From positions 214,401-278,400 of the forward strand of contig CAWAWS010000026.1 of the NCBI GenBank assembly GCA_963785725.1: a stretch of DNA of 64,000 bases, read 5' to 3'. A model generated the notes under the pieces. The model had not been told where the DNA came from, did no database searches, and saw only the letters and a program-made list of their open reading frames with translations. This stretch comes from an uncultured delta proteobacterium. GTDB taxonomy: Bacteria > Myxococcota_A > Polyangia > Palsa-1104. Positions within the stretch are counted from its first letter, which is position 1. Each line of letters begins with the position of its first letter. Both the position numbers and the translations under genes were made by a program. This document shows, piece after piece, positions 1 to 64,000 of the stretch.

Positions 1-945
1 GACGCCGGAGTCGCCGCTGGCCTGCAGCGCGTTGTCGCCGAGCTCGCGCAAGAGCTCGCCCAGCTCGCCGGCGGTGCCGAGGACGAGCGCCGCGTCCGAG
101 CTCAGGGCGCCGAGGTCGACGTCGACGCGCACGCCGAGCGGCACGCGCGTGCGCAGGTCGGCGGCGGCCGCGGCGACGAGCGCGGGCAGGGCGACGGGCT
201 CGAAATCGCGGTCGCGACGCTGGCCGCTGAACTCTTGGACACGCTGGGTCGTGGCCGCGCCGGCCAAGGCCACGGCGCGCAAGCGATCGAGCGCGGCCGT
301 CGCCGGTGGCGAGTCGCCGACGAGGGCCACGAGCGCGCCCGTCTGCGCCAAGATCGCGTTGAGCACGTTGTTGAAGTCGTGGGCGATGCCGAGGGCCATG
401 TCGCCGAGGGCGCGCATGCGTTCGGAGCGGACGAGCTGGTCGTGCTCGCGCTCGGCCGGGCCGGCGCCGGCGAGCGGCTCACGCGGCGCGCGCAGGCGAC
501 GCAGGGCGTGACCGAGGCCGACGCCGAGGATCGCGAGATCGACGGCATCGATGGGCGCGTCGTCGGTGCGCGCGAACAGCGCCAGCACGCCGACGGCGGG
601 ATCGGCGACATCGAGCGGTGCCAAGTCGACGCGCGCGAAGCCGGCGCCGTTGGCCCACGCGTGCAGCCGATCGATGCCGGCGGCTTCGAGCGTTCCCGGC
701 AGATCGTCGGGCAGATCGAGCGTCAGGCCGTCGGCGGCCAAGCGCTCGGCGGCGGCGCGATCGGGGCCGTCATCGCCGCGGCCGACGAAGAGCGCGGCGG
801 CGGCGACCTCGAGCTCGGCGCGTGCGGCTTGGCAGGCGCGCTGCGCCAAGTGCTCGGCCGACGTCGCGTCGGCGAGCGCGCCCAAGATGCGCGCGACGCC
901 GCGGGCGCGCATGAGCGGCGTCGACGACGGCTGCGACGAGGACAT
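1..945 (-). CDS. Sensor histidine kinase with GAF-like N-terminus; partial, runs off the window edge
   Basis: Translated by hand (absent from the ORF track): H-box ERMRALGDMALGIAHDFNNVLNAIL and N-box ELLRELGDNALQA; ATG at 945. Confidence 0.85.
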   Translation of the reverse strand, partial: MSSSQPSSTPLMRARGVARILGALADATSAEHLAQRACQAARAELEVAAAALFVGRGDDGPDRAAAERLAADGLTLDLPDDLPGTLEAAGIDRLHAWANGAGFARVDLAPLDVADPAVGVLALFARTDDAPIDAVDLAILGVGLGHALRRLRAPREPLAGAGPAEREHDQLVRSERMRALGDMALGIAHDFNNVLNAILAQTGALVALVGDSPPATAALDRLRAVALAGAATTQRVQEFSGQRRDRDFEPVALPALVAAAAADLRTRVPLGVRVDVDLGALSSDAALVLGTAGELGELLRELGDNALQASGDSGV

Positions 946-998
946 GAACGGGCACGGTAACGCGGCCGGCGCGCGCGTTCAACTTCGGCGCGTGTGAT

Positions 999-1637
999 TT
1001 AGACGCGCAGGTACGTCGTCAAGAGGCGCGCGATCTCGTCGATGAAGGCGTCGCTGGTGGCCTCGGCCGGCCGGTCGGCGAAGGCGGCGTGAATGACGGC
1101 GTGCACCGCGGTTCCCGCGACCCACAGCGCGAGCTCGGCGTGCTTGCGGCGCCCGCGCATGCTCGCGACCCAGCCGGCGCCCAGCTCGGCGAGCGCCTGG
1201 TCGGCCTCGGTCGCGATGGGCCGAAGGCCGAGGCGGGCGCCTTCCTGCGTGAAAACCCGGTGCAGGTCGGGCGCGACCGAGTGCTGTGCGACGAGCGCGA
1301 CGACCATGCGGCGCACGGTGCGCGCGGCGCTGGCGCGTTCGCCGGCGGGCTTCGCGTCGGCCACGCGCAGCGCGGCCAGCATGGCGCCGCGGCTCTCGGC
1401 CACGTGCTGCCGATAGAGCTCGGCGAAGATGGCCTCTTTGTTGGGGAAATATTGGTAGAGCGAGGCGATGTTGACGCCGGCGCGCTCGGCCACGCTGTTG
1501 GTCGTGAAGGCGTCGTAGCCCTGGCGCACCAAAATGTAAGCCGCGGCTTGCAGGATGGCTTCGACGGTGGCGCGCGATCGCTCCTGACGCGGCGATTTTC
1601 GCTTCTCAATCGGCTGGCGCTTCCTCTGGGCGGGCAT
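999..1637 (-). CDS. TetR/AcrR family transcriptional regulator
   Basis: PRQERSRATVEAILQAA...TTNSVAERAGVNIASLYQYFPNKEA helix-turn-helix. Confidence 0.93.
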   Translation of the reverse strand: MPAQRKRQPIEKRKSPRQERSRATVEAILQAAAYILVRQGYDAFTTNSVAERAGVNIASLYQYFPNKEAIFAELYRQHVAESRGAMLAALRVADAKPAGERASAARTVRRMVVALVAQHSVAPDLHRVFTQEGARLGLRPIATEADQALAELGAGWVASMRGRRKHAELALWVAGTAVHAVIHAAFADRPAEATSDAFIDEIARLLTTYLRV

Positions 1638-1649
1638 GCAAGTAGACAT

Positions 1650-1671
1650 AACGTAAGCGTTAACTTACGTT
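1650..1671. promoter_or_regulatory. Inverted repeat, candidate TetR operator
   Basis: AACGTAAG-N6-CTTACGTT between the divergent tetR and yeaQ-like genes. Confidence 0.6.
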
Positions 1672-1692
1672 TTGCAAAGGAGGAAGCGGCAC

Positions 1693-1956
1693 ATGGACAT
1701 CTTAGGGACGTTTTTCATTGGCTTACTGGTGGGCTTCGTGGCGCGCGGGCTGCATCGCGGCGAAGACAAGATGGGCATCTGGGCGACGAGCTTGCTCGGC
1801 ATCGGCGGGTCGGCCATCGCGACGTTCGGCGGCCAGGCGCTGCACGTGTATCGCGCCGGCGAAACGGCGGGATTCGTGGGTGCGACGCTGGGCGCCGTCG
1901 TGCTGTTGGTCATCGGCAACGTGCTCCGGCGCGTGCGGCAATCTCCGCAAGGTTGA
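1693..1956 (+). CDS. GlsB/YeaQ/YmgE family (transglycosylase-associated) membrane protein
   Basis: IGLLVGFVARGL...LLGIGGS...GFVGATLGAVVLL; AGGAGG RBS upstream. Confidence 0.9.
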   Translation: MDILGTFFIGLLVGFVARGLHRGEDKMGIWATSLLGIGGSAIATFGGQALHVYRAGETAGFVGATLGAVVLLVIGNVLRRVRQSPQG

Positions 1957-2552
1957 TGATGCGCGGCCGCGGCGTTCGGTTCGCCTGGCTGGTCGTCGCT
2001 GCGTGGCTCGGGTTGGCGTCCGGGGCTGCGTGGGCGCACGAGGATGTGCCGGCGGTGCCTGGCGAGCCGACGGCGGGCATGGTGACGATCGAGTCGACGC
2101 GCGCAGGAGCGGTCGTCGAGCGGCGCGTAAACCAGGTGAAGGGCTGGTCGATCACGTTGCCGTTTCCGGCGTTTACGCTGACCGAACAATGGGAGCCGGT
2201 GTGCGTCGTGCCGTGCGCCATGCGGCTCGAGCGCAACGCGGTTTACAAGGTCGACGGCGTGGGCGTGGCGCCGTCGGCGGCGTTCGTGCTGCCGCGCGGG
2301 CCGGAGGCGCTCGGGCTGCGCGTGAGCGCGGCGTCGAAGCTCGGGCGCGACGCGGGCGTGGCCGCGACCGTGGTCGGCGTCGTCACGGTCGTCGTGGCGG
2401 CGATCGTGGCAGGCGGCGCGGCGACGACGACGCAGGCCGGGAACCGGCTATTGTATGTCGGCGCGCCGGGGCTGGCGGTGACGGCGCTCGGCGCGATCCT
2501 GTGGGGGGCGAACGGAACGCGCGTGCGCATGAGCGACGGCCGATCGTTGTAG
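1956..2552 (+). CDS. Hypothetical exported protein with C-terminal transmembrane helices
   Basis: TGATG overlap with the upstream stop; signal peptide ending AWA; CVVPC motif; two hydrophobic C-terminal segments. Confidence 0.7.
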   Translation: MMRGRGVRFAWLVVAAWLGLASGAAWAHEDVPAVPGEPTAGMVTIESTRAGAVVERRVNQVKGWSITLPFPAFTLTEQWEPVCVVPCAMRLERNAVYKVDGVGVAPSAAFVLPRGPEALGLRVSAASKLGRDAGVAATVVGVVTVVVAAIVAGGAATTTQAGNRLLYVGAPGLAVTALGAILWGANGTRVRMSDGRSL

Positions 2553-2594
2553 CCGCGTCATCCGTCATGTTTGCGGCATCGTCGGAGCTGAATG

Positions 2595-2638
2595 AGGCCG
2601 CAGGCGCGTGCGCCAAGACCTTGGCGCGTCTGCGGCCT
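2595..2638. repeat. Long GC-rich hairpin between convergent genes (possible terminator or REP-like element)
   Basis: AGGCCGCAG...GCGCCAA-GACC-TTGGCGC...CTGCGGCCT. Confidence 0.4.
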
Positions 2639-2712
2639 TGGACTGGAGGCCTCAGAGCGCGCGCCAAGACCCAAAAAGTGTTCATCCCGCCCCGCCTTAT
2701 CCCAGGGTTCGA

Positions 2713-2740
2713 ATGTCTGATAAGGCGTATTATGTCAACT
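2713..2740. other. dif: dif site (XerC/XerD chromosome dimer resolution site)
   Basis: ATGTCTGATAA-GGCGTA-TTATGTCAACT: 11-6-11 layout, inner ATAA/TTAT symmetry, XerD arm close to E. coli TTATGTTAAAT; intergenic and AT-rich. Confidence 0.85.
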
Positions 2741-2770
2741 GACCGCTAATCGACAACGCTGGCCGTTTCA

Positions 2771-2917
2771 TCACACGGCGGCGTCGTCCTCGTCGGGGCC
2801 TCGATACTCGGCGTTGTTCGGGTTGAGTTGGTCGGCGTGGTTGTCGAGGCTGTCCCAGTAGGCATCATTGTTCGGGTTCATGCTGTCGCTCCGATCGTCG
2901 TTCGGATCTCGGCTCAT
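2771..2917 (-). CDS. 48-aa acidic Asn/Asp-rich small protein with two NPNN repeats
   Basis: Strong RBS AAGGAGaccaccATG; MSRDPNDDRSDSMNPNNDAYWDSLDNHADQLNPNNAEYRG. Confidence 0.7.
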   Translation of the reverse strand: MSRDPNDDRSDSMNPNNDAYWDSLDNHADQLNPNNAEYRGPDEDDAAV

Positions 2918-3496
2918 GGTGGTCTCCTTCAAATGGTTCGGGCCGCGTACGATGCGAGGCTTGCGTGAGAGCGCGAAGGCGCGTCTAAAGATGCTCAGTT
3001 TGTTCTGCAGCGACGGCGCTCCGCCTTCGCCGAGGGCGAGCGCAGCTTCTCGCCGCGATTTGTGTTTCCCGTCCTTCATGGCGGATTCGAAGCGAGCAAG
3101 CTGATACGGAAGCTCATCATCGAGAGGACGACCGGCGCGCTTCCTGGGGACATTCTTGGCGGCTTCCGCCTCAGCGCAGGACACAAGAAACGGCGGGCAC
3201 TCGATCTTGGCGGCGATGCTCGTCTTCCCGTTGACCACGAGCCAGTCGACGATTGCAGGAGCGTGCTCGGGAAACAACCGCGCTAGCCGCGTGAGGCGGC
3301 GCGTTTCCTTCGGCTGCTTCGTCACCAGGTTCTTAGCCTTGGCGATTTCAGACTCGATAGCAGCGGTATTTGCGCCCGCTTCGGGAAACGCGAACTCGTC
3401 CGAACTGGCAATGATGAAGGCGCCGATGACAGGCTGATCAAGTGCCGTTGGTGCCGTCCTCGAGGGGCATTTGATGACGATGTCGAAGGTCCGCAT
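2771..3496 (-). CDS. Hypothetical protein with atypical, lower-GC codon use; possibly fused to the small NPNN ORF
   Basis: 241-aa ORF; TAGCTT 6 nt before ATG; basic helical segment near the C-terminus. Confidence 0.45.
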   Translation of the reverse strand: MRTFDIVIKCPSRTAPTALDQPVIGAFIIASSDEFAFPEAGANTAAIESEIAKAKNLVTKQPKETRRLTRLARLFPEHAPAIVDWLVVNGKTSIAAKIECPPFLVSCAEAEAAKNVPRKRAGRPLDDELPYQLARFESAMKDGKHKSRREAALALGEGGAPSLQNKLSIFRRAFALSRKPRIVRGPNHLKETTMSRDPNDDRSDSMNPNNDAYWDSLDNHADQLNPNNAEYRGPDEDDAAV

Positions 3497-3817
3497 GCCT
3501 CAAAGCTAGCCAGGCACGGGCGGTGCGGCTATCACAGAAATCACCTCGGGGACGCGCCGCCGAGGCGCCGCGCCTGTCCCCGCGATCAGCTCAAACACGA
3601 GCACCACCGTGAAGCCCTTGGCAGCCATGCAAAGGTTGCATGCCACGGTATCGAGCGTAGAACCGCTCGTGGGATCGCGGATGGATGGGCCCGTCACCGA
3701 GGCGAGAACCTCCGAATCGCTCGCGGCTTCTTTTGAAGCGCAGGTCGGGACAGCGCTCGCGCTTACCGCGCGCGCAACGACGGGCTGCGGCGTGCAGACG
3801 GTGCCCGAGGAGATGAG

Positions 3818-5044
3818 ATGTCCGCCCCTTCCAAGCGAACGCGGATTGGCCTCGACTGGCTCAACTTCCTGTTGGCCGACGTGCAGACCGGCGTGGGGCC
3901 GTTCCTGGCCATCTACCTCGCCGGCTACGGCTGGAACGAGGAGCGCGTCGGCCTCGCGTTGACCATCGGCGGCATGGCCGGCATCTTGGCGCAGACGCCG
4001 GCCGGTGCGCTCGTCGACGCCCTGCGCCAGAAGCGCGCCATTATCGCCACCGCGGTGGCGGCTCTCGCCGCCGGTGCGCTCGCGATCGCGCTGTTTCCTT
4101 CGTTGGGACCGGTCGTGGCAGCGCAGATCGTGATCGGCGGCACGTCGAGCGTCCTCATCCCGGCGATCTGCGGAATCTCCCTCGGCGTCGTCGGGCACGC
4201 CGCCTTCGATGCCCGCCAGGGCCGCAATCAGACCTTCAACTCGGCGGGCAACGTCACCGCTGCCGTGTCGATGGGCCTGCTCGGCTACTTCGTGTCCAAT
4301 CGCAGCATCTTCTTTTTCGTCGTCGGCCTGGCCATCCCGACGCTGCTCGTGCTGCGACTCATCCGACCGGACGAAATCGATCACCGGCTGGCACGCGGCT
4401 CCACCGACGGGACGACCGCCGGCAGCGCCGAACGCGTGCGCGCACTCTTCGCCGACCGCCCGCTCGTCATCTTCCTCGTCTGCGCCGTGCTGTTCCACTT
4501 CGCCAACGCGGCCATGCTACCGCTGCTCGGCGAGCGGCTGGCCAAGGGACGCGGGCGCAGCTCGATGCTGTTCATGTCCGCTTGTGTCGTCACGACGCAG
4601 CTCGTGATCACCCTGCTCGCCTCGTGGTCGGGCCGCCGCGCCGGCGCCTGGGGACGCAAGCCGCTCCTCGTGATCGCGTTCGGCGTCTTGCCGATTCGCG
4701 GCGTGCTCTATACGTTGACCGCGAGCAGCGCCTGGCTCGTCGCCATCCAGGTGCTGGACGGTATCGGCGCCGGAATCTTCGGTGTCGTCTCGGTCCTCGT
4801 CATCGCCGACCTCACGCGTGGCACCGGTCGCTTCAACCTCACGTTGGGCGCCATCACCACGGCCGTCGGCATCGGCGCCGCGCTGAGCCAGGTCATCGCC
4901 GGCAGCCTCGTGCACCACGCGGGGTTTCGCGTCGGCTTCCTGTTCTTATCCGGCGTCGCCGTCGCCGCCCTCGCCATCCTCTACTTCTTCATGCCGGAAA
5001 CCCTCGAGACGGTGCGGCGACCAGATGACGCCAGCGCGCTGTGA
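3818..5044 (+). CDS. MFS transporter
   Basis: About 12 hydrophobic segments; GALVDALRQKR loop motif; GAGGAG RBS. Confidence 0.93.
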   Translation: MSAPSKRTRIGLDWLNFLLADVQTGVGPFLAIYLAGYGWNEERVGLALTIGGMAGILAQTPAGALVDALRQKRAIIATAVAALAAGALAIALFPSLGPVVAAQIVIGGTSSVLIPAICGISLGVVGHAAFDARQGRNQTFNSAGNVTAAVSMGLLGYFVSNRSIFFFVVGLAIPTLLVLRLIRPDEIDHRLARGSTDGTTAGSAERVRALFADRPLVIFLVCAVLFHFANAAMLPLLGERLAKGRGRSSMLFMSACVVTTQLVITLLASWSGRRAGAWGRKPLLVIAFGVLPIRGVLYTLTASSAWLVAIQVLDGIGAGIFGVVSVLVIADLTRGTGRFNLTLGAITTAVGIGAALSQVIAGSLVHHAGFRVGFLFLSGVAVAALAILYFFMPETLETVRRPDDASAL

Positions 5045-5123
5045 CGCGACGCTGATTGCAGGTCGTTGGCGCTCACGGATGTGCCTCCTTGCGCTCGATC
5101 GCGCGCGGCTGGACAGTAGCGCA

Positions 5124-5711
5124 ATGACCGAGCCCTCGAGAATCCGGCCCACGCTTGCCGTCATCACCGTCAGCACTCGTCCCGGGCGCGCCGGCTTTCC
5201 CCTCAGCACGTGGATCGTCGAGCGCGCCCAGGCGCACGGCGCATTCGAGGTCGCGCTGGTCGATCTGCGCGACGTGAATCTTCCGCTGTTCGACGAGGCC
5301 CGTCACCCGCGTCTCCGGCAATACGAGCACGAGCACACGAAGCGCTGGAGCGCGACGGTGGACGCCGCCGACGCCTTCATCTTCGTCACGCCCGAGTATG
5401 ACCACGGGACGCCGCCCTCGTTCATCAACGCGCTGGTTTATCTGGTGCAAGAGTGGGCGCACAAGCCGGTCAGCTTCGTCAGCTATGGTGGCCCGGCGGG
5501 CGGGACGCGCGCGGTGCAGATGGTCAAGCCGATGTTGGCGGCGCTGAAGATGGTGGTGCTGCAGGAGTCGGTGATGGTGCCGCTGTTCATGCACAACATC
5601 GACGACAGCGGCGTGTTCCGCCCGAGCGAGCTGCAGCAAAGCCACGCCACCATGATGCTCGATGCGCTCGTGAAGTGGGACCAGGCGCTCACGCCGATGC
5701 GAGCCCAATGA
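5124..5711 (+). CDS. NADPH-dependent FMN reductase
   Basis: STRPGRAG, FVTPEYDHG, VSYGGPAGG motifs. Confidence 0.93.
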   Translation: MTEPSRIRPTLAVITVSTRPGRAGFPLSTWIVERAQAHGAFEVALVDLRDVNLPLFDEARHPRLRQYEHEHTKRWSATVDAADAFIFVTPEYDHGTPPSFINALVYLVQEWAHKPVSFVSYGGPAGGTRAVQMVKPMLAALKMVVLQESVMVPLFMHNIDDSGVFRPSELQQSHATMMLDALVKWDQALTPMRAQ

Positions 5712-5920
5712 GTCGACGATCAACGCGGTGGCCCATCGATTGGGGCTGGCGGCCCGTCGTGATGGGCGGCGCGTCAGCTGCAGTGCGCTTGCTGGCGCCC
5801 GCGGTCCCGCCGTAGATGAGGGCGGCACGACTGCACGATGGGTACGCGGCGTTGGTGCGGCAACCGCGTCGCCTTCATCGTGCGACGACGCGGTTGCGCA
5901 GCGTGATGACGAGGCGGGTC

Positions 5921-7432
5921 TTACAGGCCGTTCAGGTGCCAGGTCTGCGCGACGGTGCCATTGCAGTCGTAAATCTGCACTTGCGTACCGTCGGCGGCCG
6001 ACGCGGCGTTGATGTCGAGGCACTTGTTGCTGTTGGTGTTGATGAACTCGACGTTGCCGCCACCGACGTCGACGATGTTGAACGACTGCGCGCCCGTGCC
6101 GTTGCAGTCCCACAGCTGCGCCTTGGTCAGGTCGGCCGTGCCCGACGCAGAGATGTCGACGCACTTGTTGCTGTTGTCATTGACGATCTGGTAGTTGCCA
6201 TTGGCGACGGCGACCTTGTGGAACGTCTGCGCGGCCGTGCCGTTGCAGGTCCACTCTTGGATCTTGGTGCCGTCGGCCGTGCCCGCGCCGTTGACGTCGA
6301 GGCACTTGCCGCTGAAGGGCGCGGTGATCGTGCCCGAGCCGCCGCCGCCGCGCGAGCCGCCGAACGTCACGGTGAAGTTGTTGCCCGAATTCGAGGTCGT
6401 CCAATTGCCGCCGCAATTGGCCAGCGAGTTGATGACCCAGTTGGTCCACGACAGGCCCGGAACATTGATGCCGTTGCCGTTGATGTCGCTGATGGCGAAG
6501 TTGTCGTACGTGAGCTGGCCGGTCGTCGGCACCTGATCGCATGACGTCAGCGAGTAGACCTCGAGCACGCCGCCGAAGATCCAGTCGTGCGGGTGGCCGA
6601 ACGACGACGTATCGAACTCCGACGCCTGGCCGGTGCGCTCGTCTTTGGTCTCGATATGCCAATTGTCGCAGATGCCGGTGTCGGAGTGGCAGCTGGTTCC
6701 CGTGTTGGTGCCGAGGATGGTGTCGCCGGGGTTGACCGGGACCGAGTCGCCGTATTCGGCGTTGCCGCCGCCTTCACAGCAGTTCCAGCTCTGCACGAAC
6801 CACTGCGCGTTCTCGTAGGCGAGCACCGGCTGCAAGATGGTGCCGCCGTCTTTGCCGTCGAGCGTCTCGGTGCCCGGGAAGAAGAAGAGCACCTGGCCCG
6901 CCTGCGCCGGCGTCGGCGGCACGACCCAGCTCGTCTGCAGTCGCGAGACGCCGGGATTGAAGGTCGAATATTGCGCCAGCGACCAGCCTTCGACATCGGC
7001 CTCGGCGTCGAGCGGCTTGACGACGGGCAGCGTGTCCGGCTTGACCGCCGGCTGCGCCCCGCCGATGCCGGGCGCGTAGTTCATCCTCCCCGCAGCGGCC
7101 GCGATGGTCGGCTTGCCGGCGGCGTCGAAGTGCGGATAGGAGCAGACCGACGTCGCGCGCGCCTTGCCGGTCTGCGCGACGATGGTGCCGTTGGTTCCCA
7201 GCGTCTCGTTGCCGTTGACGTGCACGAGGCACGACGGGTGGAAGTAGCCGACCGGCGTCGCCACGTAACCCGCGGGAACGCCCGCCGGCAGGACCGGAGG
7301 CCGCGCGACGATGGCCTGGCTGCTCGAGCCTTCGGAGCCGGCGCCGGAGATCTCGCCGTTACATCCCAGTCCTGCGATGCTCATCGACAACGCCAACGCG
7401 GCCAGTGCCTTCGGTACGGTCCAATGATTCAT
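5921..7432 (-). CDS. Lipoprotein: uncharacterised beta-sandwich (possible glutamic peptidase-like) domain plus C-terminal ricin B lectin
   Basis: GGAGG RBS; lipobox GLGC; three KCLD/KCVD...CNGT.AQ ricin subrepeats. Confidence 0.8.
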   Translation of the reverse strand: MNHWTVPKALAALALSMSIAGLGCNGEISGAGSEGSSSQAIVARPPVLPAGVPAGYVATPVGYFHPSCLVHVNGNETLGTNGTIVAQTGKARATSVCSYPHFDAAGKPTIAAAAGRMNYAPGIGGAQPAVKPDTLPVVKPLDAEADVEGWSLAQYSTFNPGVSRLQTSWVVPPTPAQAGQVLFFFPGTETLDGKDGGTILQPVLAYENAQWFVQSWNCCEGGGNAEYGDSVPVNPGDTILGTNTGTSCHSDTGICDNWHIETKDERTGQASEFDTSSFGHPHDWIFGGVLEVYSLTSCDQVPTTGQLTYDNFAISDINGNGINVPGLSWTNWVINSLANCGGNWTTSNSGNNFTVTFGGSRGGGGSGTITAPFSGKCLDVNGAGTADGTKIQEWTCNGTAAQTFHKVAVANGNYQIVNDNSNKCVDISASGTADLTKAQLWDCNGTGAQSFNIVDVGGGNVEFINTNSNKCLDINAASAADGTQVQIYDCNGTVAQTWHLNGL

Positions 7433-7898
7433 TGAGCGCCTCCGTTTGTGCAGCGACTTCGATTGACTGCTCGTCTCGGCGACCGCGATGGGCGGAGCCA
7501 CGTCCTGCGAATCGAGCAGCGCGACAAGTCAGGGCGCGTGCGTGGACGAGCTGCGAGCACGGTCGGCTCGTCAACCGGCGATGTCCACTTCCACGGTTCC
7601 GCAGTCTGCAGTCACAACGAGCTGCACCGCGCCGAGACACTTTCGATCGCGTGCAGGAGCAACTGTCGCGCCACGCTGGGCTGCCGCGAGGCCCACGTGG
7701 GACAACGGCTTAGCGGCGCTCCTCGCGACAATCCGCGAGCGAGAGAATCCCCCACCTGTATCGCATCGGAAGCGAATTCACGTGGATCTGCCTTGGATGT
7801 CGGGAAAGATGATTGGCCGATATCGAATCGTCGTCGTCCTCAGATACAGACACCGACTCGAGCGGCCGAATCGGAAATGGGGCAATGCGGCGCGGCGA

Positions 7899-9559
7899 TT
7901 AGGGCTCGAGCGATCGGACGTGCGCACGCAGTCGCGAGACCCGCGCCAGCGCTGCATCGACGGCGGCGGCGCCTTCGGCGTGGCTGGCGCGTGCGAGATC
8001 GAGCGCACGCTCGGCCGAGTCAGACACCGCGCGCAGTCGGGACCGGATCTCCGCTTCCAGCGTGCGCCGACTCTCGAGCACCCGCTCGATGAGGTCGTTC
8101 TGCAGGCGCGCGCTGTTCGTTTCCAGCATGTGTTGGAGGTAGGCTGCGGCGTCCTTCTCGATCGCCGCGAGCGATCGGCGCCGCGGCCGCACGGCATCGG
8201 CGATGCGCGTCCACACCGACTCGGGGACGACGGTCAACAGCTCGTGAAGGAAGAAGCGGCTCTTCACTCGAAATCCTTCGCCCATGATCGTCGGCGACAG
8301 TCCGCGGATGGGGCTCGCCGACAGAAAGCGGTTCGCCAGATCGACGAAGCGTTGCATCGACTCGCGGTAGAGCGCTTCGGCCGCCGCCTCCTCGTCGTGG
8401 AGCCGTGGCTCGAGCGAGTCTTTGGAGAGCTGTTGCGCGAGCGCGATCGCTCGTTGACGCAAGGCCGCGCCGCGCTCCTCGGTCGCGGCCAGCGCGACCG
8501 CCAGCGCCCGGAGGGTCGCGGCTCGCGCTTCGGCCAAGAAGGTCGCGCGCCGCCGGTCGAAGGTCGCATTCAGCCGCTCCTGCTCGGCGGTCATGCGGTG
8601 GCCGAGCTCGGCAAGGGCCGTCTCGGCCTCGGCCACACAGCGCTTGAGCGCGACGATGCGCTGCTCCGAGTCGGCGACCGGACGCGACAGCGCGCCCTGT
8701 CGTTCGTCGAGCTCGTGCAAGAGCTGCTGCGCGAGCAGCGAAAGGCCGCGCTCCTGCGCGAGGCGGACAGATCGGCTCCCGCGTGCGCGGCGAGCGTGCA
8801 CAGCGCCGCGTGCAGCTGTCGCCAGTCGTAGGTCTCGAGCCCGCGCAAGCGCTCCGTCGCGCTCACCTCGAACACCGGCGCCGCGCGACCGAGACGTTGG
8901 CCGACGATGCGCTGCGTGAACGCGATCGCCTGCCGGCGCGCGACCTCGCTCATGCGATCGGCCTTGTTGAGCACGAAGAGCAGCTGGCGAACGTGCTCGG
9001 CGACGGCGACGACCAAGTCCAGCTCGTCGCCGGAGATCGGCGGGTCGGCGCCCACGACAATCAGCGCCACGTCGATGTGGTGCAAAAAGCCGCGAGTCAC
9101 CGCCGTATTCCCTGCGAAGACCGACCCGATCCCCGGCGTGTCGACGAGGCACAGGCCCGACGCCAAGAGCGGGCTCGGCGTCGACAGCTCGACGAGGGCG
9201 ACGCCTTTGACGTTCTCGGGATTGGCGCTCTCGCAGACGAACTGTTCGATGTCGTCGGGATCGATGTCCTGCCATTGCCCGCTGACGAATCGGACGCGGG
9301 CGTGCGCGGCGCCTTCGCGAACGAGGGTGACCGCCGACGTCACGGGAATGACGCCGACGGGCAGGCGCTCGCGTCCGATGAGCGCGTTGATGAGCGTCGA
9401 TTTGCCGCGTTTGAATTGGCCGATGCAGGCGACGTAGAACAGTCCCTCGGCCGTGCGCTGCGCCAGCGCCTCGGCGTCGCGCGCGAGATCGGCCCGTCCG
9501 AGCTCCTGCGCGAGCGCCGCGGCGGACCGAATCGAGCTTTCGGCGCTGCGCGCGTTCAC
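7899..9559 (-). CDS. Bacterial dynamin-like GTPase; one frameshift near 8768
   Basis: G1 GQFKRGKST, G2 PVTS, G3 DTPG, G4 NKAD; helical C-terminus continues in another frame; AAGGAG RBS before GTG 9559. Confidence 0.88.
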
Positions 9560-9611
9560 CTCGTCTCCTTCGTCAGTTGGGGCGGGCGCGAAGCCCGCGG
9601 TGTCCAATGTC

Positions 9612-9666
9612 GTAGGAGTCATTGGCCGTGCCCGATGGCACAGCGGTTCGGGCGAGCTCCACCGCC
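9612..9666 (-). ncRNA. Fluoride (crcB motif) riboswitch
   Basis: GGCGGTGGAGCTCGCC-cg-AACCGC-t-GTGCC(ATCG)GGCAC-GGCCAATGACTCCTAC; P1 GGCG/CGCC and pseudoknot GGAG/CTCC present. Confidence 0.88.
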
Positions 9667-9834
9667 TCCATGGCGCGATGGTAGGGTTCCGCCGGCCGCT
9701 CGCAACCGATCTCACGTCGCTGTCGAGGGGAGGACGACGGGCGAGCTTCTCATGGCGAGGACAGGCTGGGTTCAGCGGCGGCGGGTCAGCGTGTTCTCCA
9801 GTCATCTCCCACTTGCGTCGCCGTAGTCGGACGA

Positions 9835-10362
9835 CCAATCCAGTGCGCTTGTCCGGGCGAGCGGGTCCACACGAAGCGAACCTTGACCGGACGACCGTCG
9901 TCGTCATCGGTGCGTAGAACTCGCCGCAATCGCCGACGAAGCGCTGCACGGGGTCGGTCAGGCAACACCCGCTCTTGCCGAGATGCAGTAGATCGACAGC
10001 GCTGCTTCTTCACGTCGAAGGTGCGCGGGGCGAGTCCCGTGTAAGGCCATCGTTCTTGCCGGTGACGCGTTGGGGTAGCTGACCTCGTCGACGTTGACCA
10101 GGCCGCGAGAAACTGAGTGTGCGCATGACCAACGGGAACTCGACCACTCCTGACTGCGACGCCCGGTGCATGAGGCGCGGTTCGCATGTCCACTCCCCGT
10201 TCAGGAAGTCGAAGTCATGGAGGTCGAAGCGCTGGGCGCCGAAGTCGTGCGCGCAAACGCGGGCGCTCGCATGCACGGGCCGGCTTGGTCAATAGCCGGA
10301 GTGGATGCGCAAGCGGTGAGCACGCAGCCGGCCAGCCACACGGGGATGAAGAGCCTGTTCAT
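9835..10362 (-). pseudogene. Degraded lipoprotein of DUF1579-like type
   Basis: RBS plus MNRLFIPVWLAGCVLTAC; fragments HDFDFLNGEW, RTFD, GEFY and DDDGRPVKVRFVWT fall in different frames; 3' end missing. Confidence 0.65.
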
Positions 10363-10574
10363 TCTGTCGTTCTCCTCTGGTGTTGAACAGCGCGCCGGAG
10401 CGCTGGTCTGGGCGAAAATCGCGCTCTCATCTGCCTCGAACACTGGAGCAAGGCAAGGTCCAGGAATCGCGTGCGGCGCATTCGGCGGGCACGTTGCGTT
10501 GCGATGACAGCGGCGCACGTGATTCGCATCATCGTCGCGCGCCACCGTTCGACTACGTTGACGCTCGGAGGTTG

Positions 10575-10698
10575 ATGCGTGCGACTCAGCGAAGCTGCAT
10601 TTCGATCGGTACCGTGCTGTTCCTCGCGGGTTGTGGCCCCGGCGACCCATCCGTCCGTTACAGCGGCACAGTCGAGCTTCGAAGGGAATGCGGCGACG
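10575..10698 (+). pseudogene. Truncated lipoprotein N-terminus
   Basis: GGAGG RBS, MRATQRSCISIGTVLFLAGC lipobox; runs directly into the 3' end of the convergent gene. Confidence 0.4.
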
Positions 10699-12117
10699 CT
10701 AGCGCTGGGCGGCCCGCGGCTCGTCGATGCGCTGCACCGCCGGCGGCGACCACTCGTGGCTCAGCGCCGTCGGCTTCGGCATGTAGAGGCGTAGCATCAG
10801 ATTGAAGGTGCCGGCCGGCGCCGGCAGCCAATTGGCGCGCAGCGCGGCGTCCGTCGGCGGTTGGCGCTGCACGTAGAGGTCGAACGAGCCGTCGCCGTTG
10901 TAGCGCAGCGGATCGCGATCGCGCACGGCATAACGACGGGCGGGATTGTCGCTCAGATAGCCGTCGTCATCGTAGAGCGTCAGCGACCAGAAGGCGGCCA
11001 CCGGCGGCGCCTGGCCGCGCTCGAAGTGCAGGACATAGCGGTGCGAGCCGTCGAGCGGCCGACCGCGACCGTCGACGTGGGTGTTGGGATAGATCGCATC
11101 GGCCGCCAGGTTCGCGCCGAGGCCGGCCAGCGCCACGGTCGCGCGCTCGTCGTAGTTGCTGGCGAACGCGCCGACGTCGTCGGGAATCGTCCGCCAGCCG
11201 CCTTTCGCCTCGCCCAAACGCAGCGAGAGCGCGGTCAGCCGCTGACGGGCGCGGCTCGACACACCGTCGAGCGCGCGCGCCACCTCGGGTGACGGATCGA
11301 ACGGCTGGCCCGGACGCAGCCCCAGCTTGGCGAAGCGCGCCAACGCCTCTTGATCGATAGCCGACGGCGGGTTGTCGCGCATCAGCCGCGCCAGCGTGCG
11401 GAAGTAGGTCACCGGGTCGAGCTGCGCCACCGCGACCGGCGGCTTCTCTCCCTTGGCTTCGAGATCGAAGGCCTCGGCGGGCGGCAAGGCGTCGTTGCGC
11501 GCGAACGCCGTCAGCGGCTGCAGCGTGTACTGCAGCTCGACGGTGCGCGCGGCGTCCAGATCGCCGGCGCCTTTGACCTCGGTGCGGCCGATGATCCAGA
11601 TCAGGTCCGTGGGCGCGTCGACGCGATCGAGGCCGGGCGGTAGCGTGCCGTGCCAACGCGGCCCGACCAGCGCGATGTCACGGTCGGCGCCGTTGAGCGT
11701 GCGCGTGCCCGGCGCGGCGATGACGTTGGTCCAGCCGTCCAGGACCTGCAGCAGATAGAAGCGCCCGGTCACTTTGGGCACGTGCATGACGATGGGCTCG
11801 CCCGACAGATCGACCCAGGCCGTGGCGTAGAGCGTGTCGAGGTTGGGGCGCACGACCCAGCGCTCGCTCGGATTAGGGAGCGAGCGCGCGTAGAAGAAGC
11901 GGTTGACCGGCGCGCCCCGCGGTCCCGGCGTCGTCACCGCCGTCATCGACTTGCGGGTCGCGTCCATGAGCACCAGCGGGTAGCCGTAGATATAGGCGTC
12001 GTCGACCAGCGCCTGCAGCTCGCTCGGCGACGACAGCTGATCGTCGCCGGCATGCGCGGGCGCGACGGCGCCGAGCAGCAGCAGCGCCGCGAGCCACGTC
12101 AGTCTCCGATAGCGCAT
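10699..12117 (-). CDS. DUF1254/DUF1214 domain exported protein
   Basis: AYIYGYPLV, VVRPNLDTLY, FWSLTLYD, NWLPAP, LRLYMP motifs. Confidence 0.93.
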   Translation of the reverse strand: MRYRRLTWLAALLLLGAVAPAHAGDDQLSSPSELQALVDDAYIYGYPLVLMDATRKSMTAVTTPGPRGAPVNRFFYARSLPNPSERWVVRPNLDTLYATAWVDLSGEPIVMHVPKVTGRFYLLQVLDGWTNVIAAPGTRTLNGADRDIALVGPRWHGTLPPGLDRVDAPTDLIWIIGRTEVKGAGDLDAARTVELQYTLQPLTAFARNDALPPAEAFDLEAKGEKPPVAVAQLDPVTYFRTLARLMRDNPPSAIDQEALARFAKLGLRPGQPFDPSPEVARALDGVSSRARQRLTALSLRLGEAKGGWRTIPDDVGAFASNYDERATVALAGLGANLAADAIYPNTHVDGRGRPLDGSHRYVLHFERGQAPPVAAFWSLTLYDDDGYLSDNPARRYAVRDRDPLRYNGDGSFDLYVQRQPPTDAALRANWLPAPAGTFNLMLRLYMPKPTALSHEWSPPAVQRIDEPRAAQR

Positions 12118-12150
12118 GGCGGGCCTCCTCGGATGAGTGCCCGTCGATAG

Positions 12151-12166
12151 TGCAAGTCGAGGGCCG
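12151..12166 (-). promoter_or_regulatory. Putative sigma-54 promoter
   Basis: CGG-CCCTCGACTT-GCA (GG-N10-GC with TTGCA) upstream of the RBS of the DUF1254 gene. Confidence 0.45.
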
Positions 12167-12423
12167 CGTGGCGTGGCGAGTCACGAGGGCGCGCGCGGTC
12201 GCTGCGGCAGTGGGCGCACGCTGAGCGGCCCGAGCGAACGACGGTGATGGCGCTCGTCGCAGCTCATCGTGTCAGCCTGCGCAGCGGAAGCGAAACCCAA
12301 GAGCAGCAAGCCGATCAGGTCGCCGCCTCGATTGCGGTCGCGGTCGCGGTGCCTAGGGCAAGAGCGGCCGCGCCGTAGCCGGCGCTGGCGCCGAGGAGTG
12401 AGCATGCGAACCGCGGGTCAGCC

Positions 12424-12534
12424 GTGAAGCTCGTCCCGATCGTCATCGCCACGATGTTCGGGCTGACGCCGGTTCGCGACGACAAGCAGCTCGCCCGGGG
12501 CGACGTCGGCTTTCGCTGCGCCGGAGGCGACTGA
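12424..12534 (+). pseudogene. Short remnant ending in a formylglycine-generating-enzyme-like C-terminus
   Basis: VKLVPIVIATMFG...DVGFRCAGGD*; stop overlaps the HAD start (TGATG). Confidence 0.4.
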
Positions 12535-13523
12535 TGCGGCGCGCGTGGCCGCTGCTCGGCTGCCTCTTGGCGTGTTGGGCTGCAGCGGCGCAGGCCGAGC
12601 CGCTGGCATCCTGGCGCGACGGCGAATGCAAACGCGCTCTCCTCCGCTTCGTCACGGACGCGACGACCCAAGGCGGGCCGCGCTGGATCGCGCCCGACGA
12701 TCGCGTCGCCGTGTTCGACAACGACGGAACCTTGTGGTCCGAGCAGCCGCTCTATTTTCAGGCGCTGTTCGCGCTCGATCGGCTGCGCGAGCTCGGGCCC
12801 AAGCATCCCGAGTGGCGCCGCGATCCGCTCCTCAAAGCGGCCCTCGACGGCGACGAGAAGACGCTGGCGGCCGGTGGCCACGCGGGGATGCTCGCGATCC
12901 TGGCGGCGACGCACGCGGGCATGACGAGCGACGAATTCGACGTCATCGTCGCGCGCTGGCTGGCCACGGCCAAGCATCCGCGCTTCGGACGTCCGTATAC
13001 CGAGCTGGTCTTCGTGCCCATGCTCGAGCTCCTGGCCTATCTGCGCGCCAATGGGTTTCATACGTTCATCGTGTCGGGCGGTGGCGCCGACTTCATGCGC
13101 GCCTTTGCCCAGCGCGTCTACGGCATCCCGCCCTGGCAAGTGGTCGGTAGCCGTCTGGAGCTGAAGGACGAGCGGCGCGGCCAAGAGCCGGTGCTGGTGC
13201 GGCTGCCGAAGGTCGACTTCATCGACGACGGTCCGGCCAAGCCAATCGGGATCGAGACGCAGATCGGCGTGCGTCCCGTCTTCGCCGCCGGAAACTCCGA
13301 CGGCGACCTCGAGATGCTCGAGTGGACGACGGCCAAAGGCGGCGCGCGGCTGGGCCTGCTCGTGCATCACACCGACGCCAGCCGCGAATGGGCCTACGAT
13401 CGCGACTCGAAGGTCGGCAAGCTCGAGCGTGCGCTGGAGGAGGCGCCGCGGCGCGGCTGGCTCGTCGTCGACATGAAGCGCGACTGGAAGCGCGTCTACG
13501 CCTTCGACCCCGGGTCGCCGTAG
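12534..13523 (+). CDS. Exported HAD-superfamily hydrolase (NapD-like acid phosphatase)
   Basis: FDNDGTLWSEQP motif I, IVSGGG, GNSDGD, REWAYD. Confidence 0.92.
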   Translation: MRRAWPLLGCLLACWAAAAQAEPLASWRDGECKRALLRFVTDATTQGGPRWIAPDDRVAVFDNDGTLWSEQPLYFQALFALDRLRELGPKHPEWRRDPLLKAALDGDEKTLAAGGHAGMLAILAATHAGMTSDEFDVIVARWLATAKHPRFGRPYTELVFVPMLELLAYLRANGFHTFIVSGGGADFMRAFAQRVYGIPPWQVVGSRLELKDERRGQEPVLVRLPKVDFIDDGPAKPIGIETQIGVRPVFAAGNSDGDLEMLEWTTAKGGARLGLLVHHTDASREWAYDRDSKVGKLERALEEAPRRGWLVVDMKRDWKRVYAFDPGSP

Positions 13524-13752
13524 CGGCCGCTGCGCCATCGCGATTCGCGGCCTGCGGCCGGCAGCCTTGGCAAACAATCGCTGCTTGACCTGATGGCCGC
13601 GCCATCTGACCTGCTTAACAGCACTCCATGCGGGTCATTTTGATGACGATCATTCTCGGCGCCCGACTATCGTCATGCTGATCTCCGACGACTCGGGCTC
13701 GGGCGATCGGCACGAGAGCGGCATCGACGTCCCGCTGCCCAACTGAGATCGC

Positions 13753-14523
13753 ATGGACTGGTTGAGCGCGATGCCCTTCTCGCTGGTCGCATCGATCGCG
13801 ATCGTCTCGTCCCTGGGCGCGCTCGAAGCCGGGCGGCGGCTCGGCGTCCTCGAGCCGCCCGACGAGCGACAGGTCGCGACCATCTCGGGCTACATCCTGG
13901 CGCTCGTCAGCTTGCTGCTCGCGTTCTCCTTCTCGATGGCCAGCGATCGCTATGCGCAGCGCTGGGCCACCGCCGTCCAGGAGACCAACACCATCGGCAC
14001 GTTTTGGCTGCGCACGTCGCTCGAGCCCGAGCCGACGCGCTCCGCGCTGCAGGCCCGCCTCCGCCGTTATGTCGACCTGCACGTCGAGCATCGGCTGGTG
14101 CGCGCCGACGAGCCGCGGCTGGCGCAGATCGAGTCCGAGGCCGCGCAGCTGCAGCGGGAGATGTGGGCGCTGGTCATCGACGACACGCGTCGCAACCCGG
14201 AAGCGGCCCGCCAGCGGCTGGTGATTCCGGCGCTGAACGACATGATCGACGCCATGACGAACGTGCAGGCCGCCAAGGAGAACCGCCTGCCCAGCGGCGT
14301 CCTGCTCTACCTGTTCGTGCTCGTGGTCATCGCGGGCCTGGTCGTGGGCTATCGCGGGCCGGGCGAGCGGCGCAGCCTGGTTCTGTGGCTGACCTATACC
14401 TTGGCCGTCACTAGCGTGCTCATCATGCTGGTCGACATGAATCGTCCGCGCCGAGGCATCCTGCAGACGGACTTGCGGCCCTATCAGCACTTACGCGACA
14501 GCCTGCGCCAGGCTCCGCCCTAG
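13753..14523 (+). CDS. DUF4239 / bestrophin-like membrane protein
   Basis: LLLAFSFSMASDRY, ETNTIGT, DMNRPRRGIL motifs. Confidence 0.8.
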   Translation: MDWLSAMPFSLVASIAIVSSLGALEAGRRLGVLEPPDERQVATISGYILALVSLLLAFSFSMASDRYAQRWATAVQETNTIGTFWLRTSLEPEPTRSALQARLRRYVDLHVEHRLVRADEPRLAQIESEAAQLQREMWALVIDDTRRNPEAARQRLVIPALNDMIDAMTNVQAAKENRLPSGVLLYLFVLVVIAGLVVGYRGPGERRSLVLWLTYTLAVTSVLIMLVDMNRPRRGILQTDLRPYQHLRDSLRQAPP

Positions 14524-14528
14524 CTCGG

Positions 14529-15314
14529 TCACCATTTGACGTACTCGACGAAGAACACGACGCGCACGTTTCCTTGGCCCCGACCGACGACGATCGCGTT
14601 CGGCCGCACCTCCAGCACGAGGTGCTTGCTGACGGCGTGACCGGCGGCGAGATTGACCGCGACCGTGGTCTCGTGCGCGCGCCAATCGAAGCGGATGGCC
14701 TCTTCGGTCTTGGCATAGAACGAGCGCGGCAGCTTCCAGGTCACGCCGGGCTCGACGAATAGCGCGCGCTCCTGCTCGCTCGCCGTCGCTGCGGCGACAG
14801 ACAGAAAGGACCGCAACAAGAGCGACAGCTCGACGTGCGGGATTCGCGTGACCAAGACGCCCGCCGCCGGTCCCAGCTGCAGCTGGCGGCTGCCGAGCGC
14901 CGCGTCGGTGCTGGTCGGCAGCGCGCCGCTCAAGCCGACGCCGAAGATTCCCCAGCCGCGCTGCGGGCCCGTCAGATCGAAGAATTCGAGGTTGCGCAGG
15001 CCGACGACGCGGGCCGCCGGCGATTGCAAGCTCTGCACGATGACGTCGACGCGCACGAGCGCGTAGATCCGGCCGACGCGCAGCCCCGGAATGAGCAGAC
15101 CGCGATAGGCGATGCGCAGGCGAAGGCGCAGGTCGATGGTGCTGCCGCCGTCGTGAATGTCGGTATACGCGAGGCCGACGCGAAAGAGGTTGCTGATGTC
15201 GAGCGGACGGCTGGCCGCCGCGACGGCGCCTTCGTCGGCCGACGATGGCCACGCGGCGATGAGGCCGACGAGCGCGGCCAATGCGCGGACGGCTGCTGCA
15301 GGCGCGCGCTTCAC
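14529..15314 (-). CDS. Hypothetical exported protein, probably an outer-membrane beta-barrel
   Basis: Signal peptide; alternating hydrophobic strands; PTSTDAALGS.QLQLGP; terminal Trp. Confidence 0.6.
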   Translation of the reverse strand: MKRAPAAAVRALAALVGLIAAWPSSADEGAVAAASRPLDISNLFRVGLAYTDIHDGGSTIDLRLRLRIAYRGLLIPGLRVGRIYALVRVDVIVQSLQSPAARVVGLRNLEFFDLTGPQRGWGIFGVGLSGALPTSTDAALGSRQLQLGPAAGVLVTRIPHVELSLLLRSFLSVAAATASEQERALFVEPGVTWKLPRSFYAKTEEAIRFDWRAHETTVAVNLAAGHAVSKHLVLEVRPNAIVVGRGQGNVRVVFFVEYVKW

Positions 15315-15389
15315 GGCAACGGCTCACATCCGATCATCCGCGAGCTGACCGCGCGCGACGCGTGCTCGCGGCCACAGCGCGCGCCGCCG

Positions 15390-15827
15390 CTAAGCTACGC
15401 GCGGATCATCTTGGGCGTCCCGGTATTCGACGCCGAGCGGCCCGATTCCCGTAACCTGCGTGACGTACTCGCCGGACTTGGCCCAGTGGAAGTGATACGT
15501 GTCGCCGGGCAGCACGATGACGCTGCCGGGCGAATAGGCGCGCATCTCGTTGCCGTCGAAGCGATCGCCGAGCCCGATATAAAAGACACCCGACATGACC
15601 GTGTAAATTCGATCCTCGGGGTGGCGATGCGGCATCAGCTTGGCGCCGCCCGGCGCTTTGACTCTGATGACGTAAGGTCCGGGCTTGGTCGGGTCGCCGA
15701 CGACGACGGCCAGCCGCACCGACGGTGGAAACGCCGCGAACGGCTGCCAATCGATGTCCTCCGGCAGGATCGATCGGAAGACGTCTTGCCCGCGCAGGTG
15801 ATCTCGCTGTGTCTGCTGTTGGCTCAC
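15390..15827 (-). CDS. Cupin domain protein
   Basis: LMPHRHPEDRIYTVMSG and HFHW metal-binding motifs; start estimated. Confidence 0.88.
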   Translation of the reverse strand: MSQQQTQRDHLRGQDVFRSILPEDIDWQPFAAFPPSVRLAVVVGDPTKPGPYVIRVKAPGGAKLMPHRHPEDRIYTVMSGVFYIGLGDRFDGNEMRAYSPGSVIVLPGDTYHFHWAKSGEYVTQVTGIGPLGVEYRDAQDDPRVA

Positions 15828-15894
15828 GAGATCTCGTATGAGCCTCACGATCGCGTTGGCAAGTGGCAGCTGCGCCGACGCGCCGCCGGCCCGG

Positions 15895-17661
15895 CTACGA
15901 GATCGGGATGGTGCAGGTGCCGCCGATGCACTGTAGCGGCGCGCAGCACTGCGAGCTGTTGGTGCAGGCGCCGCAGCTGCCGTTGACGCACGCTTGGTTG
16001 TTGCAGTCGGTGCAAGTCGAGCAGCCGGCGGGCGGCAGCGGCGGGCAGGGCTGACCGGCATTGAGGATCTGCGTGTCGTAGTGGATCTTCACCGTCTGCG
16101 ACGCCTTGAAGTCGCCGGCGAAGATCGATCCGTAGACCTCGATGGGCGCCGACCACGTGACCAGCGCCGTCGGGTCGTAGAGGTTGGTCGCCAGCCGCAC
16201 GTTGCTCGACACCACCAGCTCCGAGGTCCCGCCGACGTAGGTGTGACTGAGCGCCGGATAATTGGGCGAGCCGATGGCCAGCGCCTGCGACACCTTGATC
16301 GTGCCGGAGACGAGCAGGTCGAGCGTGGCCGTCGGATCGAGCGTGATGGTCAGCGGGCTCGAGGTGACGATGTCGCCGTCGACGAACAGCGCCGTGTTCC
16401 CGTGCGCCACGATGGTGACCGCGATCGGGCTGTTGATCCCCGTCAGGTAATACTCGCCGCACGGCAGATCCAAGCGCTGCGGCGGGCTGCCGCTGACGAG
16501 CAGCCCGGGATCGAGCCCTATGGACGCGTTGTCGTTGGCCGTCTTGCGGGCCGCGACCGCGGCGGCGACCGGCAAGAGCGCGTTCGCCGCGCAGTTGCAC
16601 GGCGGCGGCACCGTGACCGCCGTCGTCGACACGATGCTCCCTGCCGTGACGCCCGACGAGTGCGTGGCGCCGGGCGACTGATAGAGCGTCTTGCCGATGG
16701 ACATGGGCCCGGTCTCGTTGCCGGCGATATAGGCGTCGTCGTCGACGGTGCACATGTCGACGGTGACGCCGGCGCCGACGTGCAGCTCCTGGCGCACGGT
16801 CATCGGCGAGCTGCCCACGAGGCCCTTGTTAGCCGACGTCCACAACGTGCCGCCGACGTCGACCGTCTGCGACGAGGTCCAGTCGCCGTCGAGGCCGACG
16901 CTGCCGCCGACGCCGCCCGGTTTGTACGGTCCTTGGAGGCTGCTGTACGCGTCGGTGAGGAACTGCTGCGACGCATTGACGCCGGCGCACGAGCACAGCG
17001 CCCACGTGAAGGTCGTCTGCGCGGTGTTGCCCGAGCACTGCGTGGCGCCGCCACCCGTCGGAAGCGAGATCGGCGGGCCGCCGCCGACGCATTTGGCCGG
17101 CGCCGGCCCGAGCGTCGCGGACGTCTTGCAGGCGCCGGCGACGCAGCCCTGGCCCGTCGGGCAGACGTTGCCGCAGGTGCCGCAGTTCTGATTGTCGCTC
17201 TGCAGATCGACGCAGGCGTTGTTGCAGCTGTCGAGCCCCGACATGCACGACGTGGCGCACTGCCCGCCCGAGCAAGCCGTGGCGCCGGTGCAGACGGTGG
17301 TGCAGTTGCCGCAATGCAGGGGATCGGTCGAGACGGGAATACACTGCCCGTTGCAGAACGCTTGATAGGCCGGACAGCTGCAGGTGCCGTTGATACAGAG
17401 CTGTCCGACGGCGCATGCCGGCGAACAGCCGCCGAGGCCACCGCCACCGCCGACGCCGCCACCACCGCCGCCGACGCCACCGCCGCCGCCGACGCCACCA
17501 CCGCCACCACCACCGCTGCCGAGATCAGCTGCGCCGCCGAGATCGCCTGCGCTGCCGACTGCGCCGATCATGTCGACGGAGCCGCCCGACGACGGCGGGC
17601 CGGAGCGAGCACAGGCGGGCACGAAAACAGTCACCGCGAAGACGACCGATAATGCGCGCAT
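15895..17661 (-). CDS. Cys-rich myxobacterial lipoprotein with Gly linker and beta-helix-like C-terminal region
   Basis: Lipobox-like VPAC; Gly run; repeats DPLHCGNCTTVC and DNQNCGTCGNVC. Confidence 0.8.
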   Translation of the reverse strand: MRALSVVFAVTVFVPACARSGPPSSGGSVDMIGAVGSAGDLGGAADLGSGGGGGGGVGGGGGVGGGGGGVGGGGGLGGCSPACAVGQLCINGTCSCPAYQAFCNGQCIPVSTDPLHCGNCTTVCTGATACSGGQCATSCMSGLDSCNNACVDLQSDNQNCGTCGNVCPTGQGCVAGACKTSATLGPAPAKCVGGGPPISLPTGGGATQCSGNTAQTTFTWALCSCAGVNASQQFLTDAYSSLQGPYKPGGVGGSVGLDGDWTSSQTVDVGGTLWTSANKGLVGSSPMTVRQELHVGAGVTVDMCTVDDDAYIAGNETGPMSIGKTLYQSPGATHSSGVTAGSIVSTTAVTVPPPCNCAANALLPVAAAVAARKTANDNASIGLDPGLLVSGSPPQRLDLPCGEYYLTGINSPIAVTIVAHGNTALFVDGDIVTSSPLTITLDPTATLDLLVSGTIKVSQALAIGSPNYPALSHTYVGGTSELVVSSNVRLATNLYDPTALVTWSAPIEVYGSIFAGDFKASQTVKIHYDTQILNAGQPCPPLPPAGCSTCTDCNNQACVNGSCGACTNSSQCCAPLQCIGGTCTIPIS

Positions 17662-17847
17662 GCCTCACCGTACAGCTGTTTCCGCGCGACAGTTATCGTA
17701 CAAGTTTGATGAGAACGCTGCGTTTCACGCGCGGAATACCTCGCGGTCGATCACGCGCGGGCGTGGCTCCGGCTTAATGCAGCGCGTTGGGCGGGTCGTC
17801 GAGCGTTGGGTCTACGGTGCGTGCCGTAGCGGACTTCCCCGCTCTCG

Positions 17848-18915
17848 TCAGTGAACCGCCAGCGGACGAACGTACTGCACGAGGCTCAAGAGCAGCTTGC
17901 CCGGCTCTTCGAACGGGATGAGATGCGCCGAATGCTCGAACCAGACGCCGCGCTTCGACGGCGCCTCCAGTCGCGCGAGCCAACGCTCGGTCGGCTCCGT
18001 GGGCGTCGTGTAGTCGTGGCGACCCATGAACATCACGACGGGAATGGCTAGCTTCGTGACGCTGCGCAGGTCGATCGCCAAGAGCTCGGGCAGGATGCGA
18101 CCGAGCGTCAAAAGGCTGCCTTTGTCGATGGCGTCGACGGCGGCGGCGTCGTAGTCGGGCGACAAGAGCGGCGCGTCGAAGTAGTAGCGCGAGGCGCTGC
18201 GATAGGCGCTGAGGCCGCCGTAATACTGCGCCCATTTGCGCGCCACGATGATGCGCTCGCGCGTCAGCGGCTGCTCGCCGGGATACGGCGCGATGGCGGC
18301 GAGCTCGGTCTGCGCCGTCCGATTGCCGAGCCGCTTGGCCTCGGACAGCGCGTAGTCGAAGCTGATGCGCTCGTTCTCGCGCGTGCTCAAGACCTGGCCG
18401 ATGCCGACGTAGGCGTAGAACAGCTCGGGATGCTGCAGCGCCGCCGTCAGCGCCACGACGGTGCCGAAGCTGTGGCCGACGAGAATGACCTTGCGCACGC
18501 CGTAGCGCCGGCCGAGGTCACGCGCGAGCTCGACGGTGTCCGCGGCGTAGCGCGCGATCGTCAGCGTCGGCGCGACCGCCTGCGGATCGGCCTCCAAGAA
18601 CGTCCGTCCGGCGCCGCGTTGGTCGTACTGCACGACGGTGAAGTACTCCTCGAGCGGACGCTGGAACATCCACATCGCGGCCGACATGGGCGACGCCGGG
18701 CCGCCGTGCACGAAGACGAGGAGCGGGTTCTTGCGGCTCTGCCCGCGCACGTAGACCCACTGCTCGACGCCGCCCAGCGCGACGCGATAGGTCTCCTGCA
18801 CGCCGTCGGGCGCGACGATGTGGTCGAGGTCGCCGATGATCTCGCGCGGCGTCGGATCTTTGGCGTGCGCCGCGAGCGGAACGAGCAGCAGCACCGACAG
18901 GACGAGCGATCGCAT
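17848..18915 (-). CDS. Alpha/beta hydrolase (proline iminopeptidase-like)
   Basis: HGGP, YDQRGAG, GHSFG nucleophile, HDYTTP, SAH. Confidence 0.9.
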   Translation of the reverse strand: MRSLVLSVLLLVPLAAHAKDPTPREIIGDLDHIVAPDGVQETYRVALGGVEQWVYVRGQSRKNPLLVFVHGGPASPMSAAMWMFQRPLEEYFTVVQYDQRGAGRTFLEADPQAVAPTLTIARYAADTVELARDLGRRYGVRKVILVGHSFGTVVALTAALQHPELFYAYVGIGQVLSTRENERISFDYALSEAKRLGNRTAQTELAAIAPYPGEQPLTRERIIVARKWAQYYGGLSAYRSASRYYFDAPLLSPDYDAAAVDAIDKGSLLTLGRILPELLAIDLRSVTKLAIPVVMFMGRHDYTTPTEPTERWLARLEAPSKRGVWFEHSAHLIPFEEPGKLLLSLVQYVRPLAVH

Positions 18916-18991
18916 GCAGGCATAACGTCTGGCGGCGCCGGAATGTTCAGCCGCGCCGGCGGCCACGCGTGGCGGCGTGACGCTCGGGAGG

Positions 18992-19822
18992 CTACTGCAG
19001 CGCGAACGGATAGTTGGCGCCGTAACGCGAATCCCAGGCGGTGCAGGTGCGGTCGCTGTTCTCGTTCTCGAACCACATCGTCAGCGTCTGGGCGCCGGCC
19101 GGCGCCGCGAACGTGATCGGCTGCTGCACGCGGCCCGACGACGACAGCGTGGTGAGCGACTGCGATTGCGCCGCCCCGCCATCGAAGCTGTAAAAGGCGA
19201 TGACGTCCCAGGCCATCGCGTCGTCCTCATGGCCGCGGCATCCGGAGAGGCGGCGGATGTCGTAGTCGACGAGGATGGGCCCGCCGGCTCGCAGCGTGTC
19301 GCCGACGCTGGGATCGAAGCTCGGCCACGGGAAGTGGACCGTCGGCGGTCCGGGCTCGATCGGGAAGTCGTAGTTGCGGCCGTAATTCGAGTCCCACGAC
19401 TGGCAGCCATATTCGTCCGACTCGTAGAACCACATGGTGAGCGTGGGCGCGGGCGGCACGTCGATGGTGATGTCGATGCCGACGCGAGTCGTCGGGCTCG
19501 TTTCGCTGGTGACCGATTGGCTGAAGGCGACGCCGCCGTCGACTTTCCAGTTGGCGATCACGTCCCAGGCGGGAAACTGCATATAGGTGGCGCGGCAGGT
19601 CGACAGGCGCGCCAGGTCGTAATGGACGATCGCCTGGCCGCCGGCGGTGAGGCTGCCCGACTGCTGAATCGTCCAGTCCGCGTTGAAGCTGAGCGTCGGC
19701 AGTGGCGCGTCAGCGGGCGTCGGCGCGGCGGTGCTGGCTTCGTGGAGGATGCCGGTGTCGAGCGGTTGCGAGCAGGCGGCGAGCGCCGCGCAGGCGAATA
19801 CGGTCGTGGCAGAGCGCTTCAT
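18992..19822 (-). CDS. DUF6209 family lipoprotein with two tandem domains
   Basis: Lipobox LAAC; duplicated YD..RL..CR...MWF...C..WDS.YG.NY.F. Confidence 0.8.
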   Translation of the reverse strand: MKRSATTVFACAALAACSQPLDTGILHEASTAAPTPADAPLPTLSFNADWTIQQSGSLTAGGQAIVHYDLARLSTCRATYMQFPAWDVIANWKVDGGVAFSQSVTSETSPTTRVGIDITIDVPPAPTLTMWFYESDEYGCQSWDSNYGRNYDFPIEPGPPTVHFPWPSFDPSVGDTLRAGGPILVDYDIRRLSGCRGHEDDAMAWDVIAFYSFDGGAAQSQSLTTLSSSGRVQQPITFAAPAGAQTLTMWFENENSDRTCTAWDSRYGANYPFALQ

Positions 19823-19914
19823 CCGCGGCAGATGACTGCAGATGCGTAACTCTGTCAAGAGTTACCATCTCGCGGCGGCTGGGCTCGCCTCAGTGCGGCT
19901 GCGTTACCGGGCGC

Positions 19915-21201
19915 TTACGACTTCGTGTACACGCGCACGTAGTCGACGAGCATCGTCTGCGGGAACGACGTGCTGCCGTTCGGCGGGCCGGGCCAGTTGC
20001 CGCCCACGGCCACGTTCAACAGCACGTAGAACGGATGGTTGAAGACCCAAGGATTGCCGTTGGCGTCGGCCGGGCCGCGCGTCTCGAAGAGGTTGCCGTC
20101 GACGTACCAGCGGATTTGGCTCGTGTCCCACTCGACCGCGTAAATATGGAAGTCGTTGGCGAGGCTGCCGTTGTTCTGGTAGTAGCCCGTCGGACCGGCG
20201 GCGCCCGAGTAGCCGGGGCCGTGAATCGTGCCGTGGTTGAGCGAGAAGTCGATGACCGATTCCATGATGTCGATCTCGCCGCACGTCGGCCAGCCGACCG
20301 AGCCGATGTTCGAGCCGAGCATCCAGAACGCCGGCCAAATGCCCGCGCCCGACGGAATCTTGATGCGCGCTTCGATGCGGCCGTAGGTCTGCGTGAACTT
20401 GCCGTTGGTGTTGATGCGCCCCGAGGTGTAGTTGCTGCCGCCGTAGGACTCTTGCTTGGCGACGATCTGCAGGTTGCCGGCGCCGTCGACGAACACGTTG
20501 TCGGTGCGGCTCGTGTAGTACTCGAGCTCGTTGTTGCCCCAGCCGTTGTTGCCGGTCTCGAAGCTCCATTTGCTGCCGTCGATGGCGCCCTGGGCGCCGT
20601 TGAACTCGTCGCTCCAGGTCAGGGTCCAGCCGCTCGGCGGCGCGGTGCCGCCACCGCCGCCGCTGACCGTGCCGACGACGGCCGGGTTCCACAGCTGCGC
20701 GTTCGAGCCGTTGCAATCCCACAGCTGAACGACGGTGCCGTCGGCGGGATTGTCGCCGGCGACGTCGAGGCACTTGCCGCTGTTGGTGTTGACGAAGCTC
20801 GAGAAGCCGTTGATCGACCGCATGGTGAAGGTCTGCGCGCCCGAGCCGTTGCAATCCCAGAGCTGCACTTTGGTGCCGTTGGCGGTGCCCATGCCGTTGA
20901 CGTCGACACACTTGTTGGCGTTGGTGTTGACGAGGTTGTAGACGCCGTTGCCCACGCTCTGCAGGTCATACGACTGCGCGCCCGAGCCGTTGCACCACCA
21001 CTCTTGAATCTGCGTGCCGTCGGCGGTGCCGGACCCCGAAGCGTCCATGCACGCGCCCGGGTGGGCGAGCGTGCCGAAGTTGTAGATCGGATCCCCGACG
21101 GTCAACGTATTCGCTTCGCTGCCGCCCGGTCCTTGAACCTGACCCGCGCAGCCGGTGAAAACGGCGGAAAGAAACAGCACTGCTTGCGTCGATAGCTTCA
21201 T
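19915..21201 (-). CDS. Ricin B lectin plus GH16 beta-1,3-glucanase lipoprotein
   Basis: Lipobox FTGC; WSDEF, WPAFWMLG, catalytic EIDIME; GGAGGAG RBS. Confidence 0.93.
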   Translation of the reverse strand: MKLSTQAVLFLSAVFTGCAGQVQGPGGSEANTLTVGDPIYNFGTLAHPGACMDASGSGTADGTQIQEWWCNGSGAQSYDLQSVGNGVYNLVNTNANKCVDVNGMGTANGTKVQLWDCNGSGAQTFTMRSINGFSSFVNTNSGKCLDVAGDNPADGTVVQLWDCNGSNAQLWNPAVVGTVSGGGGGTAPPSGWTLTWSDEFNGAQGAIDGSKWSFETGNNGWGNNELEYYTSRTDNVFVDGAGNLQIVAKQESYGGSNYTSGRINTNGKFTQTYGRIEARIKIPSGAGIWPAFWMLGSNIGSVGWPTCGEIDIMESVIDFSLNHGTIHGPGYSGAAGPTGYYQNNGSLANDFHIYAVEWDTSQIRWYVDGNLFETRGPADANGNPWVFNHPFYVLLNVAVGGNWPGPPNGSTSFPQTMLVDYVRVYTKS

Positions 21202-21277
21202 GACTCCTCCTCGGAGGGACCTCGGACTTCGTCGGGACGTGCGCCCCGCGAAATCGTGCGAGCTCCAACTCCCGCGA

Positions 21278-21300
21278 TTGGATTGCAAAGGGCAATCCAA
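21278..21300. promoter_or_regulatory. Palindrome overlapping a sigma-54-like promoter of the GH16 gene
   Basis: TTGGATTGC-AAAGG-GCAATCCAA; the minus strand reads TGG-N10-GCA. Confidence 0.45.
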
Positions 21301-21502
21301 CGGCACGCGCCGGCTAAGCCACCGAACGCAATAGGGCCTGCGCGCGATTTGTGCGGAGTCGAGGCTCCAACTTGTCACGCCTGCGAGACGATTTGCGGTC
21401 GCGATCGGCGGTCGCTCCGCGCCACGATTCGCGGCCGATTTCGCGCGCACCGTTGGTGTCGCGGACGCGCGAATGCGGGGACGCGAGACGGCGCGGTCGG
21501 GA

Positions 21503-21988
21503 CTATTCGCTCGGCTTGCGCAGCCAGCCGCCGATGCTGGCGAGCGTGCCGGGCCCGCCGTCTTTGCCGACGCTGCGCGCGAGGTCGGCGATCGTCACGG
21601 CGGCGAGCGCGGCGCGCCACGCCTTGTCGGCCGAGTTCATGACGCGCGCGATGGCGCACGGTCGCGTGCAGGCCTCGGGCGGTGCCGCCAGCGGTCCGCG
21701 CTGACGAATCTCGGTGCACACGAACGCGGGACGGTCGCCGTCGAGCGCCTCGACCACGTCGAGGACCGTCATCGCAGCGGCGTCACGGCTGAGGACATAG
21801 CCGCCCGAGTGCCTGCCTTGCACGGAATGGACGAGCCCGGAGCGCGCCAGCTGCTGCAGATGCTTGGCGAGATAGCTTCCCGAGATGCCGTGCAGCTCGG
21901 CCAGCCGCGCGGCCGGCACCGGGTCGTCGGAGGTCGTGAGCACCACACAGCAATGCAGCGCCCACTCCACGCCTTCGGACAGTTTCAC
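21503..21988 (-). CDS. rsrR: Rrf2 family [2Fe-2S] redox sensor, RsrR type
   Basis: MKLSEGVEWALHCC...FVCTEIRQRGP...PCAIAR; E8, W9, H12 and two Cys positioned as in Streptomyces RsrR. Confidence 0.88.
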   Translation of the reverse strand: MKLSEGVEWALHCCVVLTTSDDPVPAARLAELHGISGSYLAKHLQQLARSGLVHSVQGRHSGGYVLSRDAAAMTVLDVVEALDGDRPAFVCTEIRQRGPLAAPPEACTRPCAIARVMNSADKAWRAALAAVTIADLARSVGKDGGPGTLASIGGWLRKPSE

Positions 21989-22077
21989 GGCTCGAATCTA
22001 CTTGATCTGGACGTTGGACAGCGCACCCGTCGCGCAGGACGAGCGACCCGTCGTCTCCTTTTGCAGCGAAGCGCCGG

Positions 22078-22824
22078 TTATCGCGCCGTCGCGAGCCAGT
22101 CTCGATAGCGCATGGGCGCCAGCTGCGCGCCGGGGCTCGCCGTGAGCACGTCGCCGGTGATGACCGCGAACATGCCGGCCTTGTCGTCGGTGATGATCAT
22201 CCGCGGGTCGTGGCGCGCGGCCAACGTCAGCCGGCCGAGCTCGTCGAGCGCGAAGACGTCGGGGCCGGCGACGTTGCGGATGCCCTGCAGCGGCGCTGCG
22301 GTCGCGACGTCGACGACCGCGTCGACCACGTCCACCGCGGCGATCGGCTGCAGCCGCGTGGCCGGCAAGCGAACGGACGTGTCGTCGGCGTTCCAGGACA
22401 AGACGGCGCTCATGAACTCGAAGAACTGCGTGGCGCGCACGATCGAATAGGGCGTCGGGCCGTCCCGCAGCAGCTCCTCCTGCAAAGTCTTGGCGCGGTA
22501 GTAGTCCAATTGCGGCACCCGATCGACGCCCACGATCGAGAGGATCACCTGGTGCCGCACCCCGGCCTCTTTCCCCGCCGCCAAGAGATTGTTCATCGAC
22601 GTGCGGAAGAAACCGAGCGACGCCTCGTCGAAGGTCGGCGAGTTCGCCAGATTCGCCACGACCTCGACGCCCTCGAGCGCCGCATCCAACCCCTTGCCCG
22701 AGATCAGGTCGACGCCGGTCGACAAGGACGCGGCGACGACCTCGTGTCCGGCCGCAGTCAGCTTCCGAGCCACTTGCGAGCCAATCAATCCGGTGCCGAT
22801 CACTGCAATCTTCATGGTCTTCAC
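22078..22824 (-). CDS. NmrA-like / atypical SDR NAD(P)-binding protein
   Basis: GTGLIG, SIVGVD, YYRAK, RATQFFEF. Confidence 0.88.
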   Translation of the reverse strand: MKTMKIAVIGTGLIGSQVARKLTAAGHEVVAASLSTGVDLISGKGLDAALEGVEVVANLANSPTFDEASLGFFRTSMNNLLAAGKEAGVRHQVILSIVGVDRVPQLDYYRAKTLQEELLRDGPTPYSIVRATQFFEFMSAVLSWNADDTSVRLPATRLQPIAAVDVVDAVVDVATAAPLQGIRNVAGPDVFALDELGRLTLAARHDPRMIITDDKAGMFAVITGDVLTASPGAQLAPMRYRDWLATAR

Positions 22825-22867
22825 CTCTCTACGGCCGCGATTGGGGCCGTTTCGTCGTCGCCTGTTT

Positions 22868-22892
22868 AACGTGGATATTCAATATCCGTGAT
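22868..22892. promoter_or_regulatory. Candidate RsrR operator (imperfect 11-3-11 inverted repeat)
   Basis: AACGTGGATAT-TCA-ATATCCGTGAT with perfect core GGATATT-C-AATATCC. Confidence 0.65.
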
Positions 22893-22972
22893 TATATTCA
22901 TCGTCAACCCCGAATCTTTGACGTACGCCATTCGTGCTGGTGCGCGCGCCGAGGCCGGCGAGCCGGGGTCGT

Positions 22973-22990
22973 CGTTGCGTAAACGCAACG
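22973..22990. promoter_or_regulatory. Candidate LysR box upstream of yceI-like gene
   Basis: CGTTGCGTAAACGCAACG palindrome; near copy at 23645. Confidence 0.6.
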
Positions 22991-23046
22991 CTGTGACGCG
23001 CATTCACCGGCTAGTGCGAGCCGTGCGAAGGCGGCATCTTGGCTCT

Positions 23047-23610
23047 ATGAAAACGAAGCGCAACGAGACGCCGAATACGCTGTGGACCCTCGATCCGCTC
23101 GACTCCACCGTCGGATTCGGGATTCGACACTTCCGGGTGGCGACGGTGCGCGGCGTGTTCCGCGAGGTGTCGGGAACCGTCCGCTACGATCCGGCGCGCC
23201 CCGAAGCGACCGAGATTCACGTCGACATTCCGACGGCGTCCATCGACACCCGCGTGCCGGCGCGCGACGAGCACCTGCGCGCCGCCGACATCTTCGACGC
23301 CGCGAGGTATCCGACGATCGCGTTCCGCTCGACCGGCGCGCGCGTCGACGCCGCCGGCGCGCTCGCGGTCATCGGCGACCTGACGATCCGCACGACGACG
23401 CGCGAGGTCGTGCTCGCCGTGTCCGACATCGCCGAGCGCCAGCGCGACCACCGCGGCCAGGTTCGCATCGGCGCCAGCGCCACGACGACGATCAAGCGCT
23501 CCGACTTCGGCGTCACCTACAACTTCGTCCTCGAAGCCGGCGGCTTGGCGATCGGAGACGACGTGTCGATCACGCTCGACGTCTCGCTCGTCGAAGGCGG
23601 CGTGCGCTGA
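23047..23610 (+). CDS. YceI family lipid/isoprenoid-binding protein
   Basis: WTLDP..STVGF.IRH, SIDT..RDEHLR..D.FD. Confidence 0.92.
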   Translation: MKTKRNETPNTLWTLDPLDSTVGFGIRHFRVATVRGVFREVSGTVRYDPARPEATEIHVDIPTASIDTRVPARDEHLRAADIFDAARYPTIAFRSTGARVDAAGALAVIGDLTIRTTTREVVLAVSDIAERQRDHRGQVRIGASATTTIKRSDFGVTYNFVLEAGGLAIGDDVSITLDVSLVEGGVR

Positions 23611-23644
23611 ACGCCCCGGCCCTGACGGTGACGCGACCGAGCGC

Positions 23645-23662
23645 CGTTGCGTTCGCGCAACG
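23645..23662. promoter_or_regulatory. Candidate LysR autoregulatory box
   Basis: CGTTGCGTTCGCGCAACG, 15/18 identical to the box at 22973. Confidence 0.6.
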
Positions 23663-23686
23663 AGGCGTGCTCTACATGATCGCAGC

Positions 23687-24634
23687 GTGGCCGAGCTCAA
23701 CTTGGACGACCTGGGCGTCTTCGTGCGTGTCGTCGATCGCGGCGGGTTCGCCCGCGCCGCGCGCGAGCTGGGGACGCCGACCTCGACCGTGAGCCGCGCC
23801 ATCGAGCGGCTCGAGGCGAGCTCCGGCGTTCGCCTGCTGCACCGCACCACGCGCGACATGCGACCGACGAGCGAAGGGCGCGACCTCTACGCGACGGCCG
23901 CGCCCGCCGTCGCCGCGCTGCGCGCCGCCGCCCTCGCCATCGAGCCGACCACGCGCAAGCCCAAGGGCCGCCTGCGTCTGAGCGCGCCCACCGAGCTGTG
24001 CACCGGCTTTTTGGCCGACGTGATCGTCGCGTTCATGGAGCGCCATCCGTTGGTACAGCTCGACTTCGTCTTGACCAATCGCCACCAAAACCTGGTCGAA
24101 GGCGGCTTCGACTTGGCCCTCCGCGTCGCCACCCGGCTCGACGACTCGTCGTTGGTGGCGCGAAAGCTGGGCGAGCTCGAGCTCGGCCTCTACGCGTCGC
24201 CGACATATCTCGCGCGCCACGGCAGCCCGGCGTCGGTCGCCGAGCTCGCGCGCCACGCCTGCGTGCTCTTTCGCGCCGCGGCGCTGGCGCGCACCTGGGC
24301 CTTGCGCGGCCCCGCCGAAGACGCCGGCGTCGCCGTCGACGTGCGCGGCCAGCTCGGCGGCGACGACATCTCGTTCGTCCGCGCGCTCGTCGGCGCCGGC
24401 GCCGGCATTGGGCTCTTGCCGCGCATCAACTGCGGCACGGACGAGGCCAGCGGTCGTCTCGTCCGCGTCCTGCCCGAGCTGCGCGCCCGCGGCGCCACGC
24501 TGTTCGTGGTCTATCCGTCGAAGAAGAACGTGCCCGCGCGCGTGACGGCGTTCTGCGACTTCGTGGCCGAGGCCTTCGCCGCCTCAGTGCGCGCCGCCGA
24601 GCCGTCCGGCGGTCGCACGCGCGGCCCACGTTAA
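23687..24634 (+). CDS. LysR family transcriptional regulator (CrgA-like)
   Basis: FARAARELG...VSRAIERLE...RLLHRTTR; FDLALR. Confidence 0.94.
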   Translation: MAELNLDDLGVFVRVVDRGGFARAARELGTPTSTVSRAIERLEASSGVRLLHRTTRDMRPTSEGRDLYATAAPAVAALRAAALAIEPTTRKPKGRLRLSAPTELCTGFLADVIVAFMERHPLVQLDFVLTNRHQNLVEGGFDLALRVATRLDDSSLVARKLGELELGLYASPTYLARHGSPASVAELARHACVLFRAAALARTWALRGPAEDAGVAVDVRGQLGGDDISFVRALVGAGAGIGLLPRINCGTDEASGRLVRVLPELRARGATLFVVYPSKKNVPARVTAFCDFVAEAFAASVRAAEPSGGRTRGPR

Positions 24635-24717
24635 GGCTACCCGCGCGCAGGTTCGCGGGAACGCACGTCGTCGAATGACCGGCCGGCGACGGAGAGCAGA
24701 CTAAACATCGACGCTTA

Positions 24718-24741
24718 TAGTTGACTGTCTGCTCATTCATT
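24718..24741. promoter_or_regulatory. Candidate TetR operator, copy 1
   Basis: TAGTTGACTGTCTGCTCATTCATT; 20/24 match to the reverse complement of 25348-25371. Confidence 0.6.
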
Positions 24742-24755
24742 GTCATGTTGGGAAC

Positions 24756-25320
24756 GTGGCGAGGCCGAAGAGCGAGGACAAGCGGAACGCGCTCATGGCC
24801 GCGGCGACTCGGGTGATCGTCGCGCAAGGGCTGAGCGCGCCGACGGCGATGATCGCGCAGGAGGCCGGCGTCGCCAATGGCTCGCTCTTCACCTACTTCG
24901 AGACCAAAGCCGAGCTGTTCAACGCGCTCTATCTCGAGCTCAAAGCGGGGATGGCGTCGGCGGCCCTGACGGGACTGCCGACGGGCGCCGACTTGCGGCA
25001 GCAGCTCTTTTTTGTCTGGTCGAAGTGGATGGCGTGGGCGGTGGCCAATCCCGACCAGCGGCGCGCGCTGGCGCAGCTCGGCGTGTCCGACGAGATCACG
25101 CCGGCGACGCGCGCCGCCGGTCACAAGACCATGGCCGGCATCGCCGAGCTCATGCAGCGCAGTCGCGCCCACGGTCCGATGCGCGACGCGCCGATGGCGT
25201 TCGTGGCGCGATCATGAACTCGCTGGCGGAGACGACGATGGACTTCATGGTCCAAGAGCCGGCCCACGCGGACGAGCATGCAAGGTCGGTTTCGAAGCGT
25301 TGTGGCGCGTACTGACCTGA
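24756..25320 (+). CDS. TetR family regulator; frameshifts near 25208 and 25279
   Basis: ARPKSEDKRNAL...IAQEAGVANGSLFTYFETK; C-terminal pieces IMNSLAETT and VGFEALWR in other frames. Confidence 0.85.
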
Positions 25321-25347
25321 TTTTAGTCTCTTTTTTTGGTCCTCAAT

Positions 25348-25371
25348 AATGACTGACTAGACAGACAACTA
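25348..25371. promoter_or_regulatory. Candidate TetR operator, copy 2
   Basis: AATGACTGACTAGACAGACAACTA immediately before the SDR RBS. Confidence 0.6.
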
Positions 25372-25385
25372 AGCGGGAGAGCAGC

Positions 25386-26311
25386 ATGGCGAAGGCTATC
25401 GGGGAGAATGGCAAGGCGTACATCGTGACGGGGCCGACGTCGGGCATCGGTCGCCGGACGGCGCTCGAGCTGGCCAAGCTGGGAACGGTCATCCTGGTCG
25501 GGCGCGATCGCGGCAAGCTCGACGAGCTGCGCCGGATCATCGAGAAAAAGGGGCAAGCGGCGCGGTCGGTCGTGTGCGACCTGTCGGATCTGGCGAGCGT
25601 GCGGCGCGCGGCGGCGGAGATCATCGCGCTCGCGCTTCCCATCGCCGGCCTCGTCAACAACGCGGGCATCATGCAGCTGCGCGCCACCAAGAACGCGCTC
25701 GGCTGGGACATGACGTTCGCGACCAATCACCTCGGCCCGTTCGCGCTGACCGAAGCGCTCGTGCCGCACCTGGCCGACGGCACGAACGTCGTCTTCGTCG
25801 TCTCGGCCGTCGAGGATCCCGAGCGCAGACCGGCCATGGCCGCCGGCTTCCGCGGCGCGCGCTACATCTCCGCCGAGGCGAGCGCGCGCGGCGAGTGGAA
25901 GCCCGGCGGCTCCACCGGACCGGGCATGGACGCCTACGCCACGTCGAAGCAGTGCAACCTCTCACCGCGATGGCGTTCGCGCGCGAGACGCCACGGCTGC
26001 GCTTCAACGCGGTCGAGCCCGGCTTCAACCCGGCCACCAGCCTCGGGCGCGACGCCAACGTCGTGGTGCGCGTCTTGTCGAAGACCCTGGTGCCGCTGCT
26101 CGTGCCGCTCCTCATGCCCTTCTTGAAGTTCATGAGCACCTCGAAGCGAGCTGGGCGCGTCATCGCGCAGATCCTGACCGACCCATCGGGTCGGACCGGG
26201 GTTTATTACGACGAAGGCGGCCAGCCTATGCCCGGCTCCGCGCTCGCGCGCGATCCGCAGCTCCAAGATCGCGTCGTCGCCGAGACGCGCGCGCTGTTGG
26301 CGACGATTTAG
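25386..26311 (+). CDS. SDR oxidoreductase (retinol dehydrogenase-like); frameshift near 25961
   Basis: TGPTSGIG, NNAG, NHLGPF, YATSK; continues as TAMAFARE...NAVEPG in a second frame. Confidence 0.88.
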
Positions 26312-26359
26312 ACTTGAGCGCAGCCGCGCCGTGCAAAGCTTCTGCACGGAGGTTCCGCC

Positions 26360-27778
26360 ATGGCGATCGAAGACTACGATCTCGTCATCCTCGGCAGCGG
26401 CGAAGGCTCGAAGTTCCTCGCCTGGGCGCAGGCCAAGAAAGGTCAGCGCGTCGCCGTGGTCGAGCGCAAGTACATCGGCGGGTCCTGTCCGAACATCGCG
26501 TGTCTACCGAGCAAGAGCGTCATCCACGCCGCCAAGGTGGTCTCGTACGTGCGGCGTGGCGTCGAGTTCGGCGTGCCGACGGGAATAGTGACCGTCGACA
26601 TGAAGGCGGTGCGCGAGCGCAAGCGCAAGATGGTGAGCGAGCTCGTCGCCATCCACCTCGAGAACTTCCGCAACAGCGGCGCCGAGCTGGTCATGGGCAG
26701 CGGGCGATTCGTCGGGCCGCGGACGCTGCAGGTGACGCTCAATGGCGGCGGCACGCGCCAGCTGCGCGGCGCCAACGTCGTCATCGGCACCGGCACCCAC
26801 GCCACCATCGGCGACATCCCCGGGCTGGCCGACGCGCGCCCGCTCACGCACATCGAGGCGCTCGAGCTGGACGTCGTGCCCGACCATTTGATCGTCCTCG
26901 GCGGTGGGTACGTCGGCCTCGAGCTGGCGCAGGCGATGCGGCGGCTCGGCAGTCGCGTCACCGTGATCGAGGCCAACGAGCGCTTGGTGGCGCGCGAGGA
27001 CGGGGACGTGCAAGAGGGGCTGCGCGCGCTCATGACCGACGAAGGCATCGACGTCGTCCTCGGCGCCAAGGTCACCGCCGTATCCGGGCAGTCGGGGACG
27101 TCGGTGCAGGTCCGGCTCGCGCAGGCGGGGACGAGCGCGGTGCCCGCCGTCATCGCGGGCACGCACCTGCTGGCGGCGACCGGGCGCACGCCGAACACGG
27201 TCGGCATCGGCCTCGACGTCGCCGGCGTCGAGCTGACGGAGCGCGGCTACGTCAAAGTGAACGAGAAGCTGCAGACGACGGCGCCGGGCGTGTGGGCGAT
27301 CGGCGAGTCGGCCGGCAGCCCGCAGTTCACGCACATCGGCTACGACGACTACCGCGTCATCCTCGCCCAGCTGTCCGGCGGCGAGCGGGTCACCACCGGC
27401 CGCTTGGTCCCCTACTGCTTGTTCACCGATCCCGAGCTCGCGCGCGTCGGGCTGAGCGAGAACGAGGCGCGCGCCGCCGGCCTCGCCTATCGCCTCTTCC
27501 GCATCCCGATGGCGGCCGATCTGCGGACGCGCACGCTCTCCGAGACGCGCGGGTTCATGAAGGCGCTCGTCGCCGAAGGCAGCGATCGCATCCTCGGGTT
27601 CACCGTCTTCGGCGTCGATGCCGGCGAGATCATGTCGGCGGTGCAGCTGGCGATGCTGGGCGGCTTGCCCTATACGGCCGTGCGCGACGCCATCATGACG
27701 CACCCGACGCTGATGGAGGGCCTGGTCGTGCTCTTCTCGTCGGCGCCGCGGGCCATCGCGGCGGGAGCGCGCTCGTGA
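26360..27778 (+). CDS. Class I pyridine nucleotide-disulfide oxidoreductase (RclA/MerA-like, no C-terminal Cys pair)
   Basis: GGSCPNIACLPSK redox disulfide, GGGYVGLE, HPTLMEG. Confidence 0.92.
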   Translation: MAIEDYDLVILGSGEGSKFLAWAQAKKGQRVAVVERKYIGGSCPNIACLPSKSVIHAAKVVSYVRRGVEFGVPTGIVTVDMKAVRERKRKMVSELVAIHLENFRNSGAELVMGSGRFVGPRTLQVTLNGGGTRQLRGANVVIGTGTHATIGDIPGLADARPLTHIEALELDVVPDHLIVLGGGYVGLELAQAMRRLGSRVTVIEANERLVAREDGDVQEGLRALMTDEGIDVVLGAKVTAVSGQSGTSVQVRLAQAGTSAVPAVIAGTHLLAATGRTPNTVGIGLDVAGVELTERGYVKVNEKLQTTAPGVWAIGESAGSPQFTHIGYDDYRVILAQLSGGERVTTGRLVPYCLFTDPELARVGLSENEARAAGLAYRLFRIPMAADLRTRTLSETRGFMKALVAEGSDRILGFTVFGVDAGEIMSAVQLAMLGGLPYTAVRDAIMTHPTLMEGLVVLFSSAPRAIAAGARS

Positions 27779-28371
27779 AGAGGGTCGCCGACGTCATTCC
27801 CGGTTACGCCTACGGAAGCGCCACGCTCACGACGTCGCCGGTCTCGCTGGAGGAGCTCGCGCAGCTCGAGATCACGGTCGGGCTGACCGCCGAGGAGGAA
27901 CGCTATCTGCGCCTCGCGGGCGAAGTGCTCACCGGGCAGACGCGGCCGATCGTCCTGCACTGGCGCAGCCAGATCATCGCGCAGATTCCGCACCTGGCGC
28001 GGCACTCACGCGCGCTCGACGGCAGCCCGCTGCCGGACTACCTCGCCGCCAGCAATTTGCGCTTCGAGCAGTGGATCCTCGATACGTGTCTGCGGCCCTA
28101 CGACCGCCAGTGGCTCGACTACCAGCACGAGATCGCGCTCCGACACACGAGCGCGAAGAAGAACCGCACCGATGGCGCGCCCTCGACGCCGTTCGTGCCG
28201 CTGCGCGACGTGCTGGGCTTCGTCGCCGTGCTCAACGATACGATTCGCCCCTATCTCGCGGCCAAAGGGCACGGGCCCGTCGAGGTCGAAGGCATGCATC
28301 GCGCCTGGTGCCGCTCGATTCAGCTGCAGGTGGCCTTGTGGGCCAAGTCGTATGCGGCCGGCGAGTGGTAG
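27775..28371 (+). CDS. Protoglobin
   Basis: IPGYAYG, RFEQWILDTC, WLDYQHEIALRH..KKN.TD, QVALW match the protoglobin family; GTGA overlap with the upstream gene. Confidence 0.92.
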   Translation: MKRVADVIPGYAYGSATLTTSPVSLEELAQLEITVGLTAEEERYLRLAGEVLTGQTRPIVLHWRSQIIAQIPHLARHSRALDGSPLPDYLAASNLRFEQWILDTCLRPYDRQWLDYQHEIALRHTSAKKNRTDGAPSTPFVPLRDVLGFVAVLNDTIRPYLAAKGHGPVEVEGMHRAWCRSIQLQVALWAKSYAAGEW

Positions 28372-28425
28372 CCGCCGCTGATAAGCTGTCGGTCTCGCGA
28401 CGCCTGCAAACGAAGATGGAGCGCC

Positions 28426-29282
28426 ATGTCTGAGCCGCTGAAGGCAGCCGAGGATACCGCCGTGCGCGTGGCCTTGTGGCGCGCCTTGCACGTCGAAGAT
28501 CGATCCGCCGCCGCATGTGTTCGAAGACCGCGTCGGCCTCGCGCTCGCCGCGCCCGACGACGGCTGGCGCAGCCGGCCGGACATGAGCCCGTTCACGCGG
28601 CCCTTCCGCGCGTCGATCTTGGCGCGCGCGCGCTTCATCGAGGATCTCGTCGCGGCCGCAGCCGCGCGTGGCGTCGGGCAGTACGTCATCCTCGGCGCGG
28701 GCCTGGACACGTTCGCGCAGCGTCGGCCGGAGCTCGCCTCGCGCCTGGTCGTGTTCGAGGTCGATCGGCCGGGCCCGCAAGCGTGGAAGCGCGAGCGGCT
28801 CGTCGAGCTCGGCTTCGGCATCCCGTCGTCTCTGCGGCTCGTGCCCGTCGACTTCGAGGCCGGCGACGCGTGGTGGGAGCGGCTGGCCGACGCCGGACTT
28901 CGACGCGCGGCGGCCGGCGATCGTCGCCTCCACCGGCGTCAGCATGTACCTGACGAAGGACGCGATCGCGGCCACGCTGCGCCAGGTCGCCGCGCTGGCG
29001 CCGGGCTCGACGTTCGCCATGTCGTTCATGCTGCCGATCGAGCTGGCCGACCCCGAGGTGCGTCCCGCCATCGAGCGAGCGGCGCAAGGCGCGCGCGCCA
29101 ACGGCACGCCCTTCATCAGCTTCTTCATGCCGGCCGAGCTGCTGGCGCTGGCCCGGCAAGCCGGCTTTCGCGACGTCCGGCACGTGTCGGCCGCCGCGCT
29201 CGCCGAGCGCTATTTCGCGGGCCGGACGGATGGTCTGCGTCCGCCGAGCAACTCGGAGGAGCTGCTGATCGCGACGACGTGA
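28426..29282 (+). CDS. Class I SAM-dependent methyltransferase (LCM family); frameshifts near 28500 and 28897
   Basis: TAVRVALWRA, RARFIED, QYVILGAGLDT, FEVD, GVSMYL across three frames. Confidence 0.88.
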
Positions 29283-29371
29283 TCGACCGCGCTCATTCGT
29301 CCCGTGCTCGCGCGCGCCGGTCCGTGCGCTGCGTCGACGACCGCGGCGCCGTGCGCGCTCATACTGCACGC

Positions 29372-30211
29372 ATGCGAACGCTTTCGTGGTTGCTGCTCTC
29401 GTGCCTTTCGCTGCCGGCGCAGGCGGGCGAGCCGGCGCCGCCGGCAAACGGCGCGGCGACGACGAGCGCAGCGCCGGCGCCGGTCGAGCTCTTCCTGCCC
29501 GGCAAGGCGGGCAAGCTGCAAGCGTGGCTGTGGCGGCCGACCGGCCCCGGCCCGTTCCCGGTCGTCGTCTACAACCACGGCAGCGAGCGCGATCCCATCG
29601 CCGGCACGCGCGCCGCTATCGGCCCCTTCTTCGTGCAGCACGGCTTCGCGGTGCTCTTTCCCACGCGGCGCGGCGCGGGCAAATCGGAGGGCACGTTCTG
29701 GCAAGACGCCGTCGACAAGCTGCCGAAGGACGAAAAAGAGCGCGCGACGATTGCGCAGCTCCTTCTCGGCAACGACGACATCGTCTCGGCCATCGAATGG
29801 ACGCGGACGCAGCCGTGGGCGCAGCGCGATCAGATCAACGTCGCCGGCTGCAGCTTCGGCGGGATCGAGACGCTGTTCACGGCCGAGCGCGCCATCCCCG
29901 GCCTGCACGCGGCGGTCGACTTCGCGGGCGCCTCGATGGCGTGGGCGAGCAGCCCGACGCTGCGCGAGCGGCTCGTCAAGGCCGCGCAGTCGGCCAGGGT
30001 GCCGGTCTTCTTCGCGCAGGCGCAGAACGACTTCAACACCGCGCCCAGCACCATCCTGTCGGCGGCGATGCGGACCAAGAAGATGCCCTACGGCGTGCAC
30101 ATCTATCCGCCCTTCGGCACGACGCCGATGCAAGGACACGCGGGATTCTGCTTGCGCGGCACCGACGTCTGGGGCGCCGACGTCCTCCAATTCCTACGCG
30201 ATCGTCATTGA
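29372..30211 (+). CDS. Exported dienelactone hydrolase-like alpha/beta hydrolase
   Basis: GPFPVVVYNHGS, GCSFGG, QAQND, GH. Confidence 0.85.
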   Translation: MRTLSWLLLSCLSLPAQAGEPAPPANGAATTSAAPAPVELFLPGKAGKLQAWLWRPTGPGPFPVVVYNHGSERDPIAGTRAAIGPFFVQHGFAVLFPTRRGAGKSEGTFWQDAVDKLPKDEKERATIAQLLLGNDDIVSAIEWTRTQPWAQRDQINVAGCSFGGIETLFTAERAIPGLHAAVDFAGASMAWASSPTLRERLVKAAQSARVPVFFAQAQNDFNTAPSTILSAAMRTKKMPYGVHIYPPFGTTPMQGHAGFCLRGTDVWGADVLQFLRDRH

Positions 30212-30454
30212 GCGCGCTTTAGCGCCGGCAGCGGTGCGCGTCGACGCTCCGGCCGCGCCGGCGACCAAGCGCGCCTCGTATTGCATGCCGCGAGCCTAGA
30301 GCAGGAGCATCCATCGCGTGTGCGAGCGCGCACTCCACTCGGCGATCGTGTCGCTGCGTGAGCAGACGGCCGAGCGCGTGCGCCCATTGGTGGTGACCGC
30401 CAACACCGCGATGGTTACGCAGCGACCTCGCGCCGACTTCGCGCGCGTCCGACG

Positions 30455-30853
30455 TCAGCCGCGAACGGCGGCGCGCAACAGCGTCTCCAGCTTCTTTATG
30501 TCGACGTCGGTGAGCCGCTTGACGTAGACGCAGCCTTTGCCGGTCGTCGTCTTGCCGAGCGCGGCGATGGCGTCACCCTGCTCGGCCACATTCAGCCCGT
30601 AAATCGTCAACGCTTGCGCGCGGGCGGCGAACCCGATGCGGCAGATTTCGCCCTCGCGTCCGCTGTCGTAGCGATAGCTGCGCACGCCGAAGCCGACGAT
30701 GCTCGGTCCCCACATGCGCGCCACTTCGCCGGAGACGCGCGTCATGATCGCGCGCAGCGTCTCGCAGTCCTGTCGCTTCGCCGCCGGCGTCACCTTCGCC
30801 AAGAACGCATCCACCGAGCGCGTCGTCTGCTGCGTCTTGTTCGCCGTCGCCAT
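30455..30853 (-). CDS. DUF1801 domain protein
   Basis: MWGPSIVGFG..Y.Y.SGREG, GKGCVYVKRL. Confidence 0.9.
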   Translation of the reverse strand: MATANKTQQTTRSVDAFLAKVTPAAKRQDCETLRAIMTRVSGEVARMWGPSIVGFGVRSYRYDSGREGEICRIGFAARAQALTIYGLNVAEQGDAIAALGKTTTGKGCVYVKRLTDVDIKKLETLLRAAVRG

Positions 30854-30883
30854 GTGGCTGCGATTGTAGCCGACCCGTGCCGC

Positions 30884-31504
30884 TCAGTAGCAAGAGGAGC
30901 CTCTATACGTCGTGTGGCAGACCAGCGGCGGACCGGTCCGTCCCGGCACCGGCGCGTGCGTCCCGTAGCGCTCGCCGACGATCGTCATGACGACGAAGAA
31001 GGTCGTCAGCAGCGCCAACCCAGCGCCGATGACGCGCACGGCGCGGTCGGCTTCGCTGTGCTCGAGCGCGCGTGGCTCGTCGTGCGGCGCGTAGGGTCGA
31101 CCCTGCTTTTGGTGGCGCGCGGCCGCTTTGGCGGCGCGATGCGCCTCTTGTCGCAGCGCGCGTCGCGTCGCCGCTGCGTTGGCGCGCGCTTCGATCGCGG
31201 CCGCGGTCGCCGCCTCTGCCGTCGCGCGCGCGTGCTCCGCCGCTTGCGCCGCCGTTTCGCGATACGCGGCCGCTTCGGCGTCGGCCTGCGCGGCGGCCAC
31301 GAGCGCCGCCGCGCGATCGTGCTGCAGCGACGTCACGCACAGCTCGCCCGTCAGCGCGCCGTCCGGCGCGAGCAGCGACCGCTCGCGCAGCGCGATGCCC
31401 TCGTCCTCGAGCAGCTCGCGCACGAACGTCAGCTCGACGCCGACGTACTGGCCGAGCCGCGTCCACTCCGGCACATCACCCTGCTCGTCCTGTCGCGGAA
31501 ACAT
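30884..31504 (-). CDS. Hypothetical protein with Ala-rich coiled coil and one TM helix
   Basis: AGGAGG RBS before ATG 31504. Confidence 0.65.
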   Translation of the reverse strand: MFPRQDEQGDVPEWTRLGQYVGVELTFVRELLEDEGIALRERSLLAPDGALTGELCVTSLQHDRAAALVAAAQADAEAAAYRETAAQAAEHARATAEAATAAAIEARANAAATRRALRQEAHRAAKAAARHQKQGRPYAPHDEPRALEHSEADRAVRVIGAGLALLTTFFVVMTIVGERYGTHAPVPGRTGPPLVCHTTYRGSSCY

Positions 31505-31777
31505 GGCCGCCTCCTGCACGCGATGGCGTAGCGACCTGCATACGATAGAACGACGCGCCGGGCTCATCCATGCCCGGTCCGCGTGACGCCGATCATGCAG
31601 CCGATTCCCGACGGAGATCGCCTGCTTCCGATGCGCTCGCGGACGCACCCACAGTCGGTTCACCTAGTGCAACACGCCGTCCGCTCGCCGCTGCCTTCGA
31701 CGACCGAATCCGCGCGCACGCCCAACGATCCGATTGGGCGATTGGGCGATCGCGCGCCGGCGTCCGCGTCGATCATG

Positions 31778-32287
31778 TCATTGCGCGCGCCAATCGCGGT
31801 GGGCCAGGTGCGCCGGTTGCGGCGGCGACTGCCGCTCGTGCTCGGCCATGCGCTCGGCCAGCCATTGGAACCATTCCCAGACGGTGGCGCGATCCATCGT
31901 CACGCGATCTTCGGCGACGAAGCGCTGCAGCTTGCGCCACGAGATCAAGATCGCGCCGCTGAAGAAGTCGTCCATGAGATCGATCGTCATTTCGCGGCGA
32001 AAGACGAGCACGCCGAGGCTCTCCCACGTGAGGCCAATCTGAAAGACCTCGTCTTCGCCGTCGGGGCCGAGCAGCTCGCGGATCTGCTGCGCCGTGGCGC
32101 CGTCGGGCAGCGAGTTGATGCGACGCAGGCCGCGCGTGAAGGACGCGCTCTGGAACGAACGCACCAGCTCGAGCATGGCGTCGCGGCGGCGTTGGCGGCG
32201 ATAGTCGCGGATTTGCGCGGCGGCGAACAGGACGCCCGCGGTCACGGCGACGGCGTTGACGAGGTTGGCGAAGCTGGCGAAGTCCAT
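31778..32287 (-). CDS. DUF4760-like membrane-anchored protein
   Basis: N-terminal TM; WESLGVLV; WEWFQWLAERM. Confidence 0.75.
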   Translation of the reverse strand: MDFASFANLVNAVAVTAGVLFAAAQIRDYRRQRRRDAMLELVRSFQSASFTRGLRRINSLPDGATAQQIRELLGPDGEDEVFQIGLTWESLGVLVFRREMTIDLMDDFFSGAILISWRKLQRFVAEDRVTMDRATVWEWFQWLAERMAEHERQSPPQPAHLAHRDWRAQ

Positions 32288-32380
32288 GCGTCCGATGGGA
32301 ACCCGGCGCGCGACCGCCCGCAAGCGCGACGAGCAATGATGATGATCGTCATCGAAGTCCATTGGCTTAACATCGTCGCC

Positions 32381-33274
32381 GTGACAGTCATCTTTTGCTG
32401 CGATCCGATCACGCCGTCGCGCGTCGATGAAGCGTTCGAGCGCGAGGCAACGGCCGCGCGCTCGGTCGGGCTCGCCTATGCGCTCATCGATTACGAGCGG
32501 CTCGTCGCCGGTGACGCCGACGATGCCGTGCGTCGCGTCGCCGCGTCGGCTGACGGCGTCGCCGTCTATCGCGGCTGGATGTTGACCGTCGTGCAATACG
32601 CGGCGCTGTTCGCGGCGTTGCGTCAGCGTGGCGTGCAGCTCGTGAACGATCCGGCGCAATATCAGTACGCGCACTGGTTTCCCGAGAGCTATCCCGCGCT
32701 CGCCGCGGTGACGCCGCAGTCGATCTGCATTCCGTCGGACGAGCTCGACTGGACGCGCTTGCCCGAGCGCTTGTCGCCGTTCGGCGCGCAGCCGCTGGTC
32801 GTCAAAGACTGGGTCAAGTCGCGCAAGCACGAATGGGACGAGGCCTGCTTCATTCCGTCGGCGCGCGATGGCGCGGCGGTCGAGCGCGTGGCGCGGCGGT
32901 TCGTCGCGCTGCAGGGCGCGGATTTGGTGGGCGGTCTCGTGTTTCGCGCCTTCGAGTCGTTCGCGCCGCTCGGCCGGCACGCCCAGAGCGGGATGCCGGT
33001 CACCAAAGAGCTGCGCCTCTTCTTCCTCGACGGTGCGCTGCTGTTTTCGGCGCACTATTGGGACGATCAGGATTATGGCGCGCTCGCCGCGCCCCCGGCG
33101 TTCGCGGCGCTGGCGCGGCAGCTGCGCAGCCGCTTCTTCACGCTCGATGTCGCGCTGCGCGCGGACGGCGTGTGGCGCGTCGTCGAGATGGGCGACGGCC
33201 AAGTGTCGGGGCTGCCGGAGAACGCCGCGGCGGAGGCGTTTTACGGCGCGCTCGCCTGCCATTTCGCGGCGTGA
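32381..33274 (+). CDS. ATP-grasp domain protein (DUF4343 / R2K clade)
   Basis: YRGWML, VKDWVKSRKHEW, ELRLF, FFTLDVA, VVEMGDGQVSG. Confidence 0.88.
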   Translation: MTVIFCCDPITPSRVDEAFEREATAARSVGLAYALIDYERLVAGDADDAVRRVAASADGVAVYRGWMLTVVQYAALFAALRQRGVQLVNDPAQYQYAHWFPESYPALAAVTPQSICIPSDELDWTRLPERLSPFGAQPLVVKDWVKSRKHEWDEACFIPSARDGAAVERVARRFVALQGADLVGGLVFRAFESFAPLGRHAQSGMPVTKELRLFFLDGALLFSAHYWDDQDYGALAAPPAFAALARQLRSRFFTLDVALRADGVWRVVEMGDGQVSGLPENAAAEAFYGALACHFAA

Positions 33275-33496
33275 CCGCGGCCGATCGGCACCGCGAGCCC
33301 ACGACGGCGAGGGCGTGGTGACGCTGAGGCTCCTGCCGGCAAGACGCTGACGATGGATTATCACGACCAGTCGCAGGTGACGACCGGCGAGCGGCAATAC
33401 GCGTGCACGCGCTGACGCCCCTGTCAGCGCGCGTCGTCAGCCGCCGATAGCGCCCTCAAGAACGACGGGAAGCGGCCGAACCAGCCAGCACCACCG

Positions 33497-34141
33497 ATGC
33501 GCGCCTGGCTGCAAATGACGATGGCTCTAGGGTTTGTGCTCGGCTCGGCGCTCGCGCATGCAAACCCGCGGGCGCCGCAGCTGTGGCTGTACAACGTACA
33601 CACGCATCAGGAGCTGCAGAGCAACCCGTACGCCTACAACGGCGTGCTCGATTGGAACGCCTGGGCTGAGCTGAACCGCTTTTTTCGCAGCTGGCGCACG
33701 CACGAAGCGCATCCGATGGCGCCACGGCTGCTCGAGCTGCTGGTGAAGATTCAAGCGACGTATGGCGGTCGGCGCGTCGAGATCGTGAGCGGCTTTCGCA
33801 GCCCGGGCGAGCGCGACAGCTTGTCGCAGTCCAACCACTTCGAAGGCGACGCCGTCGACATTCGCATCCCCGGCGTCAGCAATCGCGAGCTGTTCGAGCT
33901 CTGCCGCCGCCTGCCCGACGTCGGCTGCGGGCTGTATCCGAACGGCGCCCACGTCCACGTCGACGTCCGTTCACGCTCGGCCATCTGGGTCGACTTGAGC
34001 GGCTACGGCGACGGCGCGCGCTATGTCGCCGATCCCGAGGCGTGGCTGCGCGGCCATCCCGACGCCGCGAGCGCGGTCGTGCGGACCATGGCGACGACGT
34101 CCGCGTCGTCGCGCCACGCGCGCCGGCCGCGCCGTCGCTGA
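33497..34141 (+). CDS. YcbK/DUF882 (peptidase M15A) family protein
   Basis: IVSGFRS, SNHFEGDAVDI, HVHVDVR zinc motifs. Confidence 0.9.
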   Translation: MRAWLQMTMALGFVLGSALAHANPRAPQLWLYNVHTHQELQSNPYAYNGVLDWNAWAELNRFFRSWRTHEAHPMAPRLLELLVKIQATYGGRRVEIVSGFRSPGERDSLSQSNHFEGDAVDIRIPGVSNRELFELCRRLPDVGCGLYPNGAHVHVDVRSRSAIWVDLSGYGDGARYVADPEAWLRGHPDAASAVVRTMATTSASSRHARRPRRR

Positions 34142-34419
34142 CGCGTCCAGTCGAACGCCTTCGTTCAATGATGATGGCCGTCATCGTCGCTTCGTGGAAG
34201 GCCGCGAGCCCGCCGTGAGGCCGTGAAATGCGTAGGAGTTTGGCGGGCGAGGACGGGCGGCCGTGACGTGGCGCACCGGCCGTCGCTTTGCCGGACAGGC
34301 GTACCGATTCGTGACAGTCGGGCGCGCCGCCGCGAGCGCCAAGTCGGCGGCGTGACGCGCGCTGACGTCGGCATCGTCTCTGCACTGCTCGGCGTCAAAC
34401 GAACCGAAAGGATCCGCCG

Positions 34420-34971
34420 ATGCGCGCTCTCCTCATGCCGTTGCTGGCCGCTTTCGTGCTCTCCGGTTGCGCCACCACGATCAACGTCGCCGAGTCGGAC
34501 CCGCGGCCCAACACGCCGTTTACGACGGTCGCGCCACAGTCGCTCGCGCTCATCCTCGACCCGAGCATCCTCGACGCGCAGACGGTGCAGGGCGATCGGG
34601 CCTACGACACGACGCTGACGGCCTGGCGGCGCACGCTCATCAATGGCTACCGCAACGGCCTCGGCGTCTACTTCAGCCCGGTTCAGCCGGGACAGCCGGC
34701 CGACCTGGCGCTCGACATCGTGAAGGCCGATGTCGCCTGGACGCCGCGCGGCTCGCGACTGACGGTGCAGATCACGTACAAGGCGCAGCTCATCGATCGC
34801 AATGGCAAGACGGTGGCGGTGGCGGCGAACACGGTCACGGCCAAGCACGCGCTGACGAGCGACGACGGCGCCGAGGCGGACTGCGTGAATTCCGCTGTCG
34901 AGAGCCTGTACGAGGACCTCGCCAACACGCTCGTGCGCCCGGCCGTGCCCGCGAACGGCACGCAAGGCTGA
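34420..34971 (+). CDS. Hypothetical lipoprotein
   Basis: Lipobox LSGC; coding-like GC3 bias. Confidence 0.75.
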   Translation: MRALLMPLLAAFVLSGCATTINVAESDPRPNTPFTTVAPQSLALILDPSILDAQTVQGDRAYDTTLTAWRRTLINGYRNGLGVYFSPVQPGQPADLALDIVKADVAWTPRGSRLTVQITYKAQLIDRNGKTVAVAANTVTAKHALTSDDGAEADCVNSAVESLYEDLANTLVRPAVPANGTQG

Positions 34972-35010
34972 TCCCCCAATACTGAAGTGACTGCTTCAGC
35001 GTTGCCGCGC

Positions 35011-38000
35011 TCAGTCGGCCGCTGATGACAGGGCGCGCTTGTCGTCGAGCTCGACGCGCGTGCGCGACTGCAGCCAGGCGCGCAGCTGCCTGGGGTCGTG
35101 CGAGGCCGGCGCCGCCGGCTCGACGCGCCACTCGCGCACCATGCCGTCGGCGTCGCTGGCGATGATGCGCTGGCCGTCGGGCGTGAACTGGATGGCGACG
35201 AGCGCGCCGTCGAGCGGCTCGACCTGCAGGAGCGCGCGCGTCGCGCCGTCCCACAGCCGCAGCGTGCGGTCGACGCCGCCGCCGGCCACGCGCGTGCCGT
35301 CGTCGGAGAAGCCGAAGCCGTGGATCATCGTCGGCGGCGTCGTGAACGGCTCCAGCCGCTCGTGCTCGAAGTCGAAGAAGTGCAGACCGTCGGTCAGATC
35401 CATCAGCGCCAAGCGCCCGCCGTCACGATCGTGCGCGACGATGATCGCCTGCTTCGCCAGCTGCCCGACCACTTTGGACACGCCCGTCGCCGCATCCCAG
35501 ACGCGCAGCGTGCCGTCGTATTCGATGGTCGCGACTCGCTTTTTGTCGACGGAGATGCCGTGTTGCCGCACGAGCGCCGTGGCGCCCGTCCACGTCGCCA
35601 CCTGCTTACCCTGGAAGTCGAGCAGGCGCAGCGCGAAGCTCTTGTCGTCCTGGGTGACGATCTTCGTGCAGTCGGGCGTAAAGAACGCGTAGATCGAGCT
35701 CGTGTGCTCGGCGAGGACGCGCAGGCTGGCGTCGCCGCGGTCATACAGTCGCAGCTTGTGATCGCCGCCGACGATGAGTACCTCTCGATCGTCGCAGGAG
35801 AACGCCTTGGCCCACAAGCGCACGCCCGGCTCGGCGATGTCGCGTTTGGAGCCGTCGCGCAAGTCGACGAGGCCGACGATGTTGTCCTGCCCGTTGGTGG
35901 CGATGAGGTTGCGATCGTGCGAGACGACGGTCATCATGCTGCCGCCGACGTGGTGCGCGAGCGTCTTGACGCTGCCGTCGGTGGGATCGAGCAGCGTGAC
36001 GGCGCCGTGCGTGGAATCGGTGACGACGACGCGGTGCTCGTCGAGGACCCGCAGGCCGCTCAGCGTGCCGGGCGACGGCGACCAGGCGCCGATGGGCGGC
36101 GTCGGCAGCGTCCACAAGCGCAAGCTGCAGTCGGTGGCGCTGGAGACGAGCGACTGACTGTCGGGGCTGAAGGCGAGCGTCGCCATGGCGCCGCGATGGC
36201 CGCGCAAGCGGATGCTGTTGCCGAGCGTCAAGTCCCACAAGCGGATGACGCCGCCCGTCGTGCCGGCGGCGACGCGGCGACCATCGGGCGAGACGGCGAC
36301 GGCGGCGATGCCGCGCTCGTCGCCGACCAGCTCGCGGACGGTGCCGCGCTGCCAGTCCCAGATGCGCAGCGTGCGATCGTTGCCGCCGAGCGCGATCTGC
36401 TTGCCGTCGGGTAAGAAGCGCGCGTCCTGGATGTCGGCGACGTTGCCGGGCGGGCGCACGATCGTCTGGCCGTCGCGCGTGCGGACTTCGACGTGCGCGC
36501 CGAAGACGACGACGTGGCCTTCGTCGGGCGAGACGGCGGCGCCGTTGGCGTGCCAGCCGACCGACCACGAGAGGCAATGATGATCGGCGACATTGCAGAC
36601 GTCGGCATTGCCCTTTTGGTCGACCGCCAAGAGCTGCTTGCCGCCGTCGAGATACTGCAAGGTCGGCGTCTCGTTGGCGCGCGCGACCAGCTGCTGCGAC
36701 TGACCGTCGAACGTCACGGTGCGCACGCCCTTGCCGCGCTCGGCGATGGCGAAGCCCGAGCCGTCGGCGGCGACCGCGACCGGCGCCGACAGCTCGCCCG
36801 TCGGCACGGCGTGGTGCGTGCCGCTGTCGAGATCCCACCATTCGACGGCCTGCTTCTCGATGAGATAGCTGAGCGCGAACAGCTTCTTGCCGTCGGGTGA
36901 CCAGCGCGTTCCCCAGGCGTGCACGTGATCGAGCGCGAAGCTGCGCACGAGCTTGCCCGTCGCCGTGTCGCGGACCTCGACGCGGTTGGCGGCGCCTTCG
37001 AGCGGCACCGCCAGCTGGCGGCCGTCGGGCGAGAAGCTCGGGAACGGCACTTCGTCGGGCGACTGAAAGACATAGCGCGCCGCGCCGTCGCTCGTGGCTT
37101 TGAGCGCCACGTCGCGCACCTCTTCCCAGCTCGGGCCGTCGAGCGGATATTGCTTGAGCCAGGCCAGCGTCGCCGTCGGGTCGCGATCGAGCGTGGCGCG
37201 CGCGCCGGCGATGATCATTTCGTTGCTGCGCGCCTGCGAGATGTCGCGCTCGCGCAAGACGCGTCGCACCGAGAGGAAGCCGACCGCGCCCAGCGCCAGC
37301 GCGAACGCGGCCGACAGCGTCACCGGCAGCCGATGGCGCGCCATCCAGCGGCCGAACAGCTCGCCGAAGGAATAGTGGCGCACGCCGACGAGCTGACCCG
37401 ACTGATACCGCTTGAGATCGTGCGCCAGCGCGCCGGCGTCGGCGTAACGATCGGCCGGCGCGCGCGCCATCGCCTTGGCGACGATGGCCAGAAGATCGGG
37501 CGGCACGCCCGGCTGCACGCGATCGAGCGGCGGCGCCGCGCCCGCGCGCACGGCGGCCAAGACGTCGCTCACCTGCGCGCCCGAGTACGGCAGACGGCCG
37601 GCCAAGAGCGTGTACAGCATGGCGCCCAAGGCGTAGACGTCGGCGCGCTCGTCGACGGGCACGCACATCGCCTGCTCGGGCGCCATGAACGACGGCGTGC
37701 CGAGCACCGCGCCCAGCGCCGTCTGATCCGAGCGGGCGTTCGGCGCGTCGGCGGAGCCCGGCGACGCGTCCTCGGCTTCGTCGGGCGCGCCGTCGGCGAG
37801 CGCCTTGCCGAGGCCCCAATCGACGACCATGGTCTCGCCGAACTCACCGACGAGGATGTTGCTCGGCTTCAGATCGCGATGAATGACCCGCTTCGAGTGC
37901 GCGTAGGCGATGGCTTCGGCGACGGCGATGACGTGCGGCAACAGCGCCATGCGCCGCTCGAGCGTGCCCGCCTCCGCGATCAGCTGCGACAAGGGCCGGC

Positions 38001-38454
38001 CCGAGATGAACTTCATGGCGTAGAACGGCTGTCCGTTCGGCCACGTCCCCGCTTCGTACACGGGCACGATCGACGGATGCTGCAAGCGCGCCGTCAGCGT
38101 CGCCTCGCGCGCGAAGCGCCGCGCCGCCGCCGGGCTCTCGCTGATGAGCTCCTTGAGCGCGACCGGCCGGCCGAGTCGCAGATCCTCGGCCCACAAGATG
38201 CGCCCGATGCCACCGCGCGCGTGCTCGCCGTGCACGCGATAGGCGGTCGTGCCCATGATCGGCAGCGGCGCCGCCGCCGACAGACCGGGCGCGATCGTCC
38301 AATTACCGAGCGGCGTCGCCAGCGACTGCGTGGCGTGCGAGCGTTCGGCGCAGCTCGAGCAGCTCGAGATGTGATCGCGCAGCTCGAGCTGCTCGGACCC
38401 GCTCAGCCGCCCCAGTTGATGCGCCACCAACACTTCCTGATCGGGACATTCCAC
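35011..38454 (-). CDS. Ser/Thr protein kinase with N-terminal zinc anti-sigma finger, one TM helix and WD40 repeats
   Basis: HISSCSSC; ARGGIG, VALKE, HRDLKPSN, DWG, MAPE; many FSPDG...LRLWD repeats; start GTG 38454 or ATG 38463. Confidence 0.94.
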   Translation of the reverse strand: MECPDQEVLVAHQLGRLSGSEQLELRDHISSCSSCAERSHATQSLATPLGNWTIAPGLSAAAPLPIMGTTAYRVHGEHARGGIGRILWAEDLRLGRPVALKELISESPAAARRFAREATLTARLQHPSIVPVYEAGTWPNGQPFYAMKFISGRPLSQLIAEAGTLERRMALLPHVIAVAEAIAYAHSKRVIHRDLKPSNILVGEFGETMVVDWGLGKALADGAPDEAEDASPGSADAPNARSDQTALGAVLGTPSFMAPEQAMCVPVDERADVYALGAMLYTLLAGRLPYSGAQVSDVLAAVRAGAAPPLDRVQPGVPPDLLAIVAKAMARAPADRYADAGALAHDLKRYQSGQLVGVRHYSFGELFGRWMARHRLPVTLSAAFALALGAVGFLSVRRVLRERDISQARSNEMIIAGARATLDRDPTATLAWLKQYPLDGPSWEEVRDVALKATSDGAARYVFQSPDEVPFPSFSPDGRQLAVPLEGAANRVEVRDTATGKLVRSFALDHVHAWGTRWSPDGKKLFALSYLIEKQAVEWWDLDSGTHHAVPTGELSAPVAVAADGSGFAIAERGKGVRTVTFDGQSQQLVARANETPTLQYLDGGKQLLAVDQKGNADVCNVADHHCLSWSVGWHANGAAVSPDEGHVVVFGAHVEVRTRDGQTIVRPPGNVADIQDARFLPDGKQIALGGNDRTLRIWDWQRGTVRELVGDERGIAAVAVSPDGRRVAAGTTGGVIRLWDLTLGNSIRLRGHRGAMATLAFSPDSQSLVSSATDCSLRLWTLPTPPIGAWSPSPGTLSGLRVLDEHRVVVTDSTHGAVTLLDPTDGSVKTLAHHVGGSMMTVVSHDRNLIATNGQDNIVGLVDLRDGSKRDIAEPGVRLWAKAFSCDDREVLIVGGDHKLRLYDRGDASLRVLAEHTSSIYAFFTPDCTKIVTQDDKSFALRLLDFQGKQVATWTGATALVRQHGISVDKKRVATIEYDGTLRVWDAATGVSKVVGQLAKQAIIVAHDRDGGRLALMDLTDGLHFFDFEHERLEPFTTPPTMIHGFGFSDDGTRVAGGGVDRTLRLWDGATRALLQVEPLDGALVAIQFTPDGQRIIASDADGMVREWRVEPAAPASHDPRQLRAWLQSRTRVELDDKRALSSAAD

Positions 38455-38800
38455 GGCGCACATTACTCCAGAGCTTGCGGGTCATTCGTGCCGAAGCCTT
38501 CGCCGCTGCTGCCTATTTCCGCGCATACGCAACCAGCGGCGACCACGGGCGCGGGCCCGGGATGATCCGTTCAACGTATTGACGAGGTGTCGCTTCATTT
38601 GTCGCATGACGATTCGCACAGCCGGCCGATCGGAAACGTGGCGTGGACAGTCGAGGCGCTGTCTCATCGCAGATACACACGACATGCGTTTCTGATTTCG
38701 GCGACTTAGGCGGTGCGTCCGCTGGATCCGTTCTCGCAGAGCTGCCCTGACGCGAATCGTCAATCGACCGGCGACGTCGCGCTCACCCAAGGGGGCAACA

Positions 38801-40603
38801 ATGGCCCGCACGTCGTGCTCGATTTTGTTTTGTGTCACTTATCTCGGGGCCGCGCTCGGCGCCGCCGGTTGTGTCGGAGGCTCCGTCGGTGGCGAAGGCT
38901 CGGGCGATCCCAGCTCGGTGACGTCGGGCGGCGCCATCGTCCGCAACGGCAGCGCCAAATGCCTCGACGCGGCCGCCGCCGGCACCGGCAACGGCACGAA
39001 GATTCAGCAGTACACCTGCAACGGCACCGGCGCGCAGGACTTCCTGCTCACGGCGGTGACCGGCGGCGTCAAGATCGTCAACACCAACAGCGGCCGTTGC
39101 GTCGACATCAGCGCCGCCAGCACCGCCAACGGCGCTGCCATCCAGCTCTACGACTGCAACGGCACCGTCGCGCAAGTCTGGGTGGCCGAGGATCAAGGCA
39201 ACGGCTATGCGCAGCTGCGCAACCCCAACAGCAACAAGTGCCTCGACGTGGCCTCGGCGAGCAGCGCGGATGGCGCGACGGTGCAGCTGTATACGTGCAA
39301 CGGCACGTCGGCGCAGCAGTGGAAGGTGAGCGCGGCGGCCAGCGGCGGCTCGGCCGGCGGCGGCGGCTCGGCCGGTGGCGGCGGCTCGGCCGGCGGCGGC
39401 GGCTCGGGCACGTCGGCGACGCGCGTCGCGACCATCAAAACCCTAGTCGCGCACACGTATGTCGGCGCGACCAACGGCGGCGGCTCGACGATGTACGCCG
39501 ATCGTTATGCGCCACAAGGCTGGGAGACGTTCCAGCTCATCGACCACAACGGCGGCGCGCTCACCGACGGCGACAGCGTCAGCTTGCAGGTCAGCGGCGG
39601 GCAATATGTCTCGGCCAGCGGCGGCGCCACCAACGCCGCGGCGACGACGGCGGGCGCGACCGAGACGTTCACGATCGGCCTCGTCACCAAGGCGGACGGC
39701 ACGACGGCCAAGACGATCGTCGACGGCGATTCGTTCTCGCTGCAGGACTCGACGGGCACGTTCATCTCGGCGACCAACGGCGGCGGCTCGACGCTCGTCT
39801 CCAGCGCCGCCAAGGTCTCGACCTACGAGACGTTCCAGATCGGGCCCGCTACCGGCCTGGCCACGACCGAGTCGCTCGCCGGCTGGACGCTCAGCTGGTC
39901 CGACGAGTTCAACGGCGCCGCCGGCGCCGTCGACGGCACGAAGTGGACCGCCGAGGTCGACGGATCGCCGGCCAACGACGAGCTCGAATACTACACGTCG
40001 CGCCAGACCAACGTCGCCGTCGACGGCAACGGCGCGCTCGAGATCGTCGCCCGCGCCGAAGCCTACGGCGGTCGCAGCTACACGTCGGGCCGAATCAATA
40101 CGGCAGCACACTTTACACAAGCGTACGGCCGCTTCGAGGCGCGCGTGTGGATGCCGACCGGCAAGGGCATCTGGCCCGCGTTCTGGGTGCTCGGCGACAA
40201 CATCGGCTCGGTCAGCTGGCCGCAATGCGGTGAGCTCGACATCATGGAAACGATCGGCACCGACATGGACCACAACCACGGCAGCATGCACGGCCCCGGC
40301 TATTCCGGCGGCCAAGACATCACCGGCGAGTGGACCTATCCCGGCACGACGCTCGCCGACGGCTACCACAACTACGCGCTCGAGTGGTCGCCCAACCTCG
40401 TCAAGTTCTTCGTCGACGGCAACCTGTACGAGACGATCACGCCCGCCAACATTCCCGCGGGCGACACCTGGGTTTATGACCATCCGTTCTTCATCATCTT
40501 GAACGTCGCCGTCGGCGGCGATTGGCCGGGCGCGCCCGACGCCACCACCGTCTTCCCGCAGACGATGAAGGTCGACTACGTCCGCGTCTACACCAAGAGC
40601 TGA
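38801..40603 (+). CDS. Ricin B lectin plus fascin-like beta-trefoil plus GH16 beta-1,3-glucanase lipoprotein
   Basis: Lipobox AAGC; ricin repeats; ATNGGGST...ETF repeats; catalytic ELDIME. Confidence 0.92.
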   Translation: MARTSCSILFCVTYLGAALGAAGCVGGSVGGEGSGDPSSVTSGGAIVRNGSAKCLDAAAAGTGNGTKIQQYTCNGTGAQDFLLTAVTGGVKIVNTNSGRCVDISAASTANGAAIQLYDCNGTVAQVWVAEDQGNGYAQLRNPNSNKCLDVASASSADGATVQLYTCNGTSAQQWKVSAAASGGSAGGGGSAGGGGSAGGGGSGTSATRVATIKTLVAHTYVGATNGGGSTMYADRYAPQGWETFQLIDHNGGALTDGDSVSLQVSGGQYVSASGGATNAAATTAGATETFTIGLVTKADGTTAKTIVDGDSFSLQDSTGTFISATNGGGSTLVSSAAKVSTYETFQIGPATGLATTESLAGWTLSWSDEFNGAAGAVDGTKWTAEVDGSPANDELEYYTSRQTNVAVDGNGALEIVARAEAYGGRSYTSGRINTAAHFTQAYGRFEARVWMPTGKGIWPAFWVLGDNIGSVSWPQCGELDIMETIGTDMDHNHGSMHGPGYSGGQDITGEWTYPGTTLADGYHNYALEWSPNLVKFFVDGNLYETITPANIPAGDTWVYDHPFFIILNVAVGGDWPGAPDATTVFPQTMKVDYVRVYTKS

Positions 40604-40649
40604 TTCCCGCGCGATTCCACTCGACCGCGCATCGGATTAAGATCCTCCG

Positions 40650-42512
40650 ATGCGCGGCTTCGTCACCCTCCTCTGCCTCGTCATCGGGCTGACCGCTTCG
40701 TCGTCGCCGTCTTTCGCGGCGCAGGCAAAGCCGCCGCAAACCATCGACGAGCTGCGCGCGCGCATCGCCACCGTGCTCGCGCGCAACGGCGTCGCCGGCG
40801 CGGGCTTGGCGTTGGTGAGGCACGATCGCCTCGTGTGGTCGGGCGGCGTCGGCTTCGCCGATCGCGCAAGTAAACAGCCGGTTACTTCCGAGACGCTGTT
40901 CCGCGTGGGATCGATCACCAAGAGCTTCGTGGCGCTGGCGCTCTTGAAGCTGGCCGAGCAGGGGCGCATCGACCTGAAGGCGCGCGTGGCCGATTTGGCG
41001 CCGGAGCTGGCGATCGCCAATCGTTGGCAGCGCGAGTCGCCGATCACGGTGGCGCACCTGCTCGAGCACACGGCCGGCTTCGACGACATGCACTTCAACG
41101 AGACCTACGCGCCCTTGACCGTCGAGAATATGCCGCTGGCCGAGATCTTGGCGCGCAATCCGCGATCGCGGGTGGCGCGTTGGCGGCCGGGGTCGCGCTT
41201 TTCGTACGCCAATCCGGGCTATACCGTGGCCGCCTATCTGATCGAGAAGGCCAGCGGCCGCCCGTGGACCGATTACGTGCGCGATGAGCTGCTCCTGCCG
41301 CTCGGCATGCGCTCGGCCGCGCTGCGCTGGTCGCCCGAGGTCGACGCGCGCCTGGCGCGCGGCTACGGCGAGGGCCCGGACGCGCTGCCCTATCGCGCCA
41401 TCTATCACTTCCCGGCGGGCAACTTGATGGCGTCGCCGCGCGAGCTGGCGGCGTTGGTGCAGCTCGAGCTGGCGCGCGGTCGCGCCGGCGGTCGGCAGCT
41501 GGTGACTGCGGCGAGCATGGGGCGCATGGAGCGCAGCGAGACCAACGCCGTCCGCGGCCTCGACAGCGACTACGGCCTCGGCAACTACGGCGAGACGTGG
41601 CAAAAGGTGCGGCTGCGCGGCCATTCGGGCGGCATCGACGGCTTCATCTCCGGCGCGTATTACGCGCCCGCCGAGGACTTCGGCTTCGTCGTGCTCCTGA
41701 ACTCGACGGGCCGGCACGTGTTCGAGGCGATGATGGAGACGCGCGCGCTCATCATCGACTACCTGCTCGCGGGACGAACGCCGGCCCCGCCGCCGCCGGC
41801 CGTGCGCGTCGACGAGCGCACGCTGGCGCCGTGGGTCGGCGACTATCGGCTGGCCAATCCGCGCCATCAGCTGTTCGCGTTCCTGGAGCGGCTGCTGCCG
41901 GGGGTGCGGCTGCAGCTGGTCGGCGGTCGTTTGCAGCTGGTCGAGCGCGGCGGCAAACGGCGTACGATGGAGCTCTTGCCGCTCGGCGACGGCCGCTTCC
42001 GCATGCCGACGTTCTCGGGCAGCCACATCGCGTTCACGCACGACGAGGCCGGCCGCCCGGTGCTCGTCGACGGCGGGTTCTATCTCGTCGCCGAGCCGAG
42101 CTGGATTGGGCCGGCGTTGGCGTATGGGTCGCGCGCGGTCTTGTGGCTGCTCGTGAGCGTGCTGGCGTTGCCGCTGGCGGCGCTGTTGTTCGCGCGCCGC
42201 TCGGCCGCGATCGGCGCCGGCGCGCCGCTCATGACTCTCGTCAGCTTCGTCGCGACGCCGTGGCTGTTCCTCGCCGCCGCGCAGCAGAATGCGCTCGGCG
42301 AGCGCAACGCGCTGACCATCGGCGTCTGCGTGGGCACGATCGGCTTCGCGCTGTCGTCGCTGGTGACGCTGTGGCAGGCGCTGCGCGGGCTCGGCCAGCC
42401 GTTGCCGATCGTGCTCAAGCTGCATCGTGTGCTCATCGGCCTGGCGGCGACGGCGACGACGATCTTCTTCGCCTATTATGGCGTCATCGGCGTGCGCACG
42501 TGGAGCTACTGA
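40650..42512 (+). CDS. Serine hydrolase (beta-lactamase/AmpC-like) with C-terminal TM helices
   Basis: SITK, LLEHTAG, YAN, HSG motifs; four hydrophobic C-terminal segments. Confidence 0.92.
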
Positions 42513-42534
42513 GCCGCAGCGACGCGCGCCGGCG

Positions 42535-43464
42535 TCAGGCCGGCGGTCGGCCGAGGCGCGGCAGCAGCGCCGGGACGCGGCGGATGTGCTCGGCGTAGCC
42601 GGGCCGGCGTGCCAGCGAGCGGCGATCGATGAGCGGAATGCTGATGGTGACGAACATGGTGGTGATCCACACGGGGCCGACGAGCGTCCACCACCAGGCG
42701 TGCAGGTCGCCGGCGAGGCCGAAGAGGAATAGGCCCCACCAGAACGAGACCTCGCCGAGATAGTTGGGGTGACGACAGCGCGCCCACAACCCGACGTGCA
42801 TGATCTGGCCGGGCTCGTGGCCTGGCCGCTGGCGGAAGGCGCGCAGCTGCGCGTCGGCGGTCGCTTCGAGGACGATGGCGCCGGCGGTGACGGCCGCGGC
42901 GACGGCGTCGAGCCAGCCGAGCGGCGCCGGCGACAGCAGCGCCGGCCACAGCGCCAGCATGCCGAGGAAGACGGTGACCGTCGGCATGAGGTGCAAGCCG
43001 AGGAAGCTGACGAGCCAGTAGGCGCGGCCGGTCTTCCGGCGATAGTCGAGGTAGCGCCAGTCTTCGTGGGCGAAGCCGGTCCAGCCGCGCGCCCAATTCC
43101 ACGTCAAGCGCACGCCCCACGCGGCGACGAGCGCGACGACGAGCGCGCGGCGCGGCGTCCAGCCGCCGGCCGCGACGTCGCCGGCGAGCCAGGCGGCGAT
43201 GGGAATGGGCGCGACGCTCCAGTAGGCGTCGTAGAAGCTCGAGTTGTTGGTGAGCACGCTGAAACCGAAGATGACGACGGTGGCGACGAGATCGGCGACG
43301 GCGGCGCGCTGCCACGACGGCGCGTTCGGCCACGCCCACAGGACGCCGGCGGCGGCGGCGAGCGCGACGACGTAGCCGATGGCGATGAGCGCGAGCCCGG
43401 CGGCGCGTGACGACGGGATGAAGCTGCGGCCGGGCGCGTCGTTGCCGGCGGGCGTCTCGCTCAT
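42535..43464 (-). CDS. DUF1295 family (steroid 5-alpha-reductase-like) membrane protein
   Basis: NSSFYDAYWS, EDWRY, ADAQL, RHPNYLGE. Confidence 0.92.
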   Translation of the reverse strand: MSETPAGNDAPGRSFIPSSRAAGLALIAIGYVVALAAAAGVLWAWPNAPSWQRAAVADLVATVVIFGFSVLTNNSSFYDAYWSVAPIPIAAWLAGDVAAGGWTPRRALVVALVAAWGVRLTWNWARGWTGFAHEDWRYLDYRRKTGRAYWLVSFLGLHLMPTVTVFLGMLALWPALLSPAPLGWLDAVAAAVTAGAIVLEATADAQLRAFRQRPGHEPGQIMHVGLWARCRHPNYLGEVSFWWGLFLFGLAGDLHAWWWTLVGPVWITTMFVTISIPLIDRRSLARRPGYAEHIRRVPALLPRLGRPPA

Positions 43465-43541
43465 GGCGGCAGCATAGCCGACGGCGTTTGGCGCGCGGCT
43501 ACTTCTTGTGCGCCCACGCGCGTCCTACGCGCGCTCTTGCG

Positions 43542-44942
43542 CTATTCGTAGCGCAGGCCGTCGACGGGCTTGAGCCGCGCCGCTTGCAGCGCCGGCACCA
43601 GCGTCGCCAAGAAGCAGATGACGAGCGTGATCGCGACCGTGAGCGCCACTTCGTCCGGGTTCACCTTCACCGGCAGCGAGTCGATCAGATAGACGTGCGG
43701 ATCGAGCTGATAATGATAGCGCCGCAGCACCAGCACCGTCGCTGCGCCGACGGCGAGGCCGAACAGGATGCCGAGCCCGCCCATGACGAAGCCGGCCGCC
43801 TGAAACACGCGCGCCACGCCCGCCGAGCGCATGCCCATCGACTTCAAGATCGCGATCTCCTTGGTCTTGCCGGTCACGAGCAGCGTCATGGCCGCGATGA
43901 TGTTGAAGGCGGCGACGAGCACGATGAGCGTCAAGATCACGGTGATGACGACCTTTTGCATCTTCAGCACCGTGAACATGTTGTGGTTGAGCGTCTCCCA
44001 GTCGACGACGTGATAGGGCGGGCCGCCGAGCTGGTCGTAGAGCGACTTGGCCAGCGGCGCCGCTTTGTCGACGTCGTCGAGCTTGAGCTCCACGCCGGTG
44101 ACGTGATCGCCGCTGCCGCTGTACTCCTGCGCGTCGGGGACGCTGATGTAGACGAGCTTGGAGTCGTACTCTTGAAAGCCGGTGTAGAAGATGCCGCCCA
44201 AGCGGAACTCGCGCGACGCCAGGCTGGACGCGCCCGGATCGAGGTCGGTCTTGGGCGACACGAGGCGCAGGCGATCGCCGACCTTGACGTGCAGCTTCTT
44301 GGCCAGCTCTTTGCCGACGAGCAGACCCGGCAGCGGCTGGCCGCCGTCGTTGGCCGGCGCGCGCGTCGCCAATGACTCGACGCGGCCGGCCGTGATCGTC
44401 GAGGCCACGTCGAGCACGTTGAGCGACAGCACCGGATCGATGCCCTGCACGGTGACGCCGAACGACTTGTCGGTCGCGGCCAGCGCGTCGAAGTAGATGA
44501 ACGGCGCCGCGGCGATCACGTGCGGCTGCCGCAGCGACTTCTGCATGACCTGGTGGTACTCGGTCGAGTCCATGCCGTAGCGCATGACGATGATGTGCGC
44601 GTTGGCACCCAGCACCTTTTGCTTGAACGCCTGCTGAAAACCCGAGGTCACCGCGAGCACGACCATGAGCGCCTGCACGCCGATGGTCACGCCCACGATC
44701 GACACCGTCGTAAAGCCCGAGAAAAAGTTGAGCAAGAGCGCGTAGAGGAAGCCGAGCAGCGTCGGGACGGCGAGCGCGGTGCCGAGCGTCTGCAATTGCG
44801 CGTGCGCGAAGAGCGCCAGCGCGTGCGCGATCAGCGTGGCGAGCAGGAGCCAGGCGGTCATCGTGCGCACGGCCGTCGAGTGACGGCGACGATAGAGATA
44901 ACGCCAGGCGATGAACGGCTCGTAACGATCACGCAGCGACAC
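43542..44942 (-). CDS. LolC/E-type (MacB/FtsX) ABC transporter permease
   Basis: SIVGVTIGV, VAAFNII, KTKEIAILKSMG, PVDGLRYE. Confidence 0.9.
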   Translation of the reverse strand: MSLRDRYEPFIAWRYLYRRRHSTAVRTMTAWLLLATLIAHALALFAHAQLQTLGTALAVPTLLGFLYALLLNFFSGFTTVSIVGVTIGVQALMVVLAVTSGFQQAFKQKVLGANAHIIVMRYGMDSTEYHQVMQKSLRQPHVIAAAPFIYFDALAATDKSFGVTVQGIDPVLSLNVLDVASTITAGRVESLATRAPANDGGQPLPGLLVGKELAKKLHVKVGDRLRLVSPKTDLDPGASSLASREFRLGGIFYTGFQEYDSKLVYISVPDAQEYSGSGDHVTGVELKLDDVDKAAPLAKSLYDQLGGPPYHVVDWETLNHNMFTVLKMQKVVITVILTLIVLVAAFNIIAAMTLLVTGKTKEIAILKSMGMRSAGVARVFQAAGFVMGGLGILFGLAVGAATVLVLRRYHYQLDPHVYLIDSLPVKVNPDEVALTVAITLVICFLATLVPALQAARLKPVDGLRYE

Positions 44943-44999
44943 AGCCGATGTCTAGCACAGCTGCCGTCGCCGGCTCGTGCGTTGCGCGACCAGCGGCGA

Positions 45000-47208
45000 T
45001 TACAGCGGCAGCCCGAGGTTACGCGCGAAGAAGGCGAGCACGTCGGTCTGCTGCTCGATCTCCTGCGCGATCGTCGAGCCGCCGCCGTGGCCGGACTCTG
45101 TCTCGACGCGCAGCAGGATCCGGCCCGGCCCGCGCTGCGCCGCCTGCAGCGCCGCGGCGAACTTGTACGAATGCAGCGGCGCCACGCGCACGTCGTGATC
45201 GGAGGTGATGACGAAGATGGCGGGATAGCGCGTGGCGCGGACATTGTGCAGCGGCGACAGCTTGAACAGCGCGGCGAACTCGGTGGCATCGTCGGGCGAG
45301 CCGAGGTCGGTCTGCCAGCCGGCGCCTTGGCCGAACAGCTGGAAGCGCAAGAGGTCGAGCACGCCGGCGATGGGCACGGTGGCGCCGAAGAGGTCGGGCC
45401 GCTCGACGGTGACGGCGCCGACGAGCATGCCGCCGCCCGACGTTCCGACGGCGCCGAGGTGCGCGGGCGACGTGTACTTGTTGGCGATGAGCCACTCGCC
45501 GGCGCCGATGAAGTCGTCGAAGCCGGTCTGGCGGTGGGTGGTCATGGACGCGCGATGCCAGGCCTCGCCGTATTCGCCGCCGCCGCGGATGTTGACGAGC
45601 ACCGACACGCCGCCGCGCTCGAGCCACGGGATCATGGTCGGAATCGAAGTACGGCAAGCTGGGCACGCCGCCGAAGCCGTACGCGGTGATGACGGTCGGA
45701 TGGCTGCCGTCGAGCACGAGCCCCTTCTTGGCGGTGACGAACATGGGGACTTGGGTGCCGTCTTTGCTGGCGAAGAAGATCTGCTTGGTCTCGAAGGCGC
45801 CGGCGTCGAAGGCGACGGTCGGCGTCTTCCACGGCCGGCTGGTGCCGTCGGCGAGGTCGTAGCGGTAGATGCTGCCGGGAACGGTGAAGCTGGTGAAGTA
45901 ATAGAACGCCTCGCAATCGCCGGGGCTGCCGTGGAAGCCGTAGGCGCTGCCGAGGCCGGGCAGCGTGACGTCGCGCAGCTTCTTGCCGCGCAAGTCGTAG
46001 GCGGTGACGGCGCTGTGCGCGTCCTGCATCGTCGTGACGAAGAGCTGCTTGCCGGTGACGTGCGCGTCATCGATGGCGTTCTTGCCCTCGGGGATGATCG
46101 TCTTCCAGCGTTCGCGCGCCGGTGTGCGCAGGTCGATGCCGATGATGCGTTTGTTGGCGGCGCCGTCGGTGGTCTTGAAGAAGAAGAGCGGTCCGTCGTG
46201 GCCGGCGAAGAGGTATTCGGCGCGGTATTCGTCGATGAGCATGACCGGCTTGGCGCCCGGCTTTTGCAGGTCGAGATAGGCGATCTGCTCTTGCCCGCGA
46301 TCGCCCACTTGCCCGTCGCCGATGGTGATGACGAGGTAGCGGCCGTCGCGCGTCACCTCGAGGTCGTATTGCCAGGTCGGATGATCGGCGCGCGCGAAGA
46401 CCACGACGTCGTCGGCGACGGGCGTGCCGAGCTTGTGAAAGTAGACCTTGCAGTCGTGATCGGTCTCGACCAGCTCTTTGCCCGGCGGCGGCGCGGGAAA
46501 GCGGCTGTAATAGAGGCCCTTGCCGTCGTGGGTGAAGGCGGGCGCGTAATATTTGATGTTGGCGAGCTCGTCGGGCAGCTCCTTGCCGCTCACGACATCG
46601 CGGATGTGCCACTTCTGCCAGTCGCCGCCGCCGATCGACAGGCCGTAGGCGAAGCGCGCGCCGTCTTCGCTGATGGCGAGGCCGGCGAAGGCGAGGCTGC
46701 CGTCGGTGGAGATGAGGTTGGGGTCGAACAGCGTCGTGGCGGCGCCGTCGACGGAGCTGGCGGTGGAGATGACGGGCTGGTTGCGCTTGCCGTCGCGGTA
46801 GCTCCAGAAGTAGCGGCTGCCGCGATGGATGGGCGTGCCGAAGGCTTCGTAGCGCACGACCTGGCCGATGCGCGTGCGCAGGCTGTCGCGCCCGGGGATT
46901 TGCGCGAGGTAGGCGTCGGTCTGGTGGTTTTCGGCGGTGAGCCAGCTGCGCGTCTCGGGCGAGTCCATCTCCTCGAGCCAGCGGTACGGGTCGGCGACCG
47001 CGGCGCCGTGATGGGTCTCGATGAGGTCGCCGCGACGCGCGGGCGGATAGGCGAAGGCGGCGGCAGGCGCGCTCGAGGAGGCGGCGGTCGCGGTCGCGGG
47101 CGCCGCGGCGCTGGCTGCGGCGACGGTGGCGGGCGTGGAGGTCGGCTTCGCGGTGGGCGTGGAACAGCCGAGAATAAGGGCGGCGGCCAAGGGGGCGAAT
47201 GGGCGCAT
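45000..47208 (-). CDS. Prolyl oligopeptidase (S9A) lipoprotein; frameshift near 45642
   Basis: DPYRWLE, SKDGTQVPM, RGGGEYG, GTSGGG, DHDVRV, GHG. Confidence 0.92.
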
Positions 47209-47377
47209 GAGCGGCAGTATAGGAGAAAACGCAAATGCCGCCGGCAGCGTCGTCACGATCGGCCCGACCGCGGGCGCGACGCGTGCGGTACTCGGCGCGT
47301 GTCGGCGCGTGACCCCGTTCGTGGCGCTCGGCGCGTGGTCGGCGCGTGCGCGGGCGGTCGTTCGGGCTCGCCGTCGG

Positions 47378-49003
47378 CTACGTTTGCGGTGCGCGGCGGG
47401 TGCTCGTCGCCGATGACACCTGCGCCAGTGCGTCGACCAGCGTCTGTGCCGGGTTCGCGGGTCGCTCGACCGCGCGCCAGGCGATGTAGCCGTCGGGCCG
47501 CACGAGCGACGCGCCGCCCGCGCCGAGCCCGAACGCGGCGCGGAATGCCGCCTCGTCGTCGATCCGCACGTCGGCGCCGATGCGCACGCACGCCACCGCC
47601 ACGCCGAGCTGCGCGCTTGCGGCCGTCGCCGCCGCGCGCCACGCCTCGTCGTCGGCCACCAACACCCACGCGCGCTGATACAGATCGAGCGACGACCGCC
47701 GCGCGCCGCCGTCGTCGACCGCCGACAGCCACACATGCGGCGCGCGCGTGCCCGGCTGACCCGCCCACTCTTCCGGCCGCGCCGCCGCCGGCAACGAAGC
47801 GGCCGCACCCAGCACCGCCGTCGAGCGATAGAGCTGCCCGAGCTCCATCGCCACGTCGTCGAGCACGGCGACGGCCGGCGCCGCTCCGCCCGCGTGCTGG
47901 CGATAGTCGGGGCGCGCGAAGATTTGGTCGTGGCGCAGCCACGCGATCGGCCGGCGCTCGGCGTCGTACGTCTCGATGAGCTGCGGCGTCGACCGGCCGG
48001 CGAGCACGGCGGCCAGCTTCCACGCCAGGTTGTGCGCGTCTTCGATGCCGGTGTTGGCGCCGTAGCCGCCGCGGCTCGGCGGCAGCGTGTGCGCCGCGTC
48101 GCCGGCGAGCAGCACGCGTCCCGACTGGAACCGATCGGCGATGAAGGCGCTGATCTCCCAGCGACCGGTGACGATGATCTCGATCGGCAGGTCGGAGCGG
48201 CCGATCGCTTTGATGATGGCCGTACGCAAAGCGGCTTCGTCGCGCTCGTCGTCGTCGGGCAAGATGAGGAGCCAGCGACCGTCGTGATAGGTCGTCAGAA
48301 AGGCGCCGAAGCCCGGCTGCTCGATCGAGAACTGCGTCACGCCCGAGCGCAGATATTCGTCGAGCGGCGCGCGGAACATGACGCTGCGCACGGTGCGGAT
48401 GTGGCCGCGCCCTGCCCGTCCGATGCCGAGCGCGGCGCGAATCGGGCTTCTGTGGCCGTCGGCGGCGACGACGTAGGCCGCGCGCAGCGTGTATTCGCGC
48501 CCGTCGGGGCCGCGTAAGCAGGCGGTCACGCCGTCGCCGTCCGCTTCGAAGCGCGTCAGCTCCGTCGACAGCCGCACGTCGGCGCCGAGCGCGATGGCCC
48601 GCGCGCGCAAGATCGGCTCCAGCCGATCCTGCGCCGTCGCCGCGCCGGTGCACGGTGAATAGGCGCTCGCCGCCGGCTTGGACGGATGCTCCGGCGTCCA
48701 CGGCTCTTCGTCGTGCCACTGTCCGGCCAAGCTCACGACGCGCACGCGCCGCAGCCGATAGTCCGCCGGCACCTCGGGAATCTGCGCGCCGATGCCGACC
48801 GCGCGGAACAGCTCCATCGTGCGCGGCGTGTAGCCGATGGCGCGCGGATGCGGCGAGCTGCCGGCATGACGCTCGACCAGCACCGTCGGCACGCCGCGCC
48901 AAGCCAAGAACATCGCGGCCGACAGCCCCACCAGTCCGCCGCCGACCACCAGCACCGGCGCCGTCGTGTCATACGCTGTATTGTCATCGATACGCTGTAT
49001 CAT
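47378..49003 (-). CDS. FAD-dependent monooxygenase (PheA/TfdB/RdmE-like)
   Basis: GGGLVG, AADG, LAGDAAH, NLAWKL, RAPH, LVRPDG; exact start uncertain. Confidence 0.93.
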   Translation of the reverse strand: MIQRIDDNTAYDTTAPVLVVGGGLVGLSAAMFLAWRGVPTVLVERHAGSSPHPRAIGYTPRTMELFRAVGIGAQIPEVPADYRLRRVRVVSLAGQWHDEEPWTPEHPSKPAASAYSPCTGAATAQDRLEPILRARAIALGADVRLSTELTRFEADGDGVTACLRGPDGREYTLRAAYVVAADGHRSPIRAALGIGRAGRGHIRTVRSVMFRAPLDEYLRSGVTQFSIEQPGFGAFLTTYHDGRWLLILPDDDERDEAALRTAIIKAIGRSDLPIEIIVTGRWEISAFIADRFQSGRVLLAGDAAHTLPPSRGGYGANTGIEDAHNLAWKLAAVLAGRSTPQLIETYDAERRPIAWLRHDQIFARPDYRQHAGGAAPAVAVLDDVAMELGQLYRSTAVLGAAASLPAAARPEEWAGQPGTRAPHVWLSAVDDGGARRSSLDLYQRAWVLVADDEAWRAAATAASAQLGVAVACVRIGADVRIDDEAAFRAAFGLGAGGASLVRPDGYIAWRAVERPANPAQTLVDALAQVSSATSTRRAPQT

Positions 49004-49018
49004 CGAAATACACTGTAT
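48971..49018. promoter_or_regulatory. Three TetR operator boxes ATACRCTGTAT
   Basis: Copies at 48971-48981, 48990-49000 and 49008-49018 between the divergent monooxygenase and tetR. Confidence 0.75.
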
Positions 49019-49070
49019 TGGTCGAGACGGTGATTGTCAACCCGCCGCCGTTCGGCACAGAGTCGAGCCC

Positions 49071-50004
49071 ATGAGCGCATTGAAGAAGCCGCGCGCGGCC
49101 AAGGCCGCGCCGGCCGCGGTCGCGGCAGCCAAGGCCGCGGCGGCGACGAAATCCGCGACCGCCGCGACGCGGGCCGCGGGCAAGAGAAAATCTGCGACTG
49201 CCGCGACGAAGTCTGCGAGTGCCGCGACGAAGTCTGCCGCGGCGGATGCGGACGACGTCACGCCGACCGCGCGGCGGCGCGGGCGACCCGGCGACGGAGG
49301 CGGGCCTCGTCTGGGAGCGGCCGGAGCCGCTGAGCCGACCGGCGCCGGGACCGCTCAGCCGCGACCTCATCGTGCGCGCCGCCATCGCCATCGCCGACGA
49401 GGAGGGCCTGGCCTCGGTGTCGCTGCGAAAGGTCGGCAGCGCGCTCGACGCCGGGCCGATGCGGCTGTACGGCTATTTGTCGACGAAGGAGGAGCTGCTC
49501 GAGCTCATGGTCGACGCCGTCTACGGCGAGATGGCGGCGGCGGGCCCGATTCGCGGCGACTGGCGCAAGACGCTCAAGACGGTGGCGCAGCGCACCCGTC
49601 GGGCGGCGGCGCAACATCGTTGGCTCGTCGATCTATTGGGCGGCCGTCCGCACCTCGGCCCGCACGCCATGGCGCACATGGAGGCGTCGCTGGCGGCGCT
49701 CGGCCACAACCCCGGCTTCGAGGACATCGACGACGTCCTGCAGGCGCTCGGCACCGTGCAGGCGTACGTCATCGGCGCCATTCGCGGCGAGGCGAGCGAG
49801 CTGCGCGCCGCGTTCGAGAGCGGTCTCGACGAGACGGCGTGGCACCACGCGACGAGCCCCTACATCGAGCGGCTGATCGCGACCGGCCGCTTTCCGACGA
49901 TCGCCAGAGTCGTTCGTGACGCGAAGCATCCGCCCTTCGACACCTTCTTCGACCGCGGCCTCGACTGCGTGCTCGACGGCATCGCCACCCGCATCTCTCG
50001 CTGA
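49071..50004 (+). CDS. TetR regulator (TetR_C type) with Lys/Ala-rich N-terminal extension; frameshift near 49288
   Basis: LSRDLIVRAAIAIADEEGL..VSLRKVG...LYGYLSTKEEL; FDRGLDCVLDG. Confidence 0.88.
49149..49240 (+). repeat. Imperfect 21-bp coding repeat (KSA[T/S]AAT)
   Basis: AARTCYGCGASYGCCGCGACG at about 49149, 49188 and 49209, partial at 49230. Confidence 0.7.
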
Positions 50005-50213
50005 TCGCCGCCGATCGGGCGACGGCAGACGGCACACCGGTCGCGCGCCGGCGGGGCTCGGCACCCGCGTCGCCTATGATGACGCTCGACCGCATTGCCT
50101 CGGACGCCACGCCGGACGTTCGAATCTGGACGTGATCTGACACACGCCCCGCGCAGGTTCTCGGCGTTTACGCGTCTGCCGGGCACGGTCCGCGCGTTGC
50201 ATCTGCAGGCGGC

Positions 50214-50783
50214 ATGTCCCGTTCGCCATCGCTTGCCCTGGTCGCGGCGTCCGCGTGGTTGGCCGTGGCCGCCGCCGGCTGCGGCACGCCCATCGACGGC
50301 GTCGACCACATGACGCCGCGTGCCGGCGGCGGCGTCACCATCATCGGCGACCACGCCGACTACGACGGCCTCGCCGAGCACGAGAACATCGCCTACGTGC
50401 GCATCGACCTCGACGACAGTGGTCAAGTGTCGAGCCGTGACGACATCAGCGAACAGACCGCCGACTCCTTCATGACGCCGGTCGCCCCACCGCTCTTCGC
50501 CGACGGCACGACGCTCGACGTCGTCCCGACGGTCGTCCCCGATCCCGAGTCGGAGCTGCCCGGCCCGCAGGTCGTGCGCGGCCTCGACGCGCACGGCAAC
50601 GAGCTGTGGCGCACGGCGCTGCCAATCGAACGAATCGCGGCTCAGGTCGCGGACACGAGCGGCGCGCGCATCGTCGCTGGCACGCCCGTGCAAACGGTCC
50701 TCGAAAAGAGCTACCACTTCGGGATCATCGTGCTCGAGCTGACCGCCCAAGGCGCCATCGTCTGGCAGCGCGCGCTCCATTGA
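50214..50783 (+). CDS. Hypothetical lipoprotein
   Basis: Lipobox AAGC; sigma-54-like CGG-TCCGCGCGTT-GCA at 50186-50201. Confidence 0.65.
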   Translation: MSRSPSLALVAASAWLAVAAAGCGTPIDGVDHMTPRAGGGVTIIGDHADYDGLAEHENIAYVRIDLDDSGQVSSRDDISEQTADSFMTPVAPPLFADGTTLDVVPTVVPDPESELPGPQVVRGLDAHGNELWRTALPIERIAAQVADTSGARIVAGTPVQTVLEKSYHFGIIVLELTAQGAIVWQRALH

Positions 50784-50876
50784 TGATCGCCATCATCGTC
50801 GCGCTGCACCGACGCCGGTAGCCTATCGCGATGCGGCTACCGACGCTCGAAGACGACCATCGACCCGTCCGCTGGG

Positions 50877-51236
50877 TCAGGCCGTGACGGCGGCGGCGAC
50901 GGCCAGCACGCCGAACAGCGCAATGACCACCTTCGGCTCCCAATATTCGATGAAGACGGAGCCGAACGCCAACCACGCCGCCGTCGCCGCCAACGTCACC
51001 GCGATCGCCGGCCACTGCCCGAGCAGCGGCAACGCCTGCCGCGCCACGATGAGCCCGATCACGCCGAACACGATCTGCCCCAGCGCGTAGGCGGTATTCA
51101 TCCCGTAAAAGAGCGTCGTCGCCGGCCCCGGCGCGCGCTTGCCGCGCAGGTACTGCGACAGCACGTCGACGACGAAGTGCATCGTCCCGCCGAACGTCAA
51201 CCAACCGTACGCCGCGTACACCAGACCCTTATGCAT
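50877..51236 (-). CDS. Small multi-pass membrane protein
   Basis: Four hydrophobic segments; AAGGA RBS. Confidence 0.75.
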   Translation of the reverse strand: MHKGLVYAAYGWLTFGGTMHFVVDVLSQYLRGKRAPGPATTLFYGMNTAYALGQIVFGVIGLIVARQALPLLGQWPAIAVTLAATAAWLAFGSVFIEYWEPKVVIALFGVLAVAAAVTA

Positions 51237-51346
51237 CGTGCTGATTCATCCTTGCGCACCAACATAGTCACTCGGTTTATGGAAAGCCTAGTGAATAGGA
51301 TGCATGCGGAACATCAAGCGCATCTATGGATGCTCCAGGCGCTGCG

Positions 51347-52123
51347 TCAGGCGCTGTAGCCGCCGTCGACGACGAGGCGCTGGCCGCTGACGAAGCCGGC
51401 GCGACGCGAGGCCAAGAAGGCGACGGCCTCGGCGATGTCGTCGGCGCTGCCGAAGCGGCCGAGCGGCGTGTTGCGGCGCGTGGCGTCGAGCCATTCGGGG
51501 GTGATCTCGGCGGCAGCCGTCAGTCGCTGGAACATGCCGGCGTCGACGACGCCGACGGCGACGCTGTTGGCGCGCACGCCGTAGCGCCCTTCTTCGCGGG
51601 CGATGCCGCGCAACAGCGCTTCGATGGCGGCTTTGGGCGCCGTCGACAGGATGTCGCGCACGGGATGGCGCGCCAAGCCGGCGCTGGTGACGGCGACGAC
51701 CGAGCCGCGGCCGGCGCGCAACGCCGGCAGCGTGGCGTGGACGAGGTGGAAGAAGCCGTCGCAGTCGGCGCGCATGACGGCGTGGAACTCCGGCGGCGTG
51801 ACCTGGCTGACGTAGCGCATGCGGATGTCGCTGCCGGCCGCGTGCACGACGGTGTGCAGCGGCCCGAGCGCGGCCGTCGCGCGCGCGACGACGTCGGCGA
51901 CCGCCGCCGCGTCCGCGAGGTCGAGCGCGAACGCCGTCGCGACGACGCCGGCGTCGGCCAGCGCGCGCACGGTCGCGTCGGCGGCCTCGCGATTGCGGCG
52001 GTAGGTCAAGGCGACGCGCGCGCCGCCGCGTCCGAGCCGAGCGCAGATGGCCCGTCCGAGCCCGCCGCTGCCGCCGGCCACGAGCGCGCAGCCGTCGGGG
52101 AATTCCTGATCCGGTTCGCTCAT
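51347..52123 (-). CDS. SDR oxidoreductase lacking the catalytic Tyr
   Basis: AGGSGGLG, HAAG, LSTAPK in place of YxxxK, PLGRFG, VDGGY. Confidence 0.9.
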   Translation of the reverse strand: MSEPDQEFPDGCALVAGGSGGLGRAICARLGRGGARVALTYRRNREAADATVRALADAGVVATAFALDLADAAAVADVVARATAALGPLHTVVHAAGSDIRMRYVSQVTPPEFHAVMRADCDGFFHLVHATLPALRAGRGSVVAVTSAGLARHPVRDILSTAPKAAIEALLRGIAREEGRYGVRANSVAVGVVDAGMFQRLTAAAEITPEWLDATRRNTPLGRFGSADDIAEAVAFLASRRAGFVSGQRLVVDGGYSA

Positions 52124-52206
52124 GAGTGTCCTTTGCCGCTTCTCGTCAGCGCCGAGGCGCCCGTCACGTTGTATCCGATTCCGGCCGCGGTCGCGTGCGC
52201 CACGAC

Positions 52207-52220
52207 TGAAACATGTTCTA
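52207..52220. promoter_or_regulatory. KstR-like operator
   Basis: TGAAACATGTTCTA fits TnnAACnnGTTnnA exactly. Confidence 0.5.
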
Positions 52221-52439
52221 GCGCGACCGCGTTTCCCGATCAATCGGCGGACGACGAGCGACCGATGAAGCCGGCGGAACACGAAATCGCTCGCGCGCGT
52301 GGCGAGGGCGAGATACCGCAGGCAGACCAATCGTTGGTGGCGGTGAGGGCGACGCCGCAATTGCCGCGCATGGGCCGCGCCGGCGGGCGCGCCGCGGGCG
52401 CCGCGTCCAAGCGCGCGGCGACGCGGCGCGTGCGCGGCG

Positions 52440-53273
52440 TCAGACGGCGACGGCGCTGGGCGCGACCGCGAGCATGCGCGGCACGTCGAGCAGGAACGCG
52501 TGCTGGTTCGACAGCTTCTTCGTCTTGTGCACCCACAGCGTGCGCACGCTGCCGTCGTCGACGACGAGATGGATGATGCGATCGTCGACGGCGACGTGCG
52601 CGATGCGCGTGCGTGGCAGCGCTTCCGTCTTCTTGTTCTCCAACAGGATCCCGAGCGCTCCCACGCGCGCGTCGAACAGGAACAGCCGCCGATTGGTCAA
52701 CGCCACGAAGCGCGCCGTCGTCCGTGCCTGCTGCAGCGCCCCGCCCTCGGGCACGCGATCGAACGTATACGCCTGGTGCTGCACGGTCTCGCCCGCCTCC
52801 AATAGCGGCGCCACCTGCTCCTGGATGAACCGATCTTCCTTCGTCTCGATCAGCGGCGGACCGTACGAAATCGGCCGCGACGCCACTTCGGCCGCGCGCG
52901 CTTGCAGTCGCCGCGTCTTCAGCATCGCCGCCGCCTTGTACCAAATCGCCGTGATGACGAGCACGATCCACAGCGAATAGCCGAACGCATACTCGAACCA
53001 CGGAATCTGGTAGCTCGGCAGCGGATTGGGCAGCGCCGCCGTCGACTGCAGCTCCTTTATCTTGGCCGCGTCGAGCTTGAAGTACGTCGTCACCTTGCCC
53101 TTGTTGCTGTCGACGGCGAGGACATAGCCGTCATCGCTGAGCTTGACGCCGGCGCCGATGAACAGCTTCGAGAACTTGTGGGCCAAGCAGAGCGACTCGT
53201 TGTCTGGCCCTTTGATCTCGAGGTGCTGAATGCAGGTGATCGTGTCGTCGGTGCCGAAGAGCAGCGTTCCCAT
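52440..53273 (-). CDS. Hypothetical membrane protein with PH-like C-terminal domain
   Basis: GGAGG RBS; central TM helix; LEAGETV...VALTNRRLFLF. Confidence 0.7.
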   Translation of the reverse strand: MGTLLFGTDDTITCIQHLEIKGPDNESLCLAHKFSKLFIGAGVKLSDDGYVLAVDSNKGKVTTYFKLDAAKIKELQSTAALPNPLPSYQIPWFEYAFGYSLWIVLVITAIWYKAAAMLKTRRLQARAAEVASRPISYGPPLIETKEDRFIQEQVAPLLEAGETVQHQAYTFDRVPEGGALQQARTTARFVALTNRRLFLFDARVGALGILLENKKTEALPRTRIAHVAVDDRIIHLVVDDGSVRTLWVHKTKKLSNQHAFLLDVPRMLAVAPSAVAV

Positions 53274-53493
53274 CGTGCCTCCATTTGGTCGGACGCTCTT
53301 GCCGCGCTCGCGATAAGAGCGACTGTGCGCTTTGCACGTCTTGGACCGACAGCGCGATCACGATAATCAAGCAGCTTTCGTCACTGGACAACGGCAAAGG
53401 CAACCGAATCTGCCAGGGTCAAAAGCCCCACTAGCCACTGTCTCGACGAGGAGACGGCGCGAGTGGCGAGGTCGATCCGCTCTTCGCGACGGC

Positions 53494-53817
53494 TCAGCGA
53501 GGCGCCGGCGGGATCTCGCGCGTCGCCGGGTGCTGCCAGCGCACGCGGCCGGTCGCGCGCAGCGCCTGCGCCGACCCCCAGAAGGCGCCGCACAGCACGA
53601 AGGCCGCCAGACAGACGTGACCGGCCACGCGAAAGCGCCAGAAGCCAATGATGATCAGTGACATTATTACTAGCAGCAGCGCCGCCACATACACTTCGAA
53701 GACGACGATGTCGGCGACCCAGCCTGTGCACACGTTGGCGTACTGCACGGCGAAGGCGGCGCCGGCGCCGCACGCGGCGGCGACGACGAGCGCGGCCTGG
53801 AGACGGCGAAGGGCCAT
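53494..53817 (-). CDS. Hypothetical small membrane protein
   Basis: Three hydrophobic stretches; atypical codons. Confidence 0.45.
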   Translation of the reverse strand: MALRRLQAALVVAAACGAGAAFAVQYANVCTGWVADIVVFEVYVAALLLVIMSLIIIGFWRFRVAGHVCLAAFVLCGAFWGSAQALRATGRVRWQHPATREIPPAPR

Positions 53818-53940
53818 ATTCAGCTGACGCGCGCCGGCGGAAAAGTCGCAGCAGGTGTCGTCGTCGCTGCCGATCTCGCGGCGGCGCCGGCCTTGCGGCC
53901 ACGGTGACTTGCGGTCAATCCAGCGATCGGCGGCGCTTCG

Positions 53941-54456
53941 TCAGCGACGATCGGCGGCGGCGACGCGGCTGTCGAAGCGCTGCATCGGCCCGCGCCAGCG
54001 TGTGTCGTCGCGCACGAAGTCGGCGAGCTCCCCACGCGCGTAGCGCGCGATGACGCGGCGCCAGAAGCGCGTGGCCGCGACATTCTGCGGCTTTTGGCGC
54101 ACCTCCCACCACCCGGCGAATTGGTCGAACAGCCAGCGGGCGGCCTCCTCGCCGACGCCGCGGCGGCGATATTTGCGCAGCACGCAGAACTCCGCCAGGT
54201 CACACACCGACTCGTCACCGTCGATGTAGCTGCGCTGCTGCACGAGCGCGAACCCGGCCAGCTGCCCGTCGACGCGCAGCAAGAACGCGTGACAGCGGGG
54301 GTCGCGCCAATAGCAGTCGAGGTCGGGCAGCGCGAAGTGGCCATCGTCGCGCACGTCGAGGCCCAGGATCTCGCTGAAGTCGTAGCCGTAGAGCTGGAAC
54401 AGCGCCATGAGGCGCGGGCGATCGTCGGCCGTCGCGCGGGTGATGACGAGGCTCAC
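53941..54456 (-). CDS. GNAT family N-acetyltransferase
   Basis: LFQLYGYDFSE, EFCVLRKYRRRGVG, N.AA.RFW; GTGA overlap. Confidence 0.9.
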   Translation of the reverse strand: MSLVITRATADDRPRLMALFQLYGYDFSEILGLDVRDDGHFALPDLDCYWRDPRCHAFLLRVDGQLAGFALVQQRSYIDGDESVCDLAEFCVLRKYRRRGVGEEAARWLFDQFAGWWEVRQKPQNVAATRFWRRVIARYARGELADFVRDDTRWRGPMQRFDSRVAAADRR

Positions 54457-54848
54457 GCGCCGCTCCGGCGCGCGGCCAGCTCGGTGAGCACCATGTCGAA
54501 GAGCACGTCGAACTCTTTGACGCGCGCCTGGCCCGGCTTCGTCTTCATGCCGCAGCTGGCCTCGGCCGCGACGAGGTCGGCCAAGTCGGCGCCGCCGTCG
54601 TTGGAGCGCACGTGCGCCAAGAAGCGCTGCGCCTCTTCGGTGTCGGCGATGGCGCGCTCGCCGCGCAGCTCGAAGTAGCCGCACTCTTCAATCATGCGCC
54701 GCAGATGCTCGGTCGAACGCGTCGCCAGCTCGCGCTGCAGCCTCAGCTTCTCCCGCAGCCGCACGACCTCCTCCTTGGCCTTGGCGCGCCGCACATAGAG
54801 CGCGACGCTCAGCGGCAGCGCGACCGCGACGACGAGAATCGGGCTCAT
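54453..54848 (-). CDS. Hypothetical protein with N-terminal anchor and coiled coil
   Basis: Coupled to the GNAT gene; TATCGT 6 nt before ATG. Confidence 0.65.
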   Translation of the reverse strand: MSPILVVAVALPLSVALYVRRAKAKEEVVRLREKLRLQRELATRSTEHLRRMIEECGYFELRGERAIADTEEAQRFLAHVRSNDGGADLADLVAAEASCGMKTKPGQARVKEFDVLFDMVLTELAARRSGA

Positions 54849-54866
54849 GCGCAAACGATACGCGCG

Positions 54867-55029
54867 CTAGGGGCTGTTCTCAATTGGCGGACCGAGCCAA
54901 GCGCCGCGAGGAGCCGCGGCTGCGAGGCGCGAAGAGCGAAGCTACTGGCGGTAACTGAGCGATGAGCAACGAAGCAGACGCGGCCCGCAGCAAGCTTGGC
55001 GACGGGAGCTGATTGAGAACAGCCCCTAG
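54867..55029. mobile_element. MITE-like non-autonomous element
   Basis: Perfect 18-bp terminal inverted repeats CTAGGGGCTGTTCTCAAT / ATTGAGAACAGCCCCTAG; CTAG at both ends; self-complementary interior. Confidence 0.8.
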
Positions 55030-56390
55030 TGCTTGGGCGCGCTCCCCTTCTGCAGCGCCGCGGCCGCCAGCTTCTGCGCGGTCTCCAAGGCCTGCGCCGC
55101 CGGCACTTTGACCTCGGGCACGACGCCTTTGCCCTCCCAGTCGGTCTTCGTCACCGGGTTGATCGGCCGCGCGTTGGGCACGCCGATGGCGAAGTGGTCG
55201 TCGATTCGCCGCATCGTCGTCGGATGCGCGCCGCCGCCCGTCGTCTCGCCGACGATCGTCGCGCGCTTCAGGTTCTGCAGGTCGTAGCTGAACTCCTCGG
55301 CGGCCGAGAACGTCTCGCCCGACGTCAACACGTAGACGGGCTTGCCGCCGAGCTTGCTGCCCGGGACCTCCGGCTTCGTCCAGAACTCGCGGCGTTTGCC
55401 CGATTGCTGCTGGAAGAGATCGTTGAGATGCGTCCGCTGATCGAACAGATAGGATGCGATGTAAGCGACCATGTTGGGATCGCCGCCGTGGTTGTCGCGC
55501 AGGTCGAAGATGATGGCGTCGACGTGCGACAAGAAGCTCATCGCCGCCGTCACCGTCGCCGCGCACACCCGCGCGTCGAAGAAGCCGTCGAACTTGACGT
55601 AGCCGACGTTGTGCTCGAGCCGCTCCACCTTTTGGAACGCGCAGTTCTCGTGCTGCATCTCGGCGCGATCGTCGGCATCGGGCGCCGGACCATCGTCGTC
55701 GGCATCGTCGGGCGGATCGGGCGGAATCTTGGGCGCGCACACGACGCGCAAGTGTCCGTCGTGGCTCACCGCCTTCAAGTCCTCGGTCAAGCGCATCGCC
55801 AAGTCTTCGCCGTCGACGATGGCGTCGTACTCGCCCTTCTTCTGATGCGCGCGCATGGCGGCGACCATCTGCTTGGCGACCGCCGGATAGACGTAAGACG
55901 CGGTCAGCTTGGCCGCGACGCCGTCGAGGACCCGCGTGCGCGTGGCGGCGTCGACGGGAATGTCGAGGTCGGCGGCGGTCATGCCGGGCGGAATGGCGCG
56001 CAAGCCGAAGTCGACGACGGTGGCCGGATCGGCATCTTTGACGACGATGTTGCCGACGCCGACGCGCGGGCTCGAGCGCTCCTGCACGCGGAAGCGGATG
56101 CGTAGCCGCTCGCTCTTGTCGACGGCGACGAGGTTGAAGCCGCCCGTGCGCCGGCGAAACGACAGCGTCTGGTCGGCCGAGCCCTTCGGCTCGTAACGCG
56201 CGTGATAGGCGGCGATGCGCGCCGGATCGGCGCTATTGAAGGCGTCGAGCCACGCCCCCAGCGTGTGTCCGGCGGGCGTGTCGGGGATCGCCGGCGCCGT
56301 CATGGTCGGCTCGGCGCGGGCGTCGGCGCTCGCAAAGACCGTGACAAAGAGGCTCAGCGTGAGGACGACGACGGTCGAGAGTCTCCGCAT
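55026..56390 (-). CDS. S41 family peptidase (IRBP-like)
   Basis: DLRDNHGG, TFSAAEEF, VGETTGGGAH, WEGKGVVP. Confidence 0.93.
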   Translation of the reverse strand: MRRLSTVVVLTLSLFVTVFASADARAEPTMTAPAIPDTPAGHTLGAWLDAFNSADPARIAAYHARYEPKGSADQTLSFRRRTGGFNLVAVDKSERLRIRFRVQERSSPRVGVGNIVVKDADPATVVDFGLRAIPPGMTAADLDIPVDAATRTRVLDGVAAKLTASYVYPAVAKQMVAAMRAHQKKGEYDAIVDGEDLAMRLTEDLKAVSHDGHLRVVCAPKIPPDPPDDADDDGPAPDADDRAEMQHENCAFQKVERLEHNVGYVKFDGFFDARVCAATVTAAMSFLSHVDAIIFDLRDNHGGDPNMVAYIASYLFDQRTHLNDLFQQQSGKRREFWTKPEVPGSKLGGKPVYVLTSGETFSAAEEFSYDLQNLKRATIVGETTGGGAHPTTMRRIDDHFAIGVPNARPINPVTKTDWEGKGVVPEVKVPAAQALETAQKLAAAALQKGSAPKH

Positions 56391-56429
56391 GCGCCAACGT
56401 TACCGCGCCGGCCGCCGCGAATAAAGTGA

Positions 56430-56933
56430 CTACGGCTTCGGCTTTTGCAGCCACTCGTTGAGGAACACCGCCTCTTTGGCCCAGGCGGCGCGGATCTCCT
56501 TCTCGGCCGCCGATTCGATGACGCCGCCTAAGCCGAACACCTTGCCCTCGACGGTGGCCGAGTTGATGCGGCGGCACTTGCCGTCGGCGAGCGGCTCGAC
56601 GCGGATGCTGCCGTGCGTCGCGACCAGCTCCTTCTTTTTCTTGCCGCCGCCGTCCTGCGCCATCTGCCAGCGCCAGGTGTTGCCGGCGCGGTCGAGCGTG
56701 CCGTGCTCCTCGTAGGCGAACGTGTCCCCGACGAGCTTCTCGATCACCGCCGGCAAGTTCATGCGCGGCACGGTGCGCACCTTGCGCCCCGTCGGCGTCA
56801 GCTCGAGGATGTCGAACTCCTTGAACGCCAGCACGTCGGCGAACAGCTTGCGCATGTATTGCTCGTCGAGAAACGTGTTCCAGAAGGTGTCGACGCTACA
56901 GGGGACGATGAAGGTCTCTTCGATGGTCTTCAT
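56430..56933 (-). CDS. DUF2505 (START/SRPBCC-like) protein
   Basis: FWNTFLDEQY, YEEHG, KVFGLGGVIE. Confidence 0.8.
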   Translation of the reverse strand: MKTIEETFIVPCSVDTFWNTFLDEQYMRKLFADVLAFKEFDILELTPTGRKVRTVPRMNLPAVIEKLVGDTFAYEEHGTLDRAGNTWRWQMAQDGGGKKKKELVATHGSIRVEPLADGKCRRINSATVEGKVFGLGGVIESAAEKEIRAAWAKEAVFLNEWLQKPKP

Positions 56934-57088
56934 GGCTGGCTCCATTCGAGCGCGATTCGGCTCCGTTGGTTTTAGGGCCCTGGCAGCCCGCCGCCAACGA
57001 CAACGCAGCATACCCGAGCCGCGCCGCCGCGCACGCCTTTGCCGCCGATGACCGCGCGGTAGGAGCGGCCGCGTGCCGGCGCGCCGCG

Positions 57089-58642
57089 CTAGAGTCGCCC
57101 CGGCGCGACCGCGGACGACGAAGCGCCCGACGCGACGGCACGGGCCGGCGACGACGGCGCCGAATCACGCGGCGCCGGCACGTAGACGTGCAGCTCGCCC
57201 ACCGTCGCCGCCTGCACGTAGCCGCAGCGCAACGCCGCCAGCAGCGCGGGCGCGAAGCGGTCTTCGTGACGCCGGGCCGGCGCCGCTTCGGCGAGCGAGA
57301 AATCGAGGAGAACCCGGGTCAGCTGCTGCTGCCGCGCCAGGTCGATGAGCGGCGCTTCGCTCCACAGCCGTCGCTGCGCCAGCTGATGCGCGAAAAAGGG
57401 GATGATGACGGGCGGCCGACCGGCGGCCGTCGCCAGCCAGGTGCGCTCGGCCAGCACCGGCCCGCTCGTCGACGCCAGCGTCTGCCGCGCCAGGGTCAGC
57501 TCGCGCTCGGCGCGCGGCAAGACGACGAGCACGAGCGGCACCAGCTTCACCAGCGTCTGCAGCGACGCCGCCGCGACGTGCAGCCGCTGCCAGCGCGCGC
57601 CGAGCCCGAGCTCGGCCGCGATCGTCGAAGCGATGACCAGCGCCAGCAGCCACTCGAGCAGGTAATTCGCCGACGAGCCGACGCGCGCCAGCGCCAACAG
57701 CCACACGCTGCCGAGCGCGCAGGCCACGAGCCAAGGCTCGAGCACGGCCGCCGCCGGCACGGGGACGCGACGCCGGCGCCGCACGAGCCCGGCGACGACG
57801 ACCAGCGCCGCCGCGCTCGGCAGCACCTCGGTCAGCGTCAGCGCCGCCAAGTCCGACAGCCGCCAGCCGGTCTGCGTCCACGCGACGAGCGGCACCAGCA
57901 GATGCAGCCGCCACACGCTGACACCGACGAGCGCGACCAGCGTCAGGCCGAAGCCGAGCGCCTGTCGCGGCTGCCGCCACAGCGCCCAGCCGAGCACCCC
58001 GAGCGGCAAGACGACGAGGTTGTGCTTGCACAGGAGCGCCAGCGCGAACAGCAGCGCGGCGACCAGCGGCCAGCCGCGCACGCGCAGCGCCACCGTCGTC
58101 ATCGCCAGCGCCGCCAGGCCGAGCGCGAAGAGATCGCCGCGCCCGCTGGCGCCGAAGTAGACGAGCTGCGTCGTCGTCGCCACCAGCAGCGCCGCCTGTG
58201 AGCCGGCGCGCGTCGAGCCGGTGGCGCGCGCGACGCACAGCCGCGCCGCCAGCGCCGTCAGGACGAGCCCGCACAGCGACAGCAGGCGCGCCACGGTGAG
58301 GATCGCGCCGTCCGACGGCGCCAGCTTGGCGACGAGCCACAGCTGCAGCGGCGGATAGTGCGTCAGCCGCAGCGGCAGCGCCGTCAAGGGGCCATAGATC
58401 GGCTGACCATGGCGCAGGAGCCAGATCCACGTCGCCGTGTCGCTCTCGCCATAATCGAACGGCGCCGGGCTCGTGAGCGTGCGGACGACGAGGACGAGCG
58501 CCGTCGCCAGCGCCGCGCGCTGCAGCCCGTCGACGATGGCCAAGCGTCGCGGCCGTTGCAGCTGGCGAGTCCAGGTCGTGATCGCGTGCGGATGCGGTAG
58601 CGGGAGCCGTTCATCGTTCGCAGAGAGCCGGAAGGAGGACAT
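57089..58642 (-). CDS. Polytopic GT-C-like glycosyltransferase (ArnT/PMT-like)
   Basis: DYGE loop, YPPL, RGD, K-H/N after a TM helix, GSSANY; many TM helices. Confidence 0.7.
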   Translation of the reverse strand: MSSFRLSANDERLPLPHPHAITTWTRQLQRPRRLAIVDGLQRAALATALVLVVRTLTSPAPFDYGESDTATWIWLLRHGQPIYGPLTALPLRLTHYPPLQLWLVAKLAPSDGAILTVARLLSLCGLVLTALAARLCVARATGSTRAGSQAALLVATTTQLVYFGASGRGDLFALGLAALAMTTVALRVRGWPLVAALLFALALLCKHNLVVLPLGVLGWALWRQPRQALGFGLTLVALVGVSVWRLHLLVPLVAWTQTGWRLSDLAALTLTEVLPSAAALVVVAGLVRRRRRVPVPAAAVLEPWLVACALGSVWLLALARVGSSANYLLEWLLALVIASTIAAELGLGARWQRLHVAAASLQTLVKLVPLVLVVLPRAERELTLARQTLASTSGPVLAERTWLATAAGRPPVIIPFFAHQLAQRRLWSEAPLIDLARQQQLTRVLLDFSLAEAAPARRHEDRFAPALLAALRCGYVQAATVGELHVYVPAPRDSAPSSPARAVASGASSSAVAPGRL

Positions 58643-58720
58643 GGTGAGCACGCGCCACCGTCGCGGGACGGCAATGCTCGAAGAGCCGCGAGCCGCGGCA
58701 AACGGCTCAGCGGCGACGCC

Positions 58721-59971
58721 TCAGCGGCAGCGATCGGGCGGAACGTCGGTGTGGAGGGTGCGGGCGAGCGCGTCGCGGCAGAGCGCGACGGCATCGGCGC
58801 TGAGGCCGGCGGGCAGACCGAGGTGCAAGGCGCGCTCGAAGGCCCGCGTGGCGCGCGCCGGATCGGCCGGCGCGTCGAGCAGCACGCGACCGAGCGTGAA
58901 GGCGGCGATGGCGGCCGTCGGCGAGCCGTCGTAGGCGAGCCGCTGCAGCATCGCCGTCGCTTGGTCGCGGCGGCCGGCGCGGCGCAGCGCGTCCACTTCG
59001 TCGAGCAGCTCCGTCGTCGAGGCGGGCGGCGTCGTCGCGCGGCTGCCGAGCGGCGCGACCGCCGTCGACGCCAGCGGCTGACGTGTGGTCGACGCCGGCG
59101 CGCCGGTGGTGGCCGGCGTCGCGACGGCGGCCGGCGCGATCGTCGGCGTTGCCGTCGCCGTCGCCGCGCCAGCTGAAGGCACGGCGACACTAGACGTTAC
59201 GGCCGGCGCAGCAGCCGACGCAGAAGTCGTCGGCGTGCTCGTCGCCGCCGCGCTTGGCGCCGGCGCGCTCGTCGCCGCCGCGCTCGTCGCCGCCGCGGCG
59301 TGCCGGCGAGACAGCGTCGCCGCCGCTGGCGCGCTCGCCGGCATCGGCGCAGTCGCCGGCGTCGCGACGGGCGCGGCTTCCACGCGCAGCGAATGGCCAG
59401 CCGTCAACCGCTGCACGTGATCGGGCACGCGCTCGCCGCGCACCAGCACGACGCCACGACTGACGCTGACCTCGTTACCGCCGCCGTCGCGCGCGACGAC
59501 GAAGTGCGTGCCGACCACCTCGACCGTCAGCAAGTCGGAATCGACGACCCAACGGCGCGGGCCGCCCGGATGCACCTCGAGCTCGGCCCGACCACGCTCG
59601 AGCGCCAGCTCGACCACGCCGCCCGCGTTCTGCAGCGTCGCCAGCCGACTGCCCGGCGCCAACACGATCTCGGAGCCGTCGCTGAGCGGCAGCCGCACCG
59701 CTTGGCGCGCCGAGGCCTCCATCACGCCGAGCGGCGCGTCCGAGCGCAGCGTCAACGGGAGCGGCTGCGCCTGCGAGCGCTCGCCGCGGCGGTGCTCGCG
59801 CACGCCCATGAAGACAACGATGATGACCGTCATCATAATCGCGCTCGCCGTCAGCCAGCGACGATGCGAACGCGGCTGGCGGTCATCGAGTCGTCGCCAG
59901 ACCCGCGCCACGAGCGCCATCTCGTCGTCGTCGCGCAAGTGCTGGCGCAGCGGCCGTCCCACCTTACGCAT
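58721..59971 (-). CDS. FecR domain anti-sigma protein with Ala/Thr linker and TPR-like tail
   Basis: LSDGS, LERG, VEVVGTHFVV, VSVSRGVV; helical C-terminus. Confidence 0.88.
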   Translation of the reverse strand: MRKVGRPLRQHLRDDDEMALVARVWRRLDDRQPRSHRRWLTASAIMMTVIIVVFMGVREHRRGERSQAQPLPLTLRSDAPLGVMEASARQAVRLPLSDGSEIVLAPGSRLATLQNAGGVVELALERGRAELEVHPGGPRRWVVDSDLLTVEVVGTHFVVARDGGGNEVSVSRGVVLVRGERVPDHVQRLTAGHSLRVEAAPVATPATAPMPASAPAAATLSRRHAAAATSAAATSAPAPSAAATSTPTTSASAAAPAVTSSVAVPSAGAATATATPTIAPAAVATPATTGAPASTTRQPLASTAVAPLGSRATTPPASTTELLDEVDALRRAGRRDQATAMLQRLAYDGSPTAAIAAFTLGRVLLDAPADPARATRAFERALHLGLPAGLSADAVALCRDALARTLHTDVPPDRCR

Positions 59972-60582
59972 CGCCGTCCTCCGCGTCCGGTGAGCCCGTG
60001 TGGCGCGCCGAACACGCGCTCGGCGGCGGCGATGCGCCGCTTGGCCGTCGCCAACGAGCAGTCGCACAGCCGCGCCACCTCGGCCAGCTCGTAGCCTTCG
60101 ACGTGTCGCAAGAGCCACGCCGCTCGCTCGCGCGCCGGCAGCCGCCCGAGCTCGCCGTCGACGAGCGCCAGCTCGGTGCGCACCTCGGGCGACGCCTCTT
60201 TCGTGGCCAGCGCCGCCAAGCCGGAGTCGCCCGGCGGCAGCGCAAAGCCGAGCAGCTTCAAGAGCCGCAGCCGGCGAAAACGCCGATGCGCCTGCGCCAC
60301 CGCGATGCGCTGCAGCCACCCGTGCAGCGCCGCCGGCTCGCGCAGCGTCCGCAGCTTCTCGAAGGCGATGATGAACGTGTCGTGCAAGGCATCCTCGGCG
60401 TCGGCGCGCACGCCGAGCAGGCGCACGAGCAGCCCGGCCAGCGGCGGCGCGTGGCGCGAATACAAGAGCGCCTGCGCCTGCCGGCTGCCGGCGACGGCGC
60501 GCGCGACGAGCTCGCCGTCGCTGGGCGCGGAATCGGCGGCGAAGAGGCGATGCACGCGCGCGAGCTCCGTCGGTGGCGTCAT
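59964..60582 (-). CDS. ECF sigma factor; probable frameshift near 60009
   Basis: DGELVARA, DAEDALHDTF, WLQRIA, LRHVEGYELAEVA, TAKRRI; removing one base gives ...EDGDA* overlapping the FecR start. Confidence 0.9.
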
Positions 60583-61676
60583 CAGAAGCGGCCCGCCACG
60601 CCGAGCCCGGCGCCGGTGGCGTAGAAGGTCGGGCGCAGGGCCAGACGCAGCGGCGGCTGATGGCGCGACCACCAAATCGAGCCCATCGTCGCCGCCGCCA
60701 AGAGCGTGAACGTCGCCGCGGCATACAGTCCCGCCGACGTAAAATAGAGCTGCTGCGTGTGGCGGCTCTCCTCCGGCGTCGGGCCCTTCGCCGCCAGCGC
60801 CAGCGTCACCGTCGCCGGCACCAGCGTCGCCACGCCGAGCGCCGTCAGCGCCAACGCCGCCTGGCCGATGCGCCGCTGCGCCGCCGTCGGCGGCAGCGAG
60901 CGCGTCATCGCGGCGTCGCGGCGGGCGGCGTAGCCGTAATAGCCGAGCGTGGCCAGCCCCGCCGTCGTCGTCACGGCCGCGATTCCGACGACCAGCTCGC
61001 TCATGTCTTGCAGCCCGTCGTGGCCGTTTTGCGCGGTCGGATTGCGCTCGGAGATGAGCGTCATGCTCAGCGTCAAGGCCACGATCGTCAGCGCCGCCGA
61101 CGTGCCGACGAGCGCGTAGCCGACGTCGCGCGTCGTGCGCAAGCTCAGCCACCGCGACGGCGACGGCGCGCCCGGCGACGACGGCGAATTGGGCGGCGGC
61201 GTCAGCGTCAGCGGCGTCAGCTGCAGCGGCGCGCTCGGCTTCGCCGGCTCGGCCGGCGGTCGCGGCGCGGTGGTAATCCGCCGCAACAGCTCGGTCGCCG
61301 CCAGCGCCACGACGCGCGGGCGCAGCGCGTCCGCCGTGTCCTCGAGATCGATCGTGCGGCTGGCGACGTCGGCCGTCACCTGCGTCGTCACGACGAGGCG
61401 GCGCCCGTCGGCATCGGCGCACGCGATATGAATCTGCATGTGCCGCCGCCCCGCCGCCGGCACCGACGACTCCACCGTCTGGCCTTCGAGCGCGATGAGC
61501 GGCTCCAGCTGCCGCGCGCTCAGTTTCCGACTGACGCAGGCATCGAGCGTCCATTCGAACGACGGCTCGGCCCCCTCGGCCAGCTGCGGCGTCACTAGAA
61601 TCAGCAACGGCCAGGCTAGTTTACAAAGTTGCGCCAGGATCTTGTGCGGGTCGCTCACGAGGCCTCTGGCTACCAA
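60582..61676 (-). CDS. Hypothetical membrane/exported protein coupled to the ECF gene
   Basis: TGATG overlap; Pro-rich linker; TM helices; GLGVAGRF tail; start uncertain. Confidence 0.65.
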   Translation of the reverse strand: MVARGLVSDPHKILAQLCKLAWPLLILVTPQLAEGAEPSFEWTLDACVSRKLSARQLEPLIALEGQTVESSVPAAGRRHMQIHIACADADGRRLVVTTQVTADVASRTIDLEDTADALRPRVVALAATELLRRITTAPRPPAEPAKPSAPLQLTPLTLTPPPNSPSSPGAPSPSRWLSLRTTRDVGYALVGTSAALTIVALTLSMTLISERNPTAQNGHDGLQDMSELVVGIAAVTTTAGLATLGYYGYAARRDAAMTRSLPPTAAQRRIGQAALALTALGVATLVPATVTLALAAKGPTPEESRHTQQLYFTSAGLYAAATFTLLAAATMGSIWWSRHQPPLRLALRPTFYATGAGLGVAGRF

Positions 61677-61776
61677 GAGCCGCCAGCGTCCCGATTCGGC
61701 TCACGGCCGCCGGCGCCGCGCGATTATACGCGCCGGCTCCGCGTGACGCGAGGACGGCCGATGCCGCTCGCGCTTC

Positions 61777-62766
61777 CTATTCGACGGAGAAGACGAGCTG
61801 CGTCACGAAGCAGACGGGGACCGACTGCGGCGTGTATTTCCATTGCCGCAGCGTCGCCAGCAAGCTCTCGTCGGCGCCGGCGATGCCTTGCAGGACCGAG
61901 ACGTCGGCCACGGCGCCGTCGGTGCCGATGCAGATCTGCGCGCTGAAGCTGTGGTCCGGCTGCCCGCGCAGCCGCCGCTTGACGGCATCGGGCAGGTGCG
62001 GATCGGCGCCGGCGATGCGCTCCACCGTGTTTCGCCGATAGGCCAAGGGCGGCGCCGGCGGCTGCAGGATGTCGGCGGGCGCGCTGGCGGGATGATCGGC
62101 CGTCGTCGCCGCAGTCTCGATCGCAGTCGCCGCAGTCGCAGTCGCGGTCGCCGCAGTCGCCGCGTCGCCGCTGCTCTCGTCGTCGTCAGCCACTTGCAGC
62201 GATTGGCCGACGCGCAGCGACTGCGCGCCGCCGACCACGCCTTTGCCGCGCACGAGCACCTCGCCGCGCGACACCGCCACCGCCACCGAATGCGCCGCGC
62301 GGTCGACGGTGAAGTGCGTGCCGACGACCTCGACGGTGACGCCGCCCGCGTGCACGAGCCAACGCCGCGGACCGCCCGGCCGCACCTCGAACTCGGCGCG
62401 ACCATGCACCAGCTTCGTGCCGAACACGCGATCGCGGTTGGCGACCGTCTGCAAGAGCCCGCCCGGCGACAGCGTGATGTGCGAGCCGTCGTCGAGGTCG
62501 ACCGTCCGCGGCTGCTGCGTCGTCGCGATGGCAGACAGCGGCGAGGCGTCGGCCAGCTTGAGCGGCGCCGTCGTCGCCGGAACGCGCAGCCACACGAGCA
62601 GCGCGACCGCGACCAGCGTCAGCGGCACGGCCGCGAACACCAGCCGCCGGCGCCGCGGCCGCGCCTGTAGCCGCTCGTCGCGCACGCGCCGCCAGACGGA
62701 GGCCAGCCGGGCGTCGTCCAACTTGCGCGCGAGCGTGCGTTTGATCGGTCGTTCCAGGAAGCTCAT
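61777..62766 (-). CDS. FecR domain protein fused to a C-terminal TonB-like domain
   Basis: LDDGS, VEVVGTHFTV; C-terminal ICIGTDGAVADVSVL...LRQWKYTP. Confidence 0.85.
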   Translation of the reverse strand: MSFLERPIKRTLARKLDDARLASVWRRVRDERLQARPRRRRLVFAAVPLTLVAVALLVWLRVPATTAPLKLADASPLSAIATTQQPRTVDLDDGSHITLSPGGLLQTVANRDRVFGTKLVHGRAEFEVRPGGPRRWLVHAGGVTVEVVGTHFTVDRAAHSVAVAVSRGEVLVRGKGVVGGAQSLRVGQSLQVADDDESSGDAATAATATATAATAIETAATTADHPASAPADILQPPAPPLAYRRNTVERIAGADPHLPDAVKRRLRGQPDHSFSAQICIGTDGAVADVSVLQGIAGADESLLATLRQWKYTPQSVPVCFVTQLVFSVE

Positions 62767-63190
62767 GGCTCGTCACCGAGGTCCAATTTCGCGCGTAGCT
62801 TGTGGTCGGCTGCCGTGATGCGCCGCTTGGCCGTCGCCAGCGAGCAGCCACAGGCGCGGGCGACCTCGGGCAGCGACTCGCCTTCGACGTGGCGCAGCAT
62901 CCACGCCAGCCGCAGCGCATCGGGCAACGCGTTCAAGTGTTGGCTCAGCTGCCGCAAGGTATCACGCACGTCGGGCGGCGTCGTCGGCGCCACCAGCTCG
63001 TCGAGGCCGGCGTCGCGAATGCCGCGATCGAGCCCGACGAGCCGCAAGAGCCGCCGCCGCCGAAAGCGCCGCTGCGCCTGATGCACGGCGATGCGCGTCA
63101 GCCAGGCGCCGACCGCCGCCGGCTCGCGCAGCTGATCGATCTCGCCGAGCGCGACGACGAACGTATCCTGCAGCGCGTCCTCGGCGTCGT
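62763..63190 (-). CDS. ECF sigma factor, 5'-truncated at the junction
   Basis: DAEDALQDTF...WLTRIA...LRHVEGESLPEVA...TAKRRI; N-terminus absent. Confidence 0.85.
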
Positions 63191-64000
63191 TTCCGGCAAC
63201 GAGTCAGCTCTTTCCGAACCTGCGTCGGCGACGACGCACCCCATGACTGACGACGAATTACTTGAAATGACTCAAGAAGGCAGTTTCCGATACTATTGGG
63301 AGGCGTCGCACCCGGACACGGGGATGGCCATCGAAATTCGTCCCGGGGACGAAAACCTGGTCGCCGTCGGTGCATCCGGCTTTGGAATCATGGCCTTAGT
63401 AGTTGGGGCAGAACGGCAATTTGTCACCCGCGAAGACTGTGCGAAGAGGCTGCTCAAAATTGTTCGATTTCTCAAAAAAGCCGACCGTTTTCATGGAGCC
63501 TGGCCGCATTTTCTCGACGGACGGACTGGTAAAATAAACTCTTATTTCGGAAAATATGATGACGGTGGTGATCTCGTTGAAACCGCCTTCCTGGTTCAGG
63601 GACTATTGGTAGCCCGGCAATACTTTAATCACGACAATCCCGCGGAGCGGGAAATCCGTGATACAATTACCTCTCTCTGGCGCGGGGTTCAGTGGGACTG
63701 GTATCGAAAAGATCCAATAGCAATTTTCTCTTCTGGCATTGGTCACCCGATTATGGCTCGCACATCGCCCACCCGCTGGTGGGATGGAATGAGACGATGA
63801 TTGTGTAACTGCTCGCCATCGCTTCTCCGACCCACCGGTACCCGCAAGCCTTTATTACCCGGGTTGGGTGAGCCAATCGCAAACTGCCATTCGATACCGC
63901 CACAATTGGACGCGGACCACTAAGGGGACCATTATACGAACGGCTTTTCCTATTACGGCATGAAACTTTATGTGGGAGAAGGCAATGGTGTGGACCCGTT
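63190..64000 (+). CDS. GH144 / glucoamylase-like (DUF3131) beta-1,2-glucanase fragment; 5'-truncated, frameshifted, foreign lower-GC DNA
   Basis: FRYYWE, GASGFGIMA, ADRFHGAWPH, DGGDLVETAFL, WDWY; preceded by an FN3-like tail SGNESALS. Confidence 0.85.

What the first reader, a model, noticed from the sequence alone, without database searches (positions are those of the whole stretch)
7899..9666. Fluoride riboswitch controlling a solitary dynamin-like GTPase
Seen: a full crcB-motif aptamer on the minus strand (9612-9666), a second hairpin (GCGGGC-TTCGC-GCCCGC), then an AAGGAG RBS and the GTG of a roughly 550-aa dynamin-like GTPase. No Fluc/CrcB or CLC-F exporter lies nearby. Known: fluoride riboswitches are ON switches, usually for exporters or fluoride-inhibited enzymes, and metal-fluoride complexes mimic the phosphoryl-transfer transition state of GTPases. 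Inference: this is a fluoride-induced membrane remodelling or repair module, or compensation for a fluoride-poisoned GTPase. The association may already appear in comparative lists, but I know of no functional characterisation. The ORF track hides the switch by reading through it.
Basis: partly seen in the sequence, partly recalled or inferred. Interest (0 to 1): 0.78.

Follow-up and report, generated by a model that had tools for sequence, protein, structure and literature searches.

The report
Fluoride-switched bacterial dynamin gene
A fluoride-sensing RNA switch sits directly before a gene for a membrane-shaping GTPase, and the same pairing recurs in many unrelated soil bacteria, suggesting an undescribed membrane-protection arm of bacterial fluoride defence.

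Summary
The riboswitch is real: Rfam RF01734 at 9606-9675 (-), 37 bits against a cut-off of 34. Folding predicts a translational ON switch in which the aptamer's pseudoknot strand (CUCCU) hides the AGGAG ribosome site until fluoride binds. The link is conserved: a riboswitch lies within about 6 kb in 48 of 80 genome loci and 44 of 80 metagenome loci of orthologues (about 0.6% expected by chance), and directly upstream in 12 others. In Acidobacteriota the gene ends riboswitch operons with Fluc/CrcB, DUF190, Na+/H+ antiporter, USP, enolase and a second dynamin. This genome keeps its CLC-F exporter 195 kb away, under a second riboswitch. Five related genomes with riboswitch-linked orthologues show no Fluc or CLC-F. 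Best reading: fluoride-induced inner-membrane remodelling or repair; the protein's role is inferred, not shown. Ten literature searches found no report, but the original 2012 gene list could not be read.

The parts
9606..9675 (-). Fluoride riboswitch aptamer (crcB motif, RF01734); P1 9666-9651, P2 hairpin, pseudoknot strand 9619-9615
   Evidence: Rfam cmscan 37.0 bits, cut-off 34, E 1.3e-6; P1 4/4 pairs, covarying tertiary pair G-C, pseudoknot 4/5 pairs
9614..9618 (-). CUCCU: 3' pseudoknot strand that doubles as anti-Shine-Dalgarno in the ligand-free fold
   Evidence: MFE pairs it with AGGAG; five of six SD bases are unpaired with probability 0-0.03, rising to 0.44-0.89 when the aptamer core is held out of pairing
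9582..9598 (-). GC hairpin inside the expression platform; closes the long SD-sequestering stem; no U tail, so not an intrinsic terminator
   Evidence: terminator scan found 0 sites in 7400-10000
9565..9570 (-). Shine-Dalgarno AAGGAG, 5 nt before GTG
   Evidence: sequence; fold
8776..9559 (-). 5' half of dynamin-like gene: neck helices and GTPase domain with G1 GQFKRGKS, G2 Thr, G3 DTPG, G4 NKAD
   Evidence: Pfam Dynamin_N E 1.1e-24; 65% identical to G012 orthologue residues 25-266; motifs invariant or nearly so in 149 homologues
8750..8780 (-). 1-nt frameshift between GTPase and stalk halves; probably an assembly error
   Evidence: tblastn frames -1/-3 and DNA alignment with G012; 7 of 62 tested genes of this assembly are split, including enolase
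7899..8775 (-). 3' half of dynamin-like gene: helical trunk with an aromatic/basic tip and no transmembrane helix; stop TAA at 7899-7901
   Evidence: 44% identical to G012 residues 242-558; AlphaFold2 model of the orthologue pLDDT 93; hydropathy

Best explanation
This is a fluoride-inducible bacterial dynamin-like protein (BDLP), a conserved and apparently undescribed member of the fluoride regulon. Without fluoride, the leader folds so that the aptamer's CUCCU strand pairs with the AGGAG ribosome site and translation is off. When cytoplasmic fluoride rises, the Mg-fluoride-bound pseudoknot takes that strand, frees the site and the GTPase is made (predicted by folding; ligand response inferred from family knowledge). 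The protein has a GTPase head, neck and long helical trunk with an aromatic/basic tip and no transmembrane helix, like IniA and BDLP1, so it most likely binds the inner membrane reversibly and remodels or seals it with GTP (inferred). Its likely job is to keep the membrane and proton-motive force intact while HF leaks in and exporters (here a CLC-F under a second riboswitch; elsewhere Fluc in the same operon) pump fluoride out (inferred). The frameshift in this copy is probably a sequencing error.
For: Rfam hit above cut-off. Tertiary pair covaries A-U 10, G-C 4, U-A 4 across 18 aptamers, the window having G-C. SD sequestration and release. Orthologue in another genus of the same family (G012) is intact, 559 aa, directly behind its own riboswitch. 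Riboswitch directly upstream in G254, G045, G116 and heading NaH-dynamin-enolase in G131; in G254, G116 and G131 it is the only riboswitch found in the genome. Riboswitch in 48 of 80 GTDB loci and 44 of 80 metagenome loci, CrcB in 43 of 80 and 32 of 80, against about 0.6% by chance per 12.7 kb. The link spans deep branches of the protein tree. Neighbours are the known fluoride genes: CrcB, Na+/H+ exchanger, USP, enolase, MutS-like, HAD (PMC11139923 passages). Foldseek best matches IniA, BDLP1, Cj-DLP1/2 at E 1e-15 to 1e-20. IniA binds anionic lipids by a tip loop and cuts membranes on its own (PMC6715688 passages); DynA gathers at stressed membranes (PMC6104087 passages).
Against: No experiment links any BDLP to fluoride; the membrane role rests on fold and precedent. 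The gene is frameshifted as assembled and the aptamer has one pseudoknot mismatch, so this copy may be decaying. Many BDLPs need a partner and are inactive alone (PMC6104087); the usual partner paralogue is not found in G000. Three same-phylum orthologues (G203, G171, G058; 31-46% identity) have no riboswitch nearby, and 17 of 80 GTDB loci show neither riboswitch nor exporter. One dynamin homologue (RdcA) is a signalling GTP sensor, not a remodeller (PMC13463826 abstract). Loci are not independent (76 of 89 tree rows form one clade, mostly Acidobacteriota).
Confidence: 0.55

Rival explanations
1. Signalling switch: the dynamin acts as a GTP or metal-fluoride sensor (GDP-MgF3/AlF4 locking a transition-state form) that relays to partners such as the PII-like DUF190 or the AAA/STAND-like ATPase, as RdcA does for DgcE, without remodelling membranes.
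For: DUF190 in 48 of 80 and an AAA-type ATPase in 55 of 80 GTDB loci (families); RdcA precedent (abstract); metal-fluoride mimicry of the transition state is established knowledge.
Against: In the window and in G045 and G116 no such partner is adjacent, and none was found in G000. The closest structures are membrane-active BDLPs; the CrfC/RdcA model matches only weakly (E 2e-5).
Confidence: 0.15
2. Exporter-independent fluoride removal: the dynamin buds or sheds membrane vesicles, or builds membrane compartments, that carry away fluoride or metal-fluoride, and can stand in for Fluc/CLC-F.
For: G012, G254, G045, G116 and G131 (92-97% complete) have riboswitch-linked orthologues but no CrcB (0 of 5) and no CLC-F-like gene. 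In the phylum sample 5 of 9 carriers lack both exporters against 63 of 392 non-carriers (Fisher p 0.009). Mycobacterial DLPs mediate vesicle release (PMC10240201, search listing only).
Against: The test was post hoc, on incomplete and partly related genomes (G116 and G131 share a genus). G000 has CLC-F and Acidobacteriota operons have CrcB beside the dynamin. The riboswitch-led Na+/H+ exchanger (G045, G131) or MFS-like gene (G012) could be the missing exporter. Vesicle shedding is a poor route for a small ion at mM levels (inference).
Confidence: 0.1
3. Compensation: the dynamin has an unrelated housekeeping role, is poisoned by metal-fluoride, and is over-produced like enolase.
For: Enolase shares the locus in 15 of 80 GTDB loci; over-production of inhibited enzymes is a known response (PMC11139923).
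Against: The gene is found in only 2 of 41 relatives and 9 of 401 phylum genomes, so it is not housekeeping; the other dynamin pair of G000 has no riboswitch; far more central GTPases are not known as riboswitch targets (recalled).
Confidence: 0.1
4. This copy is a decaying relic of a transferred fluoride island: real frameshift, weakened aptamer, partners lost. (Compatible with the family-level link; it concerns only this genome.)
For: Frameshift; pseudoknot C-A mismatch; absent from 4 of 4 congeners searched; partner genes not found in G000.
Against: 6 of 61 other tested genes, including the enolase hit, are split in this assembly, about one break per 11-12 kb; both halves are otherwise free of stops; solitary intact orthologues with a riboswitch exist in G012, G254, G045 and G116.
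Confidence: 0.2
5. Anti-phage or generic island gene (Leo/Eleos-like dynamin) that merely travels with fluoride genes.
For: Partial PADLOC LeoA/LeoBC matches, E 1e-5 to 1e-12; DynA has a phage-defence role (PMC12998192, listing).
Against: Matches are short and confined to shared GTPase stretches; the riboswitch is directly upstream, often as the genome's only copy, and is kept across rearrangements and deep branches.
Confidence: 0.05

Closest known systems
Fluoride riboswitch (crcB motif, Rfam RF01734) and its known regulon (Fluc/CrcB, CLC-F, Na+/H+ antiporter, enolase, PPase, USP, MutS-like, HAD)
   Same: Same aptamer family, ON logic, and in relatives the same companion genes; resembles the riboswitch-led ppaC-uspA-eno-gpmA-crcB island of Enterobacter cloacae FRM (PMC5533749 passages).
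   Different: The controlled gene is a dynamin-like GTPase; 'dynamin' and 'GTPase' do not occur in the 2024 review, nor 'dynamin' in the 2010 discovery paper or its 8 held supplements. Control here is predicted to be translational.
Mycobacterial IniA and Nostoc BDLP1 (PDB 6j72, 2j68)
   Same: Best sequence and fold matches of the orthologue: GTPase, neck, trunk, tip; stress-induced; IniA also works alone in vitro.
   Different: Only 16-20% identity; no transmembrane segment predicted; riboswitch control; different gene context.
Campylobacter jejuni Cj-DLP1/Cj-DLP2 pair (PDB 5owv)
   Same: Acidobacteriota operons pair this protein with a second dynamin that has an N-terminal extension of about 200 aa, as Cj-DLP1 has an N-terminal assembly domain.
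   Different: The window's copy has no such partner; the extension shows no detected similarity to the Cj assembly domain; binding not tested.
Bacillus subtilis DynA; E. coli LeoABC; E. coli RdcA/CrfC
   Same: Dynamin_N GTPases with weak matches (NCBIfam DynA E 4e-16, CrfC E 2e-5; PADLOC Leo).
   Different: All far below family cut-offs; DynA is a two-headed fusion, Leo a three-gene system, RdcA a cyclase activator.

Membership tests
Fluoride riboswitch RF01734 | Covariance-model score above gathering cut-off, full length | tested here: met
   37.0 bits vs 34, positions 1-64 of 64
Fluoride riboswitch RF01734 | P1 stem and P2 hairpin | tested here: met
   P1 4 of 4 pairs; P2 8-10 bp hairpin
Fluoride riboswitch RF01734 | 5-bp pseudoknot between P1 loop and 3' ACUCC | tested here: inconclusive
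   4 of 5 pairs; fifth is C-A where 17 of 18 have U-A
Fluoride riboswitch RF01734 | Long-range single tertiary pairs near the binding pocket (A6-U38 and A40-U48 labels recalled from the crystal structure) | tested here: met
   First pair covaries A-U/G-C/U-A, window G-C; second pair's A and U invariant in 18 of 18
Fluoride riboswitch RF01734 | Lies in a 5' leader with an expression platform giving ON control | tested here: met
   46 nt between hit and GTG; predicted anti-SD/SD switch; prediction only
Fluoride riboswitch RF01734 | Binds fluoride and changes expression | not testable with these tools
   needs in-line probing or reporter
Bacterial dynamin-like proteins (BDLP/IniA/mitofusin class) | Dynamin_N GTPase domain with G1-G4 motifs | tested here: met
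   PF00350 87.8 bits vs cut-off 27; GQFKRGKS, T, DTPG, NKAD
Bacterial dynamin-like proteins (BDLP/IniA/mitofusin class) | Neck and trunk helical bundles | tested here: met
   AlphaFold2 of G012 orthologue pLDDT 93.4, Foldseek top hits IniA/BDLP1/Cj-DLP; the window's own protein was not folded
Bacterial dynamin-like proteins (BDLP/IniA/mitofusin class) | Lipid-binding paddle or loop at the trunk tip | tested here: inconclusive
   Tip has partly conserved aromatic and basic residues; only 3 of 149 homologues reach a hydropathy window above 1.6
Bacterial dynamin-like proteins (BDLP/IniA/mitofusin class) | Intact full-length reading frame in this genome | tested here: not met
   1-nt frameshift as assembled; likely error; intact in G012
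Bacterial dynamin-like proteins (BDLP/IniA/mitofusin class) | Usually paired with a second DLP in the operon (typical, not universal) | tested here: not met
   No adjacent paralogue in the window; second DLP present in 52 of 80 GTDB loci
Bacterial dynamin-like proteins (BDLP/IniA/mitofusin class) | GTP hydrolysis, lipid binding and membrane remodelling | not testable with these tools
   needs biochemistry
Leo/Eleos dynamin defence system | LeoA, LeoB and LeoC genes together with full-length profile matches | tested here: not met
   only short partial matches, single gene
CLC-F fluoride exporter (for the second riboswitch, outside the window) | GNNL(I/V), GREGT, GEVTP signature (motifs recalled) | tested here: met
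   all three in G000:C26:29091-30398

The most novel reading that the evidence does not exclude
A dedicated clade of bacterial dynamins is a third, membrane-remodelling arm of fluoride resistance that in some lineages works without any known Fluc or CLC-F exporter, for example by shedding or compartmentalising fluoride-loaded membrane or by using metal-fluoride itself as the trigger that locks the GTPase into its membrane-active polymer.
Probability: 0.15. Interest if true: 0.88.

Novelty: new variant of a known kind. Interest (0 to 1): 0.66.

Why it matters
Bacterial dynamins mostly lack a defined inducing signal, and fluoride resistance beyond exporters is poorly understood. This pairing gives both a handle: a small-molecule inducer for a whole dynamin clade, and a new gene class in the fluoride regulon that is common in Acidobacteriota. 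It makes the membrane-repair idea for BDLPs testable with NaF. It also flags several genomes that sense fluoride but show no known exporter, which points to an unknown resistance route; that bears on engineering fluoride-tolerant hosts for organofluorine degradation.

Tried and rejected
Translation start upstream of or within the aptamer: rejected; the 130-aa extension hits none of 270 homologues and G1 spacing fits GTG 9559. Intrinsic terminator as the platform: rejected; 0 terminator-like sites, no U tail. No sigma-70 promoter-like site was found (uninformative in a 69% GC genome). Whole-leader folding z-score was only -1.44, so stability alone is no evidence. Sequencing runs: none was listed, no RNA holder listed, so the frameshift and expression could not be checked. 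Single-sequence AlphaFold2 failed (pLDDT 48); the alignment-based run was used. A conserved N-terminal docking helix that would mark paired versus solitary copies: not seen. ESM Atlas gave nothing for that domain and only unnamed dynamin clusters for the orthologue. Plasmid collection: 2 weak partial hits only. Literature: 10 searches; none of the listings links a dynamin to fluoride or its riboswitch; 'fluoride riboswitch' + 'dynamin' gave 0 papers. Baker et al. 2012 (Science), whose gene list is the likeliest prior mention, is not held, and the held supplements of PMC2864571 do not include the per-gene context list, so an earlier listing cannot be excluded. The upstream degenerate ORF was not assigned to DUF1579 by Pfam.

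Full report
Observation. Rfam finds one family at gathering score in the window: the fluoride riboswitch RF01734 at 9606-9675 on the minus strand, 37.0 bits against a cut-off of 34, E 1.3e-6, full model. In an alignment of 18 aptamers from this and related loci, P1 is fully paired, the long-range single pair covaries (A-U 10, G-C 4, U-A 4; the window has G-C), and the pseudoknot has four of five pairs; the fifth is C-A where 17 of 18 have U-A. The ORF caller reads through the switch from 9949, but those 130 extra residues hit none of 270 homologues and G1 sits at residue 47 from GTG 9559, inside the homologue range.

The gene is split. The intact orthologue from G012 aligns in two frames, residues 25-266 at 65% and 242-558 at 44%, with one base missing near 8775. 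As assembled, GTG 9559 gives 322 aa; the two halves together span about 553 codons. The assembly is indel-prone: 7 of 62 genes that could be tested against homologues are split, this one included, and enolase is among them. I put the chance of an assembly error at about 0.75-0.8 (inference). No sequencing run was listed to check it.

Switch mechanism (predicted). In the free fold the aptamer's CUCCU (9614-9618), which is the 3' pseudoknot strand, pairs with AGGAG of the ribosome site; five of six SD bases are unpaired with probability 0-0.03. With P1 enforced and the aptamer core held out of pairing this rises to 0.44-0.89; the GTG itself stays paired in that model. The GC hairpin is the inner part of this long stem and has no U tail; no terminator was found. 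This is a translational ON switch by prediction; fluoride binding is inferred from family knowledge.

Protein. Pfam Dynamin_N matches residues 43-200, with G1 GQFKRGKS, G3 DTPG and G4 NKAD conserved in 149 diverse homologues. An alignment-based AlphaFold2 model of the G012 orthologue (pLDDT 93.4) matches IniA, BDLP1 and Cj-DLP1/2 best (E 5e-20 to 7e-15, 16-20% identity, TM 0.33-0.40). The stalk has no transmembrane helix (3 of 149 above 1.6) and a tip with partly conserved aromatic and basic residues. It is below the cut-off of every named NCBIfam dynamin family and matches PADLOC Leo profiles only in part. The family is large: 1,704 representatives at 50% clustering with E up to 1e-30.

Own genome. 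G000 (88% complete) has two riboswitch matches. The second (31.4 bits, below cut-off) is on the same contig about 195 kb away and leads a CLC with the CLC-F signature GNNLV/GREGT/GEVTP (motifs recalled). No CrcB was found. A separate dynamin pair on C19 has no riboswitch within about 1.5 kb. The partner genes described below were not found in G000 by tblastn. In six of the seven other riboswitch-bearing relatives outside G012 the riboswitch locus holds a CLC-F-like gene, so the dynamin target is the exception among close kin.

Conservation of the link. Among 41 relatives the orthologue occurs in G000 and G012 only; in G012 an Rfam-positive riboswitch lies directly before the intact 559-aa gene. 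Among 401 genomes of the phylum 9 carry it, G000 included. Of the other 8, three have an Rfam-positive riboswitch directly upstream (G254, G045, G116), one has riboswitch-Na+/H+ exchanger-dynamin-enolase (G131), one lacks upstream sequence (G375) and three have none (G203, G171, G058). In G254, G116 and G131 this is the only riboswitch found in the genome, in G045 one of two, and in these four genomes the gene is the only dynamin hit. For wider scope I took the best 80 of 190 GTDB loci (titles mostly Acidobacteriota, single records titled Verrucomicrobiia, Eisenbacteria and delta proteobacterium) and the best 80 of 570 metagenome loci, and scanned them with a covariance model built from the 18 aptamers (14 of the 18 come from these GTDB loci, so those hits are circular; Rfam itself confirmed 16 aptamers in 11 loci chosen for motif hits). 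A riboswitch lies in 48 of 80 and 44 of 80 loci, upstream on the same strand in 43 and 34, within 400 nt of the gene in 3 and 5; CrcB lies in 43 and 32, DUF190 in 48 and 50; 17 and 24 loci show neither riboswitch nor exporter. Among loci with at least 5 kb upstream, riboswitch or CrcB is present in 59 of 73 and 34 of 37. Five carrier genomes hold 13 riboswitch matches in 28.3 Mb, about 0.6% expected per 12.7-kb locus. The loci are related: 76 of 89 tree rows form one clade, but the window lies outside it among 13 deeper rows of which 9 are riboswitch-linked (careful tree of 30 chosen rows).

Typical operon. In Acidobacteriota: riboswitch, Na+/H+ exchanger, USP, AAA-type ATPase, riboswitch, a 690-aa second dynamin with an N-terminal extension, CrcB, a 190-aa CxxC/CxxH protein (weak DUF6062 match), DUF190 twice, then this dynamin; enolase, MutS-like pairs and a third dynamin with a DUF6062-like tail occur nearby. 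The window thus holds the minimal form of a larger module.

Exporter-less carriers. G012, G254, G045, G116 and G131 (92-97% complete) gave no CrcB and no CLC-F-like match; the CLCs whose motifs could be read in G254, G116, G375 and G012 carry canonical chloride motifs. In the phylum sample CrcB is found in 310 of 401 and CLC-F in 23 of 401 (no overlap by my reading of the lists), so 5 of 9 carriers lack both against 63 of 392 non-carriers (p 0.009). This was noticed after the fact, in incomplete and partly related genomes, and a riboswitch-led Na+/H+ exchanger or MFS-like gene could be the exporter there. It is a lead only.

How it most likely works. Shown: aptamer, position, fold class, conserved linkage. 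Predicted: SD release. Inferred: the protein binds the inner membrane through its trunk tip and remodels or seals it, protecting the proton-motive force on which fluoride export depends while HF enters (review PMC11139923, passages; IniA, PMC6715688, passages; DynA and pair dependence, PMC6104087, passages). I give this 0.55. Rivals: signalling sensor as in RdcA (PMC13463826, abstract) 0.15; exporter-independent removal 0.10; compensation for a poisoned enzyme 0.10, weak because the gene is dispensable; hitchhiking defence gene 0.05. Separately, 0.2 that this copy is a relic.

Novelty. Both parts are known kinds. The pairing was not found in ten library searches (listings only), in passages of the 2024 review, of the 2010 discovery paper and its 8 held supplements, or of the E. 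cloacae island paper (searched for operon, riboswitch and membrane terms only). The 2012 paper with the original gene list is not held, so a bare earlier listing remains possible. Verdict: new variant of a known kind; interest 0.66.

Noticed in passing
G000:C26:28946-30398 (L003 4947-6402): Second fluoride riboswitch (31.4 bits) leading a CLC-F-type exporter, about 195 kb from the finding on the same contig.
   Followed up: yes
window 9750-10380 (-): Degenerate coding stretch with several apparent frame breaks just upstream of the riboswitch; a short piece matches a gene in G004. Pseudogene or locally poor consensus.
   Followed up: partly
G000:C29:89152-90421: Enolase is split by a frameshift, a sign of indel errors in this assembly.
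   Followed up: partly
L063 1729-3789; L026 7680-8225; L070 5320-7629: The N-terminal domain (about 140 aa, no Pfam family) of the second dynamin also occurs as a stand-alone gene beside this dynamin and appears fused to it in L070; candidate assembly partner.
   Followed up: partly
L081 9378-11084 (-); L066 4142-4756: A third dynamin with a CxxC/CxxH-rich, DUF6062-like C-terminal domain, and a stand-alone 190-aa protein with the same motif pattern next to crcB.
   Followed up: partly
L226 2096-3417 (G045:C22): Fluoride riboswitch leading a lone Na+/H+ exchanger-family gene in a genome with no detected Fluc or CLC; a candidate unrecognised fluoride exporter.
   Followed up: partly
L105 10691-11574 (G012:C552): G012's second riboswitch precedes an ORF that looks like a glutamine synthetase (name from recall of the sequence; 80% identical to G000:C15:229217-230011).
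   Followed up: no
L031 1291-1624; L123 1150-1382; L144 10618-10847; L151 2011-2306; L184 8841-9049; L191 330-553: Back-to-back divergent fluoride riboswitch pairs; single loci carry up to six matches.
   Followed up: no
G000:C19:136966-140483: A tandem dynamin pair of another family, without riboswitch.
   Followed up: partly
window 5921-7501 (-) and 10699-12117 (-): Neighbours are unrelated to fluoride: a secreted protein with a ricin-type beta-trefoil lectin domain and a DUF1254/DUF1214 protein.
   Followed up: no
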